This document shows, piece by piece, positions 1 through 64,000 of a stretch of 64,000 bases of DNA. The notes under the pieces are model-generated. The model worked only from the letters and a program-made list of their open reading frames with translations. It was not told where the DNA came from and did no database searches. Both the position numbers and the translations under genes were made by a program. The DNA is taken from contig JBILCY010000001.1 in NCBI GenBank assembly GCA_044352905.1, forward strand, positions 263,242 through 327,241, given 5' to 3'. The first letter of the stretch is position 1, and every line of letters starts with the position of its first letter. Source of the stretch: Terrimicrobiaceae bacterium (GTDB taxonomy: Bacteria > Verrucomicrobiota > Verrucomicrobiia > Chthoniobacterales > Terrimicrobiaceae).

Positions 1-2
1 AT

Positions 3-1559
3 CTCACGAAGGCCGAGGTCGTGGCCGAATTCACCCGCGATACCAATAATGGCGGCGACTCCAATATCCTCTACTCGGGGAACCAACTCAAGCAGGCGAC
101 CTACCTCATCCGGGTAATCAACTGGCTGGCGAGCACGAACACCCCCGGGGTGCCGATGGCCCGCATCCAGCCGCGCAAGTCGGTGTCTGGTGGGTTTGCC
201 ACGATCTTGGATGTCCTAGGTTCATCGCAGGCGCTCATCCGGGTGGATTCCTACCTCGGGGCGAACCGCCACCACCTCCAAACGAACACGAAGCTCTGGT
301 CGCTTCCGGCCTTCTACGCTGGCAACTACCCTCGGTCGGTGGCCATGCACGAGCAACGCATCTGGTGGGCGGGAACGAGCCGGGAACCGACCACCCTCTG
401 GGGGAGCGAGATTGATAATTTTGAGAGCTTCCGAACCGGAGCGATTGCGAGCGACTCGGTGAAAATCAGCCTCGCCGCCTCGGAGGGCAACCGGATCACA
501 TGGATGCACTCGCAGCAAAACAGCCTACTCATCGGCACGACCGGCGACGAGTGGACGGTGAGTGCCGCCGATGTCGCCTCGGCGATCTCCGCCTCCAACT
601 TGGAGGCCAAGCGCCAATCCAGCTACGGCAGCAAATACATGCGGGCGGTCATCGTGAACGATGTCCTGCTTTTCATCCAGCGCAACGGGCGCAAGGTGCG
701 TGAGCTTGTCTACGAACTCAACAAGGACGGCTGGGTCGCGCCGGATCTGACCTTGCTGGCCGAACACGTCACCTCGGGCGAGATCGTGGAGATCGCCTAC
801 CAGCAACAGCCCGATGCCGTGCTGTGGTGCGCCCGTGGAGATGGCACGCTCATTGCCATGACCTACGAGCGCGACCAAAAGGTCGTGGGCTGGCATCGGC
901 ACATTATCGCGGACAATGCCGTGGTCGAGTCGGTCGCCACGATTTACGGCAATGGCACCGAGGATGAGGTGTGGATGGCCGTGAAGCGCAGCGTCTCCGG
1001 GCAGGACTACCGCACCATCGAGCGGTTCCCGCTTCTCTGGCGCAAATACATCGATGAACAGACAGCTAAGGACTCCCGCTACCTTGACGGCCATGTCTCT
1101 TTCGCCTCTGGAGCGGCCAATCGCTCGATCTCCGGCCTCGCGCATCTCAATGGCAAAACCGTCACGGTGGTGCAGGAAGGAAGCGCTCCCGTGACCCGCA
1201 CGGTTTCCGGCGGGGCGATCACCGTTCCCCAAGCCGCCGCAGGCTACCTCGGCCTGCCCTACACCTCGACGCTGCGGCCTATGAAGCTGGATGCTGATTA
1301 CGAGGATGGCACGGCGCAGTCGCGCAAGAAGCGCATCCACCAGGTCGTCGTTCGCACGCTCAAAAGCCGGGGAGGGGAGGTCCGCACCAATAACGGATCG
1401 TGGTATGCGCTGGCCGACACGCTCACCACCGGCGACCAAAAAATCATTCTCGGCGGTGCGTTCGGAATCGACGCGGACGTGGATGTGAGGCAAACTGCGC
1501 CTTATCCCATGTGCATCATCTCAATCCTTCCAAAATGGGACGCTTACGGCAATGAGTGA
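3..1559 (+). CDS. Phage tail structural protein, 5'-truncated by the window edge (beta-propeller-like; tail tubular protein B / 'stabilisation protein'-like)
   Basis: The reading frame is open from base 3, so the listed GTG at 21 is probably internal. Repeated strand-like motifs are present (IWWAGT, LLIGTTGDEW, VLLFIQRNG, AVLWCARGDGTLIAMTYERDQKVVGWHRH). It sits immediately upstream of the core/ejection-type genes. Family assignment is from memory only. Confidence 0.55.
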   Translation, partial: LTKAEVVAEFTRDTNNGGDSNILYSGNQLKQATYLIRVINWLASTNTPGVPMARIQPRKSVSGGFATILDVLGSSQALIRVDSYLGANRHHLQTNTKLWSLPAFYAGNYPRSVAMHEQRIWWAGTSREPTTLWGSEIDNFESFRTGAIASDSVKISLAASEGNRITWMHSQQNSLLIGTTGDEWTVSAADVASAISASNLEAKRQSSYGSKYMRAVIVNDVLLFIQRNGRKVRELVYELNKDGWVAPDLTLLAEHVTSGEIVEIAYQQQPDAVLWCARGDGTLIAMTYERDQKVVGWHRHIIADNAVVESVATIYGNGTEDEVWMAVKRSVSGQDYRTIERFPLLWRKYIDEQTAKDSRYLDGHVSFASGAANRSISGLAHLNGKTVTVVQEGSAPVTRTVSGGAITVPQAAAGYLGLPYTSTLRPMKLDADYEDGTAQSRKKRIHQVVVRTLKSRGGEVRTNNGSWYALADTLTTGDQKIILGGAFGIDADVDVRQTAPYPMCIISILPKWDAYGNE

Positions 1560-1974
1560 CATCCACATCCGCCACTACGACCCTTCCGACTACGAGATGC
1601 TCTCGGAGTGGTGGCACGCCCACGGCAAGCATCGCCGCCCGGAGCCGATGCTCCCGAAGTGCGGCGTCGTGTGCGAGATCGACGGCAAGCCAGTCTCCGC
1701 TTTGTTCCTCTACATGGACAACTCCTGCGGCATGTGCATGGCCGAACACGCCGTGAGCGCACCGGGCCTTTCCTTAAAAACCTCCCTGCTCGCCTTCCGG
1801 CACTCTATCGCCTGCCTTAAAAAAATCGCTTTGGACCTCGGCTACCACACGATGGCTGTCTTCACTTATCCAGGCATCGCCCGGGTGCTGGAGCGGCAGG
1901 GATTCCGCGAAGGAAACCGCAATCAAGTTTTTCTAATGAACTCACTACAGGAGGAACCGAAAAATGGGTGCTGA
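1552..1974 (+). CDS. Small (140 aa) GNAT-fold-like protein inside the virion-protein operon
   Basis: The ATG overlaps the upstream stop (ATGAGTGA). GNAT-like layout: IHIRHYDPSDYEMLSEWW ... CEIDGKPVSALFLYMD ... AVSAPGLSLKTSLLAFRHSIACLKKIALDLGYHTMAVFTY..IARVLERQGF. The usual R/Q-x-x-G-x-G/A acetyl-CoA loop is degenerate (APGLSLK). Confidence 0.45.
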   Translation: MSDIHIRHYDPSDYEMLSEWWHAHGKHRRPEPMLPKCGVVCEIDGKPVSALFLYMDNSCGMCMAEHAVSAPGLSLKTSLLAFRHSIACLKKIALDLGYHTMAVFTYPGIARVLERQGFREGNRNQVFLMNSLQEEPKNGC

Positions 1975-2914
1975 TGGCGGCGCATCAATAATGATAGCGG
2001 CATCAATCCTTGCCACTGCTGCTTCGACCGGCGTGGCCATGTATTCCGCAGACCAGCAGTCGAAATCGCAGGCCGCGATTGCTGAATACAACCGGATGGC
2101 CAACGAGCAGAACGCCGCGTGGCAGCGCATGGCTGCGGAGCGGGCCGCGCAGTCCGAGCAATACAACGCGCAACTGGCGATGTTCAACGCGCAGGCCCAG
2201 CAGTCCCAAGCCCAGTTCTCAGCACAGACGGCTCAATTTCAAAACGAGCAGCTTCGCCAGCAGTCGCAGTTCAGCGACATGCAGGCGCAAATCCAGAACA
2301 ATACCGCAGAGATGATGCGCCAGCAGGCTGCTGGCGAGGAGCAGCAGGCTCGCGAGCAGGCCAACCGCATTCGCGCCGAAAAGGACCGCATCCTCGGTCT
2401 CCAGCGCTCCCAATACGCCAAGGGTGGGGTGACAACGGAAGGCTCTCCGCTTGCAGTTTTGGCTGATACCGCCAGTATCTACGAAATGCAGGTTGCCGAC
2501 ACCCGACTCCTCGCCAATCTGGAGGCGAACAAGAAACGCTACGAGGCGGAAGTGACCGATTTTAATGCGGGCATCACCGCGCTGGAGGGGAAAATGATGC
2601 GCGACCAGGCGGGGATCAACGACACCGCCATTGGCTTCAATTTGTCGCAAGACCTCTTCGCTTCCAACATCAACCTCAATTCCGCAAAAATGTCTTACAA
2701 CGACGCGCAGTTTGCCGAGAAGGCCGCCGGGGCCGGATACCGGATCGCCATGCGCCAAGCGGCCATCGAGCAGATGGCTGGCAACGCCACCTCCCGCGCC
2801 ACCGCCATGGGAGGCTACTCCGCTCTGGCCAGCGGCATCGGGAGCATGGCCAACACCGGGATGAGTGCTTATGGCTACAAGAGGTCCACCACCAAACAAG
2901 GAGCAATAGGATAA
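1964..2914 (+). CDS. Phage internal virion-type protein: N-terminal TM helix plus Q/A/N-rich coiled coil
   Basis: The start lies 11 nt before the upstream stop. It has a hydrophobic N-terminus (IMIAASILATAASTGVAMY), about 130 aa of Q/A/N-rich heptad-like sequence and a G/A/S-rich C-terminus. Its position corresponds to the T7 gp14-type slot (inference). Confidence 0.55.
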   Translation: MGADGGASIMIAASILATAASTGVAMYSADQQSKSQAAIAEYNRMANEQNAAWQRMAAERAAQSEQYNAQLAMFNAQAQQSQAQFSAQTAQFQNEQLRQQSQFSDMQAQIQNNTAEMMRQQAAGEEQQAREQANRIRAEKDRILGLQRSQYAKGGVTTEGSPLAVLADTASIYEMQVADTRLLANLEANKKRYEAEVTDFNAGITALEGKMMRDQAGINDTAIGFNLSQDLFASNINLNSAKMSYNDAQFAEKAAGAGYRIAMRQAAIEQMAGNATSRATAMGGYSALASGIGSMANTGMSAYGYKRSTTKQGAIG

Positions 2915-4971
2915 TGCCCGCCATCCGACTCGCCGAAATTCCGAACGCAGGACCACGCGCAGCAACCGCCAGCACCGCAGGAATTGCCGCGCCGTCTGTT
3001 CCAAGATTTCAAGTAAACCCGGAGGTGGCAAAGCTTGGAGGGGCGGCCATGGTGGACTCGGGGTCCATGCGGAACGCCGCGCAGTCGATGCTCACGCAGA
3101 CGCTGGAGCTTGACGCGTTCTCTCAAGAGGCCAAAGCCGCAGCGAACTTCGCCGACTCGATCCAAGGAATCGGGAATGTGGCGATGGAATGGGGGCAAAA
3201 GTTTGCGAGAGCCAAAGACGACGCCGACATCGAGCGGGCACAGACGATCATGCAGGCGACTTGGCAGAAACAACTCACCGAGCAGGAAGGACTGCCTGTG
3301 GAAAAATGGCAGGAAAACTGGGCGAGAAATCAAGAGCAAGCGCAGCGTGCGCTTGGAGAGATCAAGTTTTCCCAAAACGCTGCCAGCCGACTCGGCCCGG
3401 AGCTGGATCGCTGGTCAACTATTTCCTCCGTAAACATCGACGGGAAAGCCAAGCAAAAGCAGGTCGAGAGCTTCCGACTCGATGCCGAGGTCGCCTACAA
3501 GCGCGAGCTGGCCAACGACAACCTCGGGGGTGCTTTTTCTGTCATCGACCGATTTGAAAAAAACGGAACGCTCTCGGCGGATGATGCCGAAAGATTCCGT
3601 TTCAATGTAGAACTGGAATCGATAAAAAAATCAAAGGCGGAGCGCAACGCCAACATTGAATCTGCCATCATTCTTGATCCCCAAAAATGGGAGGAAGACC
3701 TCACCCAAGGCATCAAGAGCGGTTCCAGCAAGCTCCAGACCGATCTCTCCAAGGAGGAGATGCTACGTTTCCTTGGAAACGCCCGCCAGCAGTCCCGATT
3801 TGCCGAGGTGGAAAAACTCTCCGCCGTTGAAGATGTCATGCTCAAAGGGGAATTCCAGAGCGTCGAGGAACTCGAAAAAGCCCTCGACCGTCCGGACCTC
3901 ATGCCCAATGTGAAGCTCCCCGAGCGGGCGGTTCAGTCCCTCAAGGCATCGTTCCTGCAATCCCCGGAGCGCCAAGCCGAATCTATCAAACTCCTCCCGG
4001 CCATAATCCAGAAAATCGAAGCCTTCGATGTTTCCTCCGACTCCAAGCTGGAAAACTATTTCGATCTCGCCAGCGAAATCCGCTCTCTCCCCGAAGGCTA
4101 CCGACGCGAACCGCTTGACTTGCTCTACGACAAATTCCGCCAATACAAGGATGGCCGGAAACCCGTTCCCGCCACCGCGCTTGGCCAAATCAAAAAGCAA
4201 GCCGCCGACGATTTGAAAAATGGCGGATTTGGAAAATGGAAAACCGGAAAGGATGGTGCGATCCCAGACGATCAACGACCAGGCTACATCGCCGCCAACC
4301 TGCGGTTCAGTCAAGAAATGACCTCGCTAGAGAATTGGGCCAAAGCCAACCCGGACAAAGCCAAGGTCGATACCGAGGTCTACAAGGCTCACAACGAGAT
4401 CATCACCGAACTCAATAAGGTCGATGCCGCCGCGGGCCGTCCCTCCACTCGCCGCCCGGTGGAAATCCCATCGATCTCTAAGCCGCCAGCCAATCCTTCC
4501 GGAATTCCCGATCCCGACGAAATCCTCCGCTCCGCGCCCGCAGGCGCATCCGCACCGGCTACGATCCGGCACAACAACCCCGGGGGCATCTACCCGAGCG
4601 GCCTAGCTTCCAAATACGGATCCACCGGATCATCCACCATCGGAGGCGGCCACAAGATTGCTTCGTTCCGCACGCCCACGGATGGGGCCGCTGCCCAATT
4701 TGCCCAACTCAACCGCCCTCAATACTTGGGCAAGCCCCTCCGCGAGGCGATCCGCACCTGGAGCGGCGGGAATTCCGTGGATTCCTACCTCGCCACGATC
4801 CAGCGCGAGGCTGGCATTTCGCCGGACACCGTCTTGACGCCTGCCCTGTTGGCCGACCCAGCAGTCGCCATCCCGTTGGCCAAGGCCATGGCTCGCCATG
4901 AGACAGGACGCCAGTTCCCGCTCGACGACACGGGTTGGAGGCAGGCCCATTCCAGAGTTTTTTCCACATGA
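2914..4971 (+). CDS. Phage internal virion/ejection-type protein (685 aa) with a C-terminal NNPG-motif domain
   Basis: TAATG overlap with the upstream gene. The first ~540 aa are long, charged and helical. The C-terminal ~135 aa (nt ~4564-4971) read IRHNNPGGIYPSG...GGGHKIASFRTPTDGAAAQFAQL...IRTWSGGNSVDSYLATIQREAGI...ARHETG. This resembles the R-N-N-N-P-G-N type domain I recall from phage virion proteins; its function is not established here. Confidence 0.55.
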   Translation: MPAIRLAEIPNAGPRAATASTAGIAAPSVPRFQVNPEVAKLGGAAMVDSGSMRNAAQSMLTQTLELDAFSQEAKAAANFADSIQGIGNVAMEWGQKFARAKDDADIERAQTIMQATWQKQLTEQEGLPVEKWQENWARNQEQAQRALGEIKFSQNAASRLGPELDRWSTISSVNIDGKAKQKQVESFRLDAEVAYKRELANDNLGGAFSVIDRFEKNGTLSADDAERFRFNVELESIKKSKAERNANIESAIILDPQKWEEDLTQGIKSGSSKLQTDLSKEEMLRFLGNARQQSRFAEVEKLSAVEDVMLKGEFQSVEELEKALDRPDLMPNVKLPERAVQSLKASFLQSPERQAESIKLLPAIIQKIEAFDVSSDSKLENYFDLASEIRSLPEGYRREPLDLLYDKFRQYKDGRKPVPATALGQIKKQAADDLKNGGFGKWKTGKDGAIPDDQRPGYIAANLRFSQEMTSLENWAKANPDKAKVDTEVYKAHNEIITELNKVDAAAGRPSTRRPVEIPSISKPPANPSGIPDPDEILRSAPAGASAPATIRHNNPGGIYPSGLASKYGSTGSSTIGGGHKIASFRTPTDGAAAQFAQLNRPQYLGKPLREAIRTWSGGNSVDSYLATIQREAGISPDTVLTPALLADPAVAIPLAKAMARHETGRQFPLDDTGWRQAHSRVFST

Positions 4972-7900
4972 CCAACCTCATCGACGACGAGACAGCATCA
5001 CGTTATTGGGCCGAGCGCGAATCCGCTCCCGAGGCCGAGCGTGAATCCCGCAACACCGCCCTCATGGATTGGGCGAAAGCCAAAAAAGCCGACCAGTTCC
5101 GGGCAGAGCAGGAGCAGGCCGAACGCGCCTATACCGACCTTGATGGATGGTGGAAGGAGAATGGCGCAGGCCATGTGTTTGAAAAAGACGAGGACCGCTT
5201 GGAAGTAGCCAACCGCCGATATATCGCAAATCAGTTCCAGCAGACTCCAGACCAGCAGGGCCGCTACTACCCGACTTACCGCGACGAGTATCTGCAAAAA
5301 ACCTTTGGCAAATCCGGACTTTCCGAGACCGAGACCTTCAACCTCATCCGCGATTCGCTCACCGCCCGCAAGGCCACCGAGGACGCCCTACGCGAACTCC
5401 CTGGTTCATTGGCCAAAGGGATGTTTTCCAATGTCGCCGAAGGAAAGACCCTTGATGAGACCGATTCGTGGTTCCTGTTCCAAGACTGGAAGGACCGCCA
5501 TGCTGACAAGCTCGCCACGCTACCCGATGGCTGGGAAGCCGCCATGCTTGACCGTGCAGTAAAGCTCCAAGCACGCACCGAGACAATGATGCGCGACCTT
5601 GCGCCGGAATCCAAACGTGCCTTCGACACCCTCCTCGCGTTCACTCGCCCGGAGGATGCTGCGGGCCTCCCGCCCGCCGACCGCGCCGATGTCGAGAACC
5701 TCTCCAAGGAATTTGCAAAGCTCGACCCGCAGCAACGCCAAGACATCTACTCCACGCTCTACTATGCCGCCGAGGCCGAGGGGGCTGGTATGGGCAAGGG
5801 ATTCTTTGAAAAGGTGGGCGAGGGGATCGCCCGAGGCGGGGTGAACATCTACGATGACATGGCGATGGTCGCCGAGGATCGCAACGCCCGCGAAAACCTC
5901 CGCCGCCTCCGCTCTGGAGAGATGGTCTACTCCGCGCCGAACAACATGGTCCGACGCGCCGATGAGTTTATCCAACTCGGAGCAGCAGAGCAGGGCGCTC
6001 CGCTCAACGAGGGCGTTCCCGCCGATGCCACCCCGCTCACCGAGGAGCAAAAAACCGAACTCATCGCCCAGAACGAGCAACGCCTCTCCGAACTCAAGGC
6101 GCTGCGCGAAATCCGCCAGATCGCCGATGGCACCATCGACCCCATCAAGACCGAGATGGACGGCGTCATGGGAGAAATCGTGCAGGGTGCCTATACCATT
6201 TCGCAATCACTCCCCTACATGGCAATAGCGGCGGTTCCCTACGTCGGCCTGCCCGCAGTGATGGGCGCACTCACGAACAGCAACTACCTCCGAATGCTCG
6301 ATGCCTATCAGGACATGGACCCCGATGCCGCGCTGACCATTTCAGCCGCCATCGCCGGCCCGCAGGCGTTCATCGAGCGCTTTCAAGCCAACGCCCTCAT
6401 CGGACGGTCTCCCGCCCTCAACGCCCTCATGCGGAAGATGACCGATGTCCGTATTCCCATCGCTGCACGCCTTGCCATCGGATACGGGGCCAATGTCGCC
6501 TACCAGACCGGGCAGGAATTCGTGCAGGAGGCTATGCCGGTCCTCGCCGACCAGATCGCCGCCGCCATCCGCGAGGATATGCCGGAGTTCGACGCCGGGA
6601 AGGCATGGGGTGCTTACGTCGATCAGATGCCAGACATTTTCTACTCCATGCTCTGGGCGGGACTCATCGGCACCGGAGCCAGCAGCTTCCGCGAACTCAA
6701 GCGCAACGGCCAATACGAACGCTCGCTGGGCGAACTTGAAATGGTCGGCATCACCGGCGAGGCCGCGCAGGACATCGCCGCCGAGCAAGACCCCGATGCC
6801 GCCACCTCCAAATTCCGCGAGGCATGGGACAAGCGCACCCCGGAGGACATCCAGGCGGGCATCGCCAAGCGAGCCGCCCAACTGGGAGCCGCACGCTCCA
6901 CCCAGCAAAACCCCGAACTTCCCGTCCGCCGCATCGAGCAGAACCAAGACGGCACACTCACCCACATCATCGAGCGCCCGGATGGCACCGTCCTCTACCG
7001 AACCAATGATTCCGACGCCGCCGACATCGCGCTGATCGAGCAGACGCGCCGGGTTGTTGCAAATGATTTGCAATCAGACATTTCCATTGTCACCGAAGTC
7101 CGCGACCAATGGCTTTCGGAAGACCCCACCAATGTCGCCATTGAGTCCGACACAACCACCGCTCAGCAAAAACTGGAGCAACTCCAAGCCGCCGGAAATG
7201 TCGCGCAGATCGAGGAACTCCACCGCCGCATCGCCACCTCCCTATACAAGGACACGCCTTACGACCAGATCAACATCCTCGGAGAGGCCACCGTCGAAGA
7301 CCTCGGGGAAATGGTTTTCCGTGGCGTCATCACGCTCAACCAAAATAGCCGCCCCGAAGATGCCCGCGAAGAGATTCACCATGTCGCCGTCCGCAAGGCG
7401 CTGATGAAAGGCTCGGTCACGCTCGAAACCCTGCGCGGTTGGCTCGACGCCACCGAAACCGCCCTGCCCGACAAGTTCCCCGGCCTCGTTCGCGACAACG
7501 AAAACGACATCGTCGAGTCCCTTGCGCGTGTCCAACGCGCCTACGAGGACGGCAAAATCAACGCCGAGGAGGAAACAAACCTGCCAGCCTCCTTTGTGGA
7601 CTACATCAAGCGAATGCTAAAAGTCTTCAAAGAAGTCCTCCAGCGGGCCGTGGCACTCCGTGGCGCTTTCAAGCAGGGAATCCTTCCTGGTGATTACGAA
7701 GCCTTCCTCGCCGAATCCGTGGGCCTCAACCAGCAGACCATGGTGGACACCACCCGGGAACGGGTAGTTGGGGATATTTTGACCAACGGTGGGCAGATGC
7801 TCATGGACTTCTCCATCGGCTCCCGCGCCAGTGCGGTATCAAATGATACTCCCTCCATCCGAGCCAGCAACGCCACGATCACCGGCCCTGCGAACTACAG

Positions 7901-14285: not shown

Positions 14286-14340
14286 AGCGACTCAAAATCG
14301 CGTTCCGCAAGGAGTGTCGGTTCGATCCCGACCGCCGGTA
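14286..14340 (+). pseudogene. 3' fragment of tRNA-Leu(CAA) (anticodon arm to discriminator base) = putative attR core
   Basis: Anticodon stem/loop GCGA-CTCAAAA-TCGC (U33, anticodon CAA, A37). Long variable arm tTCCgcaaGGAgt (type II tRNA). T arm GTCGG-TTCGATC-CCGAC. Acceptor 3' strand CGCCGGT plus A. No matching 5' acceptor strand or D arm upstream; AT-rich phage DNA is there instead. Confidence 0.7.
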
Positions 14341-14345
14341 GTTTT

Positions 14346-15650
14346 TCAGCCTAACACTTCCCTCATTCCGAGGCGTATTGCTTCGATTCCGTTTTGAAGT
14401 TGATCGGCTGTAGTGCAAAGGGGAGGCATGAAAACAATGGTGTCGAGCACCGGTCGGGTGAGGAGTCCGTGTTTTCGTGCTGCATGGCAGATTTGAGCGC
14501 CCACACGATCAGCCCACGGAAATGCTTCCCCATTTTTATGGCGAACCTCGATCCCGGCGATGAAGCCGCACTGGCGGATTTCATGGACGTGAGCTTCGTT
14601 CTTTAAGCCCTCCAATAAATCTGAAAGCAAAGAGATTTTTGGCTGAAGGTTTTCGAGCACGTTTTCTTCCTTGAAAACCTTCAGGCTTGCGAGAGCGGCG
14701 GCGCAGCCCAGCGGGTTGCCAGAGTAGCTGTGACCGTAATAAAATGTCTTCATCTCTTCGACGCGCCCTAGAAATGCCTCGAAAACCCGTTCGGTTGTGA
14801 GCGTCGCAGCCAGTGGAATGTAGCCGCCGGTGAGTCCTTTTGCGAGACACAGAAAATCCGGAATGACTCCCTCCTGCTCGCAGGCGAACATCGTGCCTGT
14901 GCGGCCGAAGCCGGTCATTACCTCGTCGAGAATAAGAAAAACACCGGCAGAGTCGCATTTGGCGCGGAGGACTTTGAGAAGACCTGGAGGCCACGTTCGC
15001 ATGCCTGCAGCACCTTGGATAAGGGGCTCGATCACCACGGCGGCAACATCGCCTTTGAGGAATCCGGGATGGCTATCGAGTTCATCAGGATCACTGATGC
15101 GACTGACAGGAAACGCATGCCCTGCAATTTTTTTGTGGAAGGTGCTTATCCCTCCAAGACTCGCGGCACCGAGAGTGTCGCCGTGGTAGGCGTTGTCGAA
15201 TGCGATGAAGCCTGAGCGCTCGGGGCGACCGCTGAGCTGCCAAAACTGAACAGCCATTTTCATTGCCGCCTCGATCGCTGTGGAGCCGTCGTCACTCAGA
15301 AAAACTCGCGGCAGGGCTCCGGAAGGGAAGAGCCCGGCAAGTGCCGTAGCGAGTTCAATGGCAGGTGCGTTTGTTGTGCCTAAAAAAGAGACATGGGAGA
15401 CTTGCCCGAGTTGCTCATGGAGCGCTTTGTTGATCTTGGGATGCGCGTGGCCGTGGATATTCGTCCAAATGGAGGAATTCCCATCGAGATAGCGGCGGCC
15501 TTCGCTGTCCTCAAGTATCGCTCCCTCGCCGCGAACGAGTATCAGTGGATCATGATCCAGGGCACACCAATCCTGCATGGGCGTGAAGGGATGCCAGAGG
15601 TGGGTTTTATCCAACTTTGACAGCTCGCCGGTGTTCCAAACATCTCGCAT
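14346..15650 (-). CDS. bioA: Adenosylmethionine-8-amino-7-oxononanoate aminotransferase
   Basis: HLWHPFTPMQDW, YLDGNSSIWTNIHGH, DDGSTAIEAAMKMA and AYHGDTLGA are class-III aminotransferase / BioA motifs. The internal start MRDVW was chosen; the ORF track extends to 15794. Confidence 0.9.
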   Translation of the reverse strand: MRDVWNTGELSKLDKTHLWHPFTPMQDWCALDHDPLILVRGEGAILEDSEGRRYLDGNSSIWTNIHGHAHPKINKALHEQLGQVSHVSFLGTTNAPAIELATALAGLFPSGALPRVFLSDDGSTAIEAAMKMAVQFWQLSGRPERSGFIAFDNAYHGDTLGAASLGGISTFHKKIAGHAFPVSRISDPDELDSHPGFLKGDVAAVVIEPLIQGAAGMRTWPPGLLKVLRAKCDSAGVFLILDEVMTGFGRTGTMFACEQEGVIPDFLCLAKGLTGGYIPLAATLTTERVFEAFLGRVEEMKTFYYGHSYSGNPLGCAAALASLKVFKEENVLENLQPKISLLSDLLEGLKNEAHVHEIRQCGFIAGIEVRHKNGEAFPWADRVGAQICHAARKHGLLTRPVLDTIVFMPPLCTTADQLQNGIEAIRLGMREVLG

Positions 15651-16621
15651 GCTCGAGCTTTTTAGCTCATAGATCGCCGTGCGTGAACTCGAATCCAGCC
15701 AGTCCAAAAACATTGCTGCGTCTCCTGGCGTATGTCGGTGCCGTTGTGCTGCTCGCTTGCTTGATGTCACCTCCGCTGTATTGGATCGGCACATGGCTTG
15801 CTGATGTGGGCGTGCTCCCTATCGTGCAGGGTTTTCCTTTTCACCGCTACTTCAGCCGCAGCATTCAAATATCCGCTTTGCTGTTGCTCTGGCCTGCTTT
15901 CCGCTGGGTGGGGATTCGCAACCTTTCCGTGCTCGGAATTGAGCGAAATACAATCTGGAAGCGCGATCTGGTCGCCGGTTTTTTGCTCGCTTTGGCTCCG
16001 GTGGCCGCCTTGTCAGTAGGCTATCTTGCTTTTAATATTTATGGGTTTCGCTCTGAGTGGGCAGCCAGCGGGTTGGCTCGTATTGCAGGAACAGCGGTGG
16101 CAGTCTCCCTGCTGGAAGAATTTCTGTTTCGTTGTGTTTTTCTTGGCTTGTGCCTCTTGGCAATGGGGCGCCTTGCCGGTGTAGTTTGCTCCTCGATGTT
16201 TTTTGCAGCAGTGCATTTTTTAAAAACCTCGCGTGCTGCGCTCGATGCTCCCGTCACTTGGACAAGCGGCTTCGAGCAATTACCCCTACTGCTTTCGGGA
16301 GCTCCAGCCTGGCCGCTTGTGAAGTGGGGATTTTTATCGCTTTTCGTGGCTGGCATCCTGCTTGCCGTCATTACGATCCGCACCCGTTCGCTTTATTTGG
16401 CGATTGGGGTTCACGCCGGCTGGATCCTTGGGCAGCAAGGCCTGCAACTCATTTCAAAATTCCGGGTAGACCCCCCGCAGGCGCTCTTGCCATGGGTCGG
16501 GCCCAATGTTGTGAGTGGCGCTGTGCCGACCGGTATTGTTCCGGTGGCTGTGTTGATGATGACGGGTCTGCTTCTCTGGATTTACCTCAACCATGCCGCC
16601 ATTGCTCGCCGGTCTGCTTGA
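15617..16621 (+). CDS. CPBP family intramembrane glutamic endopeptidase (CAAX protease-like)
   Basis: Multi-TM protein with LLEEFLFR (EExxxR), FFAAVHF (FxxxH) and GVHAGW motifs. The true start is probably downstream of 15617 (GTG/TTG candidates near 15683/15713). Confidence 0.8.
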   Translation: MTARRCSKHLACSSFLAHRSPCVNSNPASPKTLLRLLAYVGAVVLLACLMSPPLYWIGTWLADVGVLPIVQGFPFHRYFSRSIQISALLLLWPAFRWVGIRNLSVLGIERNTIWKRDLVAGFLLALAPVAALSVGYLAFNIYGFRSEWAASGLARIAGTAVAVSLLEEFLFRCVFLGLCLLAMGRLAGVVCSSMFFAAVHFLKTSRAALDAPVTWTSGFEQLPLLLSGAPAWPLVKWGFLSLFVAGILLAVITIRTRSLYLAIGVHAGWILGQQGLQLISKFRVDPPQALLPWVGPNVVSGAVPTGIVPVAVLMMTGLLLWIYLNHAAIARRSA

Positions 16622-17315
16622 GTCTCTGAGTTCCCTTTTTTTTCCGGCCCACTGTGCGCATTGCCGGAAGCGGGTGGGGGAAGGCCTCGATTTCTGCGAA
16701 TCGTGTGAGGCGAAAATCCAATACGTAAAACCTCCCCGCTGCGAAAATTGTTCGCACCCTTTTGAGGGAGTGATGGATGAATTCATCTGTCCGAATTGCC
16801 GAGACGAAGGTTTTTCTTTTACATGTGCGGTATCCGTCGTTCGAAGCCAGACGGTAATCCGCGATCTGGTGCACCGATTGAAATACTCCAGAGAACTCTG
16901 GCTCTCCCGAGTGCTGGGCCAAATCCTGCATGTAGGGCTCTCGGATCCGCGTTTTGAGGGAATTGAATTCGATGCCATCGTGCCAGTGCCGCTTCATTCA
17001 AAGCGGGAGCGGGAGCGTGATTACAATCAGTCTGCCTTGTTGGCGCAGCATCTCTCGGCGGCCTCTGGTATCCCCTTGAGGGAGGTGCTGCTGCGCCAGC
17101 GCTACACCGAGACACAAACCCGGCTCAATCGAAAGTTGCGAAGGCAAAACTTGCGGAATGCCTTTTTGATACGCAAGAATGTGGACGTGACTGACCAATC
17201 CCTGCTTTTGATCGATGATGTGCTAACGACGGGGGCCACCCTCGATGCGTGTGCGGCCGTTCTCATCGAGCATGGCGCGGCTTCCGTCCACTCGCTTACT
17301 TTGGCCCGCGGCTGA
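16593..17315 (+). CDS. comF: ComF family protein (phosphoribosyltransferase-like)
   Basis: N-terminal Cys clusters (CAHC..CESC, CENC..CPNC) and PRTase motif LLLIDDVLTTGATL. Confidence 0.85.
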   Translation: MPPLLAGLLESLSSLFFPAHCAHCRKRVGEGLDFCESCEAKIQYVKPPRCENCSHPFEGVMDEFICPNCRDEGFSFTCAVSVVRSQTVIRDLVHRLKYSRELWLSRVLGQILHVGLSDPRFEGIEFDAIVPVPLHSKRERERDYNQSALLAQHLSAASGIPLREVLLRQRYTETQTRLNRKLRRQNLRNAFLIRKNVDVTDQSLLLIDDVLTTGATLDACAAVLIEHGAASVHSLTLARG

Positions 17316-17326
17316 TTTTTAACACC

Positions 17327-18169
17327 ATGGCTATTTTTAAAAAACCCATTCTTCGTGCTCTCGGACGCAAAACCCGTGAAATGCCAAGCGGTCTTTGGAC
17401 CAAGTGCTCTTCCTGCGGCGAGGTGACCCACAATCTCGCACTGTCCGAGAATCTTCAGGTATGCCCGAAATGCGGTCACCATTTCACGATGGGCTCGCGC
17501 GAGCGCCTCGAGCTGCTTTTGGATGCCAACTCGTTCGAGGAGCACGATGCTTCCATGAGTTCCGTGGATCCCCTTGGTTTCAAGGGTGTAACGACCTATG
17601 CCGACAGGCTTTCCAGCTACAAACAAAAGACCGGACTCGTTGATGCAGTAACGACAGGCAAGGGAACCATCGACGGCCATGCTGTGGGTATCGGAGTGAT
17701 GGATTTTAATTTCCTAGCCGCCACGATGGGCTCTGTGGTCGGTGAAAAAATCACACGCGTCATCGAATTTTCCACCAAGCACAAACTTCCTGTGATCCTT
17801 GTCTGTGCATCCGGTGGAGCCCGTATGTATGAGGGCATGCTCAGCCTCATGCAAATGGCTAAAACCAGCGGAGCCCTCGCCCTGCATGCCGAAGCCAAGT
17901 TGCCCTACATCACGGTTCTCACGAACCCTACCACGGCGGGGGTGATGGCGAGCTTTGCATCGCTTGGTGACATTATTATCGCAGAGCCGAAGGCCATGAT
18001 CGGCTTTGCCGGACCGCGCGTGATCCGGGAGACGACGCACCAGACGCTCCCATCCGATTTTCAGACTGCCGAGTTTTTGGAAAAACACGGCCTCATCGAC
18101 CTCATTGTCGAGCGCTCAAAGATGCGGGCGACATTGTCCGGCATTCTCGGATATCTCGCTGCGAAGTGA
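17327..18169 (+). CDS. accD: Acetyl-CoA carboxylase carboxyltransferase subunit beta
   Basis: LWTKCSSCGEV...CPKCGHHF zinc ribbon plus a carboxyltransferase domain. The internal ATG (MAIFKKP) was chosen. Confidence 0.9.
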   Translation: MAIFKKPILRALGRKTREMPSGLWTKCSSCGEVTHNLALSENLQVCPKCGHHFTMGSRERLELLLDANSFEEHDASMSSVDPLGFKGVTTYADRLSSYKQKTGLVDAVTTGKGTIDGHAVGIGVMDFNFLAATMGSVVGEKITRVIEFSTKHKLPVILVCASGGARMYEGMLSLMQMAKTSGALALHAEAKLPYITVLTNPTTAGVMASFASLGDIIIAEPKAMIGFAGPRVIRETTHQTLPSDFQTAEFLEKHGLIDLIVERSKMRATLSGILGYLAAK

Positions 18170-19353
18170 GCTTCGACGAGGCGATCGAGTGGCTCTATCG
18201 CACCGAGGCGACTGGCATCAAGCTGGGCCTTGAGAATACCCGCAAGCTTCTTGCTGCTTGTGGCAATCCCGAGCAAGAGCTGCGATTCATTCATGTGGCC
18301 GGCACTAATGGTAAAGGCTCCGTATGTGCCATGCTGGAGTCCATGCTCCGTGCCGCCGGCTATCGCACAGGTCTCTACACCTCACCGCATCTCGTGGACT
18401 TCAATGAGCGCATCCGCGTGAATGGAAAAAACATTGTCCGCGAGGATGTCGCGAAGGGGTTGGGCCGCTTGCGCAAAATCACTCAGACTTGGGAGCATGC
18501 GCCGACATTTTTTGAACTCACCACCGTGCTGGGAATCGATCATTTTGCCCGAGTGGGATGCGAGATCGTCATTCTCGAAACAGGCATGGGAGGGCGCTTG
18601 GATTCGACCAATGTCGTCACGCCGCTTGTTTCGGTGATCACTCCCATATCCATGGATCATTCCGAATGGCTGGGTGACACCCTGGCGCTTATTGCCGCTG
18701 AGAAAGCCGGCATCATCAAACCTGGAATTAAAGTCGTTTCCGCACCGCAGGAAGCGGATGTGGTTGATGTGCTCGATCGCCGCGCCGGGGAATGCGGGGC
18801 GCAGCTTCAATTTGTTCGCGCCCCATGGCAGGGCGATGTGGGGTTGGTGGGTTCGCATCAAAGATGGAATGCCGCTCTTGCTATCGCTGCTCTGGAGGCA
18901 TCCGGCCTGATATGTCCGCAAGAAGCCATTCTCAACGGTCTAAAAAATGTTGAATGGCCCGCTCGGTTTCAACGTTTGAGCGAACACATCATCGTCGATG
19001 GGGCCCACAACGAACAATCCGTCGAAGCACTTGTCAAAACGTGGCGCGATGTGTTCGGCAACAAGAAGGCAACCGTGATCTTCGGCGCTCTTAGGGACAA
19101 AAACCATGCGGCCATGCTGCGCTCGCTTGAACAAATCGCTGAGCAATTTTTCCTTGTTCCAGTGAAGAGTCCTCGAAGTGAAGATCCCCAAAAAATCGCC
19201 ACCCAGCTCAACGTGTGCCATCGCGAGTTCGATTCATTACCCTCCGCTATCAAGGCGACCGATACCCCCCTAACATCACCTGTGCTTATCACCGGGTCCC
19301 TCTTTCTGGCCGGTGAGACGCTAGATTTGGAAATATTCCGAAAGAAAAATTGA
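18166..19353 (+). CDS. folC: Bifunctional folylpolyglutamate synthase / dihydrofolate synthase
   Basis: HVAGTNGKGSV P-loop and a Mur-ligase-like layout. The GTG start overlaps the accD stop. Confidence 0.9.
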   Translation: MSFDEAIEWLYRTEATGIKLGLENTRKLLAACGNPEQELRFIHVAGTNGKGSVCAMLESMLRAAGYRTGLYTSPHLVDFNERIRVNGKNIVREDVAKGLGRLRKITQTWEHAPTFFELTTVLGIDHFARVGCEIVILETGMGGRLDSTNVVTPLVSVITPISMDHSEWLGDTLALIAAEKAGIIKPGIKVVSAPQEADVVDVLDRRAGECGAQLQFVRAPWQGDVGLVGSHQRWNAALAIAALEASGLICPQEAILNGLKNVEWPARFQRLSEHIIVDGAHNEQSVEALVKTWRDVFGNKKATVIFGALRDKNHAAMLRSLEQIAEQFFLVPVKSPRSEDPQKIATQLNVCHREFDSLPSAIKATDTPLTSPVLITGSLFLAGETLDLEIFRKKN

Positions 19354-19385
19354 CGATGAACGGGATGTTGGTTTAAGGAAACACC

Positions 19386-19976
19386 ATGAAATTCTTCAAG
19401 CGCGTCACCGCCTTTACCCTCGTTGAGCTTTTGGTAGTCATTTCGATTATCGCTATTTTGGCTGCACTGGCTTTACCTGCGATTACAGGCGCTCTTACCC
19501 GTGGCCAAGCTTCACAAACCTTGAGTAATGCACGCCAGATTTACATTTCCACATTCAACATGGCCTTAGATGGGTCAACTACCGGCGACACGAATTTGGC
19601 TTGGCCTGGTGATTCAGGAGGAACTTGGACAGCGTGGGCATCTTCCCTTACGGGCGGGGGTTATATGTCCACTAATGACTTCGCTAAAATGTTAAGCGCC
19701 CCCGGTGTGCTGCGTAGCACCAACGTGGCTGTAACAGCTGCTACTCCAAGTGCATTAAATATTTATAGTGTTGGTGAGAGTAGTCCAATGCAGTCGGTTT
19801 TTATTACAACTGCTAATTACACTAACGGAACTGCCCTTGATCCAGCGGCAAAACCCTATGGAAATAAGGCATTTGTTGTGTTTAGGAAGGGTGGAGATGG
19901 GTTGGTTTACCAAGCTGCTCAAGCTACTAACACAGCATTGCTGCCAACCACCGATTTCACCAATAAATTAAACTAA
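19386..19976 (+). CDS. Prepilin-type N-terminal cleavage/methylation domain protein (type II secretion / type IV pilin-like)
   Basis: [32 protein letters not shown] is the classic class-III signal plus hydrophobic helix. Confidence 0.85.
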
Positions 19977-19999
19977 TAATCATCAAATATTTACAAGAA

Positions 20000-20353
20000 A
20001 TGACAACCGTTCAAAAAATCGAATCTGAGCAATTCAAGTCCGACCTCACTCCCTTTAGCGTCGGAGACACAATCAAAGTCCACACCCGCGTTGTAGAAGG
20101 CGACAAGGAGCGTATACAAGTCTATGCTGGCATCGTGATTGGTCGCAAGGGCACAGGCATTAATGAGAATTTTACCGTTCGCCGTGTTTCCTACGGTGAG
20201 GGTGTCGAGCGTGTTTTTCCTATGCATTCCCCACGCATTGCGAAGATCGAGGTGGAGCGTCGCGGGGCTGTTCGCCGTGCTAAACTCAATTACCTCCGTG
20301 CTCGTAAAGGCAAGTCGGCAACGACTGTCAAAGACCGCACGGATCGCGCCTGA
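20000..20353 (+). CDS. rplS: 50S ribosomal protein L19
   Basis: [33 protein letters not shown]...[21 protein letters not shown]. Confidence 0.95.
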
Positions 20354-20363
20354 TTTTTGCTGA

Positions 20364-20978
20364 ATGCCTTGCTCGCTCAAACACGAGCAAGAATTGGCAG
20401 CGCGGGGTATTTATTGTGTTGCGGGGATTGACGAGGCCGGACGAGGTCCTTTAGCTGGACCTGTTGTTGCTGCCGCAGTCGTTTTAACTTATGGCTTTGA
20501 GCTTAAGGGGCTCAACGATTCGAAAAAGCTCACGCCCCGCAGGCGTGATTATTTCTACGAACTCATTACCTCGGATACAACGATCCGATGGGCATCCGCC
20601 CATGTTTCACCGGAAGAGATCGATCGGCTGAACATTCTTGGAGCTACCCATGCGGCAATGAGGCTTGCGTGGGCGAAACTTGATCCTCGGCCTGATCACG
20701 TTCTGATCGATGGTCTGCCGGTGCCAAGTTTCCCATGCGAACAAACGGCTTTGGTCGGTGGAGATGGCATCAGCCTCAGCATTGCGGCGGCGAGTATCAT
20801 TGCCAAGGTCGAGCGCGACCGGGTGATGCTGGCACTCGACCTACAATATCCTCAATACGGTTTTGCGAAGCATAAAGGCTACCCAACGGCAGAGCATTTT
20901 GAGAAACTTCGTCAATATGGGCCTTGTCCGATTCACCGCCGAAGTTTTGCGCCGGTTGCGCGGGCGGAGCTCTGGTGA
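20364..20978 (+). CDS. rnhB: Ribonuclease HII
   Basis: GIDEAGRGPLAGPVVAAAVVL and DSKKLTP motifs. Confidence 0.9.
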   Translation: MPCSLKHEQELAARGIYCVAGIDEAGRGPLAGPVVAAAVVLTYGFELKGLNDSKKLTPRRRDYFYELITSDTTIRWASAHVSPEEIDRLNILGATHAAMRLAWAKLDPRPDHVLIDGLPVPSFPCEQTALVGGDGISLSIAAASIIAKVERDRVMLALDLQYPQYGFAKHKGYPTAEHFEKLRQYGPCPIHRRSFAPVARAELW

Positions 20979-21369
20979 TGCCTCCCACATTCAGCTCGGC
21001 AAAGAAGGCGAGGAGTCCGCTGCGCGATATCTCCGGCATCATGGACACAAAATTCTTTACCGTAATTTCCGTGCCCCGCGTGGCGGTGAAGTGGATATCG
21101 TGTGTCGTGACAAGCGGCATGGTGAGCTTGTTTTTATCGAGGTCAAAACCCGTGCGTCTTTGGATTTTGGCCGTCCTGCCGATGCTGTTGATGAAAAGAA
21201 AAGACGTCTTATCATTCGCGGGGCCATGAAATGGCTTCAAATGCTCGACGTCTCCAGCACGACTGATCTCACTTATCGGTTCGATATTGTGGAGGTTGTT
21301 GTTGGCCCGCCGCAGGAGATTCATCACATCGAAAATGCCTTCCAACTTCCTCCCGGCTATCTTGAATAA
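20917..21369 (+). CDS. yraN: YraN family (UPF0102) endonuclease-like protein
   Basis: GEESAARYLRHHGHKILYRNFR..GGEVDIVCRD...LVFIEVKTR. Start uncertain: the ORF track begins at 20863 inside rnhB. Confidence 0.8.
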   Translation: MGLVRFTAEVLRRLRGRSSGDASHIQLGKEGEESAARYLRHHGHKILYRNFRAPRGGEVDIVCRDKRHGELVFIEVKTRASLDFGRPADAVDEKKRRLIIRGAMKWLQMLDVSSTTDLTYRFDIVEVVVGPPQEIHHIENAFQLPPGYLE

Positions 21370-23256
21370 ATGTCTTCCATTCCCTCGCTCCTTTCCGCAC
21401 AGGAACTCAAACTCTCCTACGGCAATCACCTTTTGCTCGACGGCGTTTCGCTCACCGTCGCTCCAGGCGAGAAGCTCGGTCTCGTTGGTCGCAACGGATG
21501 CGGCAAGACGAGCCTCCTGCGAATACTAGCCGGAGAAAACGATCCGGATGCGGGCACGATCTCGCGGCGCCGTGGGTTAAGGGTCGGCTACTTGCCGCAG
21601 GAATTTGAACTCGATCCCGATGCCACGGTTTTAAAAAACATCGAGGACGGTGCCGCCGACTTGGTTGAATGGATGCGTCGCTACGAAAACGGCGAGGGAA
21701 GCGATCAGGAATTGCACCAACTACTGGAACTCATCCAGCATGCCGATGGATGGAATCTTCACGCCCGCATCAATGCCCTCGCTGGAGCACTCGATGCTCC
21801 GCCACTTGATGCGCTGGCAGGTTCCCTTTCCGGAGGTGAGAAGCGCCGCGTTTCTCTCTGCCGTGCGCTGGCATCCCAGCCGGATTTGTTGTTGCTGGAT
21901 GAACCCACAAACCATCTTGATGCGGACTCTATAAACTGGCTCGAAGACTTTCTGCGGGGTTTTTCCGGTGCGCTCATCTTTGTCACCCACGACCGATATT
22001 TTCTGGAGACAATTGCCACGCGCATTGTGGAGGTCAGTTTTGGCAAAGCCTATTCGCACCCCGGAAACTACACCGCCTATTTGGAGTCGCGCGCCTTGCG
22101 TCAGCAAATCGCCAATCAGAGCGAGAGGCGGCGTCAGCGTTTCATCAGGGCGGAACTTGATTTCGTGCGAGCAGGTGTTCGAGCCCAGCGTTCCAAGTCG
22201 AAGAAGCGTCTGGAATCATTTTACGAGATTGCCGGGCAGGAGGCTCCCCCGGAAGAGCGCGAGATGGATCTTCTTATTCCGCCACCGCCGGAAATTGGCA
22301 ATACAGCGGTGGAATTGGTCAATGCTGGGGTAAGGATCGAGAATGACCGCAATGAACGCTGGCTTTTCCGAGGGCTCGATCTTTCCCTTCGTCCCGGCCA
22401 ATGCACAGGTGTGGTGGGACGTAACGGTGTGGGAAAATCAACGCTGCTGCGCTTGTGCCTCGGCGAGCAGGAGCCAACGGAAGGAACGGTTACAATCGGC
22501 AAGAGGGTTGTGTTCAATTACATCGACCAAGGCCGTGTTTTGCTCAATGGAGCAAACACTGTCATTGCCGAAATCGGGGGCACGGGTGAGGCGGTGACCT
22601 TTGGCACACAGACACTGGGTGTGAGGGCATACTTGCGGCGATTCCTCTTCGACGAGGCACGCATCAATGAGAGGGTGGACAAGCTCTCTGGCGGCGAACG
22701 AGCGCGATTGACTCTGGCAAAAGTGCTTTGCCGTGGAGGCAACGTGATCGTTCTCGACGAGCCGACCAACGACCTTGATCTCGGAAGCCTGCGGATGCTT
22801 GAGGAGGCGCTTGCCACTTTCGACGGCACGGTGCTGGTCGTGAGCCATGACCGATATTTTCTGGACCGTGTGTGCGACCAGATTGTCGCCTTTGAGGAGG
22901 GAGGAATCCATATCCAGCCAGGCAATTACTCTTACTATCTGGAGAAAAAATCCCAACGGGAACGGCATTACAAAAATCTCGGTAAATCCTTTGTCGAACC
23001 TCCGGTGGAACAGACACCCAAGATTACCCCTCCGCAACGCAAACTGAGCTACAAAGAAAAGACGGATCTCGACGGCATGGAGCAAACAATCCTCGTCGCT
23101 GAAAAATGTGCTTCCGATTTGGAGGCGATGCTGAATGATCCCGCCTTCCACGCAACCCGAGCGCTGGAGGCTCCGGCGATGATTGCACGCCTTGCCGAAC
23201 AGCGCGCGGAAATCGAGCGGCTTTACGCCAGGTGGGAAGAATTATCGAATCTATGA
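21370..23256 (+). CDS. ABC-F family ATPase (Uup/EttA-like, two ABC domains plus a C-terminal coiled coil)
   Basis: GRNGCGKTS and GRNGVGKST Walker A motifs, LSGGEKRR and LSGGERAR signatures, no TM domain. Confidence 0.9.
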   Translation: MSSIPSLLSAQELKLSYGNHLLLDGVSLTVAPGEKLGLVGRNGCGKTSLLRILAGENDPDAGTISRRRGLRVGYLPQEFELDPDATVLKNIEDGAADLVEWMRRYENGEGSDQELHQLLELIQHADGWNLHARINALAGALDAPPLDALAGSLSGGEKRRVSLCRALASQPDLLLLDEPTNHLDADSINWLEDFLRGFSGALIFVTHDRYFLETIATRIVEVSFGKAYSHPGNYTAYLESRALRQQIANQSERRRQRFIRAELDFVRAGVRAQRSKSKKRLESFYEIAGQEAPPEEREMDLLIPPPPEIGNTAVELVNAGVRIENDRNERWLFRGLDLSLRPGQCTGVVGRNGVGKSTLLRLCLGEQEPTEGTVTIGKRVVFNYIDQGRVLLNGANTVIAEIGGTGEAVTFGTQTLGVRAYLRRFLFDEARINERVDKLSGGERARLTLAKVLCRGGNVIVLDEPTNDLDLGSLRMLEEALATFDGTVLVVSHDRYFLDRVCDQIVAFEEGGIHIQPGNYSYYLEKKSQRERHYKNLGKSFVEPPVEQTPKITPPQRKLSYKEKTDLDGMEQTILVAEKCASDLEAMLNDPAFHATRALEAPAMIARLAEQRAEIERLYARWEELSNL

Positions 23257-25976
23257 GCAAGGAAATCCCGGTTCCCGGGCAGCGTTGGGTGAGTGATACC
23301 GAGCCCGAGCTAGGCCTCGGCATTATTTTAAAAAGTGAATACGGACGCGCGGAAATCTTTTTTCCGGCGGCCGGCGAGCATCGGCAATATGCTCTCGGCA
23401 GCGCTCCCATCCGCAGAGTGAGGTTTCAAGAGGGGGACAAGATTCGCACCCATTCCGGCGAGCCTCTCACGGTCGATTCGATCGGCGATGTTGGCGCCTT
23501 GCTGACTTACCATTGCGGTGGTCGATCGGTGGCTGAGGCCGAGCTTTCGGATTTAATCAGTTTCTCAAAGCCCGAGGAACGTTTGCTGGCGGGTCAGGTG
23601 GATGATATCGAACGCTTCAAACTCCGAGTCGAATGCCTGCAGCGTCGCCGTGTGATGCGCCAGAGTTCAGTCCGAGGATTTGCGGGTGCGAGGATAGACT
23701 TGATTCCGCACCAGATATCCATTGCTGCGGAAGTGGCATCTCGGCTTGCCCCAAGGGTGCTGCTCGCCGACGAGGTCGGTTTGGGAAAAACAATCGAAGC
23801 AGGCTTGATCCTCCAGCGCTTGTATCTCACGGGGCGCGCTTCGCGGATTCTCGTTTTGCTGCCCCCGGCGCTCCTCAACCAATGGTTTGTAGAGATGTTC
23901 CGCCGCTTCCAAATGTCATTCAGCATCTTTGATGAAGAGCGGTGTCTTTCACTTGAAGCGGACGGCGAGAACCCGTTTTTGGACAGCCAACTTGTGATTT
24001 GTTCGATTGATTTTCTTGGATCGAGTGAAAAACGGGCGGCCCAAGCGAAGGAAGCAGGTTGGGATCTTTTGGTTGTGGACGAGGCCCACCACTTGCAATG
24101 GAGTCCAGAGGTTATCGGCGAGAGCTACAAATTGGTGGAATCTTTTGCCAACAAGGTTTCCTCCTTGCTGCTCCTTACGGCCACGCCTCAGCAACTTGGA
24201 ATGGAGGGGCATTTTGCCAGACTCCGATTGCTCGATCCGCACCGTTATGCGGATTTGAAGACCTTTATTAAGGAATCGGAACGTTACAAAGACGTTGCCA
24301 AAGCGATCGATGCACTGCTTTCGGATAAGAAAATCGCGAATGAGTCACTTTTTCGCGGAACCCGCGTGGCCGAGCACTATGAGCAATTCCTTGCCGGTGA
24401 TACCTCGGCAAAAGAGAAGGTTGTCTCGGGACTGCTCGATGAGTTTGGAACGGGTCGGGTGATGTTCCGTAATACACGTGCGGCGCTTTCTGGTTTTCCA
24501 AAACGCAAGGCCCGCTTGGTTCCATTGTCTCCCGGAGAAGATGAGGTGGAGATAAAGGTTCAGTGGCTCATCGAGCTCCTCAAGGAACTCAAAAAACAGA
24601 AAGTGCTCTTGATTTGCTCCTCATCCGACATGGCTGTCGAGCTTCTTGAGCGCTTGCAAAAAAGCATCAAAATCCCGGCAGCCGTATTTCATGAAAAGCT
24701 TACCCTTCTGCAGCGCGACCGTAATGCCGCCTACTTCGCAGAGGAGGAAGGAGCACGCATTCTTGTCTGTTCCGAAATCGGCAGTGAGGGGCGGAATTTT
24801 CAATTCGCCCACCATCTGGTGCTTTTCGATCTGCCCGAAAATCCAGAACTACTTGAGCAGCGCATCGGACGCCTCGACCGCATTGGCCAGACATCAACGA
24901 TTCATATTCATATTCCTTACTTGAAGGATAGCGACTCGGAGATTCTCGCCCGCTGGTATCATGAGGGGTTGGATGCATTTCAAAAGCACCCACATGGGGC
25001 TCCTGTGCTGATGGAGATGTTTCGCGAACGCCTCGATTCCATTTACGCAAACCGCACTGCGGCCGACATCGACTCGCTTATCAAGGCGACAATCGCCGAA
25101 AATAAAAAAATCGCCAAGCGACTCCAGCGCGGACACGACCGGCTTTTGGAACTCAATTCCAATCGGCCGGAGGTTGCCGCTCCGCTTATTGAGAGTATTC
25201 GCAGGCAGGATGTGGATGTTGACTTTGAAGCGTTTTTCATTCGCATGCTCGATCATCTCGGCGTTGAGGTGGAGGAGTTGGGATTGCGCAGCTATCTGCT
25301 TCGTAGCGGGGCTGGTCAAACGGCGAGCCTTCCTGGTCTGACGCCAGACGGTGCGATGTTCACCTTTGACCGTGCGCGTGCACTGGCACGCGAGGATCTT
25401 GGCTTTATCACCCCGGATCATCAGCTTGTGCGAGCCGCATTGGATGCACTCATCGGAGCTGAGACCGGGAATTCCGTTTTTGGCATTTGGAAGTCCGACC
25501 TGTCGAATGCCGTGTTTCTGGAGGCGTATTTCGTATTGGAGGCGGTGGCACCACTTGCTCTGCATGCAGACCGCTTCCTTCCTGCCACACCTCTTCGCGT
25601 GGTCGTGGATCAAGCGCTCAAAGATTGCGGTGACAACGAGGAGTTCCTGTATGCGTCGCTTGAGCGCGGCGATGTCTTTACCTTGCTCGACACGCCAGTT
25701 TTCAAGAAAAAGCACCTGCCATCAATGATCGCCAAGGCAAAAGAAATAGTGGAGCAACGCAAGGAATCACTCATCCAGGCAGCCCGCCAAAAATGCGATG
25801 AGCAATTTACCTCCGAGATAGAGCGGCTTGAGGACCTGCGCACGATCAATAACCAGATTCGGCCTGAAGAGATCGAGGCCTTGGACGCGGGGAGGAAGTG
25901 TTTGATGGAAGCTCTCGATACCGCAGACCTGAGATTGGATTCCCTCAAGCTTGTCTTGAGAATGGCCAACGACTGA
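23253..25976 (+). CDS. rapA: RNA polymerase-associated SNF2-family ATPase RapA (HepA)
   Basis: N-terminal GQRWVSDTEPELGLGII, DEVGLGKTIEAG, DEAHHL, and helicase C motifs (RIGRLDRIGQ). The ATG forms an ATGA overlap with the ABC-F stop. Confidence 0.9.
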   Translation: MSKEIPVPGQRWVSDTEPELGLGIILKSEYGRAEIFFPAAGEHRQYALGSAPIRRVRFQEGDKIRTHSGEPLTVDSIGDVGALLTYHCGGRSVAEAELSDLISFSKPEERLLAGQVDDIERFKLRVECLQRRRVMRQSSVRGFAGARIDLIPHQISIAAEVASRLAPRVLLADEVGLGKTIEAGLILQRLYLTGRASRILVLLPPALLNQWFVEMFRRFQMSFSIFDEERCLSLEADGENPFLDSQLVICSIDFLGSSEKRAAQAKEAGWDLLVVDEAHHLQWSPEVIGESYKLVESFANKVSSLLLLTATPQQLGMEGHFARLRLLDPHRYADLKTFIKESERYKDVAKAIDALLSDKKIANESLFRGTRVAEHYEQFLAGDTSAKEKVVSGLLDEFGTGRVMFRNTRAALSGFPKRKARLVPLSPGEDEVEIKVQWLIELLKELKKQKVLLICSSSDMAVELLERLQKSIKIPAAVFHEKLTLLQRDRNAAYFAEEEGARILVCSEIGSEGRNFQFAHHLVLFDLPENPELLEQRIGRLDRIGQTSTIHIHIPYLKDSDSEILARWYHEGLDAFQKHPHGAPVLMEMFRERLDSIYANRTAADIDSLIKATIAENKKIAKRLQRGHDRLLELNSNRPEVAAPLIESIRRQDVDVDFEAFFIRMLDHLGVEVEELGLRSYLLRSGAGQTASLPGLTPDGAMFTFDRARALAREDLGFITPDHQLVRAALDALIGAETGNSVFGIWKSDLSNAVFLEAYFVLEAVAPLALHADRFLPATPLRVVVDQALKDCGDNEEFLYASLERGDVFTLLDTPVFKKKHLPSMIAKAKEIVEQRKESLIQAARQKCDEQFTSEIERLEDLRTINNQIRPEEIEALDAGRKCLMEALDTADLRLDSLKLVLRMAND

Positions 25977-26057
25977 TCGGCTTTGATTTGTTAAGTCGTC
26001 TTTTTTGTAACGTTTTTCTCGTGGCCAGCGGTCCTTCCGCTTGTGCATGATGGGGCT

Positions 26058-26939
26058 ATGAGTGTGCCGCAAAATACGATTGCGATTGTATACGATTACG
26101 ATCAGACGCTTTCTCCCACCTACATGCAGGAAGAGGCCATTTTTCCAGTATTTGGAATAAACGCGGCTCATTTTTGGGAACGTTGCGCCGCTTTGGTCAA
26201 AAACGAGGGTTACGATCACGAACTGGCCTACATGAAGGTTCTGCTCGACTGCTTGGAGATCGACCGCCCGACCAATGCCCAGCTTCGTGAACTCGGCTCG
26301 CGGCTTACTTTTTACAAGGGTCTTCCTGAGATGTTCGAGGAGTTCCAAAACTCACTTCTTACGCCTGAGCATGTCGCCCACGGGATTACCGTCGAACACT
26401 ACATTGTCTCATCAGGCATCAAGGCGCTCATCGAGGGGAGCCGCTTGGCACCGTATGTGCGCAAGATTTTTGGCTGTGAATTTGCTGTCGATGAACTCGA
26501 TCGCATCACCTTCCCCAAGCGTGCCATTAGCCACACGCAGAAGACCCAGTTTCTTTTCCGTATCAACAAGGGGATGCTCGAGCTGGATCAGGACGTGAAT
26601 GACCATATGGACCCCTCGCTTCGGCCAGTGCCATTTCAAAACATGATCTATGTCGGCGACGGGCCTACCGATGTTCCATGTTTTACGGTGATGCGGAAAA
26701 ATGGCGGTCAGGCTATTGCCGTCTACAATCCCGATGATCCCACGCGCACGAGCTTCAAAAAGTGCTACCAACTCAGTGTGCATGCGGATCGGGTAAAGAA
26801 TATTGCCCCGTCTGATTTCCGCAGTGGCAGCCATCTTCGGTTGTTACTGGAGGAAATGGTGCTGGAAATAGGCAACCGCATCGTCCAGCGCCGCAGGGAG
26901 GACTTGGAGGCGGGAACAGTAAAAGCCCCCAAGCACTAA
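26058..26939 (+). CDS. HAD-superfamily hydrolase (phosphatase-like)
   Basis: Motif I VYDYDQTL (DxDxT), motif II VSSG, motif IV VGDGPTD. Start uncertain (GTG at 26043 is also possible). Confidence 0.7.
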   Translation: MSVPQNTIAIVYDYDQTLSPTYMQEEAIFPVFGINAAHFWERCAALVKNEGYDHELAYMKVLLDCLEIDRPTNAQLRELGSRLTFYKGLPEMFEEFQNSLLTPEHVAHGITVEHYIVSSGIKALIEGSRLAPYVRKIFGCEFAVDELDRITFPKRAISHTQKTQFLFRINKGMLELDQDVNDHMDPSLRPVPFQNMIYVGDGPTDVPCFTVMRKNGGQAIAVYNPDDPTRTSFKKCYQLSVHADRVKNIAPSDFRSGSHLRLLLEEMVLEIGNRIVQRRREDLEAGTVKAPKH

Positions 26940-26955
26940 TTGTCAGGCTGGACTC

Positions 26956-27642
26956 CTAGCCGCCGGCGTTTGACTGGGTGTGGCGAACATCTTTTACCGA
27001 GACGGCATAGATCGTGTCCTCACCGATATTTTTTGCCTGATCGCCGATCCGTTCCAAGGAACGTGCGATAAAGATAAGCTCTAGGAAACCTCGGATTGAA
27101 TCAGGCTTCTGAGGCATGAGCTCGGTGAGAGTCTCTGCAAAGTTGCGGTTGAGTTCGTCCAGTCCCTTGTCACGGACTTTAAGGGTGCGGGCAAGCTCCA
27201 GATCTCCGTCTGTGTAGGCTTTGATGGCATCGTTGAGCATCTCGCCGGTCAGTTGGAAGATCGGCTCGATCCGGCTGATCTCTTCGAGCTGAGGTAGTGC
27301 GGTAAGCTTGCGCGCCCGGCGGGCGATGCCGACGCATTGATCGGCGGCGCGCTCGATGTTCACACTCGTTTTCATCGCGGCGATCACGTTGCGTAGGTCG
27401 CAGGCAAAAGGATGATATCTGAGCATGATGTCCATGCCTTCGGTGTCGATTTGGATTTCGAGGGCATCGATCTCCTCGTCATCGGCAATCACAGTATTGC
27501 ACCAATCCTCATCCCGCTCGAAGAGGCCTTTGCGGGCGTTTTCCAGACTGCGGATGGTGAGGCTGGACATCATGAGGACATCCTTGCGGAGGTTTTCCAG
27601 TGCGTCCTCGAAGTTGGTCAGAATATGTCGTGCAGGTTCCAT
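26956..27642 (-). CDS. phoU: Phosphate signaling complex protein PhoU
   Basis: Two PhoU repeats; last gene of the pst operon. Confidence 0.9.
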   Translation of the reverse strand: MEPARHILTNFEDALENLRKDVLMMSSLTIRSLENARKGLFERDEDWCNTVIADDEEIDALEIQIDTEGMDIMLRYHPFACDLRNVIAAMKTSVNIERAADQCVGIARRARKLTALPQLEEISRIEPIFQLTGEMLNDAIKAYTDGDLELARTLKVRDKGLDELNRNFAETLTELMPQKPDSIRGFLELIFIARSLERIGDQAKNIGEDTIYAVSVKDVRHTQSNAGG

Positions 27643-27653
27643 TTTTTAAAAAA

Positions 27654-28529
27654 TCAACCGAAGCGTCCGGTGATATAGTCCTCGGTTTGTTTGTTGCTGG
27701 GGTTTGAGAAGATTTTTGGGGTCTCGTCGAATTCGACTAGTTTTCCCAAATAGAAAAATGCGGTGCGATCCGAGCAGCGGGTAGCCTGCTGCATGTTGTG
27801 GGTTACGATTACGATCGTAAATTCGCGCTTCAATTCACGGATGAGTTCCTCGACCTTCACCGTGGCAATCGGATCCAAGGCGGAGCAGGGTTCATCCATG
27901 AGCAGAATTTCCGGACGGTTGGCGATCGCCCGGGCGATGCAGAGACGTTGCATCTGTCCGCCCGAGAGACTCAGGGCGCTTTCATGCAACCGGTCTTTGG
28001 CCTCGTCCCACAGCGCTGCGCCCCGGAGACTGCGTTCGACAGTCTCATCGAGAATGGATTTTTTATTCTGACCCGCCACACGCAGGGGATAGACGACATT
28101 TTCGTAAATGGATTTCGGGAAGGGATTGGATTTCTGGAAAACCATGCCCACCCGCTTGCGCAGCGAAATCACCTCGATATGCGGATCGTAAATACTATGC
28201 CCGTTGATGACGATATCGCCGGCGTGCTTGATGTCGTCGATGAGGTCGTTCATGCGGTTGAGGTTCCGCAGCAGAGTCGATTTGCCACATCCAGAGGGAC
28301 CGATAAATGCAGTAACCTGCCGCTCCGGTATATCCAGGCTGATATCGAAGAGGGCCTGCTTGCGTCCGTAGTAGAAGCTGAAGTCTCGGATGCTGATGAA
28401 GTCCGGTCGGGCGTTGGGTGGAGAGGAGTTCACGGTAAGGTCGAGGTCTGTGCGTTGTGCGTAGGTATCTTTAGAAAGCACCGGTAGCGAATTTCTTTCG
28501 AAGTTTTTCACGAATGAGAATGGCTGCAA
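27654..28529 (-). CDS. pstB: Phosphate ABC transporter ATP-binding protein
   Basis: [51 protein letters not shown]. An alternative GTG start near 28481 would reduce the overlap with pstA. Confidence 0.9.
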
Positions 28530-30132
28530 GGTTTAGGACGATAACGAGGAGGATCAAAAGGAGGGTCGTGGCAAAAACCATCGGTTTTGCCGCCTCCGAG
28601 TCCGGGGACTGAAAGCCCAGATCGTAAATATGGAAACCCAAATGCATGAATTTCCGCTCCAGATGAACAAACGGAAACGAGTCATCGATCGGTAAGCTGG
28701 GGGCGAGCTTTACCACGCCCACCAGCATCAGTGGTGCCACTTCGCCAGCACCACGGGCCATGGCCAGGATGAGTCCGGTGAGAATGCCTGGCAGAGAGGC
28801 GGGCAGGACGATGTGCTGGATGGTCTGCCACTTCGATGCGCCGCAGGACAGCGACCCTTCGCGCATTCCGCGTGTAACGGCAGCCATTGCCTCCTCGGTG
28901 GCGACGATTACCACTGGAACGGTCATGAGAGCCAATGTAAGCGAGGCCCAGAAAATCCCACCTGTGCCGAAGGTGGGGGTGGGGAGGTAGTCGCCAAAGA
29001 AAGCCTTATCTAAATTGCCGCCTACAAAGTAGACGAAGAAACCAAGCCCGAAGACGCCGAAGACGATCGAGGGAACGCCTGCCAAATTATTTACCGCAAT
29101 TCGCACGGATCGAACAAAGAAACCCTGTTTGGCATATTCGCGGAGATAAATGGCAGCCACCACGCCAAATGGCACCACGGCCATACTCATCAGCAGAGTC
29201 ATCACAAAAGTCCCGAAGATCGCTGGAAAAATCCCGCCCTCGGTATTTGCCTCCCGAGGTTCCTCGGAGAGGAAATTCCAGATGTTCTTCACAAAAAGGA
29301 CACACTTTTGTGCAAAGGTGAGTTGGTTGGGCTGGGTGTAGGAAACGATGTCTCCAATAGGGAGATTTATTTCGAGTCCTGTGGGAGTGGTATAAACCAG
29401 CGTGTTGGCAGACTGCTCTGCACGAAGTCTGCGGGCTTGCGCAGCAAGTATTTCGTAATCTGCGTTGAGTTTTGTGATTTCCTCACCTGCCGCTTCGGAA
29501 TTTTTGCCTTTGATGCGCAGATCGTTCAGTCGGGCGTTGATCGCGCCGATGGATTTCTTTTCGATCGTTTCAATCTCATGGCGGCGCACTTCGCAGTCTG
29601 CTACGAGGGCGGCCAATGTTTTAGAAAAAGAAGCGTCGGTAGCGGATAGCGCTTTTCCATCGGTAAGCTTGATTTCCTGTGGGTAACCAAAGGCGATGCC
29701 ATACTCCAAGCGCTCGATTCGGTAGATGTTTTTCGGCTCTGTAATCGATGCAATGTCGGCTTGGTTTGCGAAGGCGAAGTTGATGCCATAGGCGTCTTTA
29801 TTTCCGACATACAGCTGGACCTCTGTTTGGTCTGCGAGCGTTTCTCCATCCGGTCCCAGCACAGGGATGCGTTTGATGCGCTTTTGGACGAGTTCGCCGG
29901 TGATGGTCTCGCCCCCGTTTGGAACAGGATTGGTTATTCCAGGTTTGAGCTGCACCTGGAGCACCCTGTCCGGCCAAAATACAGGCAGGCCGTTGGCAAT
30001 TATAATTCCAAGCAGACCGGCAACCATCAAGAGACCGATGGAGAGCCCCATGGAAGTGAGCCACACGAATGGCTCACCCGGCGCAGCGAGAGTGCGCGTG
30101 AGTTCGTGATCTTGATCGTTTGTTCGCCTCAT
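28471..30132 (-). CDS. pstA: Phosphate ABC transporter permease PstA (long form)
   Basis: C-terminal PstA-type permease core ([25 protein letters not shown]) and a long periplasmic insert after TM1. Confidence 0.85.
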
Positions 30133-30135
30133 GGG

Positions 30136-32421
30136 TTAGATAGTCTTGAATTTATCGCGCAACCGCTGGCGCATGACTTCGGCAACCGTATTCACGGCGA
30201 AGGTGAGGACGAAAAGCACGAGCGCGCCTAGAAACAGGGTTCGGTAAAGCGTGCCATGATGCGGTGCCTCCGGTAGCTCGACCGCAATGTTTGCCGACAG
30301 GGTTCGCATACCGGAAAAAATGTTCCATTCCATGATCGGGGTATTGCCGGTGGCCATTACGACAATCATCGTTTCCCCGACCGCGCGGCCGAGACCGATC
30401 ATCAGGGCTGAAAAAATACCGGCCGAGGCGGTGGGCAGGACGACGCGCAAAGCTGTTTGCCAACGGCTTGCACCACATGCCATCGAAGCGGTGATCAGCG
30501 GCTTGGGCACGTTCGACAGGGCATCCTCGGCAATGGTGAAGATAATGGGTATCACGGCAAACCCCATCATGAATCCCACAACCAAGGAGTTTCTCTGGTC
30601 GTAGCCGGTTCCTGTGACTGCTGGCCACCACACTCGGAAGTCACCGATTTTTTTACCCGTAGATGGATCGGTGGTCACAAAAGCGAGTTGCTCGAATACA
30701 GGGCCGAGGTTCCAAAGAACCGCACCGCTCCCAAGGAGCAGCGGAAGGAAGACCACCCATTCCCAACCAGGATGAATGACTTTTCGAATGCGAATAGGCA
30801 TGCGGCTCCAGATGAACCCAATGAAAATCGCGACGATGGGCAAACAACTCACGACCAAGAGTAGCGATGGCACCTGGGATTCAATGAGCGGAGCGATGTA
30901 TATCGCCGCAAGGAAACCAAGCACCACCGAGGGCAGTGAGGCCATGATTTCCATGACAGGCTTGATCGTCGAGCGGAAGCGGGGATCTAAGAATTGAGAT
31001 GTGTAGAGTGCAGCCAACAAGGCGATCGGTATCGAGAAAACCATGGCATAGAGCGTGCCCTTGATGGTTCCAAAAATAAGAGGGATGAGAGAATATTTAG
31101 GCTCGAAATCATCGCTTCCCCCCGTGCTCTGCCATTCCCATTTTGGAGCGGAGGCGCCTTCATACCAGATTTTCCCGAAAAGGGCATTCCAGCCGGAATC
31201 CGCATGCGGGTCGTTGATTTCAAAAAAATGCAGTGTGTTTTTAGAATCGAGAATGGCGAGGCGCTGATATTTGCCACTGATCACCGCATTTTCCACCGTG
31301 TAGGGGAGCCTCGTTTCCCAGCGGATCGTATCGGTCGTTGAGTATCTCAACGAAACCTCGGAGCCACCACCGACGAGGAATGCTTTGTTGCGAAGCGTGG
31401 AGATGAGAAAAGTCGGGCTGGCTCCCAAGTTTGGAAATGTGTGAGTAAGGCCAAAAACCCGACGATCGCCTCCCTCGGGATAAAAGAGACTGAAGATGCG
31501 ATTCTCTCCGGAATCGCTTCCAAAGGCGATGGAGACATCTCCAAAGATGAACGCAGCCACATTGATCCTTGGGTTGGCCAAGTCTTCAAATGGGGTGAAA
31601 ACCTGCACACTCTTGAATCCACTCTGTGCATCAAGCACCAGGTAGCACACCTGGCCGCTCTCGGTGACAACGATGAGCGAGTCGCCCGTGCCGGGAACAA
31701 GAATTTTTTCGGGCCGTCCAGGAATCAGCGGGGTGACATCGTAGCTGCCGACAACCTCGGCCTTGCCAGTTCCCATGAGGGAGCGCTTACGTTTAAAAAG
31801 TGAGGCGGTGACGGTGTTTGACTCGCCGTCGGACTGGAGCGCGACAACCAGCTTGCTGGTGCCCGAGTCCCCGTAGGCGATGTCGATGATCGGCTTCCCG
31901 GGAATCCCGATTGGAAGTGGCTTCTGGGCTTTCGGATTAAGACTGACCGTCTGGCGACCATCCGATTCAGCCGAGCTGTAGCCAGGAGACACAATGATGA
32001 ACTGCCCATCCGCCGTGCCGAGGATGATCTCCTGCTCGCGTTTGTTTAATACAGCGGCGGTGATGCTTACCTTTTCTTCGCCTCCGAAATCGATCCTCTG
32101 TTCCCTAAATGCAGCGGTTTCAAAATCAACAACTAACATTTTACCATCAGGCTCCATCAGGAACGGCATCGCTCCCCATTCATCGATTCCCATGAGGGAG
32201 TAGGGGATATTCGGCAGCTGCACGCTTTTTGTTTCGCGCACCTCGGCGGGCCTGAAGAGCGGCCAGATCTGCAAGAAGATGAAAACAAAGATACCCAGCA
32301 CCGATGTGATGACCAGTGCGCCGCCGGCTTTGATCAGGACCGTCATGAAGCGATCGACGAAAAGTGTCGATCTGGCTGTCTGGAAGCGACTCTGGTCAGT
32401 GGCGTGCGAGGGCAGTTGCAT
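30136..32421 (-). CDS. pstC: Phosphate ABC transporter permease PstC (long form with ~430-aa extracytoplasmic domain)
   Basis: C-terminal permease core (ASMACGASRWQTALRVVLP) and a large beta-rich region between TM1 and TM2. Confidence 0.85.
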   Translation of the reverse strand: MQLPSHATDQSRFQTARSTLFVDRFMTVLIKAGGALVITSVLGIFVFIFLQIWPLFRPAEVRETKSVQLPNIPYSLMGIDEWGAMPFLMEPDGKMLVVDFETAAFREQRIDFGGEEKVSITAAVLNKREQEIILGTADGQFIIVSPGYSSAESDGRQTVSLNPKAQKPLPIGIPGKPIIDIAYGDSGTSKLVVALQSDGESNTVTASLFKRKRSLMGTGKAEVVGSYDVTPLIPGRPEKILVPGTGDSLIVVTESGQVCYLVLDAQSGFKSVQVFTPFEDLANPRINVAAFIFGDVSIAFGSDSGENRIFSLFYPEGGDRRVFGLTHTFPNLGASPTFLISTLRNKAFLVGGGSEVSLRYSTTDTIRWETRLPYTVENAVISGKYQRLAILDSKNTLHFFEINDPHADSGWNALFGKIWYEGASAPKWEWQSTGGSDDFEPKYSLIPLIFGTIKGTLYAMVFSIPIALLAALYTSQFLDPRFRSTIKPVMEIMASLPSVVLGFLAAIYIAPLIESQVPSLLLVVSCLPIVAIFIGFIWSRMPIRIRKVIHPGWEWVVFLPLLLGSGAVLWNLGPVFEQLAFVTTDPSTGKKIGDFRVWWPAVTGTGYDQRNSLVVGFMMGFAVIPIIFTIAEDALSNVPKPLITASMACGASRWQTALRVVLPTASAGIFSALMIGLGRAVGETMIVVMATGNTPIMEWNIFSGMRTLSANIAVELPEAPHHGTLYRTLFLGALVLFVLTFAVNTVAEVMRQRLRDKFKTI

Positions 32422-32468
32422 CGGCGTTTTGTATTGGGTGCTCCTAGTGTTTCTTTTCTAAAGAAACG

Positions 32469-32494
32469 GCCCCGCCGTCAATCAACGGCGGGGC
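32469..32494 (-). terminator. GC-rich hairpin (10-bp stem) between pstS and pstC; intra-operon attenuator/terminator candidate
   Basis: GCCCCGCCGT-caatca-ACGGCGGGGC. On the minus strand it is followed by CGTTTCTTT. Confidence 0.5.
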
Positions 32495-32524
32495 GCGTTT
32501 TGCTAACCTCTAGGGAAAGAAGGC

Positions 32525-33487
32525 TTAGTTTGCGAGCTTCGAAAGAGCCTCCACCTGTGCCTCATGTGGCATCGGGAAATAGCCATCCTTGATCACCACC
32601 TCCTGACCCTCCTTGGAGAGGACGAATTTCAAGAACTCGTGGGTGAGTTTATCCATTGGAGCGTCAGGTTTTTTGTTCACGTAAACATAGAGAAAGCGGG
32701 CAAGGGGATAGTCGCCGCTCACGCAGTTTGTGTAGGTTGCCTCGATGAAATCCGTGCCATTGGCGGCAAGTGGAACGATGCGCACATCGGATGTCTTGTA
32801 GCCGATGCCGGAGTAGCCAATCGCACCGAGGTCGGTGGCAATTCCCTGAACCACGGCGGAGGAGCCGGGTTGCTCTTTCACAGTCGCCTTGAAGTCACCT
32901 TTGGCAAGCGCCTCATCCTTGAAGAAGCCATAGGTGCCCGATGCGCTGTTGCGACCGAAGAGTGAGATCGGCTTGGCAGCCCAGTCGCCGGTCAGACCCA
33001 GTTGCCCCCATGTGGAGATGTCGGAGGACCCGCTTTTGCGCGAGCTGGAGAAAATGCCGTCCACCTGCTGCATGGAGAGACCTTTGATCGGATTGTCCTT
33101 GTTGACGAATACCGCAAGAGCATCCACAGCCACGGATATCTCGGTGGGCTTGTAGCCGAATTTTTTTTCAAACGCATCGATCTCCGAACCCTTCATCGGA
33201 CGGCTCATCGGTCCGAGTTGGGCTGTGCCTTCAATAAGGGCGGGAGGAGCTGTCGAAGATCCTTTGCCCTCGATCTGGATGTTCACGTTTGGGTAGGCCT
33301 TTTTGAAGCCTTCGGCCCAAAGCGTCATGAGATTGTTCAAGGTATCCGAGCCAATAGAATTAAGATTTCCGGTTACCCCACTCACAGTGGAGTAGGGCTT
33401 GATTTCCGGATCCACAGAGAGTTTTTCAGCCTGCGCTACAACTGAAAGCAAGGTCGCTGTGGTGAGTTGGAGTAAGATTTTTTTCAT
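32525..33487 (-). CDS. pstS: Phosphate ABC transporter substrate-binding protein
   Basis: Signal peptide [20 protein letters not shown], then PstS-type [16 protein letters not shown]...[13 protein letters not shown]. Internal ATG chosen. Confidence 0.9.
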
Positions 33488-33623
33488 AGATGAGGAGCAT
33501 AGGCTAAGCAGTCGATTTTGTGTTTTGCCAGAAAGAACTCGGTTTGTTGCGAACATGTAACAGGCCTTGGAAGCGGTGTTCTGGTGGGAAAAGTCAATGG
33601 CTTCCCATGAATGCATGGTTCGG

Positions 33624-34937
33624 TCACGACTTTCCTCTCAAGAGAATGCCTTTTTGATGGATCGGGAGAGTAACGAAAAAAGTGGATCCTTCGCCTGGCG
33701 TGCTTTGCAAGGACACGCTGCCACCATGGGCCATGATGATATTTTTCACAATGGAGAGTCCGAGTCCGGTGCCGCCTTTATCGCGGGCACGGTGTTTGTG
33801 CACTCGGTAAAAACGTTCAAAAATGTGAATCTGGTCTTCCAATGGTATGCCTGCGCCGTTGTCCGTGAAAGCAAGCACGATTGATGACTCGCAGCGCTTG
33901 GCGACAATACGAATTGAAAGGGGATCGACCTCTCCGTGGCGGATAGCATTGGTAAGTAGGTTCCAGTAGACCTGTTCGATTCTCTTAGCATCGACCTCTG
34001 CGAATTCTGCGGCCTCGTCCCATTTGATATCGAAATCGACAGAACCGGAGGCAATGCCTGCTTGCAGATTGGCTAGCACGCCGTCGAAGAGTTCACGCAA
34101 ATTGACGCTCGAAAAATCCAAGGCGTGTCCGCGGCTCTCTACACTTGAAATGGTTAACAGATCCTCTAGCAGCAATGAGAGTCTCTGGACGTTACGATGG
34201 ATCAGGCTAAGAGAGTGTGCCGCCATTTCCGGATCATCGGCATCGCCCTCGATTAGAGTTTCCACAAACCCATTGATGACCGTGAGAGGCGTCCGAAATT
34301 CATGGGATACGTTTGCAACAAACTCCCTCCGTGTTGCTTCCAACGCCCGGATATCGGTTACATCCTGAAATACGACCAATGTCGCCTGGGCTGGGTCTCC
34401 CGATTTTTTGGGCATGGGAGCGATATGAATAGTGAACGTTTTTTTAAAAGAAGGCTCGTTTGGTTTTGAAAATTCCAGCGCTATTTCGAGCTGCTGTTTT
34501 TCACCTGTGCTGAAAGCCGAAGCCACAGCTTGTTCGAGCTCATGGCGGCGAAATACCTCGAGCATCGATCGGCCTAAGGAAGGTTTGGCACCAGCGAGAA
34601 GACTTTGCAGGGCATCGTTGACAAGTGTGATTTTTCGATCCCGGTTCACGATAAGGATGCCCTCCTTCATTCCAGAGAGAATGCTTCGCAGACTGAGCCC
34701 CTCTTCAGCGGATTGGCGATCGAGCTCTCGCAAAAGTCCGGCGATGGTTTGAATGTTCTCGAGAATGGACCGATAAGGAATGTGTCCCATTTGCAGGGGG
34801 GGGAGCGTGAACTGTCCCGCTGCCATTTTTTCGAGGTCACGAGCTATTTTCGTGAGCGGAGCAACGAATCTGGAATAAAGGAATAAAGCGACTGCAAGCA
34901 GCGCTACTGCGATCAAGCTGCCTACTGTGACGCTCAA
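33624..34937 (-). CDS. phoR: Sensor histidine kinase, PhoR-like
   Basis: TM plus PAS-like region, H-box SHEFRTPLT, HATPase (GTGLGLSIV). Adjacent to phoB and pst. Confidence 0.8.
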
Positions 34938-35626
34938 AATTGGACTCGGGGGTTGAAACGGTAACCCTCGCTCCTGATCGTTTCCACACGCAATGCGTGA
35001 GCGCCGAGTTTCTCGCGAAGTCGGCGGATATGTGTATCCACCGTCCGTGTGTCGGCGTTTGCAGAGTATCCCCAGACATCTCGCAACAAGGTGTCTCGTG
35101 AGAGAATTTTTCCGCAGTTGTTGGCGAGAGCAAGGAAGAGCTTCAATTCCGTCGCAGTGAGTTCGAGTTTTTTGCCGTCAAGTCGCGCTTGTAGCGTGGA
35201 TTTGTCGATGGTAATGCCGTCGAGGTCCAGAGTCGCGCTTTCCTTAACTCCTGCCCGTTGCCTGCGCACCAGTCCCTGCACCCGGAGCACGACTTCCTTA
35301 GGGCTGAATGGCTTGGTCACATAGTCGTCAGCACCAATCTCAAGGCCTTTCACGCGATCACTCACATCGCTGCGAGCGGTAAGCATAAGAATCGGAATGG
35401 ATGCCGTCTCAAGGTCGTTTTTCAAGGCCCGACAAACTTCCAACCCGGTTAAGCCCGGCAGCATGATGTCCAGAATCACGACATCCGGGCGGTTCGCCTG
35501 AATGGATGTGAGGCCACTGTCTCCCGATTTCGCTTCAAGAACTTTGAATCCACCGCGCTTTAAGTGGTAGCGGAGCAAGTCCAGCACATCACTTTCATCT
35601 TCGACCAAAAGCACAGTTGCTTCCAT
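34934..35626 (-). CDS. phoB: OmpR-family response regulator, PhoB-like
   Basis: Receiver domain (VLLVEDESDV...DVVILDIMLPG) plus a winged-helix C-terminus. Internal ATG (MEATVLL) chosen. Start/stop overlap with phoR. Confidence 0.85.
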   Translation of the reverse strand: MEATVLLVEDESDVLDLLRYHLKRGGFKVLEAKSGDSGLTSIQANRPDVVILDIMLPGLTGLEVCRALKNDLETASIPILMLTARSDVSDRVKGLEIGADDYVTKPFSPKEVVLRVQGLVRRQRAGVKESATLDLDGITIDKSTLQARLDGKKLELTATELKLFLALANNCGKILSRDTLLRDVWGYSANADTRTVDTHIRRLREKLGAHALRVETIRSEGYRFNPRVQF

Positions 35627-35903
35627 TGCAGATTCCTTAATGAGACAATTTACCTTGGGCAAGAGATGAAAGGTTACAAAAAAATCGCATTATCTATCAA
35701 TGGGCGAATGCGGTTTTAAGAAAACAACTTCACGAGGCGTGATTGCAAGGCGAATCGAGCTTGGCGAGCAGGTATTCTGAACTAAAATAACAAACGATTG
35801 TAAAATCGGGGATTCTCATTGATGTGCCTCCGGCGGCGTTACTTGACAGGTTGTTGGTTTCCCTTGAAGGTAGCCCGCTTTTATGACCAAGCACCTCCTC
35901 TGA

Positions 35904-38900
35904 ATGAATCTGGTATCCTTATCTCTACGTCGTCCGTTCACGGTTTTGGTTTTGGTCTTGGCCGTGGTGCTTGGTTCTTTTTTGGCGATTCAGCGGATGA
36001 GCCGGGATATTTTTCCCCCGCTTGGTGTTCCGACTATTTATGTCGCGCAGCCATTTGGCGGGATGGATCCGGCGCAAATGGAGGGGTATCTCACGTTCTA
36101 CTACGAATACCACTTCCTCTACATCACTGGCATTGAGCATGTGGAGTCGAAGACCGTTCAGGGTGCTTCGATCATGAAGCTCCAGTTCCACCCTGGCACT
36201 GACATGTCGCAGGCGATGTCGGAGACGGTTTCTTATGTGAACCGCTCTCGCGCTTTCATGCCGCCGGGCACTCCTGGACCATTCATTACGCGATTTGATG
36301 CGGGCAGCGTGCCGGTGGGCTATCTGGTTTTTACCAGCAATGATCCAGACCGCACTGTGGGACAAATCCAAGATGCCGCGCTGAACCAGGTGCGTCCGCT
36401 TTTTGCCACGCTGCCGGGTGTTTCAGCTCCACCTCCTTTTGGTGGGAGCGCCAGAACGATCCTGGTGAATCTTGATCCCGAGCGGATTCGTGCCCTGGGA
36501 CTGTCGCCGGATGAGGTCGTAAAAGCCATGACGGAAGCGAATGTGGTGAGCCCATCCGGCAATGTGCACATCGATGGCAAGTATCCGATGGTTCCCGTCA
36601 ACGCCATTCCCAAAGATGTGAAGGATCTGGAATCCGTGCCAGTCAAAGCCGGGACGAATGGCACGGTCTTTCTACGGGATATCGGCACGGTGCAGGATGC
36701 CTCCGATCTCGTCACTTCGCACGCTCTCGTCAATGGCAGGCGCACGGTTTACATGCCGGTCACCAAGCGCTCCGATGCCTCCACGCTTTCCGTGGTGGAT
36801 TTGGTGAAAAAAAATCTCACGAAATTCCAGAGCGTCCTGCCCGATGATGTGAAGGTCAGCTTTGAATTCGATCAGACGCCGGTCGTGATGCGTTCGATCA
36901 AGGAACTTATAAAGGAAGGCGCTCTGGGAGCCATTCTCACCGGTTTGATGGTTTTGGTGTTCCTGCGCGATTGGCGTTCGGCGTTTGTCGTGGTGATCAA
37001 CATCCCGCTCTCTCTTATGGCCGCATGCCTGGCCCTGTGGCTCAGCGGGCAAAACATCAACCTCATGACTCTTGGCGGACTGGCACTGGCCGTTGGCATT
37101 CTTGTCGACGAAGCCACGGTGGCCGTTGAAAACATCCATGCACATCTTGAGCGCGGTTCGCCGCTTGCAATGGCAGCGTTGCGTGCCACCGAGGAAACCG
37201 CACTGCCGCGGTTCCTGGCGATGCTTTGCATACTCGCGGTTTTTTCCACCGCGTTTTTCATGACTGGTCCGGCTCAGGCTCTTTTCATGCCACTGGCGCT
37301 GGCGGTGGGGTTTTCGATGGCGGCATCGTTTGTCCTCTCCAGCACCCTGGTGCCCATACTGTCGATCTGGTTTTTGCGAGGTCATCCTGACGCATCGATT
37401 GACCGAGTGAGTTTTTTCGAGCGTCTGCGGTCGACCTACCAAAGCGTGCTCACGGCAACGATGCGCCTCCGGATCCCGCTGCTTGCCGCCTATCTCATCT
37501 TCGCGACGGTATTCTTGGCACTCATCGCTCCCCGACTAGGTCTTGAAATCTTTCCGCAATCGGACACCGGTCAATTTGCTTTGCGGCTTCGTGCGCCATC
37601 GGGAACTCATGTCGATGTAACCGAGGGCCAAGCAAAAAAAGCACTGGAACTCATCCAGCGCGAGGCCGGTCCTGATAATGTCGCCCTCACTTTGGGTCTG
37701 GTCGGAGTGCACGCGCCTAATTATCCGGTGAACCTGATCCATCTTTGGAACGGCGGCCCGGAAGAGGCTTGGCTGGCCGTGCAACTCAAGGCTGGTTCAT
37801 CCGTTAGAACCGAGCAGTTGAAGGAAAGGCTGCGTGCTGTTTTTGCCAGCGAGATGCCAGGTATCAAATTTTCGTTCGAGGCTGGAGACATCGTCAATCG
37901 TGTAATGAGTTTTGGCTCGAACACACCGGTCGAAGTCACCGTCAACGGGCCCAGCCTTGCCGCCAACCGGGAGCATGCGGAAAAATTATTATCCGAATTG
38001 CGTGCCATCCCTGCGTTGCGCGATGTGCAGATCGCCCAGACGCTCGATTACCCCACGCTGGAGGTCACAGTGGATCGCGAGCGCGCCGGGATGTTGGGAG
38101 TCAAGATATCGGATGTCACACGCTCGCTTGTCGCTGCGACCACATCGAGCCGTTTTACAACTCCGAATTTCTGGTCCGATCCCAAAAGCGGCGTCAGCTA
38201 CAATCTCCAGATTCAAATTCCCCAAGCCAAGACCACCACAATGGAGGACATCCAAAACACACCGATTTCTTCAAAAAACTCCGAGAGCGCCACGCTCCTT
38301 CGCAACATCGCCACCATCAAGCCCGGCGAGGCTTCCGGGCAGATCGAGCGTTACAACATGGCCCGTGTGGTATCGATCACCGCCAATATTCATGATTCCA
38401 ACCTTGGCACTGTGGCTTCACAGATCGAGGCCGCTATTGAAAAAGCGGGAATCCCTCCAGCGAAGACCACCGTTGTTATTCGTGGACAACTCCCACCGCT
38501 GATCGAGTTGCTTAATGGCTTCCGCAGCGGACTGATTATCGCCGCTGTGACGGTATTTCTCCTGCTGGCTGCAAATTTTCAATCCTTCCAGCTCTCAACA
38601 GTGGTTTTATCGACCTTGCCTGCGGTGCTTGTAGGTGTGGTTTTAATGCTTTGGGTTACCGGAACCACGATCAACATCCAATCCTCCATTGGGGCCATCA
38701 TGGCGATCGGCGTTTCCGTTGCTAATGCCATTCTCCTTGTCACTTTTGCGGAAAACCAGCGGATGAAGGGAGCGAATGCAAGGGACGCCGCCGTGCTGGG
38801 AGCGAGGGGGCGCCTGCGTCCTGTCTTGATGACCAGCTTTGCAATGATGGCCGGGATGCTCCCCATGGCGCTTGGGCTTGGAGAAGCCGGCGATCAGATC

Positions 38901-39080
38901 GCCCCGCTCGGACGTGCTGTCATTGGTGGTCTTGCAGCGTCCACGCTTGCCACGCTTTTTATTCTGCCAGCTATTTTTTGCATCGTGCGTGGTCGTGCGC
39001 ATCGGAATTCCGTTTCTCTCGACGCCACCGATCCCGAAAGTCCCCTCCATCGTTCCTTGTCCCCAAATTCAACCAACTGA
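35904..39080 (+). CDS. Efflux RND transporter permease (AcrB/CzcA family)
   Basis: 1058 aa with a 12-TM RND layout and N-terminus MNLVSLSLRRPFTVLVLVLAVV. Confidence 0.9.
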   Translation: MNLVSLSLRRPFTVLVLVLAVVLGSFLAIQRMSRDIFPPLGVPTIYVAQPFGGMDPAQMEGYLTFYYEYHFLYITGIEHVESKTVQGASIMKLQFHPGTDMSQAMSETVSYVNRSRAFMPPGTPGPFITRFDAGSVPVGYLVFTSNDPDRTVGQIQDAALNQVRPLFATLPGVSAPPPFGGSARTILVNLDPERIRALGLSPDEVVKAMTEANVVSPSGNVHIDGKYPMVPVNAIPKDVKDLESVPVKAGTNGTVFLRDIGTVQDASDLVTSHALVNGRRTVYMPVTKRSDASTLSVVDLVKKNLTKFQSVLPDDVKVSFEFDQTPVVMRSIKELIKEGALGAILTGLMVLVFLRDWRSAFVVVINIPLSLMAACLALWLSGQNINLMTLGGLALAVGILVDEATVAVENIHAHLERGSPLAMAALRATEETALPRFLAMLCILAVFSTAFFMTGPAQALFMPLALAVGFSMAASFVLSSTLVPILSIWFLRGHPDASIDRVSFFERLRSTYQSVLTATMRLRIPLLAAYLIFATVFLALIAPRLGLEIFPQSDTGQFALRLRAPSGTHVDVTEGQAKKALELIQREAGPDNVALTLGLVGVHAPNYPVNLIHLWNGGPEEAWLAVQLKAGSSVRTEQLKERLRAVFASEMPGIKFSFEAGDIVNRVMSFGSNTPVEVTVNGPSLAANREHAEKLLSELRAIPALRDVQIAQTLDYPTLEVTVDRERAGMLGVKISDVTRSLVAATTSSRFTTPNFWSDPKSGVSYNLQIQIPQAKTTTMEDIQNTPISSKNSESATLLRNIATIKPGEASGQIERYNMARVVSITANIHDSNLGTVASQIEAAIEKAGIPPAKTTVVIRGQLPPLIELLNGFRSGLIIAAVTVFLLLAANFQSFQLSTVVLSTLPAVLVGVVLMLWVTGTTINIQSSIGAIMAIGVSVANAILLVTFAENQRMKGANARDAAVLGARGRLRPVLMTSFAMMAGMLPMALGLGEAGDQIAPLGRAVIGGLAASTLATLFILPAIFCIVRGRAHRNSVSLDATDPESPLHRSLSPNSTN

Positions 39081-39091
39081 CACACACCAAC

Positions 39092-40108
39092 ATGCGTTGT
39101 ATCTCTTTAGCTATCGCCGTTGCGGCACCCGCCTTAATGCTTGCGCAAACCCTCCCGCCGGAACTACCCACTGCGACCCCCTCGCGCGGGGCAATAAACC
39201 GATTCGTTACCGCACCAGGCTCGATACTCCCCGAGCAACATGCTGCGATTTTTCCAAAAACGGGCGGTTACATTTCCCAAGTGCTGGTCGATGTCGGCGA
39301 CAAGGTGAAGCAAGGCCAGACACTCGCCGTGATCTCCGCCCCCGAGTTGGAGGCCCAACTTAAAAAAGCCCAAGCCCAGTCGCGTCTTGCCCAAATCGAT
39401 GTGGAGCGTCTCCGTGAAGGCCGCAAAAAATCCCCCGAACTCATTGTCCAGCGCGAACTCGATAAAGCCGAAGCCGCGGCAACTATTAGGGAAGCCGAAG
39501 TGGAAGAGTTGGCGGCCTTGGTTGACTTCGCCACAATCAAAGCGCCCTTTGCTGGCACTGTCACCAAGCGCCGGGTGGATGTCGGCGATTATGCGGTCGG
39601 TGGGGCTTCTCAAAATCAACCTCTCTTCCATCTCATGGATACCTCAAAAGTTCGGCTTGAGACCACTCTGCCGGAAAAAGACGGGGTATTGGCAAGGCCT
39701 GGTCAACCCGTGCGGGTAATGCTGGAGGGCAACCAAGGGAAACCTTTGGAGGCTGTCGTCAGTCGCACCGCTGGAGCCCTGGATCCGGCAACCCGCACGA
39801 TGGCGGTGCAGGCCGATCTCATGAATGCTTCCGATAGCTTCCTGCCGGGAATGTATGCCAAGGTTTCTGTGGGTGTGGAGCGCCATGAGAATGCCCTGCT
39901 CCTTCCCAGGGCGGCTGTGGTTTTCGAAAAAGGAAAGCCTTCCGTTTTCATCCCCGAGGATGGAAAGGCCCGTAAAAAATCCATCCAGACCGGCTTCGAC
40001 GATGGCATGAATGTAGAAATTATCAACGGTCTTGATGAGGGGCAGGCCGTGCTTGTTCCTGGAAAAACGCCGCTCACCGATGGTCAGTTGATTAAAGTCG
40101 CCCAATGA
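39092..40108 (+). CDS. Efflux RND periplasmic adaptor (membrane fusion protein)
   Basis: Signal peptide MRCISLAIAVAAPALMLAQ, then lipoyl / alpha-hairpin / beta-barrel pattern (GYISQVLVDVGDKVKQGQTLAVISAPE). Internal ATG chosen. Confidence 0.85.
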   Translation: MRCISLAIAVAAPALMLAQTLPPELPTATPSRGAINRFVTAPGSILPEQHAAIFPKTGGYISQVLVDVGDKVKQGQTLAVISAPELEAQLKKAQAQSRLAQIDVERLREGRKKSPELIVQRELDKAEAAATIREAEVEELAALVDFATIKAPFAGTVTKRRVDVGDYAVGGASQNQPLFHLMDTSKVRLETTLPEKDGVLARPGQPVRVMLEGNQGKPLEAVVSRTAGALDPATRTMAVQADLMNASDSFLPGMYAKVSVGVERHENALLLPRAAVVFEKGKPSVFIPEDGKARKKSIQTGFDDGMNVEIINGLDEGQAVLVPGKTPLTDGQLIKVAQ

Positions 40109-41457
40109 ACACCCCCCGCCTTTTTAGCGTTTTTATCACGGCTTTAGTTGCAGTAGGCGCCACCAAAGCAGGAGGAGCCGCCGCCGAGGTTCGTCCGATC
40201 ACCCTTACCTCGGCGCTCGCCCTCGCCGGAGCAAACAATCTCGAACTCGCAATTGTTCGTGAGGAACTCGCCGAAGCCCGTGCGAATCACTTGAGTGCCA
40301 TCGAGCAATTTTTCCCGTCAGTCGAGGCTGGGGGAGGGTTCCGTCAGCATGACGGCAATTCACAGACCACCGAAGGCCGGATCATCGATGTCAACAAGCA
40401 GACTTATACGGCTGCCGGCCTGCTTGCTGCCGACATCAAGATCGGAACGGCGATCTACAACGAGCTTTCGAGTCGCCAACTCGTCAAAGCGGCGAAGCAT
40501 CATACCGATGCTCAGAGAAATGATGCCCTCTACCAAGCAGCGGAAGCTTTTTTCCACCTCGCTCGCGCCCGTTCATCGGCAGCGATCGCTGCGGAGGCGG
40601 TTCGCATCGCCAATGACTACCGCGACCAGCTTCAAAATGCCGTCGATGCAGGATTGGCCCGCGAAGGGGAGGCGGAGCGTGCCGAAACACAGGCCCGCCG
40701 AGGACAGATTCTTTTTGAGAAAGCCAAACTCGATCAGCGCATCGCCGCTGCGCGATTGGCCACTATTTTGAATATTGATCCCTCCATCGAGCTGGAAGCC
40801 GACATCCAGAGTCTTGTCCCTATTTATCTCATCGATCCCAAAGCCAGTGTGGGTGGGCTTGTCTCACAAGCTCTGGCAAGTCGTCCCGAGTTGCTCCGAT
40901 CCGAATTGCAGCGCGACGCGGCACGCACCAAACGCGATGCTGCCATCTATGCCCCAATCGTTCCTGCTCTCGGCGCAGAGACATCCTGGGGTGGCCTGGG
41001 CGGAGGGGATGGAAATTCGGGTCCGGCTAATTTTAATAACGCGAGCGACTATTATGTTGGTCTCTCATGGAAAATTGGGCCCGGTGGATTGTTCGATCCC
41101 GCCGCAATCCAATCTGGCAATGCGCGGTTCCGTAAAGCCGGGCACGAGTATGCAAACCGCCGCAACCAAATTGTCGAGGATGTCGTGAGTGCTTTTGCCC
41201 GCACAGATTCCCTTGCGCGCCAACTCCGCTTTGCCGCTCTCGCGGTGGAGTCTTCCCGCAAGAGCCTGAACCTTGCCGACCAGCGGCGTGAATTTGAGAT
41301 CGCGGAAATCCTGGAAAATATGGACGCCCAACGCGACCTCACTGTTGCCCGTCTCGACCACGCCGCCGCAATTGCGGAGCATAACATTGCCCAGTTCTCA
41401 CTCCTTCGCGCGATCGGGAAAATTCCCGATCAGGCGACGATGAGGGCCGTGAAATAG
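40105..41457 (+). CDS. TolC-family outer membrane efflux protein
   Basis: Signal peptide and two OEP repeats. ATGA overlap with the adaptor gene. Confidence 0.85.
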   Translation: MNTPRLFSVFITALVAVGATKAGGAAAEVRPITLTSALALAGANNLELAIVREELAEARANHLSAIEQFFPSVEAGGGFRQHDGNSQTTEGRIIDVNKQTYTAAGLLAADIKIGTAIYNELSSRQLVKAAKHHTDAQRNDALYQAAEAFFHLARARSSAAIAAEAVRIANDYRDQLQNAVDAGLAREGEAERAETQARRGQILFEKAKLDQRIAAARLATILNIDPSIELEADIQSLVPIYLIDPKASVGGLVSQALASRPELLRSELQRDAARTKRDAAIYAPIVPALGAETSWGGLGGGDGNSGPANFNNASDYYVGLSWKIGPGGLFDPAAIQSGNARFRKAGHEYANRRNQIVEDVVSAFARTDSLARQLRFAALAVESSRKSLNLADQRREFEIAEILENMDAQRDLTVARLDHAAAIAEHNIAQFSLLRAIGKIPDQATMRAVK

Positions 41458-41628
41458 CCTGCCAGCTGATTTTATTCGCTTTTATCAACTGTAGGTGGGG
41501 TGCTTCGCAGGCACAAAAAATTTCCTATCTTCATCAGCGTGACGAGCTGTGCTGGACTTGTAACAATCGGTCCGGGGCGTTTTTTGAGTCGCTTTAAAAA
41601 CACCGTCATTTTATTGAAAAAACAACCC

Positions 41629-43125
41629 ATGATAAAACGTCTCTTAAAAACATCTCTACTTTGCTGTGTTGGCTTTTCCATTGGACATGCTAGCGCCCTA
41701 ACAAACTCGGGTTTAAAGCCCGTGCCAGCACAAGGACCCATCGAGCCAAGCTCCGGCCAAATTCTTTCCGGCACGACTGGAACGGCATCGGGAAGCCGTT
41801 CGACACCTGTCGAAACAAAGGATGAAAGCCACACGGAAAAGTGGTGGAATGGCAAAGGCCTTCTCCAAGGTAGCGGCAATCCTCTTTTCGATGGCCGCAA
41901 AACCCTTGAAGAACACGGCCTGAAGTTTAACGGAAGCTACCAGGGCGCCTTCTTCGGTGTTGTCGCCAGCGAGAAGGGCTCCCGTGGCTTCTGGAACCAG
42001 CAAATCAATTTTGGTTCCGAGCTGAATTTTGGAAAGCTCCTTAATATCGAGGCGCTCGAAGGCACAACGGCTTTCGGAAACTTCCGCTACCGCGATCCGT
42101 ATCCGGAATCCAATCCGAATGAATATGTCGAAGCGAACTCCATGTTCAACCCATCGAACTGGCAGTCCGGCACCCAATTCCGCGTGACCAGCTTTGGTCT
42201 CCAGATTGGCACCGAGAATCTTCTCCCCATCGAAGACATGGTGACCCTGCGCGCTGGCTGGCTTCAGCCACAGCGTGAGTTCATCGACCAGCCTCTCTCG
42301 AAGCTGTTTTTGAACAATGCGGTGAATAGCGCCAAGGGCGTAGGCGGCAATATCCCCTTTGGCTCCAGCGTCTCGACATGGGGTGGCACGCTCAATGTGC
42401 AATTGCACGATTCCATTTACTTGAAAAACGGTCTCTTTATGTCCATGCCTGAGATCAGCTCCTCGACGAACCATGGTCTGGCTTATCGTGGATTCGCTCC
42501 AGACACGGACTTGAACGGTCTCTTCTACATGGGTGAACTCGGCTACACGCCAAAAATTGGTGAATCCAAACTCGAGGGCAAATATGCGTTCGGCGGCTAT
42601 TATTATGGCACCCCGGAGGGACAGACCCGCACTTGGAGCAATAATTATGTCGATGGTCGCTACGGCTTTTATTTCCAAGCCGATCAAATGCTCTATCGCG
42701 AGCCATCGGCCCCGGCCAAGTCAACCAGTGCCTCCGATGGCAAGAGCTTTAAGGAAGTTGTGAGCAGTGAGAAGCCAAAGCTCTCGAAACAGGGGCTCAG
42801 CAGCTTCAACCTCATTACGATGGCTCCCGGCTACGCCCGGTCAAACAACTATCCCTTCTACTTCCAGACCGGCCTGGTCTACACGGGCCTCATCCCATCG
42901 CGTGACAAGGATATCACCATGCTCTCGCTGGGCTATGGAGCCTACCAAGGCGATGTCTACAATCCTTCCCGCTCCTACACCGCAGTTCTGGAGGGTGGTT
43001 ACCGTTTCCAAATCAATGGCTGGTCGTATGTGCAACCGTTCTTCCAATACTTCTCGCGTCCAAATGGCACCGAGGAGGTGGCAAACGCGGCTATCCTCGG
43101 TTTCCTAACTGGGCTGGTCTTTTAA
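41629..43125 (+). CDS. OprB-family carbohydrate-selective porin-like outer membrane protein
   Basis: Signal peptide MIKRLLKTSLLCCVGFSIGHASA. WWNGKGLLQGSGNPLFDGRKTLEEHGLKFNGSYQG is the OprB-type N-terminal motif. Beta-strand-rich with a C-terminal aromatic residue (F). Confidence 0.7.
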   Translation: MIKRLLKTSLLCCVGFSIGHASALTNSGLKPVPAQGPIEPSSGQILSGTTGTASGSRSTPVETKDESHTEKWWNGKGLLQGSGNPLFDGRKTLEEHGLKFNGSYQGAFFGVVASEKGSRGFWNQQINFGSELNFGKLLNIEALEGTTAFGNFRYRDPYPESNPNEYVEANSMFNPSNWQSGTQFRVTSFGLQIGTENLLPIEDMVTLRAGWLQPQREFIDQPLSKLFLNNAVNSAKGVGGNIPFGSSVSTWGGTLNVQLHDSIYLKNGLFMSMPEISSSTNHGLAYRGFAPDTDLNGLFYMGELGYTPKIGESKLEGKYAFGGYYYGTPEGQTRTWSNNYVDGRYGFYFQADQMLYREPSAPAKSTSASDGKSFKEVVSSEKPKLSKQGLSSFNLITMAPGYARSNNYPFYFQTGLVYTGLIPSRDKDITMLSLGYGAYQGDVYNPSRSYTAVLEGGYRFQINGWSYVQPFFQYFSRPNGTEEVANAAILGFLTGLVF

Positions 43126-43177
43126 AAAACTTACCGCGTCGTGTTGAGAGACGCGGTCGAAGTGTTACTGTGAGGTC

Positions 43178-43215
43178 AAAACCGGTGCCGGGTTAAAATC
43201 TGGCACCGGTTTTTT
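43178..43215 (+). terminator. Rho-independent terminator after the porin gene (symmetrical, potentially bidirectional)
   Basis: AAAACCGGTGCC-(12 nt loop)-GGCACCGGTTTT followed by further T residues. Confidence 0.8.
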
Positions 43216-43251
43216 CGTTGTTACGAAAGCGTTTCAATACAAGCGTTCCTG

Positions 43252-44055
43252 ATGAGCTGTCAGCGAGCGATTCTTGAGCTTGCGATGACGAAAAATTACC
43301 GCACCTGCTGGATATCCGATGTTCATCTGGGAACGCGTGGGAGCCAGGCAGGTGCTTTGCTTGATTTTCTGAAGGATGCTGAGTTTGAAAAACTTTATCT
43401 GGTAGGCGACCTGATCGACATCTGGTCGCTTCGACGTGGCATCTACTGGCCGCAGGAGCACAACGATGTCATCCAAAAACTCCTCCGCAAAGGGCGCAAG
43501 GGGACGGAGATTATTTACATCATTGGCAACCATGACGAATTCCTTGCCTCGTTTTTTGGGAATTACGCGAGTGTCACACTCCAAAAAAACGCGATTCACC
43601 ATACAGCCGACGGTCGCCGTTTACTCATCATGCATGGGCACGAACTCGACAACGTCGTGCAGAATCTCGGTTGGCTCGCCCATGTCGGAGATGTCGGCTA
43701 CGTGCTGCTCATGCGTTGCAATGGCTTGGTGAATTTAATCCGACGCCTTTTTGGTTATGGACACTGGTCGCTCAGTGCCTACGTGAAAGCAGAGGTGAAG
43801 AATGTGGTGAAATTCATCGGTGGCTTCGAGGAGTCGATCGTGAGGTATGCTCGCGATCATGGGGTGGATGGGGTTCTATGCGGCCACATCCACACGGCTG
43901 CCCATCGGGAAATCGATGGCGTGATGTATTACAACTGTGGCGACTGGGTGGAAAGTTGCACCGCCATCGTGGAGCACCATGATGGCCAAATGGAAATTTT
44001 AAGGCTTGGAAGTTCCGTGACCAGGCACATGCCCGAGGAAGCCCTGGCAGCTTGA
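43252..44055 (+). CDS. Metallophosphoesterase of the LpxH / UDP-2,3-diacylglucosamine diphosphatase-like family
   Basis: WISDVHLG, YLVGDLIDIW, IIGNHDE, MHGHE and CGHIH metallophosphatase motifs. The start may be the ATG at 43285. Confidence 0.65.
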   Translation: MSCQRAILELAMTKNYRTCWISDVHLGTRGSQAGALLDFLKDAEFEKLYLVGDLIDIWSLRRGIYWPQEHNDVIQKLLRKGRKGTEIIYIIGNHDEFLASFFGNYASVTLQKNAIHHTADGRRLLIMHGHELDNVVQNLGWLAHVGDVGYVLLMRCNGLVNLIRRLFGYGHWSLSAYVKAEVKNVVKFIGGFEESIVRYARDHGVDGVLCGHIHTAAHREIDGVMYYNCGDWVESCTAIVEHHDGQMEILRLGSSVTRHMPEEALAA

Positions 44056-44070
44056 TGGCTTAGAGGGTAA

Positions 44071-45780
44071 CTAAGGAGTGGATTGTCCAGACATTGCTCG
44101 ATCCAGCAAAGCGGTGGCGAGGGGCTGGGTGGCAGCATCAAGTTCCTGGAGGAGTTTTTTTAGCTCCGATGTTGCATGATTCTCGAGGGCCTCGCGGGTT
44201 TTTGCTGCCAAAAGCATGATAGTGGCCTGAAGGTCGGCGGACACCGCATTGCCCAACTGGCTTAGTGCCGAGTCGATGGCTGGAAGCATTTCTTCGGCTT
44301 TGAGTCGGGCTTCGGTGAAGATGCGTTCGTTCATGTCTTCCATGGCATGCTCGAGCGAGTCGCCGAGCATTTTTTCCACCGCTTCGTCGGAGACCTCGAT
44401 GGCGCTTTGAATGTCCAGCACCGTGTCGATGCCAGTGGCCGTGTCTCGGGCCAGCACACGCAGAATCCCATTGGCATCCAGCTCGAACTGCACCCCCACA
44501 CGAGCTTTTCCCTTGGGGGCTGGAGAAAAGGCGATGTCCATTTTGCCTAGTTGCCAGTTGTCGCGGGCCATTTCACGTTCGCCTTGCAGCACCGCGATGC
44601 TCATCGAGGATTGGTTGGCAACCGCATTGGTGAACATCTCGCCGGCTTTGCAGGGAATGGTCGTATTTCGGGGGATGATGACATTCATCAGTCCTCCAAA
44701 CGTTTCGATACCCAGCGAAAGAGGGGTCACGTCGAGCAAGGTGAGGTGACGCAAGCCGCCCTCGAGGATGCCTGCTTGAATTGTGGCACCAAGCGCAACG
44801 GCTTCGTCGGGATGCTGGCTTACATCGGGTTCACGTCCGAACATCTCTGCAACAAACTCGCGCACCAATGGCATGCGGGTGGCACCGCCGACCAGCACGA
44901 CGGCGTTCAAGTCGGAGGCATCCAATCCAGCATCTGCAAGGGATCGGCGGCAGTGGGCGCGGGTTTTTTCGATAACCGGACGACATACGGCCGCAAGCTC
45001 CGAGCGCAGGAAGGTGCGGCCTCCAAACTCGCACTGTTCCTCATCGCTCAAGCGCCGTTTCAGCATTTCCGCCTCGCTGATGGAGATGGCCCAATGTGCA
45101 GCAAGAGTAGCATCCAGATCATCTCCCCCGAGGCGCGTATCGCCATTGGTGGCCAGCACCTCGAAAACGCCATTGTTCAACTCCAACACGGAAACATCGA
45201 ACGTCCCTCCGCCCAGATCATACACGGCTACGCGGGCTTTTTCACCGAGTCGCTCAAGCCCGTAGGCCAGTGCCGCCGCAGTGGGTTCACTTAATACCCT
45301 CTCCACCGTGAAGCCCGCCAGTTCTCCGGCGCGTTTCGTAGCCGCTCTCTGGGCATCGTTGAAATACGCAGGCACGGTAATCACCGCCCGATCCACATCA
45401 CAACCGCATGAGCGCTCAAGATCCGCTTTTAATTTCGAAAGGATCATTGCCGAAATTTCTTCCGGAAGCATCTCCCTGCCATTAATTGCAACGCGCAGGA
45501 AGCCATCAGCGCCGGTAACCAAGGGGTATGTCGGCGGGGGGACGATCTTTTCGCCTGCACGTCGCCCCATAAGCCTCTTGACCGAAGTCACCACACGATC
45601 CGGAAAAGCGGATTTCTTCTCCAATGCTTCCCAGCCGATCACCGGATTCCCATCTGCGGAAAACCAAACAGCCGATGGAGTCAAGCGACGTCCATAGGCA
45701 TCGGCTATCAACACAGGAAATCCGCTTTCCATCACTCCGGCGAGGGAGTGGGTGGTTCCTAGATCAATCCCTGCGATCAT
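44071..45780 (-). CDS. Hsp70-family chaperone (HscA/DnaK-like)
   Basis: MIAGIDLGTTHS, ITVPAYFNDAQR, DLGGGTFDVS, VLVGGATRMP. Confidence 0.85.
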   Translation of the reverse strand: MIAGIDLGTTHSLAGVMESGFPVLIADAYGRRLTPSAVWFSADGNPVIGWEALEKKSAFPDRVVTSVKRLMGRRAGEKIVPPPTYPLVTGADGFLRVAINGREMLPEEISAMILSKLKADLERSCGCDVDRAVITVPAYFNDAQRAATKRAGELAGFTVERVLSEPTAAALAYGLERLGEKARVAVYDLGGGTFDVSVLELNNGVFEVLATNGDTRLGGDDLDATLAAHWAISISEAEMLKRRLSDEEQCEFGGRTFLRSELAAVCRPVIEKTRAHCRRSLADAGLDASDLNAVVLVGGATRMPLVREFVAEMFGREPDVSQHPDEAVALGATIQAGILEGGLRHLTLLDVTPLSLGIETFGGLMNVIIPRNTTIPCKAGEMFTNAVANQSSMSIAVLQGEREMARDNWQLGKMDIAFSPAPKGKARVGVQFELDANGILRVLARDTATGIDTVLDIQSAIEVSDEAVEKMLGDSLEHAMEDMNERIFTEARLKAEEMLPAIDSALSQLGNAVSADLQATIMLLAAKTREALENHATSELKKLLQELDAATQPLATALLDRAMSGQSTP

Positions 45781-45829
45781 GGGTGAGTATCTTTGAAAGA
45801 TTTGCCAGCACCCTCATCATGCCACATGG

Positions 45830-46072
45830 CTAACGTCTGGGTGCTTGAGGCATCCCCGATTCGCGGAAAGTGATGCGACCCTTGGTGAGGTCGTAGGGAG
45901 AGATCTCGACCGTGACACGATCACCCGGAATAATGCGAATGAAGTGCTTGCGCATCTTGCCGGAAATATGGGCGAGGATCAGGTGGTTGTTGGACAGTTT
46001 AACCCGGAAAAAAGTTCCAGGCAGCACGTCTACCACGACGCCCTCGGTTGTAATGCAATCATCTTTGGCCAT
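45830..46072 (-). CDS. infA: Translation initiation factor IF-1
   Basis: [62 protein letters not shown]. Confidence 0.95.
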
Positions 46073-46198
46073 GTCTCCTATTCAAATAGGCGAGACGCGA
46101 ATCAAGCGCAACACCTTCCCCGAGCAAAGCTGGCATGCTGCATCCGCACGGGCTTGGTTTTTCAGCTCTTGGAGGACCATGGATCTCTGGCCAAGGGC

Positions 46199-46237
46199 AA
46201 AAAAAATTCCTCTGTGAACTTGAGTCCACAGAGGAAT
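46199..46237 (-). terminator. Rho-independent terminator downstream of rplK
   Basis: Minus strand: ATTCCTCTGTG-(10 nt)-CACAGAGGAAT followed by TTTTTTTT. Confidence 0.85.
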
Positions 46238-46261
46238 GTCTTTGAAAGATACTGCTGGAAA

Positions 46262-46687
<426 letters not shown>

Positions 46688-46779
46688 ATGGGAAAAATTT
46701 GGTCCGCTGGTTTGGCGGAAAAGGGGCACACGACATCACGTCCCGTGCTCTTTGACAAGGAGAATTTGGGTTTTTCTAA

Positions 46780-47256
46780 TTAGAGGGCCGAGAGGGTTTC
46801 GGCGATTTTGTTGAAATCCGGCAGGTCCTTTGGAGTCGGGGTCTGCTCGCTGAAGCGGATGGTGCCTTCCTTATCGATGACGAACGCGGCACGGGCAGCG
46901 GTGGAGCCGAACCCAAGCAGGTCGGGAAGCAGAACTCCGTAGGCTTTGGCGGTGTCTTTGTTTAGATCGCTAAGAAGGGGGATTTTGATGCCTTCTTTTT
47001 TCGCCCAAGCGTCTTGAGCAAACGGGCTATCCACGCTCACGGCGATGACTTCGGCGTTGAGATCCGAGTATTTCGAGAGACCGGCGCTCACATCGCAGAG
47101 TTCCTGTGTGCATACACCTGTGAAGGCGAGGGGGAAGAAAAGGAGAACGGTGGGTTTTTTGCCGAAGTTTGCCGAGAGCGTGTATTCGGCAGGGCCGTCG
47201 GCGGTGATGGTTTTGAGTGTGAAATCGGGAGCTTTGGTGCCAGTTGAGAGTGCCAT
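46780..47256 (-). CDS. Peroxiredoxin (AhpC/TSA-redoxin family)
   Basis: KAPDFTL....VLLFFPLAFTGVCTQELC peroxidatic-Cys motif. Internal ATG (MALSTG) chosen. Confidence 0.85.
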   Translation of the reverse strand: MALSTGTKAPDFTLKTITADGPAEYTLSANFGKKPTVLLFFPLAFTGVCTQELCDVSAGLSKYSDLNAEVIAVSVDSPFAQDAWAKKEGIKIPLLSDLNKDTAKAYGVLLPDLLGFGSTAARAAFVIDKEGTIRFSEQTPTPKDLPDFNKIAETLSAL

Positions 47257-47381
47257 AGAGATGTTCAGTGTTTTATTTGGAAAGGTCGGCATTTTGCCTG
47301 CAAGGACGACGTTGTCAATCGCACGGGGAGGGATTTCAGGAACCTTGCGCGGGTGATGGGTATGGTGGAGTATTTACCATC

Positions 47382-48950
47382 ATGAGCGATCCTGTTTTAC
47401 CCACTCCCGAACAAATGCAGCGTCGCTTGCAGGAATTGCTGCGCACCACCTTCGCCGCACCGGGCGGTGCCCCTGAGCAAAGCGAGCAGCCTCCACAGGA
47501 TAAAACACCCACTGTTCCGGATGTGATCCGGAACTTCGACCTCACGCCTCGAGATATCAAAAAACACCTCGACCGGTTCGTCATCCGGCAGGATGACGCC
47601 AAGAAGGTGCTGGGGATCGCCGTATGCGACCACTACAACAATGCCCGTATGATGTCGGGCCGAGCCGTCGATGCCCAACCGCTTGAATATGCCAAGCAAA
47701 ACGTCCTCATCGCCGGACCCACCGGCGTGGGCAAGACCTATCTCGTGAAGCACGTCGCGGAATTGATTGGCGTGCCGTTTGTGAAAGCCGATGCCACCAA
47801 ATTCAGCGAAACAGGCTATGTGGGCGGTGATGTGGAAGACCTCGTGCGCGAACTCGTGCAGAAGGCCGACGGAAACATCGCGCTGGCGCAATACGGGATC
47901 ATTTACATCGACGAGATCGACAAGATCGCGGCGTCCTCGGATCTGGTCGGACGGGATGTGAGCGGGCGCGGAGTTCAAACCACGTTGCTCAAGCTCATGG
48001 AGGATACAGAGGTGTCGCTGCGCGGTGGCAACGACCTGCAGTCACAGATCCAGGCGGCCCTGGAGTTTCAAAAGCGTGGGAAGGTCGCCCGTGAATCCAT
48101 CAGCACCAGACACATCCTCTTCATTGTCTCCGGTGCATTCGAGAAGCTCACAAATGTCGTCTCGCGACGTTTAAAAACGGCGGGTATCGGTTTCGGAGCT
48201 GATCCTGCGGCGGCAACGTCTTCCGGAGCCGAACTCCTGCGTCTGGCGGGAACCCGGGATTTCGTGGACTACGGACTCGAACCCGAGTTTATCGGCCGCC
48301 TGCCTGTGCGCGTGGTTTGCGAGAGTCTTGCCGAGGGCGATCTCTACGACATTCTCAAGCAATCCGAAGGCAGCCTCATCCGCCAATACGAACGCGCATT
48401 TGGTGCCTATGGCATCGAGGCGGTTTTTTCCAATGAGGCCCTCCGCCGCATAGCGTCTCTCGCAGTGCGCGAAAATACCGGAGCAAGGGGATTGATGACT
48501 GTTTGTGAACGCCTGATGAGGGAGTTCAAATATCAACTGCCGGGCACGGGCGTTCGAACCTTGGAGGTCACGCCTGCCGTTTTAGATGATCCCTCGGCCA
48601 CGATAGAGGTGTTGCTGAAGGCTGGCGAGGAGGAGGCGAGGCAGGCGCAACGGATGGTGGTGGATCAATTTGCGGAGAGGTTCGGCGAGCAACACGGATT
48701 TGTTTTTCGTTTTTCATCCGAGGCGGTGACAGCCATCCTGGCTAAAGCGTCGGAAAAAAACATTTCCGCTCGCGACTTGTGCGAGAGCCTCTTCAAGGAT
48801 TATCAATTTGGACTTGGTCTGATCTGCCGCAACAGCGGGCAATCGGAATTTGTGATTCCCCCCGAAGCGGTGGACGCTCCCGATCGTGTGCTGAGCCAGT
48901 GGGTCGTGGCCTCCTACCGCACGAACGAAGAATCCAATGAGAAATCTTAA
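47382..48950 (+). CDS. ClpX-family AAA+ ATPase lacking the N-terminal zinc-binding domain, with a C-terminal extension
   Basis: LTPRDIKKHLDRFVIRQDDAKKVLG, Walker A GPTGVGKT, pore loop ETGYVGGDVE, Walker B IIYIDEIDKI, RDVSGRGVQTTLLKLMEDT, and an IGF-type loop (AGIGFGAD). There is no Cys in the first ~75 aa. About 120 extra aa follow the ATPase core. Confidence 0.8.
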   Translation: MSDPVLPTPEQMQRRLQELLRTTFAAPGGAPEQSEQPPQDKTPTVPDVIRNFDLTPRDIKKHLDRFVIRQDDAKKVLGIAVCDHYNNARMMSGRAVDAQPLEYAKQNVLIAGPTGVGKTYLVKHVAELIGVPFVKADATKFSETGYVGGDVEDLVRELVQKADGNIALAQYGIIYIDEIDKIAASSDLVGRDVSGRGVQTTLLKLMEDTEVSLRGGNDLQSQIQAALEFQKRGKVARESISTRHILFIVSGAFEKLTNVVSRRLKTAGIGFGADPAAATSSGAELLRLAGTRDFVDYGLEPEFIGRLPVRVVCESLAEGDLYDILKQSEGSLIRQYERAFGAYGIEAVFSNEALRRIASLAVRENTGARGLMTVCERLMREFKYQLPGTGVRTLEVTPAVLDDPSATIEVLLKAGEEEARQAQRMVVDQFAERFGEQHGFVFRFSSEAVTAILAKASEKNISARDLCESLFKDYQFGLGLICRNSGQSEFVIPPEAVDAPDRVLSQWVVASYRTNEESNEKS

Positions 48951-50202
48951 ACCCTGCGCAATCATCGGCGCGATCTCTGCCGCGCTGGCGCTGCTATTGC
49001 TCGCGACCGGACTGCCCGCTGCCATCGATGCATGGCTGCTGGTTGCCCTAAAAATCCCCATGGATGGACGCCCTATCGCGGGGGTTCCTTTTTTCACAAC
49101 GCTCCTTTTTGCTTTTGGCATTGCTTGGACTTCGTTGGATATCAACAGACAGGTCCTAAGGATCGTTATAGCGGCAGCATCGGTAATTTTGCTGTGCAGT
49201 TGGTCCTTGGTATTTTCTCTCTACGGAACGTTCTTTACGCCTGTATTGCCTGTTTTTGCGGTGCTGTGCAGTTTCGGCCTCGGGATCGTCTGGGGGAAAA
49301 CCAAGGCAGGCTCAAGACAACAACTTCTGGAGCGCTTGTTTGGACAGAGGCTGTCGCGGGCTCATTTCCGCTCGATCGTCGAGTCGGGTGCCGAGGTTGA
49401 TTTTCCGGGAAGAAAAGTATCTGCAACGGTGCTCGTGCTCTCGGTTCACAATCATGTCGAGTTGATGGAGCTTCTTTCTCCGCAGGATTACACCGAAATC
49501 ATCAATCTGTATCTGAAGACCGCCTCCGATTACCTAGTCGAGTCCGGTGGATACCTTGACGAGTGCAATGGGGAATGCATCCGCGTGGTTTTTGGTGCAC
49601 CGGTTCCCGATGATCGGCACCCGGTTCGTGCTTGTCGGGCAGCGATCGATCTTGCTGCGCGTCTGGATGAGTTGAACAAGGAATGCGATGCAAAATGGCA
49701 GCGTCGTCTCGACGTGAGGATGGGTCTCGACTCTGGAGAGATCGTCGCCGGGCTTTTCGGCGGCGGGCGTGTCGGCAGCTTTAGTATTGCTGGAACGGCA
49801 GTGGATTTCGCGCGAAGGCTCTGCGCCGCCAGTTCCCACTATGGTGCCCGCATCCTTGTCGGTCCCGATGCCTATGGTCCGGCGGCGGAGTCGTTGGAGG
49901 TGCGGCCCATTGAAATTCTCAAGGTCAGCGCCCGTCGTCGCCGAGTGGAGATTTATGAGATTCTTTCTCCCAAACATGGCCTGACCCCCGAGAGGGAGCG
50001 CAGCAGGGACCATTTCTGGACAGGCGTGCTCCATTTCCGTGAGAAAAAATGGGACAAGGCCCTGAACGAGTTCACCAAAGCCCGGATCACTGGCATTCCG
50101 GATGCGGCGCTCGACTTCTATTTGCGCCGCATAGAGCAATGCCGCAACGAGAGCGAAGATTCCTCCAAGGAGTCCATGCCGGCATTTTTCAACGCGACAT
50201 GA
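48937..50202 (+). CDS. Membrane-anchored class III nucleotidyl cyclase-like protein with substituted catalytic positions
   Basis: 4-5 N-terminal TM helices. Cyclase homology domain (ATVLVLSVHNHVEL ... YLDECNGECIRVVFGAP ... VRMGLDSGEIVAGLFG ... FSIAGTAVDFARRL). TPR-like C-terminus. The start overlaps the clpX-like stop by 14 nt. Confidence 0.75.
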   Translation: MRNLKPCAIIGAISAALALLLLATGLPAAIDAWLLVALKIPMDGRPIAGVPFFTTLLFAFGIAWTSLDINRQVLRIVIAAASVILLCSWSLVFSLYGTFFTPVLPVFAVLCSFGLGIVWGKTKAGSRQQLLERLFGQRLSRAHFRSIVESGAEVDFPGRKVSATVLVLSVHNHVELMELLSPQDYTEIINLYLKTASDYLVESGGYLDECNGECIRVVFGAPVPDDRHPVRACRAAIDLAARLDELNKECDAKWQRRLDVRMGLDSGEIVAGLFGGGRVGSFSIAGTAVDFARRLCAASSHYGARILVGPDAYGPAAESLEVRPIEILKVSARRRRVEIYEILSPKHGLTPERERSRDHFWTGVLHFREKKWDKALNEFTKARITGIPDAALDFYLRRIEQCRNESEDSSKESMPAFFNAT

Positions 50203-50678
50203 GCGACTCCACTCCTCGCATCCTTAGTGCTGCGGAAATGCGTGCAGAGCGTGATCGTTTGCACGACGCCGGTGCCAAGTTGGTTTTTACAAACGGATGC
50301 TTCGACATCCTCCACCGGGGCCATGTGGAATATCTTGCCTTTGCCAGGGCGCAAGGGGATGCGCTGGTGGTTGGGCTGAACAGCGACGCCTCGGTTCGCC
50401 GTGCCAAGGGGCCTTCACGACCGGTGAATCCCCAGGACGACCGGGCGTTTGTTCTCGGTTCATTGCGCTCCGTTGATTACGTCGTGATTTTCGATGAGGA
50501 CGAGCCACGCGACCTCATTGCAAAGATCATCCCTGACGTTTTGGTGAAGGGGAAAGATTGGGCCCATTACGTCAGCGGACGCGACATCGTGGAGGCTCAC
50601 GGCGGGCGTGTCGTTCTTGCCGAGATGGTGGAGGGACGCTCCACCACGGCGACCATCGAGCGGATGAGGGCGGTCTAG
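50199..50678 (+). CDS. hldC: D-glycero-beta-D-manno-heptose 1-phosphate adenylyltransferase (RfaE domain II type cytidylyltransferase-fold)
   Basis: LVFTNGCFDILHRGHVEYL...VVGLNSDASVRR...DYVVIFDEDEP. ATGA overlap with the upstream gene. Confidence 0.8.
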   Translation: MSDSTPRILSAAEMRAERDRLHDAGAKLVFTNGCFDILHRGHVEYLAFARAQGDALVVGLNSDASVRRAKGPSRPVNPQDDRAFVLGSLRSVDYVVIFDEDEPRDLIAKIIPDVLVKGKDWAHYVSGRDIVEAHGGRVVLAEMVEGRSTTATIERMRAV

Positions 50679-51412
50679 CGCCTCTCATCGACATCGTTCC
50701 AATTGATATTCATATCCGGGAGGGCTTGATCGAGTTCGTCCCGGTGTTTTGCATATTCAAGCTCCTGCTGCGCTCCTTTGAAAACGAACAAGGCGATCAA
50801 GATTAACAGCGGGCTCCAGAAAAATCCGCCAATTGCAAAGAGGATTGCCACAAACTGACCTGTCCGGGCGGCAATGCGCGTGGCAGCCAGCCAGGAGAGT
50901 TTCATTGCCAAGAGTGCCCGGAAAATCCGCCCCCCATCCATTGGAAATGCGGGGATGAGATTGAAAAGAACAAGTCCCAGATTAAGGAAAAGCAGATTGT
51001 GGAGCAGGCTGCGGAAATCGTTCACAGGAGGGCCGAAAAGCCCGCCCGTGAAGACCAGCGCGGGAATGATCGCTATGGCGATAGCCACATTCACTGCAGG
51101 CCCGGCGATGGCGATGACAAATTCCTGAATCGGTTTTTCAGGGATTCGCTCCAAGTGCGCGATGCCACCAATTGGTAGCAGCGTAATATCAGGTGTGCGG
51201 ATGCCATAGTGCCGTCCGGCCAGTGCATGCCCGAACTCATGCAGCAGCACACAGAGGAACAGAATCAGAATAAAAAGCACCGTCATGGCCGCTGCCACCG
51301 GTCCGTCGGTCTTCCACTCCACAAAGCCAAAATAAGCGGGTAATAGCAGAAAAGTGACGTGAATCCTCACGTCGGTATCCGCTATGCGGGCAATGCGATA
51401 CGACCACTTCAT
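50675..51412 (-). CDS. Site-2 protease family (M50) membrane metalloprotease
   Basis: Multi-TM protein with LLHEFGHALAG (HExxH) and FNLIPAFPMDGG. Confidence 0.85.
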   Translation of the reverse strand: MKWSYRIARIADTDVRIHVTFLLLPAYFGFVEWKTDGPVAAAMTVLFILILFLCVLLHEFGHALAGRHYGIRTPDITLLPIGGIAHLERIPEKPIQEFVIAIAGPAVNVAIAIAIIPALVFTGGLFGPPVNDFRSLLHNLLFLNLGLVLFNLIPAFPMDGGRIFRALLAMKLSWLAATRIAARTGQFVAILFAIGGFFWSPLLILIALFVFKGAQQELEYAKHRDELDQALPDMNINWNDVDERR

Positions 51413-51513
51413 AAAAATTTGTTTCCGGCCAACGGATTTCCAACTACATGGAACCTCCGGCTTTTGCTTAGGCGGCCGAGTTTTTCAGCATACTACAACA
51501 ACTCTACTACCAA

Positions 51514-53118
51514 ATGTCATCTTCCATACCCAAAGTTCTTGTGGCCGATCCCGTCTCACAACGTGGGGTCGATGAACTCGCCGCCAATGGCGCCCTCGAA
51601 GTCACCGTCCAGACCGGGCTTCCCGAGGCGGAACTCATCAAAATCATTCCCGAATTTTCCGCGCTTGTCGTTCGCAGCCAGACGAAGGTGACCGCCGCCG
51701 TCCTCGAGGCAGCCACCAACCTCAAGGTCGTGGGCCGTGCCGGGGTGGGGGTCGACAATGTCGATGTGGACGCCGCCACACGCCGTGGCGTGATCGTTAT
51801 GAACACGCCCGGTGGAAACACGATTTCCACTGCGGAGCATGCCTTCTCGCTCCTGGTGAGCATCGCCCGCAATATCCCCCAAGCCGACGCGACCATGAAA
51901 GCAGGCAAATGGGACCGCAAAAAATTTGAAGGAGTCGAGCTTTACAACAAAACCCTCGGCATTCTCGGCATGGGGCGTATCGGCACTGAACTCGCCCGCC
52001 GCGCCATGGCTTTCGGCATGCGCGTGCTGGCCTTCGATCCCTACCTCTCCATCAGCCGCGCAAGGAGCCTCCAAGTCGAATTGGTTGAAGATATCGACAC
52101 GCTCCTGCCTCAGGCCGACTTCATCAGCATGCACATGCCGCTCACCGATGAGACGCGCCACATGCTCGATACCCGTCGACTGGGACTTTGCAAAAAGGGT
52201 GTCCGTATAGTGAACTGTGCCCGTGGCGGTTTGGTGGACGAAGCCGCGCTTTGCGAGTCGCTCAAGTCTGGCCATGTCGGCGCCGCCGCGCTCGATGTTT
52301 TCGAGGTCGAGCCACCGCCAGCCGATTTCCCTCTCCGATCCATTCCTAACATCGTTTTCACTCCCCACCTTGGTGCCAGCACGGCCGAGGCACAGGAAAA
52401 CGTGGGTATCGAAATTGCCCAGGCCATTCGAGCCGCTTTGATTGATGGTGAGATCCGCAATGCCGTCAACATGCCCAGCATTGACGCCAAGACCGCCGCC
52501 GTGGTGCGACCCTACATCACCCTCGGCGACAAGCTCGGCCGCTTTGTTGCGCAGTTGGCTCCGAATCGCAACGACCGCATCGTCATCACCTACGGCGGTA
52601 AAGCCGTGGAAATGCCCACCGATGCCATCAGCAGGGCTATCCTCACTGGTTTCCTCAAGCACGCCGGTGGCGAGGAGGTCAATAGCGTGAACGTCCGCAG
52701 CATGGCTGCCACTCTCGGACTCGATGTCGAGGAAATTCGCTCGAGCGAGCAAACAGATTTCAACGAATGGCTGCACGTCGCCGTCCACAGCGGAGACAGC
52801 AAGGTTTCCATCGGTGGCACGTTCTTCGGCGCCAAGAACGATCCCCGAATCGTGCGTGTGAACGGGCATCCGGTGGAGGTCACGCCCTCCGGTGCCGTCC
52901 TCATGCTCGAAAACCGGGATCGCCCGGGCATCGTCGGGCACATTGGCACCCTGCTCGGCACAGAAAATATCAACATCGCCAGCATGAGCCTCTCCCGCAC
53001 CGAGCAAGGTGGCCGTGCTCTTACCTTGCTAAATCTTGACAGCGTGCCCGGGGCGGATGTGTTGAAGAAATTCTCAGCCGATCCGGATATCTACAGCGCA
53101 CGGGTGATTGTGCTCTGA
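51514..53118 (+). CDS. serA: D-3-phosphoglycerate dehydrogenase (long form with ASB and ACT domains)
   Basis: GILGMGRIGTELA NAD site, CARGGLVDE, FTPHLGAST, C-terminal ACT-like region. Confidence 0.9.
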   Translation: MSSSIPKVLVADPVSQRGVDELAANGALEVTVQTGLPEAELIKIIPEFSALVVRSQTKVTAAVLEAATNLKVVGRAGVGVDNVDVDAATRRGVIVMNTPGGNTISTAEHAFSLLVSIARNIPQADATMKAGKWDRKKFEGVELYNKTLGILGMGRIGTELARRAMAFGMRVLAFDPYLSISRARSLQVELVEDIDTLLPQADFISMHMPLTDETRHMLDTRRLGLCKKGVRIVNCARGGLVDEAALCESLKSGHVGAAALDVFEVEPPPADFPLRSIPNIVFTPHLGASTAEAQENVGIEIAQAIRAALIDGEIRNAVNMPSIDAKTAAVVRPYITLGDKLGRFVAQLAPNRNDRIVITYGGKAVEMPTDAISRAILTGFLKHAGGEEVNSVNVRSMAATLGLDVEEIRSSEQTDFNEWLHVAVHSGDSKVSIGGTFFGAKNDPRIVRVNGHPVEVTPSGAVLMLENRDRPGIVGHIGTLLGTENINIASMSLSRTEQGGRALTLLNLDSVPGADVLKKFSADPDIYSARVIVL

Positions 53119-53138
53119 TCCCGGGCGGCTTTGCTGCC

Positions 53139-53678
53139 ATGGAGCAAACGGAGGCCATTCTCATCCGCAAGCAAGGCTGGAGCGACACAAGCCTTATCAC
53201 GACGTGGTTCACTGCCGGGCATGGCAAGATCAGCGCCGTGGCGCGCTCGGCGCGGCGTGCGGGAAGTCCATTTGCCGGTTCTCTGGATTTGTTCCACAAA
53301 GTAGAAATCGCGTATGTGCCACCCAAGCGTGGCACCCTCGCCACTCTCCGCGAGGTTCGCATTCTTTCGCCGTTCGAATCCACTTCCACAGCGAATGTTT
53401 TTTTATGTGGTTACTTTGCCGAGTTGATAGATCTCTCCACCCAGCCAGGGGATTCCCATCCCGATGTGTTTGATCTTCTCCAGCGCGGAATCTCCCATTT
53501 GAACACAACGCCCGCCTCGATGCGCGCATTGGTATTTTTTGAAACTGAACTCTGCCGAATACTCGGCATCGAAGATTCCAATGCCCACGTGCTTCACGCG
53601 ATTGAAACTTATTGCGGAAAGATTCCCGCATCGCGTATGCCAGCAGTGAAGCTTCTTTCCAAGCCTGGCATGCCATGA
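53139..53678 (+). CDS. recO: DNA repair protein RecO (short form)
   Basis: N-terminal OB-fold pattern EAILIRKQGWSDTSLITTWFTAGHGKISAVARSARR. Only 179 aa, with no Cys zinc motif. Confidence 0.7.
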   Translation: MEQTEAILIRKQGWSDTSLITTWFTAGHGKISAVARSARRAGSPFAGSLDLFHKVEIAYVPPKRGTLATLREVRILSPFESTSTANVFLCGYFAELIDLSTQPGDSHPDVFDLLQRGISHLNTTPASMRALVFFETELCRILGIEDSNAHVLHAIETYCGKIPASRMPAVKLLSKPGMP

Positions 53679-54151
53679 GCCGTTGTCTCCAAATCCTGCT
53701 CGTTGTCTTTGTGCTGATCGCCGCCGCCGGATGTTTGGGCCCTTCCTATAAGGGCTACAAAGCCCGGCCTTATAAAGTTCGCGGCCTCCACTACCATCCT
53801 ATGCAGCCTAGAGAAGCCGTCGGTCATGTCGAAACCGGCATCGCATCGCACTATTCCGAGCATTTCCTAATATTTCCCGGAAAGACTGCCATCGGTGAAA
53901 AACTCTGGCCCTGGACACGGGCCGCCGCTCACAAAACGCTTCCCATCCCTTGCGTGATTCGGGTGACCAACCTCAAAAACGGCCGCTCCACAACCGTCCG
54001 CGTCAACGATCGCGGTCCGTTCATTCGGGGCCGTGTGCTCGATGTCACCAAACCCGTTGCAGACGAACTCGGCTTCACCCGACAAGGCCTCACCCAAGTC
54101 CAAATCAAAGTCCTGAGCGTTGGTGACGGGCCCTACCGTATCCGGCGGTAG
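53675..54151 (+). CDS. rlpA: Septal ring lytic transglycosylase RlpA-family lipoprotein (DPBB domain)
   Basis: Lipobox LIAAAGC. GIASHYSEHF...GKTAIGEKL...AAHKTLPIPCVIRVTNLKNGRSTTVRVNDRGPF. ATGA overlap with recO. Confidence 0.85.
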   Translation: MSRCLQILLVVFVLIAAAGCLGPSYKGYKARPYKVRGLHYHPMQPREAVGHVETGIASHYSEHFLIFPGKTAIGEKLWPWTRAAAHKTLPIPCVIRVTNLKNGRSTTVRVNDRGPFIRGRVLDVTKPVADELGFTRQGLTQVQIKVLSVGDGPYRIRR

Positions 54152-54326
54152 ATTTTTACTCTTCCCCCTTGAATCCAGTAAATGCAATGCATGGAAATCG
54201 ACGGCGGGTAAGACCATCTGGCAGACCGCATGGAGACTTTTGAGGCAACAGGCAGGATTGACGTCCTGCCATGCTGTGAGTGAATAAGCTCTGCGCAGAG
54301 TGTAAAATCCCGTCATTCAACCGCCC

Positions 54327-55763
54327 ATGTCGTCTTCGCTACGTATCCATTTGCTTTGGATCCTCGTGTTCGTTGTCGGGGTAGCGTTGCGTTTCGTAAA
54401 TCTTTCCGTGCCCCCGATGCATGCCGACGAGGCGGTTGGCGCAAAAATCACCGCAACCCGACTCGAGGGCAACGGGTATTCATTTGATCCCTCGCACTTT
54501 CACGGTCCGGCCCTTTCTTGGATCACGGCCCGTATTGCCGGCTTTGCAGGCAAGTCATCATTTACAGATCTCGATGCCTTGGGGCTTCGGAGCATCGCTG
54601 CGGCATGTGGCTCATTAGTGGTTTTGCTACCGCTGCTGTTGCGGCGTTGGCTTGGTGCGCCCGGCGCGCTTGTTGGGGGGCTGATTTTGGCGACATCACC
54701 GCTGCTGTGTGTCTATTCGCGGGTATTCATCCATGAGCCGCTGCTTGTTTTTTTCTCCGCGATCGCCCTCGGTTGTCTGGGGTGGTGGATGCATGTAAAA
54801 AGCCCACTGGCGGCGCTCTGCGGCGGTCTCGCGCTCGGGCTAATGGCAGCGACGAAGGAGACTTTCGCCATCACGGCCTTCTCATGGATGCTCGGGCTTC
54901 TTGCCATTTGGCCGCAGATTCGCGGACGCCGCCTCGCGTTCGCCACGGCCTGCGCGCTGGGGGCGTTTTTGGCGATATTGCTGATTGCGTATGGGAATCC
55001 GCTGCACTTTTTTTCGACTTATTTCGTCTACACGACCGATCCCGCCCATGCGAAGCCGGTGCTTTATTATTGGGATCTGGTGATTGCTCCGAAACACCGC
55101 CCCCCGCAATGGTGGACCGAGGCCGGGGTGGCCATGTTTGCGGCGGTTGGGGCATGGTCTGGTTGGCGCAGAGCGAATCCGTTTGTGCGGGTGCTGACGG
55201 TTTCGACAGTCGTGCAATTCGGGGTGTATTCGGCGATTTCCTACAAGACTCCGTGGCTGATGATGGTGCCGTGGATGCAGGTTTGCCTGCTGGCAGGAGT
55301 GGGTGCGGCGGCAATGTGGCCCCGGCGTTTTGTTGGAATGGCGCTCGTGGGAGTCGTTGTTCTATTCCAACTACAACAAACCTACGCAGCGGTATTTCGG
55401 TTTCCAAACGACACAAGGAATCCATGGGTCTATGCGCCGACCTCGACGGATGTGCAGCGGTTGCATAACCGACTTGAGTCCTTGAAGAAACAATCGCCGT
55501 CGTTTCGTGGTGAACGAATCGCCGTTCTTGGCACGGGTTATTGGCCTCTGCCGTGGTATTTGCGCGAGACTTTGGAAGCCGGATATTTCGATGCGCCCCC
55601 CGAAGATCTCGAAAGTTTTGCGGTTGTGATCGCGATGCCGGAGATGGTTTCGGCGGCTGATGATCGCCTTTCGCAAACGCACGAGGCGTTTTACTACGGC
55701 TTGCGCAATGAGATGCCGATGACGGTTTTTATTCGCAACGATGTGCTGGAGGAGGATCAATGA
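54327..55763 (+). CDS. GT-C-fold membrane glycosyltransferase-like protein (ArnT/PMT-like; TIGR03663-type)
   Basis: About 12 TM helices. N-terminal LRFVNLSVPPMHADEAVGAKI...FHGPAL motif as recalled for the TIGR03663 family. Confidence 0.65.
   Translation: MSSSLRIHLLWILVFVVGVALRFVNLSVPPMHADEAVGAKITATRLEGNGYSFDPSHFHGPALSWITARIAGFAGKSSFTDLDALGLRSIAAACGSLVVLLPLLLRRWLGAPGALVGGLILATSPLLCVYSRVFIHEPLLVFFSAIALGCLGWWMHVKSPLAALCGGLALGLMAATKETFAITAFSWMLGLLAIWPQIRGRRLAFATACALGAFLAILLIAYGNPLHFFSTYFVYTTDPAHAKPVLYYWDLVIAPKHRPPQWWTEAGVAMFAAVGAWSGWRRANPFVRVLTVSTVVQFGVYSAISYKTPWLMMVPWMQVCLLAGVGAAAMWPRRFVGMALVGVVVLFQLQQTYAAVFRFPNDTRNPWVYAPTSTDVQRLHNRLESLKKQSPSFRGERIAVLGTGYWPLPWYLRETLEAGYFDAPPEDLESFAVVIAMPEMVSAADDRLSQTHEAFYYGLRNEMPMTVFIRNDVLEEDQ

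Positions 55764-64000: not shown

Follow-up and report, generated by a model that had tools for sequence, protein, structure and literature searches.

A giant protein of a Verrucomicrobiota prophage as a probable ejection protein with a delimiter-marked array of exchangeable effector modules

Few models are known for the disarming of a cell by a phage in the opening seconds of an infection, ahead of phage gene expression (T4 Alt, N4 vRNAP). [quoted passage not shown] T7 gp16, the largest internal virion protein and the product of the last of the internal-protein genes, is helical, is free of cysteine and has a lytic transglycosylase domain that is not universal in its family (IVP-D). Members of this family host 'domains destined for the cytoplasm', among them N4 vRNAP and the virion protein H66 gp60, and Bbp10 of Bordetella phage BPP-1 is listed as a homologue (Hardies et al. 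2016, PMC4819975). Bbp10-type giants include BPP-1 Bbp10, Caulobacter RapA gp039c, Pseudomonas AF_016, Xanthomonas CP2 ORF24, Cobetia Carin1 gp32, Octadecabacter BD1_16 and vir555_00054. They contain 0-3 cysteines in 1,900-3,000 residues, and their conserved N-core and C part enclose a variable insert of 0-1,000 residues, the seat of polyvalent domains (PBECR1 in Bbp10, ART-PolyVal in BD1_16, LPD23 in AF_016, PBECR5 in Carin1).

Polyvalent proteins, in which several effector domains such as ART-PolyVal and MuF_C/PBECR are joined in one giant encoded beside virion genes and predicted to be delivered with the DNA, were described by Iyer, Burroughs, Anand, de Souza and Aravind (2017, PMC5512222), including kinase-bearing examples from Verrucomicrobia prophages with possible cassette recombination. 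The main text of that paper is silent on gp16, internal virion proteins, ejection, transmembrane segments and linkers, and its description is without an IVP-D scaffold, a delimiter or cysteine avoidance; zincin-like MPTase domains, pervasive but not obligatory in the class, were proposed as processing agents (Iyer et al. 2017, PMC5512222). The general idea of an ejected protein with effectors is already published (Iyer et al. 2017; Hardies et al. 2016), and the first-pass annotation of the locus presented here went too far in naming it as a candidate for an undescribed system. The unpublished aspect is the delimiter-marked, shuffled array of modules. MARTX and polymorphic toxins (CdiA with VENN, Rhs) offer an analogy only: they too join a conserved delivery scaffold to exchangeable effectors with short motif boundaries, and polymorphic toxins diversify by recombination, but all are secreted bacterial toxins and not phage virion proteins. 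MARTX toxins release their effectors with a cysteine protease of their own, the VENN motif of CdiA is a cassette seam, and polymorphic toxins carry C-terminal toxins with immunity genes.

The window, a stretch of 64,000 nucleotides from a Terrimicrobiaceae genome, contains ~14.3 kb of a prophage, 8.2 kb of which is a single giant gene (Table 1). The PVC-type host surmised from the sequence is indeed a Verrucomicrobiota bacterium, a group whose phages are barely studied. The reading frame is open throughout 4935/4968..13184 on the + strand and encodes 2,749 aa from a TTG or 2,738 aa from ATG 4968, the start used by public gene calls. The exact 2,738-aa protein is recorded in NCBI, JGI and ENA and recurs unchanged on five contigs that were assembled independently, among them one of 435,747 bp. 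It is therefore unlikely that a frameshift or a faulty assembly produced the long frame, and the gene is, as proposed, real and single. The module layout given in the first-pass annotation stood, but its residue numbers, counted from the TTG, are shifted by +11. Pfam scans of the whole protein and of seven segments found no peptidase family, nor was any RNAP family matched in Pfam.

Table 1. Features of the visible prophage arm, in window positions; residues of the giant are numbered from ATG 4968.
Feature	Position (nt)	Strand	Basis or remarks
Tubular tail protein B (nozzle), C-terminal part	21..1559	+	phrog_376 'tail protein', E=7e-112
140-aa protein, T7 gp13 position	1552..1974	+	phrog_17252
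316-aa internal virion protein, gp14 / IVP-B position	1964..2914	+	phrog_418 'internal virion protein', E=1.5e-8
685-aa protein, gp15 / IVP-C position	2914..4971	+	Position and size only
Giant gene, predicted IVP-D-type ejection protein with inserted effector cassettes	4968..13184	+	2,738 aa plus stop
N scaffold, aa 1-975	4968..7892	+	Conserved across family (BLASTP map, alignment A3)
Strongly hydrophobic segment MAIAAVPYVGLPAVMGALT, aa 418-436	6219..6275	+	Kyte-Doolittle 1.66
Module 1, aa 976-1237	7893..8678	+	NYSIG plus ART-PolyVal ADP-ribosyltransferase with large variable helical insert
Module 2, aa 1238-1466	8679..9365	+	NYSIG plus uncharacterised ~150-aa alpha/beta domain plus 'DENGNVIPLSQRF' tail
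Module 3, aa 1467-1714	9366..10109	+	NYSIG, shared leader, MuF_C/PBECR predicted RNase core, shared tail
MuF_C/PBECR predicted RNase core of module 3, aa 1554-1651	9627..9920	+	PF18819
C scaffold, aa 1715-2738	10110..13184	+	Opens with delimiter variant SYSIA at aa 1715; BLASTP map, alignment A2
C-core, about aa 2193-2656	11544..12935	+	Homologous to C-terminal domain of Bbp10-type (IVP-D) giants
Small protein, holin/spanin candidate	13214..13645	+	One hydrophobic segment, aa 62-80, Kyte-Doolittle 1.71
Endolysin (Peptidase_M15_4), last phage gene	13642..14223	+	phrog_17001, E=1.6e-23; PF13539, 32.3 bits
tRNA 3'-end fragment (T-arm plus acceptor strand)	14316..14340	+	gtcggttcgatcccgaccgccggta, read directly

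The giant sits between the internal virion protein genes and the lysis genes of the prophage. The tubular tail protein B gene at the left is truncated by the window start; on other contigs its full-length product has 1,013 aa, and by tblastn it matches the 'tail tubular protein B' of HTVC010P-type pelagiphages and others. The 140-aa protein is conserved among relatives, where its gene likewise precedes that of the internal virion protein. The 316-aa protein, with an N-terminal hydrophobic segment from aa 6, could not be matched directly to T7 gp14 or Bbp12 by hhalign; in vir555, phrog_418 is annotated at the equivalent position. For the 685-aa protein we found a weak match to phrog_873 (aa 548-667), no Pfam family and no match to T7 gp15 or Bbp11. 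To the right of the giant, the small protein (143 aa as an ORF, 123 aa in public gene calls) matched no PHROG or Pfam family. The tRNA fragment, where ARAGORN recognised no complete tRNA, probably represents the right attachment site, at which the prophage ends; host genes begin at 14346. The gene order around the giant (tail protein, 140 aa, 316 aa, 685 aa, giant, 143 aa, endolysin) is as had been claimed. The sequence of tubular tail protein B, small protein, phrog_418 protein, ~600-700-aa protein and giant is shared by the window, its 39-kb relatives, vir555 and BPP-1, which puts the giant where gp16 lies in a structural module conserved among podoviruses.

Homology to Bbp10-type proteins was found in the C scaffold, which matched no Pfam family. 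The C-core profile (A2) aligned with that of the Bbp10-type giants (A8) over 448 columns (hhalign, 99.7%, E=4.5e-26) and with Bbp10 alone at 96% and E=3e-9. The search for scaffold homologues among podovirus core proteins, which the first-pass annotation had proposed, thus led to the BPP-1 Bbp10 type. At E<=1e-3, 1,803 representative proteins, including many viral polyvalent proteins, are homologous to the C-core, and among the best 150 of these 1,803 matches the long proteins bear it at or close to the C-terminal end. The C-core model is all-helical (pLDDT 71.6) and had 60 fold matches in BFVD at E<=1e-3, the best at 1.4e-19; neither profile searches of PDB sequences nor a PDB fold search returned a match. 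With tblastn, 50,697 phage records yielded weak partial hits only, and scaffold homologues in GenBank phages were reached only via the intermediate vir555 and profile comparison. With hhalign, T7 gp16 gave no sign of direct homology (probability below 0.2%), and neither epsilon15 gp17 (E=0.022, probability 2%) nor the C-terminal domain of N4 gp50 (compared with the C scaffold; E=0.32 and 0.054) showed detectable similarity. It is through Bbp10 and its published assignment that the giant is connected to gp16. Of the helical C-terminal region of about 1,000 aa that had been described, the last 548 aa are predicted to be all-helical; the hydrophobic helices said to end it are three segments in aa 2594-2720 that reach ~1.3 on the Kyte-Doolittle scale.

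The N scaffold, likewise without a Pfam family, showed weak collinear hhalign similarity to Bbp10 aa 203-377 (E=4.5e-4), vir555_00054 aa 193-344 (E=0.003) and profile A9 (E=0.0027), all with probabilities of only 10-33%. These matches are only suggestive of homology to the Bbp10-type N-cores with their hydrophobic region. Within the N scaffold, the best-conserved part contains the sole strongly hydrophobic segment of the giant, in which P424, G427 and P429 are invariant in 44 sequences. We regard aa 418-436 as a candidate membrane-inserting helix. By Kyte-Doolittle, this is the one clear transmembrane-like helix of the giant; the other segments quoted earlier as hydrophobic helices of the N region fall below 1.2.

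Composition also distinguishes the protein. The giant has no cysteine in 2,738 aa, for which the chance is 3.5e-14 given the 1.1% cysteine of the window's host-side ORFs, and the family as a whole has four in 167,088 residues. Cysteine is likewise absent from the 316-aa and 685-aa proteins, T7 gp15 and gp16, N4 gp50 (3,500 aa), gp51 and gp52, and Bbp11 and Bbp12. Such avoidance fits passage through the tail, and a near-total lack of cysteine may offer an inexpensive way to recognise ejected proteins from sequence. The avoidance also bears on whether the giant is a virion protein at all, rather than a toxin or exclusion factor that is expressed from the lysogen or otherwise secreted. The toxin-like domains, and a location close to the end of the prophage, a frequent site of morons, would suit such a factor; however, the giant gene begins at 4968, before the structural gene ahead of it has ended (4971), and has the same orientation within the late operon, its position is conserved in free viral contigs of 37-41 kb, and no gene, immunity-like or other, lies between it and the lysis genes. 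We consider a non-virion role very improbable.

We think it probable, from its sequence and setting, that the giant is instead the largest internal (ejection) protein, effector payload included, of a temperate ~39-kb short-tailed Verrucomicrobiota phage, and the counterpart of BPP-1 Bbp10, T7 gp16 and N4 gp50. A few copies would be packed in the capsid beside the 316-aa and 685-aa proteins, and on infection they would be expelled unfolded via the tail, ahead of the DNA. The N scaffold, with its hydrophobic helix, and the helical C-core may help to build or anchor a trans-envelope conduit at the inner membrane. The central payload (an H-Y-D ADP-ribosyltransferase, an unknown domain and a PBECR-type RNase) would refold in the cytoplasm and act before any phage gene is expressed, modifying host proteins and cutting RNA so as to weaken defences or seize control of the cell. 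Compared with its counterparts, the giant is twice the size of gp16 and had no Pfam or PHROG match to a lytic transglycosylase domain, and it carries exchangeable cassettes where N4 gp50 has one fixed RNA polymerase. Bbp10-type giants are without N-Y-S-I-[GAS] delimiters and have one Pfam domain detected per insert, as against an array of 2-5 delimited modules in the family of the giant.

The modules themselves match the effector families of polyvalent proteins in two of three cases. Module 1, described earlier as ART-like, scored 19.8 bits in a scan of the whole protein, but when scanned alone it reached 32.2 bits against PF18760 (ART-PolyVal; Tox-ART-HYD2 clade), above the gathering cutoff of 31.2, and all 17 modules homologous to it match this family. 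Within these 17 modules, an H-Y-D triad, read from the alignment and not from strands on a structure, comprises invariant H983 and Y1011 and near-invariant D1209; in the ART-PolyVal definition, the active-site His, Tyr and Asp belong to strands 1, 2 and 5. Module 3, previously termed MuF-C/PBECR-like, matched PF18819 at 83-87 bits against a gathering cutoff of 27.6, and its candidate motifs KKH and IVSL align with KH and IVSS/IISS of P0122 and P0146. Judging from conserved residues only, we predict the ART and RNase modules to be catalytically competent. Module 2, rightly set down as without known identity, had no Pfam family and no significant PDB fold match (Foldseek best E=2.9; AF2 model pLDDT 84.9); it matched phrog_2579 (E=7e-19), and its homologues include solo genes of ~160 aa, some on ~40-kb contigs. 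An R-S-E ADP-ribosyltransferase, which would have a conserved Arg, Ser-x-Ser and Glu-x-Glu as well as an ART fold, was considered for module 2 and rejected: YR and a Ser are conserved but a G-E-G-E stretch is not, and ART structures appeared in the Foldseek top 30 only at TM <= 0.21. By the criterion of at least two distinct effector domains, the giant, with ART-PolyVal, MuF_C and a third globular module, is a polyvalent protein as originally proposed, and its reading as a virion-packaged multi-effector protein is well supported computationally.

A purely structural giant, in which the protein forms a capsid core or conduit and the centre serves assembly, DNA condensation or periplasmic steps, would accord with the ~2,000 of 2,738 residues that form a conserved helical scaffold without enzyme signature, and the MuF_C of phage Mu itself is thought inactive. 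The family makes this improbable, since the centre is its least conserved part. In P0001 the N and C scaffolds are 80% and 84% identical to those of the giant and the centre is without similarity, having been replaced wholesale, and MZH0603 is nearly without insert. Further, the inserted domains (ART, kinase, GNAT, PBECR, LPD3) represent enzyme families that conflict systems use. The 259 modules that we counted among 112 relatives form 45 clusters and are arranged in 72 architectures; of the 23 commonest module kinds, 13 are without a Pfam family. Third-position GC (GC3) is 0.44-0.54 in the modules (0.515 in module 1) versus 0.71-0.74 in the scaffolds. Module 2 has 93.4% nucleotide identity to its equivalent in L021, though the scaffolds are only ~69% identical.

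Every module in the family opens with N-Y-S-I-[GAS], as had been seen for the three modules of the giant (N-Y-S-I-G at aa 976, 1238 and 1467). The delimiter occurs 171 times in 120 hits, compared with 7.2 in shuffles. We therefore picture the payload of the ejection protein as a cassette array in which this peptide, lying in a flexible linker, opens each module; modules are exchanged between phages, so that related phages bear different effector sets on one delivery scaffold.

What the peptide does admits of two readings. One, which we rate as a definite possibility short of a likelihood, is that the delimiter, together with the leader and tail, forms in-frame recombination seams between co-infecting phages and that the peptide itself is functionless. 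An identical module type follows different modules in different phages, and the leader and tail of module 3 are common to M3-type modules with unrelated cores. At the M2/M3 junction, 28 nt are 96% identical in L021, where another module comes next. Relatives encode a RecT-like annealing protein, and recombinational variability was raised for Verrucomicrobium polyvalent loci (Iyer et al. 2017, PMC5512222). This reading is opposed by conservation at the amino-acid level: there is no single DNA word, the delimiter Ser being AGC at 44% and TCC at 36% of sites, two unlinked codon families, and a stretch of 15 nt whose codons vary offers very little length for homologous exchange. Nor were silent motif-bearing cassettes seen near the gene.

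The other reading, more doubtful in our view, takes the delimiter as a proteolytic or autoproteolytic site, cut after ejection or during head maturation, that would free the effectors from the membrane-bound scaffold. The peptide is invariant, with varying codons, among relatives whose scaffolds are only ~27% identical. It lies in a low-complexity, low-confidence linker (pLDDT below 50 at the module 2 start) and is confined to the giant ORFs, with no hit in six frames of 967 kb of flanking sequence. That polyvalent proteins separate on deployment has been argued before (Iyer et al. 2017, PMC5512222). Against cleavage, no protease domain, the zincin-like MPTase included, was found in the giant, none of the neighbouring genes examined was recognised as encoding a protease, and N4 gp50 is packaged unprocessed. 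To our knowledge, N-Y-S-I-G matches no known cleavage motif. We only tentatively entertain a signal that would serve both purposes, cleaved either autocatalytically or by a protease of the host or the phage to release the cassettes and also acting as the point of their in-frame exchange. Cleavage would refine the ejection-protein interpretation instead of replacing it.

The family amounts to a natural library of at least 45 interchangeable module kinds in 72 arrangements on one scaffold. The delimiter makes module boundaries readable from sequence, so candidate early effectors and anti-defence domains can be harvested from metagenomes, and it gives a testable hypothesis on the processing of ejected proteins. 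If it proved to be both cleaved and an exchange seam, the family would constitute a programmable, MARTX-like phage delivery platform with dozens of uncharacterised payloads. The well-studied phage BPP-1, with PBECR1 inserted at the corresponding point, provides a culturable system for testing the general design. The family-wide role of N-Y-S-I-G as a module delimiter had been overlooked when the motif was recorded in this giant.

Our best-supported reading of the giant, the 2,738-aa prophage protein, is an ejection protein of the IVP-D type (T7 gp16-type internal virion proteins) with a payload bay in its middle; we infer its packaging, ejection, activity and targets. It is encoded by a single, uninterrupted open reading frame on the forward strand, running from TTG 4935 or ATG 4968 to position 13184. 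NCBI, JGI and ENA all contain a protein identical to the product of ATG 4968, found on five contigs that include one of 435,747 bp; a frameshift or assembly artefact is therefore unlikely, and the giant ORF described in the first-pass annotation is real. Residue numbers in that annotation, counted from the TTG, lie 11 above the ATG-based numbers used here. An identical gene is also found at the extreme end of a 44,391-bp contig, L112 (GCA_043529525.1, JBFDDH010002468.1), which ends on the last codon; the assembly may have broken there, at the edge of the prophage, or the phage genome may have been assembled separately.

As first noted, the gene follows smaller core-like proteins and precedes the lysis genes, and the tail-to-giant order is common to the window, the GenBank phage record vir555 and Bordetella phage BPP-1. 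The annotated order in vir555 is portal, scaffold, capsid, tubular A, tubular B, small protein, phrog_418 protein, ~570-720-aa protein and giant, of which the tail-to-giant part is present in BPP-1 as bbp13, bbp12, bbp11 and bbp10. Comparisons of the 316-aa and 685-aa upstream proteins with BPP-1 Bbp12 and Bbp11, respectively, were not significant, and tblastn of the 316-aa protein against GenBank phages gave no match. On the downstream side, the small hydrophobic protein matched no family and is a candidate holin or spanin. The tRNA fragment, at which ARAGORN found no complete tRNA, probably represents the right attachment site, left by integration of the prophage into a tRNA gene. The closest relative, P0001, lies on a 38.9-kb contig that was recovered in different circular permutations and on which the gene order of the window is followed by an integrase, indicating a temperate phage of ~39 kb. 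The proposed PVC-type host agrees with two observations: all named close homologues of the host ABC-F protein in the window come from Verrucomicrobiota, as do 9 of the 10 genome loci of the giant's relatives, found in MAGs named Terrimicrobiaceae, Verrucomicrobiia, Akkermansia, Chthoniobacter and Opitutia.

Features of the prophage arm (window coordinates unless a locus is named) and giants of cultured podoviruses found by tblastn from the vir555 giant C-terminus
Feature	Position	Residues or length	GC3	Match or remark
Tubular tail protein B, C-terminal part	upstream of giant			phrog_376; 'tail tubular protein B' of HTVC010P-type pelagiphages and others
140-aa protein	upstream of giant, between tail protein B and 316-aa protein	140 aa		
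316-aa protein	upstream of giant	316 aa		phrog_418 'internal virion protein'
685-aa protein	directly upstream of giant	685 aa		
N scaffold	4968-7892	aa 1-975	0.74	
Module 1		aa 976-1237	0.52	opened by N-Y-S-I-G
Module 2	8679-9365	aa 1238-1466	0.54	opened by N-Y-S-I-G
Module 3		aa 1467-1714	0.44	opened by N-Y-S-I-G
Leader of module 3	9366-9470			
Tail of module 3	10020-10109			
C scaffold	10110-13181	aa 1715-2738	0.71	
C-core model ma0f9313f50f3	11538-13181			
Small protein	13214-13645			one strongly hydrophobic segment, three cysteines; precedes endolysin; public gene calls start later (123 aa)
M15 endolysin	downstream of small hydrophobic protein			followed by host genes
tRNA 3'-end fragment	14316-14340			gtcggttcgatcccgaccgccggta; between endolysin gene and first host gene
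BPP-1 Bbp10	insert: L098, locus 6328-6900	2,052 aa		insert PBECR1, 36.9 bits
Caulobacter RapA gp039c		2,039 aa		
Pseudomonas AF_016	insert: L107	2,213 aa		insert LPD23
Xanthomonas CP2 ORF24		2,478 aa		
Cobetia Carin1 gp32	insert: L110	2,854 aa		insert PBECR5
Octadecabacter BD1_16	insert: L109	2,986 aa		insert ART-PolyVal, 58.9 bits

Assignment of the giant to the T7 gp16 slot did not gain support from direct homology. Scaffold and neighbour profiles gave hhalign probabilities below 0.2% against T7 gp16, gp15 and gp14, and the T7 proteins and those of this phage are assigned to different PHROGs. Both scaffolds lack a Pfam or PHROG family and a relative by sequence in the PDB, and the whole giant and four profiles found nothing below E=0.09 among PDB sequences. 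No similarity was detected between the C scaffold and either the C-terminal domain of N4 gp50 or epsilon15 gp17. The expectation that the scaffolds would have homologues among podovirus core proteins, which failed for T7 gp16, held for the C scaffold and the Bbp10-type giants. The 1,975-aa protein in the giant's slot of vir555, which carries an ART module, has a C-terminus that aligns to the C scaffold (E=4e-5) and that, by tblastn, finds the giants of cultured podoviruses; a nine-sequence profile of podovirus giant C-termini matches the C scaffold profile over 448 columns (99.7% probability, E=4.5e-26). Bbp10 itself has been listed as an IVP-D (T7 gp16 family) homologue in the epsilon15 subgroup (Hardies et al. 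2016, PMC4819975). The conserved hydrophobic region of the N scaffold also aligns collinearly, if weakly, with Bbp10 and vir555.

Used as a query, the C-core (about aa 2193-2656) recovered, out of 1.84 billion, 1,803 representative proteins at E<=1e-3. Of the 150 best hits listed, the long ones (about 2,000-3,400 aa) carry it at or near the C-terminal end, and shorter matches may be fragments. The structure model of this region matched 60 BFVD entries at E<=1e-3, the top 50 being mostly final pieces of split giant viral proteins, and the names among the matches listed include ART-PolyVal, LPD and 'crystallin motif' proteins and one 'structural protein'. Compared by fold with the PDB, the model gave a best E of 0.05 at TM 0.12. 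The top matches there, none significant, are nearly all multipass transporters (MFS, MATE, ClC; TM ~0.1), and we do not take them as homologues; they probably reflect a long-helix bundle.

In the Bbp10-type proteins, the N-core and the C part are conserved and are separated by an insert whose length ranges from 0 to ~1,000 aa. They resemble the giant in carrying polyvalent domains at this same insertion point; they differ from it in that the N-Y-S-I delimiter is absent. In the records of the cultured podoviruses, the giants are annotated as 'crystallin motif protein', 'lysin', 'lysis protein' or 'hypothetical', names that do not reflect the polyvalent domains.

Around 60 proteins of 2,000-3,070 aa, mostly from 10-41-kb contigs, are like the giant over their first ~950 and last ~1,025 residues and differ in the centre; a 44-sequence alignment has no invariant column between D927 and S1717. 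P0001, for instance, is 80% identical in the N scaffold and 84% in the C scaffold, with no detectable similarity in the centre. The scaffolds are themselves mosaic, with identities (N/C) of 49%/83% in P0007 and 80%/40% in P0014. Module 2 is 93.4% identical at the nucleotide level to its counterpart in the relative L021 over 681 nt, though the C scaffold of L021 is only 68.7% identical; in at least this case, exchange was recent. A recent transfer of module 3 was considered and rejected: the 97% identity to L085 is confined to a common leader and tail, and full-length identity is 30%. When 112 family proteins were cut at their delimiters, 259 modules in 45 clusters and 72 architectures resulted, the giant's combination being unique in this sample. 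Representative modules include two ART-PolyVal subfamilies, DUF7178, LPD3, Kinase-PolyVal, GNAT, MuF_C and a weak ParB_N-like module; 13 of the 23 commonest clusters matched no Pfam family. In the window, G+C drops from 0.57-0.64 in the flanks to 0.44-0.53 over nt ~7900-10000, and the low-GC3 payload (7893-10109) looks like a recent import from lower-G+C donors, with amelioration still to come.

The three central modules and the characters first given to them (ART-like, unknown, and MuF-C/PBECR-like) were upheld. Scanned alone, module 1 reaches 32.2 bits for ART-PolyVal against a Pfam gathering cutoff of 31.2; its score in the whole protein is weak because of a variable helical insert. All 17 homologous modules match this family, with H983 and Y1011 invariant and D1209 nearly so, and the H-Y-D configuration is a defining feature of the ART-PolyVal clade (Iyer et al. 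2017, PMC5512222); we identify module 1 as an ART-PolyVal domain. Module 2 has no Pfam family, and its confident structure model (pLDDT 84.9) found nothing significant by fold in the PDB (best E=2.9). In PHROG it hits the C-terminal part of phrog_2579, and its domain, with conserved motifs YR, DW[VI][TS]xS and WWDGND..EWG, is found also within further polyvalent proteins and as stand-alone genes of ~160 aa, of which some lie on ~40-kb contigs (P0131, P0134, P0135, P0137, P0138). The peptides 'VFRAV / WVTPS / GEGEY' had raised a second, R-S-E type ART as a candidate for module 2; we rejected it as unsupported, given the lack of conservation of the Glu pair and a fold search that was not significant. 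Module 3 contains a MuF_C/PBECR domain (87 bits), in which His and Ser are positioned as in two homologues, a placement consistent with the active configuration of Iyer et al. (PMC5512222). Modules of its type share a ~35-aa leader, NYSIG-[IF]APNGKPSNL..EEQALA.SPEF, and a ~30-aa tail, VNPESVTVKTDENGEPLASEIARFRQET, around unrelated cores (L085, L060, L053), as if these were adaptor sequences retained while the core is swapped. All three modules of the giant end in a '[DE]ENG..[IP]..S..F' tail (aa 1202-1237, 1441-1466 and 1690-1714), which in unrelated polyvalent proteins (P0121-P0143) finishes in 'D[IV]R[FY]' in place of 'NYSIG', suggesting that polyvalent proteins in general join their domains by such a connector, the ending of which is specific to each family.

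N-Y-S-I-G opens each module of the giant and a variant, S-Y-S-I-A, opens the C scaffold. The pattern [NSDT]-Y-S-[IVL]-[GAS] occurs 171 times in 120 hits, compared with 7.2 in shuffled sequences; it is restricted to the scaffold family and absent from 4,600-aa polyvalent proteins with the same modules. Silent delimiter-bearing cassettes near the gene were discounted, the six-frame search having found none elsewhere in the window or in the 967 kb that flank giant genes. The delimiter is unstructured in the module 2 model, and the residues ahead of it are low-complexity and vary with the preceding module. That the delimiter is a cleavage site seems unlikely to us. Its codons vary (Ser is AGC in 44% and TCC in 36%), which places the constraint on the peptide and rules out a fixed DNA word as a recombination signal; a pure recombination seam is conceivable, if doubtful. 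These two roles can coexist, and the probability that they leave goes to a structural or docking role. The 39-kb relative L001 also encodes a RecT-like single-strand annealing protein (22345-23151), which could favour exchange where homology is short, as at the module seams.

Among proteins studied by experiment, N4 gp50 comes closest to the giant, with its membrane-associated N-terminal domain, central enzyme and C-terminal domain. In the current model, gp50 is ejected unfolded; its payload then refolds in the cytoplasm, and its N-terminal domain remains at the inner-membrane complex. In the giant, exchangeable effectors would take the place of the fixed polymerase of gp50 as the putatively ejected payload. 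The claim of an undescribed system had to be withdrawn: the polyvalent-protein concept, its presence in Verrucomicrobia prophages and the idea of cassette-like variation are already published (Iyer et al. 2017, PMC5512222), as are IVP-D proteins hosting cytoplasmic domains (Hardies et al. 2016, PMC4819975). The words gp16, internal virion, ejection, transmembrane and linker are all absent from the main text of Iyer et al. (PMC5512222). Three elements appear to be new, in that we did not find them in the open-access literature searched: (i) an explicit combination of these two published concepts, with the Bbp10/IVP-D scaffold as an insertion hot spot for polyvalent domains, even in BPP-1, (ii) the peptide delimiter and the scale of the shuffled module repertoire, and (iii) the near-absence of cysteine in the giant's family.

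This family has 4 cysteines in 167,088 residues, and the giant and the 316-aa and 685-aa proteins have none; at the 1.1% of host-side ORFs in the window, the chance of finding no cysteine in 2,738 residues is 3.5e-14. Among other proteins with proven or presumed ejection, cysteine is likewise absent from T7 gp15 and gp16, from N4 gp50 (3,500 aa), gp51 and gp52, and from BPP-1 Bbp11 and Bbp12, and the Bbp10-type giants have 0-3; in T7 and epsilon15, tail and tailspike proteins contain 5-15. We suggest that the absence marks proteins that have to pass the tail and cross the periplasm in an unfolded state, and low cysteine content may serve as a sequence marker by which to recognise ejected proteins.
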